Below, in pieces: positions 1 through 64,000 of a stretch of DNA of 64,000 bases. The translations under genes and the position numbers were made by a program. Source of the DNA: Macrostomum lignano. Its lineage: Eukaryota. Where the stretch lies: NCBI GenBank assembly GCA_002269645.1, contig NIVC01001119.1, forward strand, positions 248,001 through 312,000, read 5' to 3'. The notes beneath the pieces are model-generated. The model made no database searches. It was given only the letters and a program-made list of their open reading frames with translations, and was not told the origin of the DNA. Every line of letters starts with the position of its first letter. Position 1 is the first letter of the stretch.

Positions 1-448
1 TTGGAAATCTGCTGCGATCGGAGAGCGCTGGCGAACTGCTGCCGTAGGACAGCACAACCAAATTCCACATGTGAGCAGCCTGGGCTACGTAGGTAGACAC
101 AGTTGAGCAGCCGGTGAGCAGGGTTACTACTCGGCTATTGTTGCTAGGGTGGTACAGCAGTTCGTACATCTTTCTGGCACCCAAGCCCGGATCGCATTGG
201 CTGTCCTGGGGGTGCAGGACCAGGCGATAGTCTGGCAGGATGTCCGGGTGATCATTCACACTCTGCAGGGCCATCTCCACAGCTGGCCAGCAGGCGATAC
301 CGCCAGCCCAGTCGCCAGACATTGGGAACAGGGCACCGATATGTAGAAGGTCCAACGGTTTTTCTCTCTGATTAGATGCCAGACAAAGACTAGCAGTGGA
401 CAAGATCAGCGACCAGGTAAGACTCACAATACAACTGGATTGCCGCAT
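1..448 (-). CDS. GABBR1: GABA-B receptor subunit 1 (class C GPCR), N-terminal coding exon, runs off the window start
   Basis: Manual translation from ATG 448: [24 protein letters not shown] (signal-peptide-like) then [40 protein letters not shown]...DSQCDPG...[37 protein letters not shown]. This closely matches the GABA-B1 Venus-flytrap N-terminus (recalled as [25 protein letters not shown]...GCSSVS...[16 protein letters not shown]). No sushi domains. Missing from the ORF track, presumably because the frame has no stop inside the window. Confidence 0.93.
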
Positions 449-1345
449 GGCAGATTTTTGTTTTACTGTTTACTTTTTTTGGAATTTTGTAGATGGCTGC
501 AATTAATTGATACAATTAATATAGGAATCTATCTCTTTTTATAGTTCTATAGAGTATCATAGTAATAAAATATTCATATTAAAATTTAAACTCAGGTGCA
601 AATCCAGAAAATTTTGAATGGGGCGCAGATTACTAAAGGTACATGTACAATATATATGTACATGATAATGTGTATTTTCAATATAAAACAAAAATTCAAA
701 GTCGACTGGGGCGCATGCCCTGTGCATCTCCTTTCTCTAAATCTGCTACTGATTTGAGTTAAAAAAAAATTCAAAATACGATAAATCAGCTTTAAACTTT
801 ATGACATTACAAATACTAAAAAAGTAAATTAGCAAAAAAACAATATAAATACCACTGAATATTTACTATTGATATATAGGATGGTTAAATTTAATAGGTT
901 AACATAGAATTGATCTATTTTTAAATTTAGCATGAAAAGCTATGATAATTACAATAGCAAAATAAATGAATCTTTATTAGACTTCATTACAGGTATTAAA
1001 ACTAGCTAATTTTAAATTTAAATTTATTTGAAGCTAAACATTACACCAAACTAATGAATTTCTATGAATTTGGTTTTGTCTAGCTTCTATAGAAAATATA
1101 ATAAATTAGTCATAATTTAGTATTAAAACCCTCATTGTAATTTAGGAAAGCTTTTTATGGATTTAATTTATAATTTAAAGGCAAAAATAAGATAGACTGC
1201 TAGATTACCTATCATAAACTCAGAAATAAATTCTAAAGTGATACTTTACAGAATGTGTAATCTTTTGAAACTTTTTGGTCCTTGCTTTTTAGATACTTTT
1301 AAACAATAACCATCTGAGTGAGTTTGAAGCTATATAAAATTATTG

Positions 1346-2343
1346 GGCACTGCTTATCCCCACGGTACCGTAGGAATAATTTCTGTCTTATTCCAACGGT
1401 ACCGTGCGAATAATTTTCTGCTTATCCGCACGGCACACTGAGGAGATAGCTGCCCTATCTTCTACATATGCCGTGCGAATAATTTTCTGCTTATCCGCAC
1501 GGCACACTGACAAGATAGCTGCCCATCTTCTACATATGCCGTGCGAATAATTTTCTGCTTGTCCGCAATATGAATATGAATCATGCGAATTCACATCAAG
1601 GACGACTTAAGCAGAAGGACGGGAAACCTCGTTTCTTAGAAAAGTTTTGAAGGCACGAGGTTTCCCGTCCTTCTACTTAAGTCGTCCTTGATTCACATGA
1701 GTAGTAAAATTCTACGGAAGCGGCAATGGACTATATAAATCACGGCGAGATCAGATTAGACTTTGCTAAAAATTTAAATAATAAACAATTCTTAGAGTTA
1801 ATTTAATTTAAATCATTTGTTACTACACAAAAAATTCTTTCTCATAGAAAAAATCTTTATTTCTTTAGAACAAATGTTCAAGCCAAGTTATGTTGTTATA
1901 CTGCACTTAAATCGTATGTACTAAACTTGCCACAACACGGCATATGTAGAAGATAGGGCAGCTATCTCGTCAGTGTGCCGTGCGGATAAGCAGAAAATTA
2001 TTCGCACGGCATATGTAGAAGATAGGGCAGCTATCTCGTCAGTGTGCCGTGCGGATAAGCAGAAAATTATTCGCACGGCATATGTAGAAGATAGGGCAGC
2101 TATATCTCGTCAGTGTGCCGTGCGGATAAGCAGAAAATTATTCGCACGGCATATGTAGAAGATAGGGCAGCTATCTCGTCAGTGTGCCGTGCGGATAAGC
2201 AGAAAATTATTCGCACGGCATATGTAGAAGATAGGGCAGCTATCTCCTCAGTGTGCCGTGCGGATAAGCAGAAAATTATTCGCACGGTACCGTTGGAATA
2301 AGACAGAAATTATTCCTACGGTACCGTGGGGATAAGCACTGCC
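1346..2343. mobile_element. Foldback/Mutator-like non-autonomous element with long TIRs made of 69-bp tandem units
   Basis: Termini GGCACTGCTTATCCCCACGG and CCGTGGGGATAAGCACTGCC match as inverted repeats at 19/20. Perfect 9-bp TSD AAATTATTG (1337-1345, 2344-2352). The arms contain a 69-bp unit, about 2 copies on the left and about 5 on the right in inverted orientation. Confidence 0.88.
1597..1690. mobile_element. 94-bp hairpin MITE (P- or hAT-type) nested in the foldback element
   Basis: 36-bp TIRs CAAGGACGACTTAAG...CCTCGT (35/36 match), 22-nt spacer, perfect 8-bp TSD ATTCACAT (1589-1596, 1691-1698). Confidence 0.88.
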
Positions 2344-3670
2344 AAATTATTGTAGGGCCTATCTAAAATTAGATTAAAAATCCAAATATCACTTAAAAAC
2401 TTTGCTGAAAATTTGACAACTTTACTTCAGAAAGGCCGAAAATTCACTTTAACAGATACACAAATAATACAAAAAAAGATACAGAAAAAGCATGTGTGCA
2501 TGCATGTAATGTGTATAATTATGACTTAAAACCCGAAAATAAAAAAATTAACGATAAAAACAATAAATACTGAATTAGTGCTTTATATTTTAAACCAATA
2601 CAGAATTTTTGATATTGTTTAGAGAAGAAGCGCAATTAAGAAAAAATTGGTGTGAATAAGAGATTAGACGTAAAATGATTGAAGCACATTTGAACATTTG
2701 TTATAGCGCTTTGATAAAAACGAAATATTTATAGACGTATTAAACATTCGCCGACGCTTATTCAGACACTTCTACAGACACTTTAGTTTCTGTCGTACGA
2801 ATCGTAGGAACAAGCATAAAATTTGTTTATTCCTAACAAACTATCAGTAAACTCCTGTATTTTAAGCTTTTTTGCTTTATTTTATTAAATATGAATCATG
2901 AAATTTGTTATTCTGCATAGATTCTCTTCACGTGAAGAAGAATGTTAAATTTTCCAGGACACTTCCTAATTCATATTTAATTACTTTACTTTACATTTTG
3001 AAAAAAACAAAAGTTTGGGTTTCTACATGTATACGATTCTTATACCATACATGATTTATTCTACCTCTCAAGCTGACATATTCATGTGCACTTTAACCTT
3101 GTAAATATGCAAGTACCTACTGGTATAAAATAAAAAATCCACTTATTCAACACAATCGAAGACATGTTTATTAAGGCAGCACACATATTAAATAGAAGCT
3201 TTAATATATAATAAACGTGCGACGTCGACTGCAAATACTTCAAAGTTTACTATAAAAGTTGCTGTATATTTACACTGAAAAATAATAAATATATACAAAC
3301 ACACACACAGTAACACAGACTGTATGTAACAAACAATAGCAGTGGGAAATGTGTATTTTATGCAATTGCTCATTTTGACTGGAAAGCAGGCATGCAGCAC
3401 AGGGATAGCAATGCAATAATTAAATGTGTAGACAAACGTGAAATATTTAAACTATATAAAATTGGTTGGGGATACGAACAGTGAATATATGCTAGAAATT
3501 CAATTGCTCATTCGTCTTTAAGATTATAAAACTTGAAAAATACTTGGTGCCCCACTGGGCTCGAACTAAACTCAAAACGTGACTCAAGTCATAATTCGTT
3601 AAGTTAATGCATCTCTCTATACGCTAAGTCTAAAGGGACCAATAAAGCATATATGCATAGAATTTTTAAT

Positions 3671-6649
<2,979 letters not shown>

Positions 6650-7445
6650 GCCGGTGACGATGCCCGCGTATTGAGACTGAAAAAAATGAATTTTTCTCTT
6701 AGTAAATAATACTGTTAAAAATCCTATTAACTCTACTAGTAGTAGGCTAATTTAGACATTTGTCTAAATTTTAATTTCTAAAATCGAAAAAAAAATGACA
6801 ATACAATGAAGTCTTCTTCGAAACGATAAAAAATGTTATCAGATTTAAACAGATTCTTTCGCTTTCATTTTTCTCGTTATCGAATATTTTTCCACTACGG
6901 CGATAGGGGAGTTGCGTAGATCTGCTGTAGCAAGCAAAACAATGAGAAATCACATTCAAACAGGCCAAACAAATGACACAATGTACTATTTCGCTAAAAG
7001 ACACGAAAAGCAACTAAACTCTATGAACTATTTTGTGAAACGATTGGTGTACTAAATTTAGGCATCTTGAGCAGTTACAGCTAAGAAAAAAGATCTCCAA
7101 GTTTTGTTGCAAAAAATGGGCAGAATATCTCAGTTGAACTTCTATTAGACTAAAGAGTTTATCACACATTTTTATAAGGTCTGTTAACCTGCCTGTCTGT
7201 CTCAGTGTCTAGAGTATTGTATGGACATATATGAGAAGTACAAAGAGAAATCGCTAAGCAGATATTATATAGCTCTCTAAAGTAGATTTGTGAACAATGC
7301 AAACTGAATCACGCATGTACAATTGAATAAAGGATAGTCGCAGTAGACAACAATAGTGTGATAACATTTTTCAAGGCATTCTAAAACCTGTCTATTTAAG
7401 ACAAATTCTTAGTCTATTTTCACTCTGAGTTTCAAGTCACACTTT

Positions 7446-8725
7446 GATAGTGCCTAATTGTCACTCCGATAGTGCCTAATTGTCACTCCGATAGTGCCTG
7501 ATTGTCACCCCAATAGTGCCTAATTGTCACTCCGATAGTGCCTAATTGTCACTCCGATAGTGCCTAATTGTCACTCCGATAGTGCCTGATTGTCACCCCC
7601 ATAGTGCCTAATTGTCACTCCGATAGTGCCTAATTTTCACTCCTATAGTGCCTAATTGTCACTCCGATGGTGCCTAATTTTCACTCCGATAGTGCCTAAT
7701 TGTCAGTCCAATAGTGCCTAATTGTCACTCCGATAGTGCCTAATTGTCACTCCGATAGTGCCTAATTGTCACTCCGATAGTGCCTAATTTTCACTCCGAT
7801 AGTGCCTAATTGTCAGTCCAATAGTGCCTAATTGTCACTCCGATAGTGCCTAATTGTCACTCCGATAGTGCCTAATTGTCAGTCCAATAGTGCCTAATTG
7901 TCACTCCGATAGTGCCTAATTGTCACTCCGATAGTGCCTAATTGTCACTCCTATAGTGCCTAATTGTCTCTCCTATAGTGCTAATTGTCACTCCAACTGT
8001 ATCGAAATGTCACTCCGACTGTATTGGAAATGTCACTCCGACTGTATCGGAAATGTCACTCCGACTGCATCGGAAATGTCACTCCGACTGTATCGAAAAT
8101 TTCACTCCGACTGTATCGAAAATTTCACTCCGACTGTATCGAAAATGTCACTCCGACTGTATCGGAATGTCACTCCGACTGTATTGGAATGTCACTCCGA
8201 CTGCATCGGAAATGTCACTCCGACTGCATCGGAAATGTCACTCCGACTGCATCGGAAATGTCACTCCGACTGCATCGGAAATGTCACTCCGACTGCATCG
8301 GAAATGTCACTCCGACTGTATCGGAATGTCACTCCGACTGTATTGGAATGTCACTCCGACTGCATCGGAAATGTCACTCCGACTGCATCGGAAATGTCAC
8401 TCCGACTGCATCGGAAATGTCACTCCGACTGCATCGGAAATGTCACTCCGACTGTATCGAAAATTTCACTCCGACTGCATCGGAAATGTCACTCCGACTG
8501 CATCGAAAATGTCACTCCGACTGTATTGGAAATGTCACTCCGACTGCATCGGAAATGTCACTCCGACTGCATCGGAAATGTCACTCCGACTGTATCGAAA
8601 ATTTCACTCTGACTGCATCGGAAATGTCACTCCGACTGTATCGGAAATGTCACTCCGACTGCATCGGAAATGTCACTCCGTCTGTATCGGAATGTCACTC
8701 CGACTGCATCGGAAATGTCACTGCA
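7446..8725. repeat. Biphasic minisatellite (22-bp then 23-bp unit) between the fumarase and DCAF7 genes
   Basis: About 7446-7985 unit GATAGTGCCTAATTGTCACTCC; about 7986-8725 unit CGACTGCATCGGAAATGTCACTC. Both share the core TGTCACTCCGA. Confidence 0.95.
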
Positions 8726-9002
8726 ACTGAATCCGAAGTGAAAATATTCTGAACAAGAATCAATAAGCTCTCAGCATTAAGTGAACCATAACTCAGGTAA
8801 AGAAACGTGCCCTGTCAGCACTATTCTTTAAACTGGTTTATCTACTAAATTAAATTAGAAATGAACAAAATCGATAAACTTGTTTGCAAGAGAAAAGCAA
8901 CACAATTTTAAATAGCTGCTTTTAGCGCTGTCAGCCCCGCTCTGCATGTCAGTGAAGTAAGTGTCAGTGAATCGTAGCGCGAATGGATCTCCACGCGTAA
9001 CT

Positions 9003-10584
9003 TCAGTCGGTCTGCCACTGCTTAAAGAAATCGTTGCCTTTATTGTCAACCACGATAAAAGCTGGGAAATTCTCCACCTCAACGCGCCACACGGCCTCCA
9101 TGCCGAGTTCCTGATATTCCAGCACTTCAACTTTTTTAATGCTGTTCTGCGCCAGGATGGCGGCTGGACCGCCGATGCTGCCCAGGTAGAAGCCGCCGTG
9201 TTTTTTGCAGGCCTCCGTGACAGCTCGGGACCGGTTGCCTTTGGCCAACATCACCATGCTGCCGCCGGCCGCCTGCGGTGCGTAGGGAGGGGACTGTGGT
9301 TCACAATGCTGAGCCTCATTCACTCTATCTTTCACTCACAACAATTATTGACTTACAACAATCATTCACTCACAATAATCATTCACTCACAATAATCATT
9401 CACTCACAACAATCATTGACTCACAACAATCATTCACTCACAATAATAGTTCACTCACAACAATAGTTCACTCACAACAATAGTTCACTCACAACAATCA
9501 TTCACTCACAACAATCATTCACTCACAACAATCATTCACTCACAACAATCATTCACTCACAACAATCATTGACTCACAACAATCACTCACTCACAACAAT
9601 CATTCACTCACAATAGTCATTCACTCAAACGTCAATCCATTCACTCACACATCAATCATTCACTCACACATGAAATATTCACTCACATGCCAAAATCAAT
9701 TCACACTCTCAGAACCAGAACATTCACATTTAAACAACCTGAAGATTAAAGCTCACATTAGAAACACAATTATGAATCAATCACTCATTCAATAGCTATT
9801 AGCAGTAAACCCTAAAAGCAGTGGGAAAACTATCCAACGCACCTGGAACTGGTCCACATAGGAGTCCATCCTTCCAGCCGTAGTAGGGCCAAACGAGCCG
9901 CTAGCATAGCCCTCCGGAGTTTTAGCCGGGCCAGCGTAATAAACCGGATGATCTTTAATGTACTGCGGCAGGCCCTGGCCAGAGTCTAAACGCTGCTTCA
10001 GCTTGGCATGCGCAATGTCCCTAGCAACCACTAGGGTGCCGCTTAGCGACAGTCTAGTCCGAACTGGGTACTTGGACAGCAGCGACAGCACCTTATCCAT
10101 TGGCTGGTTGAGATCTACTTTAACAACTTCATCGCCAAGATCCGAGTCGCGTATTTCTGGCAAATATTTGCTCGGGTCGGTTTCCAATTGTTCCAGGTAG
10201 ACTCCGGTCTCGTCTATTTTGCCCAGCGCCTGCCGATCAGCTGAACAGGACACGCCGATGCCTGCGATGGGGCAACAGTTTGATGGGGCACGTCTAGTCA
10301 CAGTGTCTCTTTAATATAGTTGAACTAAAACTACTGGTAATACTGTCTTTATATGTCTGCTCATGCTACATGTAATTGCTGGTGATTAACCTATCACAGC
10401 TGTCCGTAGGTCTGTCTGTCCGTATATAAACAGGTCTGTCTGTCTTTTGGTTCTTCATCTACCCATCTTAGTCTGTCAGGTGGTTTGGTGTCTGTATTGG
10501 TCTGTCTGTCTGTCTGTCTTAGCTTCTGTCTGTCTGTCTGTCTGTCTTAGCTTCTGTCTGTCTGTCTGTCTGTCTGTCTTAGCT

Positions 10585-10655
<71 letters not shown>

Positions 10656-10860
10656 TAGCTTCTGTCTGTCTGTCTGTCTATCTGTCTTAGCTTCTGTCTG
10701 TCTGTCTGTCTGTCTTAGCTTCTGTCCGTCTGTCTGTCTGTCTGTCTTAGCTTCTGTCTGTCTGTCTGTCTGTCTTAGCTTCTGTCTGTCTGTCTGTCTG
10801 TCTTAGCTTCTGTCTGTCTGTCTGTCTTAGCTTCTGTCTGTCTGTCTGTCTGTCTTAGCT

Positions 10861-10915
<55 letters not shown>

Positions 10916-11052
10916 TAGCTTCTGTCTGTCTGTCTGTCTTAGCTTCTGTCTGTCTGTCTGTCTTAGCTTCTGTCTGTCTGTCTGTCTATCTGTCTTAGCT
11001 TCTGTCTGTCTATCTGTCTTAGCTTCTGTCTGTCTGTCTGTCTGTCTTAGCT

Positions 11053-11083
<31 letters not shown>

Positions 11084-11308
11084 TAGCTTCTGTCTGTCTG
11101 TCTGTCTGTCTTAGCTTCTGTCTGTCTGTCTGTCTGTCTGTCTTAGCTTCTGTCTGTCTGTCTGTCTGTCTGTCTTAGCTTCTGTCCGTCTGTCTGTCTG
11201 TCTGTCTTAGCTTCTGTCTGTCTGTCTGTCTGTCTGTCTTAGCTTCTGTCCGTCTGTCTGTCCGTCTGTCTGTCTTAGCTTCTGTCTGTCTGTCTGTCTG
11301 TCTTAACT

Positions 11309-11391
<83 letters not shown>

Positions 11392-11464
11392 TAGCTTCTG
11401 TCTGTCTGTCTTAGCTTCTGTCTTAGCTTCTGTCTGTCCGTCTGTCTGTCTGTCTGTCTTAGCT

Positions 11465-11495
<31 letters not shown>

Positions 11496-14003
11496 TAGCT
11501 TCTGTCCGTCTGTCTGTCTTAGCTTCTGTCCGTCTGTCTGTCTTAGCTTCTGTCTGTCTGTCTTAGCTTCTGTCCGTCTGTCTGTCTGTCTGTCTTAGCT
11601 TCTGTCTGTCTGTCTGTCTGTCTGTCTTAGCTTCTGTCCGTCTGTCTGTCTTAGCTTCTGTCTGTCTGTCTGTCTTAGCTTCTGTCTGTCTGTCTGTCTG
11701 CCAGCCCAGCGGTCCCCCAGCTAACCAATGGGGCAGGAGGCGCCGTGCCGGGGCAGGCGCACCACCCGCACATCGTGGCAGAAGTATTTGCCGCCGAACT
11801 GAGCTCCGATGCCGCACTGTCTGGTGAGAGCCAGCACCTGCTCCTCGAACTGATGATCGCGGAACGCTCGACCATGCTCGTTGCCGGAGTCGTGCAGATT
11901 GTCAAGGTAGCGAGCGGAGGCGAGTTTCACAGTCTTCAGACAGGCCTCAGCTGAGGTGCCGCCAATCACAATGGCCAGATGATAGGGCGGGCAGGCCGCT
12001 GTGCCTAAAGTCTTGATTTTCTCATCAACAAATTTGAGCAGCTTCTCAGGATTGAGCACAGATTTAGTCTGCTGATAGAGAAAGGTCTTGTTAGCCGAGC
12101 CGCCGCCTTTGGCCATGAACAAAAATTTGTACTCGCGACCGGGGGTTGAGTACAGCTCAATTTGTGCTGGCAGATTAGTGCCAGTGTTCTTCTCCTCGTA
12201 CATGTCCAAGGGCGACACCTGGATGGTAGGTGGACAGTTGTACTTCGAGGATCTATTAGTAAAGAAGCTGTACTTCGAGGATCTATTAGTACAGAAGCTG
12301 TACTTCGAGGATCTATTAGTACAGAAGCTGTACTTCGAGGATCTATTAGTACAGAAGCTGTACTCCGAGGATCTATTAGTACAGAAGCTGTAATTCGAGG
12401 ATCTATTAGAACAGAAGCTGTACTTTGAGGATCTATTAGAACAGAAGCTGTACTTTGAGGATCTATTAGTACAGAAGCTGTACTTTGAGGATCTATTTTA
12501 GTACAGAAGCTGTACTCCGAGGATCTATTAGTACAGAAGCTGTAATTCGAGGATCTATTAGAACAGAAGCTGTACTTTGAGGATCTATTAGAACAGAAGC
12601 TGTACTTTGAGGATCTATTAGTACAGAAGCTGTACTTTGAGGATCTATTAGTACAGAAGCTGTACTTTGAGGATCTATTAGTACAGAAGCTTTAATTCGA
12701 GGATCTATTAGAACAGAAGCTGTACTTTGAGGATCTATTAGAACAGAAGCTGTACTTTGAGGATCTATTAGTACAGAAGCTGTACTTTGAGGATCTATTA
12801 GTACAGAAGCTGTACTTTGAGGATCTATTAGAACAGAAGCTGTACTTTGAGGATCTATTAGAACAGAAGCTGTACTTTGAGGATCTATTAGAACAGAAGC
12901 TGTACTTTGAGGATCTATTAGTACAGAAGCTGTACTTTGAGGATCTATTAGTACAGAAGCTGTACTTTGAGGATCTATTAGTACAGAAGCTTTAATTCGA
13001 GGATCTATTAGAACAGAAGCTGTACTTTGAGGATCTATTAGAACAGAAGCTGTACTTTGAGGATCTATTAGTACAGAAGCTGTACTTTGAGGATCTATTA
13101 GAACAGAAGCTGTACTTTGAGGATCTATTAGTACAGAAGCTGTACTTTGAGGATCTATTTTAGTACAGAAGCTGTACTTTGAGGATCTATTAGTACAGAA
13201 GCTGTACTTTGAGGATCTATTTTAGTACAGAAGCTGTACTTTGAGGATCTATTAGTACAGAAGCTGTACTTTGAGGATCTATTAGTACAGAAGCTGTACT
13301 TTGAGGATCTATTAATTACAGAAACTGTACTTTGAGGATCTATTAGTTGGTACAGAAGCTGTACTTTGAGGATCTATTAATACAGAAGTAGCTGTATTGA
13401 AGAGAGTTATAAATCCATATCGCGGCTGCACCCTGCCAAATGAATATAATTATAATAAAATCTGTTTCGCACCTGAGAGTAGCGCAGATTAGTGCCCGTA
13501 TAGGTATTATAGACGCCATGACTCAAAGCGCTAGCATCATCAGCGCAATGCGTCATAACGTATTGACCCTTCTTGCCAATGACAATAGCGGTGCCGGTGT
13601 CCTGACAGCCAGGCAGCACCATATTAGCGGCAATGTTGGCATTCTTTAACAGTTCTAAAGCCACAAATTTGTCATTCTTAGACGCTTCGGAATCTTTCAG
13701 AATGTTAGCCAGAGACTGAAGATGGCCCGGCCGCAACAGGTGAGCAATGTCAACCATGGCAGTTTGAGCAAGCATGGTCAGCGCTTTGCCATCAACGTGC
13801 AGAATTTTCTTGCCCAAATGCTCGCTGGTGCACACATAGTCGGTGGTTAGCTTTTTGTAAGGCGTATCACTGTCTGCCGGTCGGGTCATCTCCATCACGT
13901 CCTGATAGTGAAACGGTCGTGGCGCCGTTGCTAAGCAACGGGATGAAAGGCGTGAGAGACGCCAGCTGGAGTCTAGCAGTCTTGGCAATGATTGCATTGT
14001 CAT
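9003..14003 (-). CDS. fumA: Class I (4Fe-4S) fumarate hydratase, FumA/FumB family, 4 exons, about 570 aa, with probable mitochondrial presequence
   Basis: Exons 14003-13473, 12218-11726, 10261-9843, 9272-9003, GT-AG, phases 0/1/0, total 1713 nt, open to TGA. Class I motifs [109 protein letters not shown]. The N-terminus [25 protein letters not shown] is Arg/Ser/Leu-rich with one acidic residue. Confidence 0.97.
9330..9700. repeat. 17-bp minisatellite in fumarase intron 3
   Basis: Unit CATTCACTCACAACAAT, about 20 copies, degrading distally. Confidence 0.92.
10400..11700. repeat. (TCTG)n microsatellite punctuated by TCTTAGCT in fumarase intron 2
   Basis: About 1.3 kb of TCTG runs of variable length separated by a constant TTAGCT interruption. 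Confidence 0.96.
12236..13390. repeat. 30-bp minisatellite filling fumarase intron 1
   Basis: Unit TGTACTTTGAGGATCTATTAGTACAGAAGC, about 38 copies. Confidence 0.97.
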
Positions 14004-14397
14004 GCATGGTATTCATATAAACATGTGATTTTTAATAGCATAATCTTTTTAAGCTTTCTAGGTTAATCCAATATTGTTAAATGCTTAATTCACTAAAAAA
14101 CTTCCATATTAATTGTAGTACAAAAGAAACATTTTCTGAATTCGATTTTCTGATCAAGACAATAACCAGTGACAATGAACCAGTGTATGAAAATGATATT
14201 TATATAATAAATGCTCAACTAGCGTCTAGCAATAGGAGCTAGAACAGAAGCATGAAAAAGCTAAAGACAACTGATTTTAGATTTTAAATAAATACATTTA
14301 TAATTTATTTTACTACAAACAATACATGTTTGCCCACTATAATTTAATATTTTTCTTTCTCAGACCCCCTGTCTAATTAGGCTAGCAAACGCATTCA

Positions 14398-14620
14398 ATG
14401 GAACTGCTAAAAAATGAATGGCAAAAAATTCTGCTCAGCCACTTTCATGTGGGACACAAAGCAGCCGAGGCACATTGCAAGTTATCGCAGCTGATGGGTC
14501 CACATGCACCCTCTAAGTCATCAGTGTATGAGTGGTTCTCATGTTTTTCTGAATAGAACTTGAGACTATGAGCTGCAGAACAGGCCAAGGTTAGGCTGAC
14601 CCCCAGCTGCTGATAGCAAT
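14398..14620 (+). pseudogene. Mariner transposase N-terminal helix-turn-helix remnant
   Basis: ATG 14398: MELLKNEWQKILLSHFHVGHKAAEAHCKLSQLMGPHAPSKSSVYEWFSCFSE* resembles the mariner N-terminus (LL..F..G..AAEA...L....G..A.S...V..WF). Premature stop at 14554-14556 and no catalytic domain seen. Confidence 0.72.
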
Positions 14621-15659
14621 GCCATTCTCCAACCCCTTGAGGACCCCTTGAGCAGAGGAGAGCCATGGCCTCAAGTTAAAAGAATGTAAATTATATTCTC
14701 CTCAAGTAGGTCTAATAGAATATATCATCTGGTTTTTCCTTTTTGCTTCCTAAAAGGGAAGAAAATTGCATTCTGGGTTGTAAAAATTGCATCTTAAGAA
14801 AAAACCTAAAGCCTAGGCCACACTCAAAATGATGTCCTTCTGCCTAGAAAAATTCTGGCACACAGAAGCCTTCTTAGATCCATATGTCAGCACAATCAAT
14901 GCAGAAACCACACTGTGCAGTGTAGAGGTGCAGTACAGTGCAAGCTATGCTATGTTAAAAATGCAATGTAGCAAAGTATAAAAATATAAAAGTGTGATTT
15001 AAGGGTCAATTAAAAAAATTACTTTTAAACAATTTTTATTAACAACTCCAGTGAGATTTTGAAAGGTATGTTTTAGTAATCTTGTCTATTTTATTTGATA
15101 AATCCTATTGCCCTAAGTAAAAAGATACCTTATTTTTTTTAAATTGGTAAGCAATAAAAGTTACAAAACTTTTTGTCTTTTTATATCTTTTATTTTATAT
15201 CATTTTTCAACATTTGCATCAAAAATTCAAGTATATCTAAAACAAAATATTAGGTAATTAAGAATTCAAAATATATATATATTGCATTTGGCTTTGTATT
15301 TTTAATGACTTTTGATACATTGCTAGAACATAGGCCCCAACTAATTTTCTTTAACTTTAAAAATACAAAAGCATGAAGAGGATAGTGACCCCTGGTCTCC
15401 CACCTTTAATGTCCAGGGTTGGTGGCGCACAGATGTGGCGCGATGAGCAGGTGGGTACAAGGGCACCTAAATGGCTACATCCTAGGTGCACTTGCACTTG
15501 TTGGCCACAAGCACATAGTTTTTGTAAATTTGTTTTTTCAAACTTATTTTTATGAAAAAGATGACATAGTTCATTATTATTCCAAAATAAAGCCTAGATA
15601 GTAATGTTTCTTCTTTATAGCAACTCCAAATAGCAATTTTATGAAGCACAAAAAAGACA

Positions 15660-16740
15660 TTTTGCAGTCTGAGCTCATTTGGGTCACTCAATAGGTGGAA
15701 CACAACTTTTCTTTTGTATCCAGCTTTGACTCCACAGTTGCTTTTAGGAGAATGTTTCCTGATTTATCAATTGCAAGACTTTTTGTTTGGCAGGATGAAA
15801 GTGACATGCTTGACTATTAAAACACTAGAACCAGAATTTATGGCAATGCTAATTGAGAAGCTATCAAAATGCCCATTCTTGGTTCTTCTCAATGAAAAAA
15901 CAAGCAAAAATAGGTCCTTTGTTGCCTTTCTAGTGCACCATTTAGATCTAGATAAGAAAGAGGTCATTACTATTTGCTTAATACCATGAGAAGTGAAAAG
16001 GGTAGTATAATTGCAAAACTACAAAAGGAACCCAGCTTCAGCATATTCTCGATCTTGGTGGTTGCTCACTACACCATGTGCACAATGCGACCAAGTATGC
16101 TATCACTGCACTGGGAGAAATAGAGCAATTTGCTAAGGCATCTTCAACTACTTTTGCTATGCCAAACGAAGGAAGAATATTAAAGTGATTCAACAAGAGT
16201 TACAAATTCTGGAACTTTCTCTATTCTAGCCATTTGAGACCCGCTGGTTGCAGATGCATCTAGTCATCAGTCAGCTTCTTGTTGTGTGGCCTGCTTTGAA
16301 ACACTTCAGCCAAGCTCCAGATGATTCCAATGAAGACACAGAGAACAAGATGCAACTAAAGCATATCAAGCTTGCGACTACAAACAATACCAGACTCCTG
16401 AAACTCCAATTTCTTTAGGATGCACTGCAGCAATGCAAGAAGTTTGAACTTCTTTTTCAAAGGAATGAACCTCTGATTCATGTCCTTTTCCAGAAGATGG
16501 ATGATCTGTTCAAGTCTGTTTTTGTCTGCTTTGTCTCACTCAAAGGAAGCCATAGAAGGCAGGGCTATGCATCAGATTGACTTCAAAAATTATGTCAACC
16601 ACCTTTCAGCCAAGCAGATAATTATTGGCAAACTCACACAGACAGCTACCAAGAAGCATAAAGAAGCAATGCATTTACTAATTAGTGCTGAAAAAGATGA
16701 GCAACCAATTGCAAAAAAGCAAAAGACTCTATAGAAGGAG
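15660..16740 (+). pseudogene. Degraded hAT-superfamily transposase
   Basis: Frameshifted fragments containing stops: SELIW...EHNFSFVS...RMFPD, FGRMKVTC, LVLLNEKT, DLGGCSLHHVHNATKYA (CxxH), FETRWL (TRW motif), KFELLFQRNEPLIHVL. TIRs not found. Confidence 0.75.
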
Positions 16741-18039
16741 TGCTAGAACCTGTTGAGTCCCTAGATTCCCCAGTCAGGGGGGCCTTTGCATCAGAGTTCA
16801 AGGTGGACTAGCACTGGCATGGTGTCAACTATGGTTCAGGGCACATCCAGTAAGAAGAGGAAGGACTGATCCTTCAATATAATCATTAGTTGATTTTTTT
16901 AATGCAAATGCACAGACTTACAACAATATACCATTGTGTTTTTTTAAATGTTCTCAAGAACACAAATGTAATGTCAGTATTAGTAATTAAAATTAGCTAG
17001 ATTAGTTGTATAAGAATTATGTTTAATTCAAACTTACTTACTCTCTACTAAGTTTTAATTCTTACAATTTCATTTGAACTTCACTTAAAAATAGACTAGT
17101 TGCTTAATTACATCATTAATTAGATGTTGAGGTACTTTTGTTACTTAAAAGTGTCATAGTTACTCCCACTATTTACCTTATTACTTTTTGCTTATATTTG
17201 GAAACACATTTGATTTTTGGATTTAGAAATTTTTGGACATTAAGATTTGGTTTTAAAAAACTTGCAAAAATCTTTATTTGGTCTTATCATTACATGGGAC
17301 CCTCATTGAAGTCTTTACTTTTATAGTTTTTTTTACTTTTATGAGCAGAGCTTATATTTTTTTGTCTATTATACTATAGTACTATATTATATATATTATA
17401 TAAGTAAAAGCTTTTTATTACTTTTGCTACAAAAAGTGAATAAAAAAAATTAAGTGGCTAGGCCTAGGTCTAATAATTTGCTAGGCAGCTTTTTAAAGAA
17501 AATGTTATTATCTACAAAAATAAATGGATAAATATAAATATAATATAGATAATCCTAGGTCGATTTGGTAAGAAAACATTTTAGTGATAATAACTTTGGT
17601 GACAACTTAGGACATTTCAATGACACTAGTGGTCAATTCAATGACAAGGTTTTTAGACTTGATTTTACTAAACTTCTTTATTAAAATAAAAAAATGTAAA
17701 AAAAATAAAAAAACTTTTTATAACAAAATTTGTTTAAAAAATTAAAAAAAAATTTAAAAAACACTAGGCCTATCATTAATATTTTATTTGAGTGTATTTG
17801 ATAGCATAAAATTATATTATAGTAGCATGCTATTCATATCCAATGGCTTAAATTGTGTCTACTTAAGTCAATGACAATTCTTTGATGTTTTGTTTTTTTA
17901 CCTTTAATTCTCATGGACCTGGGACAAGAACTGCAATTATCAACTTCCTTGTCTCCAATATGCCTCCCTACTTGGGCATGACAAGAAGTTGCCATGAAAT
18001 ATAAAGGAAACACATGCAGCTTGACTAGCTTGATTTCAA

Positions 18040-19141
18040 TAGTGTTCTACCATAGCCATAGCTATAGCTACAAGATCCTATGGCAAATATAGTAAAATAG
18101 GTGCCTATGGGCTATGGCAGCTATGGATACGCCTAGGGCCTATGGTAGCTAGCTACTCTTATGGCTACAACTACAGAAATATAATAGTTGCTGTCATATT
18201 CCATAGATTCCTGTAGGCCTAGCTATAGTTATTTATTTAAAAAAAAATGAAAAAACATTTGAAACAGGTAGAGTAAAACAAAGATACTTTAGTAAATTGT
18301 ATTATCAACTTAGAAACTTATAGAATATAGAGGTCGGACGGGATCCTGATCCCAATCCTGAAATCTCGGGATCCTGAAGAAAATTGAATTCCTGCGGGAC
18401 CAGAATTCTGACCCTAAAAAACTCAAGATTTGGGAACAGGTCTTTTGATTAAAAATTTATAGAATTAGTGATTACTTGAAGCGAAGGTATTTTGCTTTAA
18501 CTTGTACTTGTTATATTATTTACTTTGTTGGTTACAAAACTTCATATCAATTTCATTATGTTTTACTTCTTGATCTTGACAATCTTTTCTCAATTTTGTT
18601 TAACTTTGCATGGACAATACACTATAAGACCTGATCCCGATTCTCAAATCCCAATCCCGATCCCAATCCCAAGAAAAAAATTAGGGCTTATTCCCAATCC
18701 TAATCCCACCTGAAGATTTCAATCCCATCCAACCTCTAGAATATACCTAATAAAGTACAATAAAACACTAGCAAACTCTAATTTTTATTTATGTGAAAAA
18801 GTTTAGCATTAAGCCCTAGTACTTTTAGTAGCAATTAAGCATTTTTGCTTTATAAAAAGATAAAAAATATTATTTTACAAAGGTAATCAAGTTTTTCTTT
18901 TATTTTCTAACTTAATTTGCAGTTTTTTAAACACTAGGTTATCTTCTTGAGTTAAAATATTTTGTTTTCTAGACTTTTTGTTAAAACTATGGCTAGGCCT
19001 ACGGCTATGGGAACTATCTATGGGAATATGGTTGGTAATATTGGGGAGAATTGGAATAACCCCTAGTTTTTACCCCTAGTTAGTAGCCATAGCTTATGGC
19101 TACAGCTATGGTACATGGACCCTCCTTACAGTGGAACACTA
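18040..19141. mobile_element. Non-autonomous hAT-type element
   Basis: TIRs TAGTGTTCTAC / GTGGAACACTA (10/11), perfect 8-bp TSD GATTTCAA (18032-18039, 19142-19149), many subterminal CCATAG/CTATGG motifs. Confidence 0.85.
18330..18736. mobile_element. 407-bp MITE with 9-bp TSD (Mutator-like)
   Basis: TIRs GAGGTCGGACGGGAT / ATCCCATCCAACCTC (13/15), perfect TSD TAGAATATA (18321-18329, 18737-18745), subterminal ATCCC repeats. Confidence 0.83.
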
Positions 19142-20980
19142 GATTTCAAATAATTGGAAAGCAGTTTATAAAAAACTACTGCAGTTGCTCTATCTAGATT
19201 CTAGTATCTATTAGTATATTACCAACGAAAAGTAGTAAAATCAAGTCTAAAAAAAGCTTGTCACTGAATTGACTACCGGTATCACCGAAAAGCCTCAAGT
19301 TGTCACGAAGTTTTTGTCACCGAAATGTCTTGTCAGTTGTCACCGACACCAAGTTGATCTGGAACCATACCATATGATACAGATTACAGACATATCTACG
19401 AAAGTAACAAGAATATATCGTTCCTTCGAACAAAGAACAAGATAGATCAAAGTCAAAGTCAAAGCACTGCCCATTTTTGCTACTAACATTATGAATTAGC
19501 CTCGGCTTTGTATGGTTTGGTTGGTTGGTTTGATTTCTAACCAGATTCATAATTCATAAACCGGTTTGGCGTTTTAAAAACTCTGGTTCTAGGAAAAATC
19601 ATTTTTTTGCAATCAAAGACTTGAAGAGTTAAAACAAATATCTGAATTGTTGTTAAGTATTTTTGTCACAGTGGTTTGTTATGAAATACATTTGAAAAAT
19701 TTAAAATATGAAGATTAAAGACAGTAGATTTTCTCCGTTTCGAAATACTTTAAACGCTTAACTTTTTTTCAAAGTTTCGCGTTATAACTTATAGATCTTA
19801 ACCCAAATGCATACCCCACTTCTAAAGTAAGCTGTATAGGTAAACTAAGATTGTGCGTGGTAATGTGCATATACATGTCATCATTATTAACGAATAAGAG
19901 TTACTTTCTAGGATTGAATGGTATCCCCTGTCAGAACTCATGATCAACAGCACTACTTGTAAGGCAACAAAATTGTGAGACATAAAGAATGAGTCTAAAC
20001 AATCTCGTTTACACGTTTTTCAGACAACGAGCTGAAAAATCTATGGTTTTCTCAGCCAATATCACCTGTAACGTAGTAAAAAGCTCATGTGGATTGCCAG
20101 GCTACGACGATGTACATGTACGCATTGTTGAACTGCACTTTCAAAATCAAACAATTTTTCTACGTATATATGTGTAGCATGTTGCAACCACGGTCCGGGT
20201 TGCAGGGGGAGCCCATTCATTTTTTTCGGGCATCTCCGCTCACGCTGAGGCCAGAGGCTTCGGCGTCGTCGGGGCATGCGGCCGCGCCGGCTCCCTGCCC
20301 CCGCTGCTGTCTCTCGCATAAAACTCCCCTCTGTAGCCTTACTGTCTGCACCTCGATTAGATCCGCATGGTTTTGCGACTGATCTTATGTAATTCCCCTT
20401 AATTCCCTTATAATCCCCCTGTGGCGCTGTCTCATTATATTTGCATAAGTCTATCGCTTTTCTTATTCTCTCTCTATTTTCACTTAGCAGAATTATCTAG
20501 AATACATTTATATGCCTCTAATTCCAGTATTTTCTGAATTATTTACTAGCTACGTCATCTTCCCCTAGTTTAGTGCCTCCTGTTAATGTTCTTTATAGTT
20601 TTTACTCTCGCACCTTTCCGATTTATACTTGCTTTTACATAGTGCACATCACTCATGATCAACTTCCCTCTTTCCCCTGTCCCTGTGCAAGCCCCAACTG
20701 CTCACGCAAATTCCGTCAGCATTGTTGCCTCCTTTCCCCCCGCCAATCTATATTCTCTTCTATTGCTACTTGTAGTGATCATTTTCGTAAGAATTGTCTT
20801 CCCTCTGATTCTTTTTCCTAGCCAAATGCACATGCAGTGTCTAGTCTATAGACATGTGTAGGCGATCATCCCTGCTCCCACCCCCTCTAAATCTTCCTTT
20901 ACCCTCATTTGTTCTACGCTTCACCCACACGTGATATAATCCTATTTTTAGAAACAGCTATCTCAGTGACGCCAGAGACC

Positions 20981-21050
20981 GCCAATCAGACAATGCCAAT
21001 CAGAGGCCTAGGGATCGTTATGGCAACGACCTTATAGAGCATGACGTGAC
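20981..21050 (+). promoter_or_regulatory. Promoter-like motif cluster (2x CCAAT, RFX-like half site, TGACG)
   Basis: GCCAATCAGA at 20981 and 20995, CGTTATGGCAACG at 21016-21028, ATGACGTGAC at 21041. No downstream gene identified. Confidence 0.3.
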
Positions 21051-21292
21051 CAGCTTTGGGACTCAGAAACCCTCAGACTCAAATCACTATCGGTGCTGTC
21101 GTGTCGCGATCACGAATCCTTTGAGTCCTGGACGTCCTAATTTTGCCGGACCGTGCTAGCAGCGTCATCTATGGCATTGATCCTACTGGGGAACAATACC
21201 GGCATCAGCCTCAAAAGCCTGGCAGTCCCTGCCGCAACATTAGCCAGCATCATCATCAACTCGCTTCTAGCCGCCTCCCGGCCTGCGACGTG

Positions 21293-21541
21293 CTCTCTCC
21301 CCCCCCCCTCTCTCTCTCTCTCTCCCTCTCTCTCTCCCTCTCTCTCTCTCTCTCCCTCTCTCCCCCTCTCTCTCTCTCCCTCTCTCCCCCCTCTCTCTCT
21401 CTCCCTCTCTCTCTGCCTCTCTCCCTCTCTCTCTCTCTCCCTCTCTCTCTCCCTCTCTCCCTCTCTCCCCCTCTCTCTCCCCCTCTCTCTTTCCCTCTCT
21501 CTCTCCCTCTCTATCTACCACTCTCTCCCTCCTCTCTCTCC

Positions 21542-21570
<29 letters not shown>
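21293..21570. repeat. CT-rich simple repeat
   Basis: (CT)n/(CTCTCC)n low-complexity tract. Confidence 0.9.
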
Positions 21571-21575
<5 letters not shown>

Positions 21576-22112
21576 TCTGCATTCTGCCTCCTGTGAGTCT
21601 GCTCCTGTCTGTCATCATCTGCTTGGCTCACTTTTGAGCCTGTGTTTGCACTTTGCTTATCGCTATACAGATACTGAGTCCGCGTTTACTGTAATTAACA
21701 TTTTAAATTACTTAATAGAGAATCTATTAACCGAGCTGTACTTACTACTATTATTAAGCTTACTACTTTTTAATTTTCCTCATTTAAACTTCAATGACTT
21801 GCTAAGCCTGTCCTTCAGGCGGTGAAGCTTAAGAAAGCTGTAGAAAGCCGTGAACAGGTGGCCGGCGCTGTGAGTGCGGGATTGTGAGTGGCAGAGATGG
21901 CATTGGAAGGTTGGAAGCATCGCAATGGACGGAATTCGTAGGACCCTTCTCACACTGAACATTTGGAAACCAGTGAGTTCAAGTTCCCTCATACCACTCT
22001 TAGTAGCCTAGCACGCTGGGATTTTCGTCAGTCACAGCCACAAAGGATCCCAGCTTCGGTTATAGGGCAACTTCCCGACCAGCTCACACCCCTTATCATC
22101 ATGGCCAGGGAG

Positions 22113-22699
22113 CAGGGGCGTCGCCATGGATTTTATGGTGGGGGGGGACAAGCCAAGAAAGCTACGTGTACAATTACATATTATTTTTGTACATTTTGGC
22201 GCCACAGGCACTCATTTTGGCGCCACAGGCATTCATTTTAGCGCCGCAGGCACTCATTTTAGCGCCACAGGAACTCATTTTAGCGCCGCAGGCACTTATT
22301 TTAGCGCCGCAGGCACTCATTTTAGCGCCGCAGGTACTCATTTTAGCGCTGCAGGTACTCATTTTAGCGCTGCAGGTACTCATTTTAGCGCTGCAGGTAC
22401 TCATTTTAGCGCTGCAGGTACTCATTTTAGCGCCGCAGGTACTCATTTTTGCGCCATAGGCACTCATTTTAGCGCTGCAGGTACTCATTTTAGCGCTGCA
22501 GGCACTCATTTTAGCGCCGCAGACACTCATTTTGGCGCCACAGGCGCTATATTTTGTTGCCCTGTAGCAAAATTATTAATTTCCATAACGGGACACAAAG
22601 TTGGATGGGAGGGGAGAAAGCATTGGCATGCCCTCCCATATCTTTTACTGGGGGGGGGGCATGTCCCCCCTCTCCCCCCCCCCGGTGGCGACGCCCCTG
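22113..22699. mobile_element. hAT-like MITE with internal 21-bp tandem array, same family as 57538-58557
   Basis: 14-bp perfect TIR CAGGGGCGTCGCCA / TGGCGACGCCCCTG. Internal unit GCACTCATTTTAGCGCCGCAG. The TSD is degenerate (CCAGGGAG vs CTGGGGAC, 5/8). Confidence 0.8.
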
Positions 22700-23938
22700 C
22701 TGGGGACTGTGTGTGCCTATTCATAAAAGCCGTGTGATGGCAGCTTCCGTAGGGTGGTCCCCTACAGTGGCACGGATGAGGACGCTCTAAACTGGATTTT
22801 CTTAGAAATGACCGAGAGGCTGATAAAGAACGCTATAGAAAGCCCCATTCAGCGCTATGCATTCTCCGGAGAGCATTCCATATTTAAATTATCGCGCACA
22901 TCTGCCGAATGCAGATCGAAGGAATGCTTTCGCCATTATTCACGGAATGGCCAAGCCAAAGCGAGAGGCAACAGTGACCCCAGGTAGGTGTCTGGATGTG
23001 TCGGCGGGATTCTTTGTGCTCCGCCGATCCCAGCAGTAGTCAAGGCTGCAAGCCAAATTCGAAAACTCTGCTATAATTTGTATCTTTGCAGCTGCATTCA
23101 GTGTGTTTCAAGAACAACAGTTGTCGAAAATGGCTACCTTTTGCTTCGTATATATAGAAAGAAGCACCTGGAGACACACTGTAGCCACTTCGTTACATGA
23201 CGCGTTCAAAGTGTCGCGTCTGAATTTGTACCAAAAAACTGATGATGCATAACCATGAGGTACATCTAGATTTCTAAATTCTAAATTCTCAGTCAACAGT
23301 TTAGTATTTTGTTCGAATCGAATATCTGCTTGACAACAATTGTCTACAAGTTGATCTAAAAAATACAAGACTCGTCTGAAAGTTGTGCTAAAAAATTGGC
23401 ATCGAAGTGCAAATGTGCAAAAGTGCATTATTAAATGTCTTCGAATTCAGTCTTGTATTTTTACAACACGCACTCTAGAGTTGATATGCAGCCATATTTA
23501 TATACGTCCCAGAAAAGAACTCCTTTGCTAATGAATTAATCTAAATGTTGAGCTTTCGCAGTTAATGGATGCCATCTCATTGCCATGCGGAACCAAATGT
23601 CAAATTCGAACCGCCCACATTCCTGAATGTAATAAAGTGTAAGCTGGAAACCGAATATTAAACACTGACCGAATCCATTGTACAACGCTCAAGCGTGCAG
23701 ATAACGCCTATGTCTATGGTAAAATCCTATAGTCAGTCTATACAAAAAGCGTGCTGATCATAAAAAATCGTGCAGATAATTTATGTCTATGGCAAAACTT
23801 TAACATAGTTTGTCAGTGTGTATATTTTAAGTGAAAATTTAACGAAACAACTGCAAAGAACTTTATGAGAGGCCTGCGTCACTCGCAGTATTGTCCATTT
23901 TAAAGTAGTTGTAAAAAAGGTACCGTCATTTTGGCAAA

Positions 23939-24451
23939 TTAAAGGTGCACACTCACGTTTCCATGAAAGTTGAGTGTCAAGGCCGCACAAATGCAGATTA
24001 GCGACGCTGGTGAATGAAATCCGCCGTCAGGCTTACAAGCCGTGCCGTAGAACACTCGCAGCACACGGTTGACATCCTCCGGCTCAGCCGTCAGCAGGTC
24101 AATTTTTAATGACGGATTCGATTGCATGAAGGCCAACAGCCTTTTGACGTACTGATCCGTCTGTCGTCTGGTATTGTTAATCGCGACACTGTCTTCTAGG
24201 TCGTTGATAGCTTTTTCGAGGTCTTTAACGCTAGGCACGCAGTTGAACATGCCATCCAGGTCAATATCCTCGGGCAGCTCAAACTCGCCATCTCCATTTG
24301 ACGTTTGCTCGACCAGACGCTCGTCCATTTGCTTTTCCAAAAACCGCTCCTCGGTTTGCTGTTGAAGGAGAATATCAATCTTTGATGATGACATTCCGAA
24401 ATGGCTTCTCCATGGCAGTTTCTTGTAGTCTAGCTCGTACATAGTAGACAC
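23939..24451 (-). pseudogene. Crypton-like (tyrosine recombinase / DUF3504-associated) N-terminal fragment
   Basis: NTRRQTDQYVKRLLAFMQ...LLTAEPEDVNRVLRVFYGTACKPDGGFHSPASLICICAAL (about 24175-23978) matches the recalled pattern NT...T...V..F..W......EL...L..FY...RK.DG..Y...SL..IRAA of Crypton/ZMYM/KCTD1/QRICH1 proteins. The catalytic R-H-R-Y region was not seen. Confidence 0.6.
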
Positions 24452-24634
24452 GCTTAGCCGGTGGCTCCATGGTCAAGTTGTAGATCGCGTGATTTCTGTG
24501 CACTTCTTAAACTTCAAACGCTCTTAAAGTTATATAGATATAACGTTATGTCTATCGCTGATACCCGAAAAGCGTGCAGATATCGGATGTCTATGGCCAC
24601 CAGAGAGAATAATTTCGCGTTCGTACAATGCGTC

Positions 24635-24723
24635 TGACATTCAGTTTTGAGTGCGTAAATGTCTATGGCACTCGTGCGCTGCACTCGTGGCCAAGACATT
24701 AACGCACTCAAAACTGAATGTCA
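24635..24723. repeat. Hairpin with 22-bp perfect stem (about 30 bp with one mismatch)
   Basis: TGACATTCAGTTTTGAGTGCGT (24635-24656) vs ACGCACTCAAAACTGAATGTCA (24702-24723), with GTCTATGG inside. Confidence 0.85.
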
Positions 24724-24824
24724 ATCCTACATTATTTTCCCCACCTATCTGGAAGCTCAGATGCAGAAGATTCTCTGACAGTTGTCATGTCTGTTTATTA
24801 TGGCGTTGTAAATATGATGCAGAT

Positions 24825-25152
24825 AATGATGATGATGCAGATATGATGATGCAGGAGATGATGATGCAGATGATGATGATGCAGATGATGATGATGCAGA
24901 TGATGATGATGCAGATATCATGATGCAGATATCATGATGCAGATATCATGATGCAGATATCATGATGCAGATATCATGATGCAGATATCATGATGCAGAT
25001 ATCATGATGCAGATATCATGATGCAGATATCATGATGCAGATATGATGATGCAGATATCATGATGCAGATATCATGATGCAGATATCATGATGCAGATAT
25101 CATGATGCAGATATCATGATGCAGATATCATGATGCAGATATCATGATGCAG
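24825..25152. repeat. ATG-rich minisatellite (14-bp unit ATCATGATGCAGAT)
   Basis: Progresses from (ATG)nCAG to a regular 14-bp unit. Confidence 0.93.
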
Positions 25153-25414
25153 AAGCAGCACTGTACCATGTGGAAATTCTTTCCCACAAATTCAATGTCT
25201 TTCGTTTGCCTCTTTTTCTCTTGTCGCTTCTCTTGCTGTGTTTATCATTTCATAGAATTGTATAAAACGGTGTAATTTTTTCTGCACCTGCGTCATTTTA
25301 ATTGGTTCCAATTGCTGTGAGAGGCAGCAGCTGTTGAACGCTTGCAAAAGAAGTGCTTTCTCGGCCTTGTTGCAGATTTTTTTGGAAATTGCCAAGATTC
25401 GTAAAGATTCGTCA

Positions 25415-26218
25415 GGGATCGGGAAGGGAACTCAGTCAGGGATCGGGAAGGGAACTCAGTCAGAGATCGGGAAGGGAACTCAGTCAGAGATCGGGAAGGG
25501 AACTCAGTCAGAGATCGGGAAGGGAACTCAGTCGAGAATCGGGAAGGGAACTCAGTCAGAGATCGGGAAGGGAACTCAGTCAAGAATCGGGAAGGGAACT
25601 CAGTCAGAGATCAGGAAGGGAACTCAGTCAAGAATCGGGAAGGGAACGCAGTCAGGGATCTGGAAGGGAACTCAGTCAGTGATCGGGAAGGGCACTCAGT
25701 CAGGGATCGGGAAGGGCACTCAGCCAGAGATCGGGAAGGGAACTCAGTCAGAGATCGGGAAGGGAACTCAGTCAGAGATCGGGAAGGGAACTCAGTCAGG
25801 GATCGGGAAGGGAACTCAGTCAGAGATCGGGAAGGGAACTCAGTCAGAGATCGGGAAGGGAACTCAGTCAGGGATCGGGAAGGGAACTCAGTGGAGAATC
25901 GGGAAGGGCACTCAGTCAGGGATCGGGAAGGGAACTCAGTCAGGGATCTGGAAGGGAACTCAGTCAGTGATCGGGAAGGGCACTCAGTCCAGACCTGAAG
26001 GGAACTCAGTCAGTGATCGGGAAGGGCACTCAGTCAGAGATCGGGAAGGGCACTCAGTCAGTGATCGGGAAGGGAACTCAGTCAGGGATCGGGAAGGGAA
26101 CTCAGTCAGGGATCGGGAAGGGAACTCAGTCAGTGATCGGGAAGGGAACTCAGTCAGGGATCGGGAAGGGAACTCAGTCAGGGATCGGGAAGGGAACTCA
26201 GTCCAGACCTGAAGGGAA
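25415..26218. repeat. 24-bp minisatellite
   Basis: Unit GATCGGGAAGGGAACTCAGTCAG(A/G), about 33 copies. It explains the IGKGTQSE-repeat ORFs. Confidence 0.95.
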
Positions 26219-26849
26219 CCTAAAGAATGCTAAAAGGAATTCAATGAAAGACAGCAAGAGGGAAGTTGCTGTGGTAGCAATAAAACAGAATTCTCTAAGC
26301 CTTCCCCTTAGCTACCGGCCCGAGCCTCCAAAACCATAAGCCATAGACATAATTGAGTTTTAGAGGCAGTTGCAGCTGGGGTCGCAATCAGGTAATACCG
26401 TCTTGTGTTCCATTTTCTTCCAAGCTGAAAGGAAATTTCGGCATCGATATTTTCGTCCCTCAGGTCGGATCTCAGAGACTCTGCGTTTTTACTTCTTACC
26501 CCGTCTCTACCCCCCTTCTGCCTTCCCTCTATGCGACCCTGTGTCCCCGACCTACCCAATACCATAATACTTGGTGCAAACTGAACTGAACAAGCAGGCT
26601 TGGAGGACAGTCATAAAAAGTAATTTAGGACTGATGGCTTGGCTGGGGAGGTCAACCGGTACTTTGCCACCCAACCCATTAACCTTGCTAGTTTTGTGAC
26701 TGCGTGTATACTGCTATAGCAGCGACATCTGAATCGTAACCGAACTCTGACTTGATTTGCTTGTTGTCCAACACTACAGGTCATGGACTGGAAAAATGGC
26801 TGTTGTAGGAATGCTTTTAACTGGGATTATTCAGTGACTTGTGATGCAA

Positions 26850-27260
26850 TTTTTGTTAGATCGTTTGTTGAATCGTTTGTTGGATCGTTTGTTGGATCGT
26901 TTGTTGAATCGTTTGTTGGATCGTTTGTTGGACTTGTTGGACTGTTTGTTGGATTGTTTGTTGGATTGTTTGTAGCATTGTTGGATTGTTTGTAGCATTG
27001 TTGGACTGTTTGTTTGATTGTTTGTTGCATTGTTTGTAGCATTGTTAGATTGTTTGTTGGATTGTTGGTGCAATTTTGGGGGGAATGTTGAGGGAATGTT
27101 GGTGCGATTTTGGGGGGAATGTTGAGGGGGGGGGATGTTGGTGCAAATTGGGGGAAATGTTGGGGGGGGATGTTGGTGCAAATTGGGGGAAATGTTTGCG
27201 GGAATGTTTGCGGGAATGTTGGGGCGGGGGGTGTTGGGGTGACTGTTGAGGGGAATTTTC
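26850..27260. repeat. GT-rich 12-bp and related degenerate repeats
   Basis: TCGTTTGTTGGA units grading into GGGGGGAATGTT units. Confidence 0.8.
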
Positions 27261-27984
27261 GAAGAATGTTGAGCTGTTAAGGGACCAGGTCAGTCTACCT
27301 GTGGCTGTACCGTTTCCATTAATCCCACATGCCCATCGCAGAATGACTTACTACGGTACATCTGTTACCCCAGCCTCTAGAAATACACCCGATGCCACTC
27401 ACTCAGCAATTTTGTTAACTTTATTTTTTACTTTAAAAAGACGCAGTGCACACAATAATAAATAGTTGGCAAAAAAAATAATCTATAAGCCACACGAAAG
27501 GCCTGTTATTGGCTTGTAAATGCATCAAGTAAAACTTGGGTAAAATCTGTATAAACTGATTGCCAGATGTTTCTTCTTATTTTAGGTAGAGAAAGAGTCC
27601 ATTTTCAGAGGCCAAATAAATCAATTCCCGATTGCCAGAGTAGATTCGCGTTTTAGGTATTGAGGCATATCTTCTGCAGTAAAGCTTCGCACTGCACACA
27701 GGTATAGTACGAGCCGCGGAGGAAATCTTGCCCTGCAGAAATAAAACAGACACAGAAGAGAGGCAGTTTTGTAACATTCTGCACCGCTACATGGATTCAG
27801 GCTTTCATAAAATGGATTTAAAAATAATATTAATCCGTACAACTTGTAGATTTTTTATATCTGCACATTCCTCGTTTTAAGTATTGTTTTGGCGTTTGTT
27901 ACTTTGTATCTGCTCAGAGTAAACTAAACTGGGATTTATAAGTACAGGCAGAAAACCTGCGAGGGCTGTGGGGAGAGAGAATCA

Positions 27985-27987
27985 GAA

Positions 27988-28079
<92 letters not shown>

Positions 28080-28350
28080 GTAGAGAGATAAGAGAAAAAG
28101 TAAAAAAGGAAAGAGAGAAGTAGATAGGGAGAACCAGAGAATAAGAGAGGGAGAACCAGAGAGAAATGGAGAAGTAGAGAGAAATGGAGAAGTAGAGAGA
28201 AATGGAGAAGTAGAGAGGGAGAACCAGAGAGAGGGGGAGAAGTAGAGAGGGAGAACCAGAGAGAGGAGGGAGAAGTAGAGAGGGAGAACCAGAGAGAGGG
28301 GGAGAAGTAGAGAGGGAGAACCAAAGAGAGGGGGAGAAGTAGAGAGGGAA
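27985..28350. repeat. (GA)n and GA-rich minisatellite
   Basis: Pure (GA)n followed by GGAGAAGTAGAGAGGGAGAACCAGAGAG-type units. Confidence 0.9.
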
Positions 28351-29165
28351 TGGAAGGCAATCCCACCCACACAGCTGCGCGGCAGGGCGATAATAAAAAC
28401 GGGAAAAAGATTTTTGCTCTTTCTGCTCTCAACCGAATCCCGATTGGCCAGCAATTGCCCAGCACACGGGGGTGAGAAGGGGATCCGCATGCATGGGAAG
28501 CGGGCACACTGGAAACCCCCCCCCCCAGCCCTACATCCTACTCTCGCAGACCTATGGGACGCGAGGTAAAGTCAAACTCGGTCTAAAAGGCAGCATTTAT
28601 GCTCGCTCTTGGCCCGGCCCCTCAGCCCTAACTCTGCTTCCCTACCTCTATCAGCTGACTTCCCCCTGCCCGTTCACTACTTGCCCCATACCTATAGAGA
28701 TTGCTTTTTTGTCAAACTAACGCTGACGAAGAAAAGACAGTAAGTTGCTGCATGACTTTGACTTCTTGGCCAACCGATTTTAAGTAAATGGAAATAGATT
28801 TTTCTTTTAAAAATTGGTGTACTTTGCAAGTATTTGTTTTAATTTTTAATTCCAATGTTTTCAGTGCTGTTAGACACTGCAGATCAGGTATAAATGCAGA
28901 GATTGCTAAACTGTGCATTACTTTAAGTGTATATTTATAAAATCCAATTGCCAAAACCCAACACAGCGTAGACTTTCGCACCGCAACAACACAACACGAG
29001 CTTAAAAATCCCATTTCATAAATTTGCAAACCGCCTAGTTTTATTCCCATCCGAACCTCGTGAAATTTTCCGGCTTGAATTCAGCAATCATAAGTTTTTC
29101 TTAGAAATATAAGCAGTCGAAGACATGCGATGCACCGCCATTATCTAAATAATTCCCTAGTAACT

Positions 29166-29782
29166 TAGGGGTCGGCAAACTCTCTCTATTCAGCCCTCGG
29201 CTCCTTCGCAATAAGGCATGCTTAGGGTTTTCTCAGACTTCTGCTCTCTGCCCTCTCTCTACTCTCTACTCTCTCCACTCTACTCTCTCCTCTTCTTCTC
29301 TCCTCTCTTTTCTTTTTTCTCTCCTCTCTCCTCTCTCTCGTCTCTTTTCTCTTTTCTTTCCTTTCTCCTCTCACTTTCTTTTCTCTCCTCTCTCCTCTCC
29401 TCTCCCCTCTCTTTTTCTCTCTTCTCTTCTCTTATCTCTCCTCTCTTCTCTCTTCACTATCCTCTCTTCTCTCTCCTCTTCTCTCCTCTCTCCTCTCTCT
29501 TCTCACCTGTCTACTCTCTCCTCTCTTCTCTCTGCTCTTTTTTCTTTTCTCTCTTGTCTCTTGTCTCTTGTCTCTTGTCTCTTGTCTCTTGTCTCTTGTC
29601 TCTTGTCTCTTGTCCTTTCTCTCCTCTCTTCCCTCTCCTCTCTGCACTGTCCTCTCTCCTCACCTCTCTCATCTTCTTTCATCTCATCTCTCTGGCTAAA
29701 CCACTTCTTTTCATTCTCCTTTATTCCAATTCTATTCCTTTCTTTTCTGGCTCTTTAGGTAAAAAAAGTTTGCGGACCCCTG
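29166..29782. mobile_element. hAT/Charlie-like TIR element with CT-rich interior
   Basis: TAGGGGTCGGCAAACT vs AGTTTGCGGACCCCTG (14/16 inverted). No TSD match. The interior is mostly CT simple repeat. Confidence 0.55.
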
Positions 29783-30119
29783 CTGTGAATGTTTTTTTTC
29801 AATATGCAGTACAGCCGCGCTTTGTAGATTCACCAATAACCAACCGTTGAACGCATTGAACCTTATACTTACGTGTGAATCCTTTCTTGTACGCTCCCAG
29901 TTCTATCTCCTGTATCTGAAAATGAAAACAGGATGACAGTTTTACCATACATGTCAGTATTAGGATTTGGTTAAGCCAATATGTAGAGGCCTAGTAAAAA
30001 AACCTGTGTGTGTATGTACCTTCAGCCTAAAGTACATTTTAGAACGTTTATAATTAACCTTGATGATAATACTTTTCCCAAATCGTGTTGTCTTTTAGAA
30101 GAGATATTTTTGTTAAAAC

Positions 30120-30357
30120 GCAGTTGAACTTTTTCGGTTTGCGGCGCATCTGAAGGCTGCGTACGGCTGTTCAGTGCAAGGACTGGGGAGTCGCCACACA
30201 GCCTCAATTACCCCAGATAATGCTGGCACCCATTTTACAGCTGGGTGAACTGAAGCAATGCAGAGATATAGGACACAGATTTTTCCGTTTGGGTCGAGAA
30301 TCGAACCCCCAAACCTTTCAGTCGTGAATTTCGCGACCGTTTGAGAGAGCATAGCCT
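30120..30357 (-). mobile_element. tRNA-derived SINE with conserved central domain
   Basis: Minus strand B-box GGTTCGATTC (30307-30298), then GCTTCAGTTCACCCAGCTGTAAAATGGGTGCC (about 30256-30225), which resembles the CORE/Nin-type central domains of metazoan SINEs. The A-box is degenerate. Confidence 0.6.
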
Positions 30358-30609
30358 CCTACTTAAGTTGTGATAGATTTATCTAATAGTTTTACCTCTT
30401 TCCTCCTGTAGAATGCTCAGAAAATAAAAAAAATTTGTCGCACCACTTCTAACTTTCTCCAGCAGCCCTCAAACTGAACTAATTAGCACTTGCTATAAAG
30501 CTCTTAAAAATGAACGCCATTCTAAGGGCTCCTTCGTAGGGGGCGCCATCGTGGGGGCGACGCTATCTTGGGGGGCGCCAGCAATGGTAACGCCAAAGTA
30601 GTTGTTTGG

Positions 30610-31212
30610 GAACTGCTAAAATTGGCAGAAAGGGGCGCCAAACCAGCTGTGAAGGGGGCGCCAAACCAGCTGTGAAGGGGGCGCCAAACCAGCTGTGAAG
30701 GGGCGCCAAACCAGCTGTGAACGGGGGTTCCAAACCAGCTGTGAAGGGGGGGCGTTAAACCAGCTGTGAAGGGGGGGGGCGTTAAACCAGCTGTGAACGG
30801 GGGTTCCAAACCAGCTGTGAACGGGGGTTCCAAACCAGCTGTGAAGTGGGGCGCCAAACCAGCTGTGAAGGGGGCGCCAAACCAGCTGTGAAGGGGGCGC
30901 CAAACCAGCTGTGAAGGGGGCGCCAAACCAGCTGTGAACGGGGGTTCCAAACCAGCTGTGAACGGGGGTTCCAAACCAGCTGTGAAGGGGGGCGTTAAAC
31001 CAGCTGTGAAGGGGGTGCCAAACCAGCTGTGAAGGGGGCGCCAAACCAGCTGTGAACGGGGGTTCCAAACCAGCTGTGAACGGGGGTTCCAAACCAGCTG
31101 TGAACGTGGGCTCCAAACCAGCTGTGAAGGGGGGGCGTTAAACCAGCTGTGAAGGGGGTGCCAAACCAGCTGTGAAGGGGGCGCCAAACCAGCTGTGAAG
31201 TGGGGCGCCAAA
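30610..31212. repeat. 23-24-bp GGCGCC-containing minisatellite
   Basis: Unit CCAAACCAGCTGTGAAGGGGGCG, about 25 copies. Confidence 0.93.
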
Positions 31213-31904
31213 ATGCTTGCCAGACCTTGCTCCCCCTAGCTACTCCGCTGGGTGCCCCATAAGTCCCCTCTATAGCTACACATTTCCATATTCATACAGA
31301 GGAAAGCATTCAACTCCTATAGATTGTATGCAATTTCAGCCAAAAAAAAGTGAGTAAGGGGTCCGCCGGCCACGCGATGGTCAGAACTGAGCTTTGGGAA
31401 AAATGCGTGGGGAGGGAGAGAGAGCGGAGGAGAGAGTGGGGACAGCGCGGTGAGCAAACGCGGAGTGCGGAGTGAGCTCAAATGAGCTTCCCCTATAAGT
31501 CTCTCTAGCTATACCTCAGCTTTCACCAAAATCTGGGGATCAGCTGGCATTTTTGTTTGCCAATCCACCCCACTCCGCATCTCTCCCTGCCCCTTCCCCC
31601 TCCCAGATCTCCTTTGTTTGTTCCCCACTCTTTTCCTACTAAATCCCCATTTTGTCAGCCAAACTGACCCACTCGTTTTAATCCGCTCCCTAAGCTTTCC
31701 ACCCCTGCCCCTTCCCAAAAGTTATGATTTCGTCGACGTTATTTTTGAAGCATCTTTTGAGGAAATAATCCACAGAAAATCCACATTATTCACTTCACTT
31801 TTTTATTTTCAGATTTGTATAAATTTTAGCTGGGGTCTGCGAAGCCTCTCTATCCGGCAATATGAAGCTTCAAAAAAGCAATCCGACTCGAGCTTGTGTC
31901 TCTT

Positions 31905-32480
31905 CTCAGCTCTCAGCTCTTTCTTCTCTCTACTCTTTCCTCTTTTCTCTCCTCTCTCCACTCTTCTCTCCTCTCTCCACTCTTCTCTCCTCTCTCCACT
32001 CTTCTCTCCTCTCTCCACTCTTCTCTGCTCTCTCATCTCTCCTATCTCATCTCTCCTCTCTCCACTCTTCTCTCCTCTCTCATCTCTCCTCTCTCATCTC
32101 TCCTATCTCATCTCTCCTCTCTCCTCTCTCCTGTCTCCTCTCTCCTCTCTCCTCTCCTCTCTCTCCTCTCTCCTCTCTCCTCTCTCCTCTCTCCTCTCTC
32201 CTCTCTCCTCTCTCCTCTCCTCTCTCTCCTCTCTCCTCTCTCCTCTCTCCTCTCTCCTCTCTCCTCTCTCCTCTCTCCTGTCTCCTCTCTCCTCTCTCCT
32301 GTCCACTCTGCTCTCTTCTCTCCTCTCTCCTCTCTCTTCTCTCCTCTCTCTTCTCTCCTCTCTCCTCTCTCCTCTCTCCTCTCTTCACTGTTTCTCCTGT
32401 CTACTCTCTCCTCTCTCCTCTCTCCTATCATATTGTCTCATTTTATCTGTCGTGTCACCTATCCTCTCATCTCTCTTTTC
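31905..32480. repeat. CT-rich (CTCTCCT)n simple repeat
   Basis: 7-bp unit with variants. Confidence 0.92.
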
Positions 32481-33639
32481 TCTCATCTACTCTCCAAGTT
32501 TTTAAGTGTTCTTCATAGGCTACCATTAGTTTGCAAGTCTAAGTCTATAAAGTTTAATAAAAATAGTTTAAGGGAGAATTCAACTGTTATTTAGGCTGCG
32601 GTTCAGATGTTTAAACTGTCTGGCTTGCTTACGGGTTCTCTATGAAATATCGAAAGAGTCTGCAACCCCCTCTAAGATTTACAATGCTTAGATTCAGTCG
32701 GCTAGTAAAATGCATCAGCCAACTTCATCAAATTTCCAGGTGCCTTGCAAACTTTTTCTTGTACGCGCGATAGTTTAGGAAATTTCTGCTTGCGGAAGAG
32801 ACTAATAAAATCCAGCTGACCTGCTATAATATCGGTTGATATACATATAACATCGTTTTGGGAAACTTTTCTGACCAACTAAACCTCTGAGGGACGCGTA
32901 TGCAGTCTGCTGGCATACACAGCCTGTAAAGTAACCTTGAAATTGTCATAAAGTTTTCAGTTTGCTTGGTAGTTCCAGTGTGCATGGCTTTTATAAAGGA
33001 AAATTTCTTTACTTTATCTAGTGCAGAAACACTGCACTAAGTCTGGATAATGTTAGTTGCAGATTGCATTGCGGTAAATTTCAACTGCGCTGAATAAAGA
33101 CTCCGTATTAATGAAAGCCATAGTGAAGGCTTGAAAGGGTCAATTTCATGGTAATTACCTGTCTTATTTGACCTGTCTTATTTGATCCAGCGTGCAAGGA
33201 TGCTTTGGAAGTCGCCATATGCGTGCAGAAATGCAAGTGTCTATGGTAAAAACACCTTGAATTTGAATGTGCACTCCGTGCGGGAATGTCAATCGTGCAA
33301 GAATGTAATGCGCACTGCTTCTATATTTAGCATAACAGCCATAGACTACAAGCATAATCTTCTTTCCATCGTGCAAGAATGTTCAGACTAGCTCGCACAT
33401 ATTTTGTCTATGGTTCAAGTCTAACTCCACACAACCAGCTCCACCCTTGTCTACTTTAGCCACACATGTTGGATCAAATAAGAATGGGAATCAAGCACTC
33501 CTTGATTCCTCCAATCCGTAGTTAATTAATGGCAAAGGCATCATTTGATGCTTTTAGTGTGCTTATTAGTATAAGTATAAGCTCTAGCGCGTTATGGACA
33601 AGCATAAAAACCTTAGAGATTTAGTATATTTAGATATGT

Positions 33640-34141
33640 GGTGCTGGCGCCCCTGGTGCTGGCGCCCCTGGTGCTGGCGCCCCTGGTGCTGGCGCCCCTG
33701 GTGCTGGCGCCCCTGGTGCTGGCGCCCCTGGTGCTGGCGCCCCTGGTGCTGGCGCCCCTGGTGCTGGCGCCCCTGGTGCTGGCGCCCCTGGTGCTGGCGC
33801 CCCTGGTGCTAAAGCCCCTGGTGCTAAAGCCCCTGGTGCTAAAGCCCCTGGTGCTAAAGCCCCTGGTGCTAAAGCCCCTGATGCTAAAGCCCCTGGTGCT
33901 AAAGCCCCTGGTGCTAAAGCCCCTGGTGCTAAAGCCCCTGGTGCTAAAGCCCCTGGTGCTAAAGCCCCTGGTGCTAAAGCCCCTGGTGCTAAAGCCCCTG
34001 GTGCTAAAGCCCCTGGTGCTAAAGCTCCTGGTGCTAAAGCCCCTGGTGCTAAAGCTCCTGGTGCTAAAGCTCCTGGTGCTAAAGCCCCTGGTGCTAAAGC
34101 CCCTGGTGCTAAAGCCCCTGGTGCTAAAGCCCCTGGTGCTT
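33640..34141. repeat. Biphasic 15-bp minisatellite
   Basis: 11 x GGTGCTGGCGCCCCT (33640-33804), then about 22 x GGTGCTAAAGCCCCT. Confidence 0.96.
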
Positions 34142-34784
34142 TAGACGCCCTCTGATTTCCAATTTACGCCCTAAAAAATTGGCATTAATATACTAGTGAC
34201 ACGATAAATATGATGTTCTTTACCAGCCTCCCAGCTCATTTCTAAGAAAATCAAGCGTGGGTTCTTCTGCTTCAGCTGGAGACACAAGACATGGGCTAAC
34301 CCCGGGGCCGATTATTAGTCTTATGGCCTTAATCTCTGTTCTTCCTCGACTCCTCCACTCCTTATGCATCTATTTCTAGGCCTAAAGACAGGCCAATCTC
34401 GGTCAAAACCGAGAAAGCACAGCATCCTCTGTTTGCCCTCCATCTTCATCTCCCACTCTCCCAGAAAGGTCGTAAAGATGTAGCATTGAAAGGCGCGACT
34501 TAAAGATGAAAAAGCATATAGTTCTCTAGCTAAAAGATTTTGCTGCTAGCTGATTTGGAAGGAAATCGCAAAAAGCCACATCATCATTGCAGATCAGAGG
34601 GGCAGGCGAAAGAAACAGCTTTACTTGTTTTGTAAAGGCTTCCTCCTGAGAAGCCGATGTCCGCTGTAGTCTTCGGCTGAGGAATACTGTTCGCTTTTTT
34701 TCCAGCCTTTATTTGCTATTTTTCTAAGCAGCTTCAGCCCTTATTTCTCCCCCTGTTTTATTGTCATGCTTACTTTCAAGCTAC

Positions 34785-35690
34785 ATTCCTCTCTGTCTCC
34801 CACTCTCTACCTCCCCATCTCTGTCTCCCCTCTCTTTCTCCCCCTTTTTTCCCCTCTCTATCCTCCTCTCTCTCTATCCCCTTCCATGTCTCCCCTCTCT
34901 ATCTCCCCTACCTATTTCCCCTCTTTATCTCCCCATCTCTGTCTCCCCCTCTCTATCTCCCTCTTTCTATCTCCCTCTCTCTATCTTCCACTCTCTTCTC
35001 CCCTCTCTATCTCTCCCTCCCTGTCTCTCCTCTCTATCTCCCCTCCCTATCTCCCCTTTCTTTCCTCGTCTCTATCTCCCCCTCTCTATCTCACCCTCTC
35101 TCTATCTCCCTCTCTCTATCTCTCCCTCCCTCTATCTCCCTCTTTCTATCTCCCTCTCTCTTTCTTCCTTTCTCTCTCTATCTCTCCCTCTTTCTCTCCC
35201 TGTGAAAACTGTAGCCACATTACTGTAAGAGTGGATGAGACAGAGTGAGAGAGTGGATGAGACAGAGTGAGAGAGTGGATGAGACAGAATGAGAGAGTGG
35301 ATGAGAGAAAGAGGGAGAGAGTGGATGAGACAGAGTGAGAGAGTGGATGAGACAGAGTGAGAGAGTGGATGAGAGAAAGAGTGAGAGAGTGGATGAGAGA
35401 GAGTGAGAGAGTGGATGAGAGAAAGAGTGAGAGAGTGGATGAGACAGAGTGAGAGAGTGGATGAGAGAAAGAGTGAGAGAGTGGATGAGAGAGAGTGAGA
35501 GAGTGGATGAGAGAAAGAGTGAGAGAGTGGATGAGAGAGAGTGAGAGAGTGGATGAGAGAAAGAGTGAGAGAGTGGATGAGACAGAGTGAGAGAGTGGAT
35601 GAGAGAAAGAGTGAGAGAGTGGATGAGAGAGAGTGAGAGAGTGGATGAGACAGAGTGAGAGAGTGGATGAGAGAGTGAGAGAGTGGATGT
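34785..35690. repeat. CT-rich tract followed by a 20-22-bp GA-rich minisatellite
   Basis: 34785-35200 degenerate CT; 35228-35690 unit GAGAGAGTGGATGAGA(C/G)AGAGT. Confidence 0.9.
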
Positions 35691-36394
35691 AAAGAGTATT
35701 TTCCCTCGAATTCGGCAGCCTCAGCAGCTCTCAAGCCACTGAGAATGGCGAAGGGATGATGCAGAAGATGCAGAAGATGCAGAAGACGCAGAAGACGCAG
35801 AAGACGCAGAAGACGCAGAAGATAAAAGAAGGAAAGTAAGAAAGCAAACTGAAGCTCAATCTACTCATAGAACAGCAGAAGTAAGCTCGATACAGCTTCT
35901 CCAAGAAGTGAAATGCGGAACTGAAGCGGAATGATGGTGCGTCTCCGCAGTGCCTGCATGTTATTAGGCACTACGGAGAACCCGAGCTGTCAAATCCTAT
36001 CAAGTTTCTTTGCCTTGAATTTTTTCCCTAAAAACTGCGGCCAGAAACGCACGAGAGAGCGATGGAGCGGAATGGACAGGGAGAGAGAGAGGGAATTCGT
36101 TCGCATCTTGTTAGTAAAGTCTGCAACTGAAAGCAGAGAGCAGCCTTGATTGCTCAAGTATAAAAAGCTTTGTTCTTCAGATTTCTCTCTTATAGCTAAA
36201 TAAATATATACAAGTATACGTTACCTTGAGCCAAGCCGCAGCGCTCCAATATGGAAATTTGATCTGTCAGTTCCATGGGTGCGAAAACTGGGCTGAATTG
36301 TTTTTTTAGCTGGCCGACTCCTCGTTTCTTTTGTTCTCTCGCTTTCAATGACGTCACATTTTAAAGGTTTGAACATTTAAGGTTTGGACTGCCA

Positions 36395-37610
36395 CTGTCT
36401 CCCTCTCTCCCTCTCTCCCTCTCTCTCTTCCTCTCTCCCTCTCTCCCTCCCCCCACTCTCCCTCTCTCCCTCTCTCCCTCTCTCCCTCTCTCCCTCTCTC
36501 CCTCTCTCCCTCTCCCCCTCTCCCCCTCTCTCCCTCTCCCCTCTCCCCCTCTCTCCCTCTCTCCCTCTCTCCCTCTCCCCCTCTCTCCCTCTCTCCCTCT
36601 CTCCCTCTCTCCCTCTCTCCCTCTCTCCCTCCCCTTTCTCTCCCTCTCTCCCTCTCTCCCTCTCTCCCTCTCCCCCTCTCCCCCTCTCTCCCTCTCTCCC
36701 TCCCCACTCTCTCCCTCTCTCTCCCCCTCTCTCCCTCTCTCTCTCCCCCTCTCTTCCTCTCTCCCTCCCCACTCTCTCCCTCTCTCTCCCTCTCTCCCTC
36801 TCTCCCTCCCCACTCTCTCCCTCTCTCTCCCCTCTCTCCCTATTTCCCTCCCCACTCTCTCCCTCTCTCTCTCCCCCTCTCTCCCTCTCTCACCCCCACC
36901 CTCTCTACCTCTCTCCCTCTTTACGTCCTCATATCTCCCTCTCTCCCTCTCTCCCTCTCTCCCTCTCCCCCTCTCTCCCTCTCTCCCTCTCTCCCTCTCT
37001 CCCTCTCCCCCTCTCTCCCTCTCTCTCTCTCGACCTTCTTTACCTCTCTCCCTCTTTACGTCCTCATATCTCCCTCTCTACCTCTCTCCCTCTCCTCCTC
37101 TCTCCCTCTCTCTCCCTCACCCTCTCTACCTCTCTCCCTCTTTACGTCCTCATATCTCCCTCTCTTCCTCTCTACCTCTCTACCTCTCCCCCTCTCTCCC
37201 TCTCTCTCTCTCGACCTTCTTTACCTCTCTCCCTCTTTACGTCCTCATATCTCCCTCTCTACCTCTCTCCCTCTCCTCCTCTCTCCCTCTCTCTCCCTCA
37301 CCCTCTCTACCTCTCTCCCTCTTTACGTCCTCATATCTCCCTCTCTACCTCTCTACCTCTCTACCTCTCCCCCTCTCTCCCTCTCTCTCTCTCGACCTTC
37401 TTTACCTCTCTCCCTCTTTACGTCCTCATATCTCCCTCTCTACCTCTCTCCCTCTCCTCCTCTCTCCCTCTCTCTCCCTCACCCTCTCTACCTCTCTCCC
37501 TCTTTACGTCCTCATATCTCCCTCTCTACCTCTCTACCTCTCTACCTCTCTCCCTCTCTTTTTCTTTCCTTTTCATCTCCATCCCTCCCTTGCCTCTTTC
37601 TCTCTAGTCT
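36395..37610. repeat. Long CT-rich repeat with internal block duplications
   Basis: (CTCTCC)n plus a recurring TTTACGTCCTCATATCTCCC module. Confidence 0.9.
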
Positions 37611-38251
37611 CTCATCTTATATTCCCTCCTCCGGCTTCATCACTAATCTCTCGTCTTTATATCCCATCCTCACAGCCCAGAGCGGCAGTCATTCTGTTCT
37701 ATACTGACGCGGACATGTTTGAACTGGCACTCATGCAGTCCCTTCTCTTCCTGCCCCTCTGATCCACTGGTAGCAAAAGAATTCGGATTTATGACACAGC
37801 CAGCAAGGATAGAGCTGAGAGTAGAGAGTCGCGGCGGGTCAGAGATCATCCGATCTCGAATCAATAGCTGACTAGGGCAGGCCTGCATGCAATATCTTCA
37901 AGATGTCAGTCAGAGACCTCTTGCGGACAGGGTGCGGCACTTCTAAAGTCTCGTGAGCAGACCCAGATCGTTCTCAGTCTCACACACACACTCTCACTTA
38001 GCTATGGATTTAAGTATGATTTTTTTGCAAACTTTATTTCTCTCTATTTTCAAGACCAATAGCTCCTGTACCCAGTGCTTGAATTCAATGCAGTCGCTAT
38101 CGTATTGTGAAAGCACTTAAAATTCATCATAGAAGTGTCTATGGTTAAAAAACTTCATGGCAACGGCATTCAGACTATGACCGGTCAATCTTTAAAAAAA
38201 GCATCGTCATTAGCTTTTTTTGCTGGCCCTGATATTATTTTCTGTGGATCC

Positions 38252-38360
38252 ATAGTATATGGTAATAGTCTATGACTCTATAGTATATGGTAATAGTCTA
38301 TGACTCTATAGTATATGGTAATAGTCTATGACTCTATAGTATATGGTAATAGTCTATGGT
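38252..38360. repeat. 28-bp tandem repeat, about 4 copies
   Basis: Unit TAGTATATGGTAATAGTCTATGACTCTA. Confidence 0.9.
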
Positions 38361-38754
38361 TCCATAGTCTACGGTTTTCGTTTATGGTTCCGGTAACAGT
38401 CAATGCTATTGATATTCATCTTAATGCTTGTGAGCCATAAAGAGTATTCGAGTTAAAAAGCCTCCATACAAATACATGTACTTCGGTTGTAAATAGACGC
38501 AAAGTCGCTTTATTTGAAGTAGAGATACTTATGTGTCTACAGAATGGTCACGTGACTCCGGCTTTCTATTTCCACTAGCTTCTATCGATCCCAAAAACCA
38601 GTAGCTTACAACAAAAACCATTAGAAGAGAGTTTTGGGAGTAGGGTACCTCGAACTTAGTGTGCTTGTGTGCTCAAGTAGGGAGGAAGCGAAACATTAGG
38701 AAATTGTTTAGTAAAGTCTCGCTTGACTATAATCGGATTTTTTCTTCCATCTGC

Positions 38755-39260
38755 CCTCCCTGATCCCATTGGGGTTTCCTGTCCCATCTCTGATCCCAGT
38801 GGGATTCCCTCTCCCCTCTCTGATCCCATAGGGATTCCCTCTCCCCTTACTCATCCCATAGGGATTCCCTCTCCCCTCTCTGATCCCATAGGGATTCCCT
38901 CTCCCCTTACTCATCCCATAGGGATTCCCTCTCCCCTCTCTGATCCCATAGGGATTCCCTCTCCCCTCTCTGATCCCATAGGGATTCCCTCCCCCCTTAC
39001 TCATCCCATAGGGATTCCCTCTCCCCTCACTCATCCCATAGGGATTCCCTCTCCCCTCTCTGATCCCATAGGGATTCCCTCTCCCCTCACTCATCCCATA
39101 GGGATTCCCTCTCCCCTCACTCATCCCATTAGGATTTCTTCTCCCCTCACTCATCCCATAGGGATTCCCTCTCCCCTCACTCATCCCATAGGGATTCCCT
39201 CTCCCCTCACTCATCCCATAGGGATTCCCTCTCCCTTCACTAATCCCACTAGGATTTCCT
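38755..39260. repeat. 30-bp minisatellite with palindromic core
   Basis: Unit TGATCCCATAGGGATTCCCTCTCCCCTCTC, about 17 copies; core ATCCC-ATA-GGGAT. Confidence 0.94.
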
Positions 39261-39911
39261 CTTCCCTTTCGTCTCCCACCTCTGATTCTCTCACAAAGAG
39301 TTAACTTCGTTTAGTTTTCTTCAACTTAGATTTTCAAGAATTTTTGTGACACTGATACTTAGTAAACAAATTTTTGTATAACCGATATTAGTAGTCAGTT
39401 GAGAATATATGCGTAAGAAATTGATGCGTAACACAGAAAAGATTCAAGCTTATAATTCACCTTTCAGTATCAATAAAAACATTTTCCAGTAACATTCGAG
39501 CTTATCGCAACTTTTCATGGATTAGGAAGCTGCAGTCGAATGCACAATAAATCTAATTGGTCAAGCTTCGTTCGCTAAGATCGAGGCAGCCGCCCCGAAT
39601 TCGGGCACAGTTGTACTTTTAGGCTGTGGGGTTTGCAAAATATTAAGAATGGCTAACAAGAACAACTGACCGCTTTGTCGGCGGCCAGCGCGGCCCGTGC
39701 AGCTCCGCAGCGATACTGCAGCCATCCCAGGGCACGGGCAGAGATTGCAGCGGATTCGGGTCCGAGCAACGCGTGTTGCTTGGCCATTTCTTTGCGGAAA
39801 ACTGGAAGAAAGAAGAATGGGAATGAATAACCTGACTAATTAGGTAGAAAGCCAGCTTCTGGAATTGCGGAGCTTCCTCTGCTGCAGATTTTGCAATGCC
39901 AACTGACATCC

Positions 39912-40236
<325 letters not shown>

Positions 40237-40899
40237 CACAACAGCGAACAGGCACAGTTTATAAAAAATTTACAAGCCCTCACCTCACGCCAACTCTGTC
40301 ACAGACAAAATTAATAAAACACATCAGCACCTATGCATCCGCCAAGTCCCTGATTAGCCCCGCAAATCCCCTCTGGGAAGCATTATTAATCAGCGCTTCA
40401 ATTCGTTTTGCTCCGCTAGACACGGCTGGCTTGCGGGGCACCCCGCGCGGCATTTTCGGCTCGCAATTTGTGTGCGTTTTTTTAATCCCAGATCCCTGAT
40501 GATGACTTCCACGCCCACCCCGCCTCCCTGCTGGCCGCCGGGCCGATGCGCCAGTCTGCAAGGGGGCCAATCTGGCCCACGCCCTGGGGAACGGCTCGTC
40601 ATCGCCGCCCTTGTTTTACTGCTTAACAGAAACCTGCGCGCTTTGAGTCGGACAGCCCGTCCGGTTTAAACAAAGTCCGGACAAAACGAGAAACGAGAGG
40701 ACAGAACCTAAGGAAGTTGACAGGGCTGCTTAGTTTAAAACAAAAGAAGAAATTAACATCACCAGAAATTGTTTGTGCGTGTAAGAAAACGGAAACCGTT
40801 TGACAGTGAAACCCTGAGGAGATGGGATTGGAGACGTTCAGCAAAGCTGCGTTATTTAGAGATGGAAGTGACCAGGAAACTGCTGCTGGCAGATGAAAA

Positions 40900-41755
40900 G
40901 ACACTGAGGCACATAGACATCCAGACAAATAGACACTGAGATACATAGACATCCAGACAAATAGACACTGAGACACTTAGACATCCAGACAAATAGACAC
41001 TGAGACACTTAGACATCCAGACAAATAGGCACTGAGACACATAGAAATCCAGACAAACAGACACTGAGACACATAGACATCCAGACAAATAGACACTAAG
41101 ACACCTAGACATCCAGACAAACAGACTCTGAGACATAGACATCCAGACAAATAGACACTGAGACACTTAGACATCCAGACAAACAGACACTGAGACACCT
41201 AGACATCCAGACAAATAGACACTAAGACACCTAGACATCCAGACAAACAGACACTGAGACACATAGACATCCAGACAAATAGACACTAAGACACCTAGAC
41301 ATCCAGACAAACAGACACTGAGACACAAACATCCAGACAAATAGACACTGAGGCATAACACGCGCACATAGACATCCAGACAATCCAGACAAATAGACAC
41401 TGAGACACATAGACATCCAGACAAATAGACACTAAGACACCTAGACATCCAGACAAACAGACACTGAGACACAAACATCCAGACAAATAGACACTGAGGC
41501 ATAACACGCGCACATAGACATCCAGACAATCCAGACAAATAGACACTGAGGCATAACACGCGCACATAGACATCCAGACAAACAGACACTGAGACACATA
41601 GACATCCAGACAAATCGACACTAAGACACCTAGACATCCAGACAAACAGACACTGAGACACAGACATCCAGACAAACAGACACTGAGACATAGACATCCA
41701 GACAAATAGACACTGAGACACAGACATCCACTCAAATGCGCTCGTAGACACTGAG
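40900..41755. repeat. About 32-bp minisatellite
   Basis: Unit ACACTGAGACACATAGACATCCAGACAAATAG with variants. Confidence 0.92.
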
Positions 41756-42119
41756 ACAGACCAGCATTGCCACAACCAGCCCAGTTTTCAATTCCACATT
41801 CTATTTTTAGTAGTCCTCTGGCTAGCGCAGCAAAACTTCAAAATGCATGAAATTTCGGAAAAACTAAAAGGAAGAAGTTGCGCAGCAGGGCCTGACAGTC
41901 ATTCCCAGTGGTGCATCGAAGGTCAAAGTCCAGGAAAAAAATAAAAAAACAACTTTCTCTTCTTTTTTACTTTTGCGTTTTGCTTACCGACTTTAACACT
42001 GCTGCGGCGGTGAAGCTTTCCTTCAGTTGAAACTGTCAATCAGAATTTTAGTTAACATACTGATATATCTATACAGACCATAAAAATGTCTTGAAAGTCG
42101 CACATTAGAACAAAAGCGG

Positions 42120-42485
42120 TGTCCATTCGGCTCCCTCATTAGGATCCATTCGGCGCCCTCATTAGTCTCCATTCGGCGCCCTCATTAGTTTCCATTTGGC
42201 GCTCTCATTAGTGTTTATTTGGCGCCCTCATAGTGTCGATTTGGCGCCCTCATTAGTGTTTATTTGCCGCCCTCATAGTGTCGATTTGGCGCCCTCATTA
42301 GTGTCCGTTTGGCGCCCTCATTAGTGTCCATTTGGCGCTCTCATTAGTGTTTATTTGGCGCCCTCATAGTGTCGATTTGGCGCCCTCATTAGTGTTTATT
42401 TGCCGCCCTCATAGTGTCGATTTGGCGCCCTCATTAGTGTTTATTTGGCGCCCTCATAGTGTCCATTCGGCGCCCTCATTAGTGT
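42120..42485. repeat. 22-23-bp GGCGCC-containing minisatellite
   Basis: Unit ATTTGGCGCCCTCATTAGTGTCC and variants. Confidence 0.9.
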
Positions 42486-43260
42486 CCAATCCGCGCCTTC
42501 GCGAAGCTGTAATTCTTTTCTCCCAACACTATCGAAGCCAACATAGCACACCGCAAATTCGAAACGGAAAAACCCTGACCCAGATGGATTAAGCCGGAGC
42601 GAACAAAAAATCAAATATTTAGTTTAGAATAACACGGGACACGCGCGTTCATAAGTTTCATGCGCAGAAATATAAAGTCTTTTTTGCTCAGACCTTTTGG
42701 TGGCCGCAAGTATGCGAACCCTGTTAACCATGTTGTTTGCTACACGATAAACCTTGTAGAGACTATCATGCATAGGGGTGCTTTGTAAGTGTTTTGGTAC
42801 CAGTGAGATTGTATAAATTCTGCCAGAGCAACTCTGTGCTGTTTGACTGACACTTTACCTGTGTGCTTAGCCATGTCTCCTCTCCTTAAGTCTCTGTCAC
42901 TGCGAAGAGTCAACACGCTCGCTACCCATGTATAAAACATGTGCGGCACTGCTCAGATGGGGGTGACCACTATCTGTGTACTGCAGACTTGAATTCTCAG
43001 TAAATTTGAACAATTTTTTTACAAGTTATAAAACTTTGAAGTTAATAGCCTCATACAAGCCTGTCTGTGACCCTTCGGGAAGACTCAGGGCAACTGGGTT
43101 CTGCTTTTTCTAATTCAAAGGCAAGTACAGTTATTATTTTAAATCTTCTAATTTTATCATTCATTATATTTCTGTGGGGGAGACTTTCGTTAAACAAATG
43201 ACACTGAAGGATAATATTTGGGAAACACGGAAGTAAAGCGGAGGAATGTAAGATACTAAA

Positions 43261-43505
<245 letters not shown>

Positions 43506-44367
43506 GGACAATCGAGCTAGATCGTCAATCGAGCTAGCAGACCTTTCGAGTTTCAAGCATCGCCTTCCCGATAATTAATTTTTTTGCAAATCGCCAAAAA
43601 ATCCCAACCCTGCATCCTGCGCTGAGGGACTGCGCGGACGCCTAATTCTGGCAAAGCTCTGCTAGAGAAGCCCCTGGCCTCAGAATAACAAACAGCCCCA
43701 GAGCTCTGCCGCTCCTATAATGCGGACAGAGCCTGTCTCTGTTGAGACGCATCGCCCCGGGGCTCGTCCTGCTCGGAGGGTGTCTCTGAGCACATCCGAT
43801 GCGGGACAAAGATGCTCTCGAATAGCTCAAACAAGAACAGAAGATAATTAAGAGTGAGTAGTCCTCTACTTCAATATCCGTCTTCTTGTCGAGCTTCTGT
43901 TGCAAATTTCCCCTGCAGTTGATGAGAACGTTTGACGCCATCCCTGGCATCCCTGCTCTGTCGTTTCTTCTCTTCACTATATGTACGGTGTCTTTGCACC
44001 GTTTGAAGTATCGAAAAGTTTTGAAAACATTTCTGGAAAATATATTTTATTATCGATCAAAATCCACTCTGCAACACATGATGCTGAGCCTCTGCATCCG
44101 TTGACAACCAATAGGAGTTTAACAAAAAATAGGGGTGGCTAACATATAGGCAAGGAAACTGAAGTCAGACTTTACCCCTAGCAAAAGTTGACCTGAATTC
44201 CTCAAATCTTCGCTGCGAATTTCTACAAGATTTTAACGATAGTCTTGTTAAAGTAAGTCAATTCTGCAATAATGTACAGAGTATTATTGTACTTTTTTAG
44301 ATTCTATTTGTGCTCACGTGACCATAACAATGGTAGATGGTAGATATAGTCATTGTCTCAACATAGT

Positions 44368-44925
44368 GGCCATTATTTCAGCGTGCCAGAAGCGGTCATT
44401 ATTCCACACTTTTTTATCACGCTTCAATTGGCTGTTTTGAGAGTTATTTTACCCATAGTTTGACCATAGACAACACTGTGATGAGTGCTGATTTCGTTTG
44501 CATCTTGTCTAAAATGTCTTTAGTATCTTTTTTGAATGTATTTCAGAATGCCATGTAGACTGTTTGCGAACATTATTCCCTTATGTCAGTTAATAAATGC
44601 ATAGTTAACTAATTGTCTATGGTTCAAACGCCTGCTAAAGCTGAAATAATGGGCAGTTGAGTTTATCATTGTCCAGAAGACACAGCCTGGTGTAATGACA
44701 AACTCAACTGGCCATTAGTTCAGCTTTAACAGACGTCTGAACCATAGACGATTAGTTAAAGTATTCATATATTAACTTATATCAGCTTATTCATTTATAG
44801 TCTATGGCCCAACAGCTTTTTTATTTATAGTCTATGGCCCAACCACCGCCCTCTTTACGCAGTCGCACGCACGCAGACTCTTACCCTGAAATAATGACCG
44901 CTTCCGGCACGCTGAAATAATGGCC
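44368..44925. mobile_element. Nested palindromic element cluster (GTCTATGG/CCATAGAC family)
   Basis: Outer inverted repeat 44368-44403 vs 44890-44925 (35/36). Inner hairpin about 44607-44757 with about 64-bp arms (about 57/64) and a 23-nt loop. Confidence 0.7.
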
Positions 44926-45859
44926 AGGCTGTGTCTTATAGACAATGACGTTGCGTGCGCACTCGTGTTTGGCCATTATTTCAGCCCCTTACCTACTACG
45001 CAATCTACCATTGCGCCAGGCTGTGTCTTATGGACAATAAATAGTAGAACTATCTCTATATTCTACAGAAATGATCTCAGTTGGAGCTGAAAATCTCATA
45101 TTACCCAGGACAGGCTTGTAAAAGGCTTCAAGAATGATTTTGATTTTACTGCCTATACGCTGTTTGAAATCTCATTTCCTGCCGGGGGTCAGGAGACAGC
45201 GATATTAGCTAGTATAAGCTGCTGGCATTTTCAGAAGGCAAAGAAATTTCAATGGGTCTCAATTTCCGCACAGCCGCGCATTCAACTGTCGAGGTTGGCG
45301 AGAGATTATAAAAAGTAGGGCAAAGACGGGACCTAGGCTATGCTTTTGAGCATCTGATGAGGAGATCAGAAGGGAGTTAGGTAGGAGTAGGATAAGGGAG
45401 ATTTGAGACTCAAGTCTCTCAAGATTGCGATTTAATCCGCATAATTTTCGTGTTAATTCGAAACCAAACCGAATCTCGTTGCAATTTTAGACTTGCTTTA
45501 ATTTTATAACGAATTTCAGCGTATTAATAAATATCAGATTTCCAAGATTTTATCAGAAATTGCAACAATGCCATCCTAATCACTGATCATTCATTTAATT
45601 TGGAACCATCGTGAGGATGGATGCTGTTATGAAATTTCAAATACTGACCCGCATTTGTTTAAATTGTATTGAATTATTCTCATTGGGAGATTGCTTCGCG
45701 ATGTTTTAGTTTGACGAGCTAAATCGCAAAAGTACGCTGCTGGTCTGTGTAAAAAGCTGAGTCGCTTTTTGAGGAGATTTTCTAATCAGTTTTATCTCCA
45801 CTGGCTGATGCTCTCGAAATACAAGCGTAATAGTTTTAAGATTCATAGAAAACTGTTCG

Positions 45860-46480
45860 AGCTTATTCCACGATTCCTTGAAAAAACTGTTCACGGTTAT
45901 TTCACGATTCTTAGAAAGCTTTCTTGCGCTTATTCCACCATTCTTAGAAAGCTGTTCGCACTTATTCCACGATTCTTAGAAAACTGTTCACGGTTATTTC
46001 ACGATTCTTAGAAAACTGTTCACGGTTATTTCACGATTCTTAGAAAACTGTTCACGGTTATTTCACGATTCATGGAAAGCTGTTTAACGCTTATTCCACG
46101 ATTCTTAGAAAGCTTTCTTGCGCTTATTCCACCATTCTTAGAAAGCTGTTCGCACTTATTCCACGATTCTTAGAAAACTGTTCACGGTTATTCCACGATT
46201 CTTAGAAAGCTTTCTTGCGCTTATTCCACGATTCTTAGAAAACTGTTCATGCTCATTTCACGATTCTTAGAAAACTGTTCATGCTTATTTCACGATTCTT
46301 AGAAAACTTTCATGCTTATTTCACGATTCTTAGAAAACTTTCATGCTTATTCCACGGTTCTTAGAAAACTGTGCGCAGTTATTCTACAATTCTTAGAAAG
46401 CTGTCTAGCGCTTATTCCATGTTTCTTAGAAAAATGTTCGCGCTTAATGGTTGATTCTTAGAAAACTATTCGCATGCTGT
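45860..46480. repeat. 32-bp minisatellite
   Basis: Unit TTATTTCACGATTCTTAGAAAACTGTTCACGG, about 19 copies. Confidence 0.92.
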
Positions 46481-47879
46481 TCAACGATAACTGGTTGGTT
46501 CATCACGCGCTTAGTGAGCTTTTCTAACATTATATTTTTAGTGGTATTTCATCATTCTGAGCTGGACACGACTCACCTTTCTCTTCCCGTAATAGTCCCT
46601 TAATAGAGCTTGGCAATATATTATGACTCAGCATTTCCTATTGGCTATGAAAGATGAGAACTATGAAGAAAGATGGCAAATATCCTTAACTATGAATTCA
46701 TATTTACGCATTTTTAAAGATATTCTAAGAAATAGGCCTCTTAAAGACTTCTGAAGTCACGCTTTGTTATAACAAAATATTTGGCGAGAAGTTGACTATC
46801 AAATAAGCTTAACATACTGAAAGAAATTCGAGTTAGCACGCAATTTTCTCATTGAAGATTATCAGCTTAGTATTAATACTTTAATGCTTTGAGCACAGTC
46901 GTTTTCTTTGGCCTCAGAACTTTTTTCTTTTCCTTATCGTTTTGTCTCTGCATCTCTCTGTCCATCGTGTTTCTGGACCAAAGTTGATTATAATCTCTCT
47001 GCCTTTCCACTCGCGGCTTAAATAAATCTGTTTCTTTTAGCTTCTTAAAAGATGGCCTGCTTGTCTGTCGATTCTTGGAATAGTGGGATTTAGGAGCGGA
47101 GAGTGTACATGTGTGAGCGTGGTTGAGAGAGAGGTTGCTGCTTGCATCCCTTTTTGTGCTGATGTCTATGGCCCAATTTTCCACTTGCTTGCCTTTTTCC
47201 CGTCCATATCTATGTCTATGGGCAAGACCAAATCTACTGCTACCAAATTGGATTTCCCAACTTGGTTGGCTAAGCTCGCTACGAGCTAAGCCTTTCGAAG
47301 ACACCTGTCCATCTTTGCCGCACAGTATGCAAAAGAAAAAAGATGTTTTTCTTTTCGCAAGATTTTTTTTGTGTTTTCGTTTCATGTCCCCATCCTTGCC
47401 TCGCCTTCCCCCGGCTCTGATCCCGGATCCCATGCAGATGTTTTTGCTTGACCAGTCTAAGCTAAGCGTCTGCCAATGAATAGAACAGATTCTACTGGAC
47501 CAAATAGATCTGTCTAATAACGTATGTTAGCTAGACATTCACGCTGGGTTGAAATGGAGTGCGCGCGCCTTTGAGACATCTTAACACCTTGCTGGGCTTT
47601 CATCATCAAAAGAAGAAAAGCTTTGTTATAATAATGAGCTTGTCCGCTTGCACACTCTCAGGTTGGGATGACGCGAATATGCGCATGGCTGAGCAGGGTA
47701 TGAGAAGAAAATAGATATAATAAGAAATACGCCTGATTTTCTACAAGGTGCATCCGATTGCTGTTTGTGTGCGAGCTGGCACAGTGCTGAAACATGTCAC
47801 CCTTTGTATTGCTACAGCAGCTATACCCTATCACAGGGAGCCAATTTATATGTGCACTAACCACTTCCAACTCAGCTTA

Positions 47880-48210
47880 ACTTGCAGACCTAACTTAACC
47901 AAAACCCTAACCTAAATCCACTTCTAACCTAAATCTTAATCCCAACCTAAATACTAACCCCAACCTAAATACTAACCCTAACCTAAATCCTAACACTAAC
48001 CTAAATCATAACCCTAACCTAAATCCTAACCCATAACCTAAATCCTAACGCTAACCTAAATACTAACCCTAACCTAAATCCTAACACTAACCTAAATCCT
48101 AACCCTAACCTAAATCCTAACACCAACCTAAGTCCTAACCCTAACCTGAACACTAACACCAATCTAAACACTAACACCAACCTAAATCATAACCCTAAGC
48201 TAAATCCTAA
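47880..48210. repeat. 18-bp telomere-like (CCTAAC/AACCCT) minisatellite
   Basis: Unit AACCCTAACCTAAATCCT with variants. Confidence 0.88.
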
Positions 48211-48810
48211 ACGTTATAAGCGTAGAAGTAAAGTAAAAGATTTTATAATAAAATACTTAATCTATAAGCATATTTACTAAGCAGTTTACAGTAACATGGC
48301 TTTTCACGAAGTTTCTGCACAGTCCACCCCGCGTTTTAAAATCGAATTTTAACACACACACTACACAGCGCCCTATGCACGATCAATCACAACGCCAGGA
48401 GCCATGCTTCGCTAGCTTACGTATGTAACGTACGATACTATATATATAAGGCCTATCCCTATGCGGACATGTCAAACCGTGACCCGTGGATTTGTTTGCA
48501 GACTATAGGCTGAAAAGCACTGATTCTCTTGTGTGTCCGTGTTTATCACTGTCATTTCCCACTCTCCCTGTATATAACCCAGCCTCTCTCTCTCTCTGGC
48601 TCTTTCACTCGGGCACTCGCTCACACACCACACAATGCTAATCCCGTCCATTCACCCAGCTTTACAGGCACCACCAGCTGGAGTGTTTATAAAGCATAGC
48701 TAGATGTATTGGAGAGGCCCATTGGAGCGCGGAACTCGTGTTTATACACTGATCCTATTTTTGGCCTTCTCCAATAGGGTATCGACACTTTGCTAAAATA
48801 TTTTTTTCAA

Positions 48811-50412
48811 GTGGGAGTAGCAATCTACACCTATTGAGGGAATAGCTATCTTCGGTGGGAGTAGCAATCTACACCTATTGAGGGAGTAGCTATCTTCGGT
48901 GGGAGTAGCAATCTACACCTATTGAGGGAATAGCTATCTTCGGTGGGAGTAGCAATCTACACCTATTGAGGGAGTAGCTATCTTCGGTGGGAGTAGCAAT
49001 CTACACCTATTGAGGGAGTAGCTATCTTCGGTGGGAGTAGCAATCTATTGAGGGAGTAGCTATCTCCGGTGGGAGTAGCAATCTACACCTATTGAGGGAG
49101 TAGCTATCTTCGGTGGGAGTAGCAAGCTACACCTATTGAGGGAGTAGCTATCTTCGGTGGGAGTAGCAATCTACCCCTATTGAGGGAGTAGCTATCTTCG
49201 GTGGGAGTAGCAATCTACACCTATTGAGGGAGTAGCTATCTTCGGTGGGAGTAGCTGTCTACACCTATTGAGGGAGTAGCTATCTTCGGTGGGAGTAGCA
49301 ATCTACACCTATTGAGGGAGTAGCTATCTTCGGTGGGAGTAGCTGTCTACACCTATTGAGGGAGTAGCTATCTTCGGTGGGAGTAGCAATCTACACCTAT
49401 TGAGGGAGTAGCTATCTTCGGTGGGAGTAGCAAGCTACACCTATTGAGGGAGTAGCTATCTTCGGTGGGAGTAGCAATCTACCCCTATTGAGGGAGTAGC
49501 TATCTTCGGTGGGAGTAGCAATCTACACCTATTGAGGGAGTAGCTATCTTCGGTGGGAGTAGCAATCTATTGAGGGAGTAGCTATCTCCGGTGGGAGTAG
49601 CAATCTACACCTATTGAGGGAGTAGCTATCTTCGGTGGGAGTAGCAAGCTACACCTATTGAGGGAGTAGCTATCTTCGGTGGGAGTAGCAATCTACCCCT
49701 ATTGAGGGAGTAGCTATCTTCGGTGGGAGTAGCAATCTACACCTATTGAGGGAGTAGCTATCTTCGGTGGGAGTAGCAATCTATTGAGGGAGTAGCTATC
49801 TCCGGTGGGAGTAGCAATCTACACCTATTGAGGGAGTAGCTATCTTCGGTGGGAGTAGCAATCTACCCCTATTGAGGGAGTAGCTATCTTCGGTGGGAGT
49901 AGCAATCTACACCTATTGAGGGAGTAGCTATCTTCGGTGGGAGTAGCTGTCTACACCTATTGAGGGAGTAGCTATCTTCGGTGGGAGTAGCAATCTACAC
50001 CTATTGAGGGAGTAGCTATCTTCGGTGGGAGTAGCAAGCTACACCTATTGAGGGAGTAGCTATCTTCGGTGGGAGTAGCAATCTACCCCTATTGAGGGAG
50101 TAGCTATCTTCGGTGGGAGTAGCAATCTACACCTATTGAGGGAGTAGCTATCTTCGGTGGGAGTAGCAATCTATTGAGGGAGTAGCTATCTCCGGTGGGA
50201 GTAGCAATCTACACCTATTGAGGGAGTAGCTATCTTCGGTGGGAGTAGCTGTCTACCCCTATTGAGGGAGTAGCTATAGCTATCTTCGGTGGGAGTAGCT
50301 GTCTACCCCTATTGAGGGAGTAGCTATAGCTATCTTCGGTGGGAGTAGCTGTCTACCCCTATTGAGGGAGTAGCTATAGCTATCTTCGATGGGAGTAGCT
50401 TTCTACCCCTAT
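48811..50412. repeat. 44-bp satellite, about 36 copies, internally dimeric
   Basis: Unit GGGAGTAGCAATCTACACCTATTGAGGGAGTAGCTATCTTCGGT, with GGGAGTAGC twice per unit. Confidence 0.97.
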
Positions 50413-51109
50413 TTTTCCTTTCTTCATTCTAACTCAGTGCTTTCTTTCCGCCCACTATCAGATATTATAAATCTTATCAGTGAACTTTGTACAAAATGTT
50501 CCTAATGCATTAATTCCTTTTACTTATTTTTCCTGCAACAGAACGCGCGCCCCATCGCCTCAGACCATGTAAGGGTCTGACTGCGCCTGGCGCCTTTCAT
50601 CAGCCAGCCGGCAGATGGGTTAGGTGATAGCTAGTACACCGAGAAAAACTCGGGCTTCATTGGGAGGAAGTATAGACACCGGAACTTGCAGAAAAAGTCG
50701 GTCACTTTTAAATAACTTTTCAATTTTTCTCTCGGTTCGGTTTGCAGCCACTGAAGGCCGGCTCTTGGATGATATGGCTTGGTTTAGGGAAAATTTCCCA
50801 TGTAACGAAGTTCATTCCACTGCATTTTGCAAGGGTATTCCAGACTGTAAGACATTGGCTTGGATTTTCTGCCCCCCCCCCCCTATCTATCTTTCCTAGC
50901 GGCGCAGCTGTCTGTGTCCATCTTGGCCTGCAACTCTCTGCTTTTGCACGGGCAACGTGAGCTACAGGCCGGCACAGAGTTTCAGAGGCTTGAAATACAA
51001 ATAGACAATCCGATCCGTGAAGAAAATGGAAAATACAGAAAGCAGATGACATGAAAAATGTTTTGGGAATTCTCTCTCTTCATATAATCCATAGTGTGCA
51101 CTACACAGG

Positions 51110-51225
51110 ACAGCTGGAGACAAACTGAAGGACAGACAGAGAGGACACATACAGACAAACAGGACAGACAGAGAGGACACATACAGACAAACAGGACAGA
51201 CAGAGAGGACACATACAGACAAACT
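51110..51225. repeat. 30-bp tandem repeat, about 3.5 copies
   Basis: Unit GACAGACAGAGAGGACACATACAGACAAAC(AG). Confidence 0.8.
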
Positions 51226-51949
51226 GAAGTAGTTTCTTGGATTGCTTTAATGTTCAGTGATTGCCGACATAAACCCGATACAACAAAGTGATTTACGATT
51301 TACCTGGTGCAGAAAAAGACGCGGTTTCGCAGCAGGTGCGGTGTAAACCAACAAACACGTTTTGGTTTCAGATCGCTGGCCTATTCCTATAGTGATTAGG
51401 TGGCGCACAAACTGGCATTCCCATTAATCTTGTCGTATTATAAATGGAAATGTACCGTAAAACTTTTGGTGTAGTACAGGGTTCGACCTAGAAAATTGTT
51501 TTTCTATCTAGTCAGTCAGCCCCGCAGAAGTGCAAGGTGCAAGGTTTTACACACCTTCAGAATTCCTCGTGAAGCAAATTGCAACCCTGCATAGCAGCAG
51601 TCATGCGCTTAGGCCAAAAATTGCAACTATTAGCTTATTCCTTAATTGTAGTAGTCATATATTACAACCCTCGTCATAAATATCCCCATTGCAGTCGTAA
51701 TTCTCCCACCCAACTAACCTCCAGTGCTATTCCTCTTTTTCTCGTCACTTCCTGAGAGACTGCATCTGGGGAACCGTGGGGCGGGCTGGTCAGGAAGGGG
51801 TTGGCGGACTCTGGCCAAGCAGGCATTGTGAGAACTGAAAGACGGTTACTAACCACCTCTTTCAGCACACCTTGATCAGTTCTCCACTGAGAAAGGGAAA
51901 GGGGGAGGGGATTCGGTTTTGGGAGCGGGTTGCGTTGCTTTCAGATTGG

Positions 51950-51993
<44 letters not shown>

Positions 51994-52284
51994 GAAGCGC
52001 AGAAGACGGGAAAGAGAAAGAGAGGTAGAAAGAGGGCAAAGCAGAGATTCGCACACTACAAGCAATATTATTCCCTCCTTCCCTCCTTCTTTCGCACCCC
52101 AAATTTTTTTTATTTCTCTGTTAAAGAAAAAAAGAAAAATTCTGCAACAAGCCTCGAAATTTCCCAATTTAAAGCAACAGACGGCAGCGTCAGTTCGAAG
52201 ACAGCAACAGTCAAGTTTGACCTCTAAGAAAGAATTTCAATTCCATAAAAGGAGAAATACTCAACAGTCGCGCTGGCTCAGCTG

Positions 52285-63712
<11,428 letters not shown>

Positions 63713-64000
63713 CGCAGTAGCTCATCGTGCAACAGTATCGGGTATAACTAACGGCTTATCTATTCGATGATACAATTAAGGCTGATCGGATGCTTAAAAC
63801 AATGTAAGTATTATTTTGTTAGTCATTCGTCTTTCGAATGCGGAGTGAGTTGGTCGCGACAGTCGGCCAGGCAGCCAACGAGAATGTGCAGAGATCTGCC
63901 CAATCCGTTGTGTTTAGGAGATGGCTTACATGTACTTTCATTCAACTACGCGTACTTTTCATGCGTGAACAAGCCTTAAATTATAATGTAGACATGCACA

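What the first reader, a model, noticed from the sequence alone, without database searches (positions are those of the whole stretch)
9003..14003. Intron-containing, mitochondrion-targeted class I (Fe-S) fumarate hydratase in an animal genome
Seen: a complete 570-aa FumA/FumB-type ORF over four GT-AG exons. It has the three Cys-bearing motifs (CQDTG, ACPPYH, GASCP) and a presequence-like N-terminus, and its neighbours are metazoan genes. Established: vertebrates, insects and yeast use the unrelated iron-free class II enzyme. Class I is oxygen-sensitive and typical of bacteria, trypanosomatids and apicomplexans, and has been reported in some flatworms such as schistosomes. Inference: retained ancestral or anciently transferred enzyme that may serve anaerobic malate dismutation/fumarate respiration with rhodoquinone. 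It is the most unusual gene in the window, though not unprecedented.
Basis: partly seen in the sequence, partly recalled or inferred. Interest (0 to 1): 0.72.

Follow-up and report, generated by a model that had tools for sequence, protein, structure and literature searches.

The report
Flatworm mitochondrial iron-sulfur fumarase gene
This is a real, intact, four-exon gene for an iron-sulfur (class I) fumarase in the free-living flatworm Macrostomum lignano, but the same gene is already annotated there, occurs in many invertebrate phyla and is covered in the literature, so it is ordinary.

Summary
On the minus strand, four exons (14003-13473, 12218-11726, 10261-9843, 9272-9003) joined by three GT..AG introns encode a 570-aa protein. 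It has Pfam Fumerase plus Fumerase_C domains and matches Leishmania major class I fumarate hydratase structures at about 750 bits. All 17 cluster-binding, catalytic, substrate-binding and other conserved residues listed for LmFH-2 are conserved.

Window 1-23979 is 100% identical to Macrostomum lignano contig NIVC01001119.1. The gene is GenBank PAA72040.1 and UniProt A0A1I8I2I2. Two further near-identical copies exist in the same assembly.

Orthologs at 70-80% identity occur in nemerteans, molluscs, annelids, echinoderms, hemichordates, amphioxus, placozoans, a priapulid, a rotifer and parasitic flatworms. Animal sequences form one clade (100/100 NJ bootstraps). Intron 1 sits at the same position and phase in five of seven other animals tested. 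So this is an old animal gene, not contamination or recent transfer.

A 29-residue basic, acid-poor, amphipathic N-terminal extension fits mitochondrial import.

One correction: the third cluster cysteine is Cys347 in GVSCSADR, not the Cys of GASCP.

The malate-dismutation idea is already published for flukes and remains untested here. Novelty: already known. Interest is low.

The parts
13473..14003 (-). Exon 1 (codons 1-177). Start ATG is at 14003-14001, with a second in-frame ATG at 13997-13995. Includes the Cys133 codon at 13607-13605 in the CQDTG motif.
   Evidence: In-frame stop upstream at 14015-14013. Cys133 aligns to LmFH-2 Cys133.
13917..14003 (-). Codons 1-29: N-terminal extension absent from E. 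coli FumA and a likely mitochondrial presequence ([29 protein letters not shown]).
   Evidence: Composition is 5 Arg, 0 Lys, 1 Asp, 0 Glu, net charge +4. The 18-mer helical hydrophobic moment is 0.63, reached by 2% of shuffles. Most animal orthologs with a complete N-terminus carry a similar basic, acid-poor extension of about 19-43 aa.
12219..13472 (-). Intron 1 (1254 nt, GT..AG, phase 0, between Gln177 and Val178). It is almost filled by a 30-nt minisatellite of 38 copies at 12239-13388.
   Evidence: The position and phase are shared with Branchiostoma, Trichoplax, Tubulanus, Echinococcus and Calicophoron.
11726..12218 (-). Exon 2 (codons 178-341 plus the first base of codon 342). Contains the KGGGS motif, Cys253 (codon 11993-11991, ACPPYH), His335 and the GASCP motif.
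10262..11725 (-). Intron 2 (1464 nt, GT..AG, phase 1, inside Gly342). It is mostly a GTCT-rich array of 24-32-nt units at 10500-11700.
   Evidence: This position was not found in any of the seven other animals mapped.
9843..10261 (-). Exon 3 (rest of codon 342 to codon 481). Contains Cys347 (codon 10247-10245, GVSCSADR; third cluster ligand by homology), Arg422, Thr468, Thr469 and Arg472.
9273..9842 (-). Intron 3 (570 nt, GT..AG, phase 0, between Gln481 and Ala482). Contains a 17-nt minisatellite of about 20 copies at 9327-9668.
   Evidence: This position was not found in any of the seven other animals mapped.
9003..9272 (-). Exon 4 (codons 482-570 plus stop TGA at 9005-9003). Contains Lys492.

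Best explanation
The locus is a nuclear gene of the free-living flatworm Macrostomum lignano. It encodes a single-chain class I (FumA/FumB-type) fumarate hydratase.

Inferred from homology: the protein binds a [4Fe-4S] cluster through Cys133, Cys253 and Cys347. It catalyses the reversible hydration of fumarate to L-malate, using the Asp135/His335 acid pair and the Thr468/Arg422/Arg472 base system described for Leishmania LmFH-2.

Inferred from composition only: a 29-residue basic amphipathic N-terminal extension most likely sends it to the mitochondrial matrix. There it would work in the TCA cycle, or in reverse (malate to fumarate) when fumarate is the electron sink.

Shown here: it is one member of an orthologous group inherited vertically within animals since before the placozoan-bilaterian split. 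Vertebrates and arthropods, which use only class II, would then have lost it (inference).
For: Domains and structural relatives:
- Pfam Fumerase (residues 79-353, E 4e-81) plus Fumerase_C (361-567, E 7e-87).
- NCBIfam class I fumarate hydratase models score 755-863 bits.
- PDB Leishmania major FH entries 6mso and 5l2r score 750 and 745 bits over nearly the full length.
- All 17 LmFH-2 residues taken from bioRxiv 10.1101/2022.09.03.506457 are identical in the window protein and in E. coli FumA. These are the cluster ligands, catalytic residues, substrate contacts, the KGxGS motif and the tunnel residues.

Source of the DNA:
- Window 1-23979 is 100% identical to M. lignano GCA_002269645.1 contig NIVC01001119.1, which is 355 kb.
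- A WD40 gene and a class C GPCR lie next to the gene.

Other copies:
- Three copies in the assembly have the same four-exon structure.
- They differ at 8-9 synonymous but only 1-2 nonsynonymous codons.

Orthologs and ancestry:
- Orthologs at 70-80% identity occur in many animal phyla.
- Metazoa are monophyletic in 100 of 100 NJ bootstraps.
- The intron 1 position and phase are shared with 5 of 7 other animals, including Trichoplax and Branchiostoma.

Targeting:
- Jayaraman et al. report that where both classes exist, class I is the one predicted to be mitochondrial.
Against: - No activity, cluster or localisation data exist for this protein.
- No dedicated targeting predictor was available. 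The presequence call rests on composition and hydrophobic moment. The 11-mer moment is reached by 5.8% of shuffles.
- The protein scores below NCBI's curated equivalog cut-off for E. coli FumA (863 vs 1105 bits). It is therefore a family member, not a FumA equivalog.
- In the NJ tree M. lignano does not group with parasitic flatworms (5 of 100 bootstraps). It groups weakly with nemerteans (65 of 100), so resolution within animals is poor.
- Direct transcript reads were not examined.
Confidence: 0.9

Rival explanations
1. The gene is bacterial contamination, or the contig is a chimera of bacterial and animal DNA.
For: Bacterial homologs reach 66-72% identity, only a few points below the animal orthologs. 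The CDS has higher GC (54%) than the window average.
Against: - Three spliceosomal GT..AG introns interrupt the frame.
- One intron position is shared with five other animals.
- The gene sits inside a 355-kb contig beside animal genes. At least one of the two other copies shows the same neighbours.
- GC3 of 62% is within the range of neighbouring host exons, 46-67%.
- Animal sequences are monophyletic in 100 of 100 bootstraps.
Confidence: 0.01
2. The gene was acquired recently by horizontal transfer into the Macrostomum or flatworm lineage.
For: Class I fumarases of eukaryotes are polyphyletic, and multiple bacterium-to-eukaryote transfers have been proposed (PMC13655608). A Fasciola genome paper called the enzyme 'Platyhelminthes-specific' (PMC5257007).
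Against: - Orthologs occur from Placozoa to Cephalochordata.
- They form a single animal clade (100 of 100 bootstraps).
- Seven intron positions are shared between at least two phyla.
- Any transfer must therefore predate the placozoan-bilaterian ancestor.
- The bacterial sister group is unresolved. Alphaproteobacteria are recovered as sister in only 10-20 of 100 bootstraps.
Confidence: 0.02
3. The enzyme is specialised for anaerobic malate dismutation. It would run malate to fumarate to feed rhodoquinone-dependent fumarate reductase, rather than serving as a general TCA-cycle fumarase.
For: - Parasitic flatworms use malate dismutation with fumarase and rhodoquinone (PMC3510090).
- The same role was suggested for the fluke class I enzyme (PMC5257007).
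- Cestodes reportedly have only class I (bioRxiv 10.1101/158956).
- M. lignano lives in intertidal sand, where oxygen can be low (own knowledge).
Against: - Orthologs are just as conserved in echinoderms, hemichordates, amphioxus and Trichoplax. These are not known as rhodoquinone users (own knowledge).
- Nematodes, which do use rhodoquinone, do not appear among the 120 best hits. They use a class II enzyme (own knowledge).
- E. coli FumA works under aerobic conditions (own knowledge).
- No paper held in the library links Macrostomum to rhodoquinone.
- Nothing in the sequence tells the direction of flux.
Confidence: 0.3
4. The gene is a decaying or non-functional copy, one of several produced by genome duplication.
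For: Three copies exist. GenBank labels the models 'hypothetical protein, partial'.
Against: - All three copies have intact frames.
- Every functional residue is conserved.
- Differences between copies are 8-9 synonymous versus 1-2 nonsynonymous codons.
- The 'partial' label only reflects a truncated 5' end of the model. The genomic frame has a start codon and an upstream stop.
Confidence: 0.03

Closest known systems
Animal class I fumarate hydratases (RefSeq 'fumarate hydratase class I, aerobic-like'), e.g. Tubulanus polymorphus, Aplysia californica, Branchiostoma floridae, Trichoplax adhaerens, Echinococcus multilocularis, Fasciola hepatica
   Same: - They share 70-80% identity over the full length and the same two-domain architecture.
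- They have the same kind of basic N-terminal extension.
- They fall in one clade with 100 of 100 bootstraps.
- Intron 1 is at the same position and phase in five of the seven species mapped.
   Different: - M. lignano has kept only one of the widely shared introns.
- It has two introns at positions seen in none of the seven others.
- Its introns are packed with minisatellites.
- It is present in three near-identical copies.
Leishmania major fumarate hydratases LmFH-1 (mitochondrial, PDB 6mso) and LmFH-2 (cytosolic, PDB 5l2r)
   Same: The match is full length at 745-750 bits. Identity is 61-62% on the trimmed alignment. All cluster ligands and all catalytic and substrate-binding residues are identical.
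   Different: These are protist enzymes. They are not sister to the animal clade in the NJ tree (0 of 100 bootstraps). Kinetoplastids have separate mitochondrial and cytosolic genes.
Escherichia coli FumA/FumB (class I, [4Fe-4S])
   Same: Identity is 66% on the trimmed alignment. The domains are the same, and the ligand cysteines correspond to FumA Cys105, Cys224 and Cys318.
   Different: - E. coli FumA has no N-terminal extension and begins four residues before the conserved PFHYQ.
- The window protein scores 863 bits against the FumA equivalog model, whose cut-off is 1105.
- The E. coli gene has no introns.
Class II fumarate hydratase (human FH, yeast Fum1, E. coli FumC)
   Same: It catalyses the same reaction and is the usual mitochondrial fumarase of animals (own knowledge; PMC13655608 reports it in 93% of animal proteomes).
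   Different: The fold is unrelated and it has no iron-sulfur cluster. The window protein gives no Pfam hit other than Fumerase and Fumerase_C.

Membership tests
Class I fumarate hydratase, single-chain FumA/FumB type | N-terminal Fumerase (PF05681) and C-terminal Fumerase_C (PF05683) domains in one polypeptide | tested here: met
   both domains are well above the gathering scores (272.6 and 290.5 bits) and together cover residues 79-567.
Class I fumarate hydratase, single-chain FumA/FumB type | Three cysteines that ligate the [4Fe-4S] cluster (LmFH-2 Cys133, Cys252, Cys346) | tested here: met
   they align to Cys133, Cys253 and Cys347 of the window protein.
Class I fumarate hydratase, single-chain FumA/FumB type | Catalytic acid/base and substrate-binding residues (Asp135, His334, Thr467, Thr468, Arg471, Gln134, Arg173, Gly216, Arg421, Lys491; KGxGS motif) | tested here: met
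   all are identical in the window protein.
Class I fumarate hydratase, single-chain FumA/FumB type | Oxygen-labile [4Fe-4S] cluster and fumarase activity of the protein itself | not testable with these tools
   This needs anaerobic purification, spectroscopy and an enzyme assay.
E. coli FumA equivalog (NCBIfam NF011919) | Whole-protein score at or above the curated cut-off of 1105 bits | tested here: not met
   the score is 862.9 bits. The protein is a family-level relative, not a FumA equivalog by NCBI's criterion.
Animal (metazoan) class I fumarate hydratase orthologous group | Branches within a single animal clade | tested here: met
   Metazoa are recovered in 100 of 100 NJ bootstraps. The comparison set was 22 of the closest bacterial homologs, E. 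coli FumA and two Leishmania enzymes.
Animal (metazoan) class I fumarate hydratase orthologous group | Shared spliceosomal intron positions | tested here: met
   intron 1 (phase 0, Gln177|Val178) is shared with Branchiostoma, Trichoplax, Tubulanus, Echinococcus and Calicophoron. Introns 2 and 3 are not shared.
Mitochondrial matrix proteins with a cleavable presequence | N-terminal extension that is basic, lacks acidic residues and can form an amphipathic helix | tested here: inconclusive
   the extension is 29 aa with net charge +4. The 18-mer hydrophobic moment of 0.63 is reached by 2% of shuffles, and the 11-mer moment by 5.8%. An R-x-L|A motif at residues 22-25 fits an R-3 cleavage site (own knowledge). 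No trained predictor or localisation data were available.
Class II fumarate hydratase (Lyase_1 superfamily) | Lyase_1 and FumaraseC_C domains | tested here: not met
   no such hit.
L(+)-tartrate dehydratase TtdA/TtdB (related Fe-S hydro-lyase) | Best match to the TtdA/TtdB models | tested here: not met
   the Ttd models score only 58-80 bits, against 755-863 bits for the class I fumarase models.

The most novel reading that the evidence does not exclude
Two things are not excluded.

1. In this free-living flatworm the class I enzyme may be the main or only mitochondrial fumarase, as reported for cestodes. It could be tied to rhodoquinone-dependent fumarate reduction. That would make M. lignano a tractable, transgenic model for a helminth drug-target pathway.

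2. The two M. lignano-only introns, in codon 342 and between codons 481 and 482, may be lineage-specific intron gains in an otherwise very conserved gene. Each is filled with its own minisatellite.
Probability: 0.2. Interest if true: 0.35.

Novelty: already known. Interest (0 to 1): 0.12.

Why it matters
It matters little as a discovery.
- The gene is already in GenBank and UniProt for this species.
- Class I fumarases in animals are catalogued in the literature (bioRxiv 10.1101/158956; PMC13655608).
- The malate-dismutation idea is published for flukes (PMC5257007).

Modest value remains.
- GenBank still calls the three M. lignano copies 'hypothetical protein, partial', and that annotation could be corrected.
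- The enzyme is absent from vertebrate hosts and has been suggested as a worm-specific target. A free-living, transgenic flatworm that carries it could serve as a safe model.
- The single animal clade with shared introns argues for one ancient origin within animals followed by repeated loss. This refines the 'patchy distribution, multiple transfers' picture for this one group.

Tried and rejected
- Exhaustive 50%-identity representative search. The whole FumA-type family collapses into one representative plus fragments, so it gave no usable outgroups for a tree.
- Look-up of the UniProt 568-aa product. It is not on record.
- Look-up of the spliced 570-aa product.
- PDB searches with the two WD40-gene exon peptides that I recalled as DCAF7-like. 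There were no hits. The gene is therefore reported only as a WD40 protein, on the basis of the Pfam families.
- The published JBC version of the Plasmodium fumarase paper, for its table of eukaryotes with class I. It is not held, and the table is an image in the preprint.
- Whether M. lignano also has a class II fumarase. No tool here searches a eukaryote genome.
- Bacterial origin of the animal clade. Alphaproteobacteria sit next to animals in the NJ tree, but only in 10-20 of 100 bootstraps. No claim is made.
- Structure prediction was judged unnecessary, given 61-62% identity to solved structures with all functional residues conserved.
Full report
**What is there**

ORF listing and direct reading of the minus strand between 8900 and 14300 show four coding blocks. 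I joined them at 14003-13473, 12218-11726, 10261-9843 and 9272-9003.
- Every intron starts with GT and ends with AG.
- The CDS is 1713 nt and gives 570 aa without an internal stop.
- An in-frame TGA lies three codons upstream of the first ATG, so the frame is complete.

**What the protein is**

- Pfam finds Fumerase (residues 79-353) and Fumerase_C (361-567) with E-values of 4e-81 and 7e-87, and nothing else.
- NCBIfam class I fumarate hydratase models score 755-863 bits. This is below the 1105-bit equivalog cut-off for E. coli FumA, and far above the tartrate dehydratase models.
- The best solved structures are the two Leishmania major class I enzymes, 6mso and 5l2r, at about 750 bits over almost the whole chain.

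I took the list of functional LmFH-2 residues from bioRxiv 10.1101/2022.09.03.506457. It covers:
- cluster ligands Cys133, Cys252 and Cys346;
- catalytic residues Asp135, His334, Thr467, Thr468 and Arg471;
- substrate contacts Gln134, Arg173, Gly216, Arg421 and Lys491;
- Lys213 and Ser217 of the KGxGS motif;
- tunnel residues Gln195 and Glu267.

All 17 are identical in the window protein and in E. coli FumA.

The third ligand aligns to Cys347 in GVSCSADR, on exon 3. It does not align to Cys339 in GASCP, on exon 2.

**Where the DNA comes from**

- The best protein hit is 100% identical: UniProt A0A1I8I2I2, 'fumarate hydratase', Macrostomum lignano.
- Its 90% cluster also holds three GenBank proteins from the same species, labelled 'hypothetical protein, partial'.
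- Fetching the contig of one of them, PAA72040.1, and aligning it shows that window 1-23979 is 100% identical to contig NIVC01001119.1 (355,200 bp) of assembly GCA_002269645.1.
- The annotated CDS covers window 13979-9003. Its product equals mine from Leu9 onward.
- On that contig the next called genes are a 362-aa WD40 protein (window 3671-6664, minus strand) and an 884-aa ANF_receptor + 7tm_3 receptor (from window 448 downward).
- My own Pfam scan of window ORFs also finds the ANF_receptor exon, and a multi-exon KH-domain gene on the plus strand at 53.4-61.9 kb.

The neighbours are therefore animal-type genes on one long contig.

**Other copies**

Two more loci in the same assembly (contigs NIVC01001184.1 and NIVC01000206.1) carry the same gene.
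- Both have the same four-exon structure.
- At least one has the same WD40 and receptor neighbours.
- The three coding sequences differ at 8-9 synonymous and 1-2 nonsynonymous codons out of 562. This is what purifying selection on duplicated or allelic copies would give.

**Is it a real animal gene or something bacterial?**

The closest bacterial homologs come from Myxococcota, Alphaproteobacteria, Bdellovibrionales and Nocardioides. They reach 66-72% identity, only a little below the animal orthologs at 70-80%. Identity alone does not settle the question, but three other lines do.

1. *Phylogeny.* I built a neighbour-joining tree from 34 animal sequences, 22 of the closest bacterial sequences, E. 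coli FumA (taken from NC_000913) and the two Leishmania enzymes.
   - The animals are recovered as one clade in 100 of 100 bootstraps.
   - Neodermatan flatworms also get 100.
   - M. lignano groups weakly with nemerteans (65) rather than with the parasites (5), so internal resolution is poor.
   - Leishmania never joins the animals (0 of 100).
   - Alphaproteobacteria are the neighbours in the point estimate, but in only 10-20 of 100 replicates. The deeper origin is unresolved.
2. *Intron positions.* I mapped exact exon junctions for seven other animals from their genomic loci: Branchiostoma, Trichoplax, Tubulanus, Echinococcus, Calicophoron, Brachionus and Dimorphilus.
   - M. lignano intron 1 (phase 0, between Gln177 and Val178) is at the same position and phase in five of the seven, including the placozoan and the cephalochordate.
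   - Several other positions are shared among those species.
3. *Codon composition.* GC3 of the coding sequence (62%) lies within the range of neighbouring host exons, 46-67%.

Contamination, chimerism and recent transfer are therefore excluded. The gene was in the common ancestor of placozoans and bilaterians.

**Targeting**

Compared with E. coli FumA, which begins four residues before the conserved PFHYQ, the flatworm protein has 29 extra residues: [29 protein letters not shown].
- It has five Arg, no Lys, one Asp and no Glu.
- The helical hydrophobic moment of its best 18-mer (0.63) is reached by 2% of shuffles. That of its best 11-mer is reached by 5.8%.
- Almost every animal ortholog with a complete N-terminus has a comparable extension of about 19-43 residues that is basic and nearly acid-free.
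- Jayaraman et al. report that in organisms with both classes, class I is the one predicted to be mitochondrial.

Mitochondrial import is therefore likely. It remains an inference, because no trained predictor or experiment was available.

**What is already known**

- The Plasmodium fumarase paper catalogues eukaryotes with class I, including multicellular ones. It notes that Hymenolepis and Echinococcus have only class I.
- The Fasciola genome paper reports a class I enzyme in trematodes alongside class II. [quoted passage not shown]
- A 2026 survey of about 21,000 proteomes finds class I in 81 of 1,277 animal proteomes. It finds eukaryotic sequences scattered among bacterial ones.
- One search shows named orthologs in Nemertea, Mollusca, Annelida, Echinodermata, Hemichordata, Cephalochordata, Placozoa, Priapulida, Rotifera and Platyhelminthes.
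- No vertebrate, arthropod, nematode or cnidarian is named among the 120 best hits, though only 120 were listed.

**Function**

The chemistry is secure by homology: reversible interconversion of fumarate and L-malate at a [4Fe-4S] cluster. The physiological direction is not.
- The malate-dismutation reading is plausible for a flatworm.
- It is not specifically supported, because equally conserved orthologs occur in animals not known for rhodoquinone metabolism (own knowledge).
- No paper in the library links Macrostomum with rhodoquinone.
- I rate a dedicated anaerobic role at about 0.3, and a general mitochondrial fumarase role, usable in both directions, as the default.

**Side observations**

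- All three introns are nearly filled by unrelated minisatellites: a 30-mer of 38 copies, a GTCT-rich array of 24-32-nt units with about 40 copies, and a 17-mer of about 20 copies.
- The same repeat families, with different copy numbers, occupy the introns of the other two gene copies.
- The window as a whole carries about forty distinct arrays.
- Introns 2 and 3 lie at positions not used in any of the seven other animals. M. lignano lacks seven positions that others share.

**Verdict**

- The third cluster cysteine was misassigned.
- Rarity was overstated.
- The physiological role is untested.

The finding is already known, and I score its interest as low.

Noticed in passing
window 12239-13388, 10500-11700, 9327-9668 (introns 1-3 of the fumarase gene): Each intron is almost entirely a different minisatellite: a 30-nt unit of 38 copies, a GTCT-rich array of 24-32-nt units with about 40 copies, and a 17-nt unit of about 20 copies. 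The other two gene copies in the assembly (L090, L091) carry the same repeat families with different array lengths. Intron lengths range over 733-1279, 958-1464 and 570-976 nt.
   Followed up: partly
window 11725/10262 (codon 342, phase 1) and 9842/9273 (between codons 481 and 482, phase 0): Introns 2 and 3 are at positions not used in Branchiostoma, Trichoplax, Tubulanus, Echinococcus, Calicophoron, Brachionus or Dimorphilus. M. lignano also lacks seven positions that those species share. This suggests heavy intron loss plus two possible lineage-specific gains.
   Followed up: partly
whole window: About forty distinct high-scoring tandem-repeat arrays, with units of 2-209 nt and mostly unrelated to each other, are spread over the 64 kb. 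Some lie inside introns of the neighbouring genes, for example ACAG-type repeats at 5054-5623 within the WD40 gene.
   Followed up: no
window 47903-48210: An 18-nt repeat, AACCCTAACCTAAATCCT, of 17 copies looks like a degenerate interstitial telomere-type (CCCTAA-like) array.
   Followed up: no
window 3671-6664 (-) and 1-448 (-): Downstream neighbours on the same strand are a 362-aa WD40 protein and the 5' part of an 884-aa class C GPCR (ANF_receptor + 7tm_3; GABA-B-like from memory). From memory the WD40 exon peptides resemble DCAF7/WDR68, but the PDB searches found nothing. The same gene order is seen at a second M. lignano locus, L091.
   Followed up: partly
window about 53430-61918 (+): A multi-exon gene encodes several KH_1 domains separated by long repeat-filled introns. 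From memory it is poly(rC)-binding-protein-like. Exon pieces lie at 53430-53738, 55819-56100, 56743-57267 and 61346-61918.
   Followed up: no
window 23942-24472 (-): A 177-aa open frame has a weak, sub-threshold match to the QRICH1 domain (20.1 bits against a cut-off of 30.8). No gene is called there in the GenBank annotation.
   Followed up: no
window 13979-14003 (-): The GenBank model PAA72040.1 starts at Leu9 and is flagged partial and 'hypothetical protein'. The genomic frame has two in-frame ATGs (14003, 13997) preceded by a stop. The record is therefore under-annotated rather than truly incomplete. A second UniProt entry (A0A1I8JF77) reads LQTMQSL at this point, which suggests that Met3 is the start shared with that entry.
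   Followed up: partly
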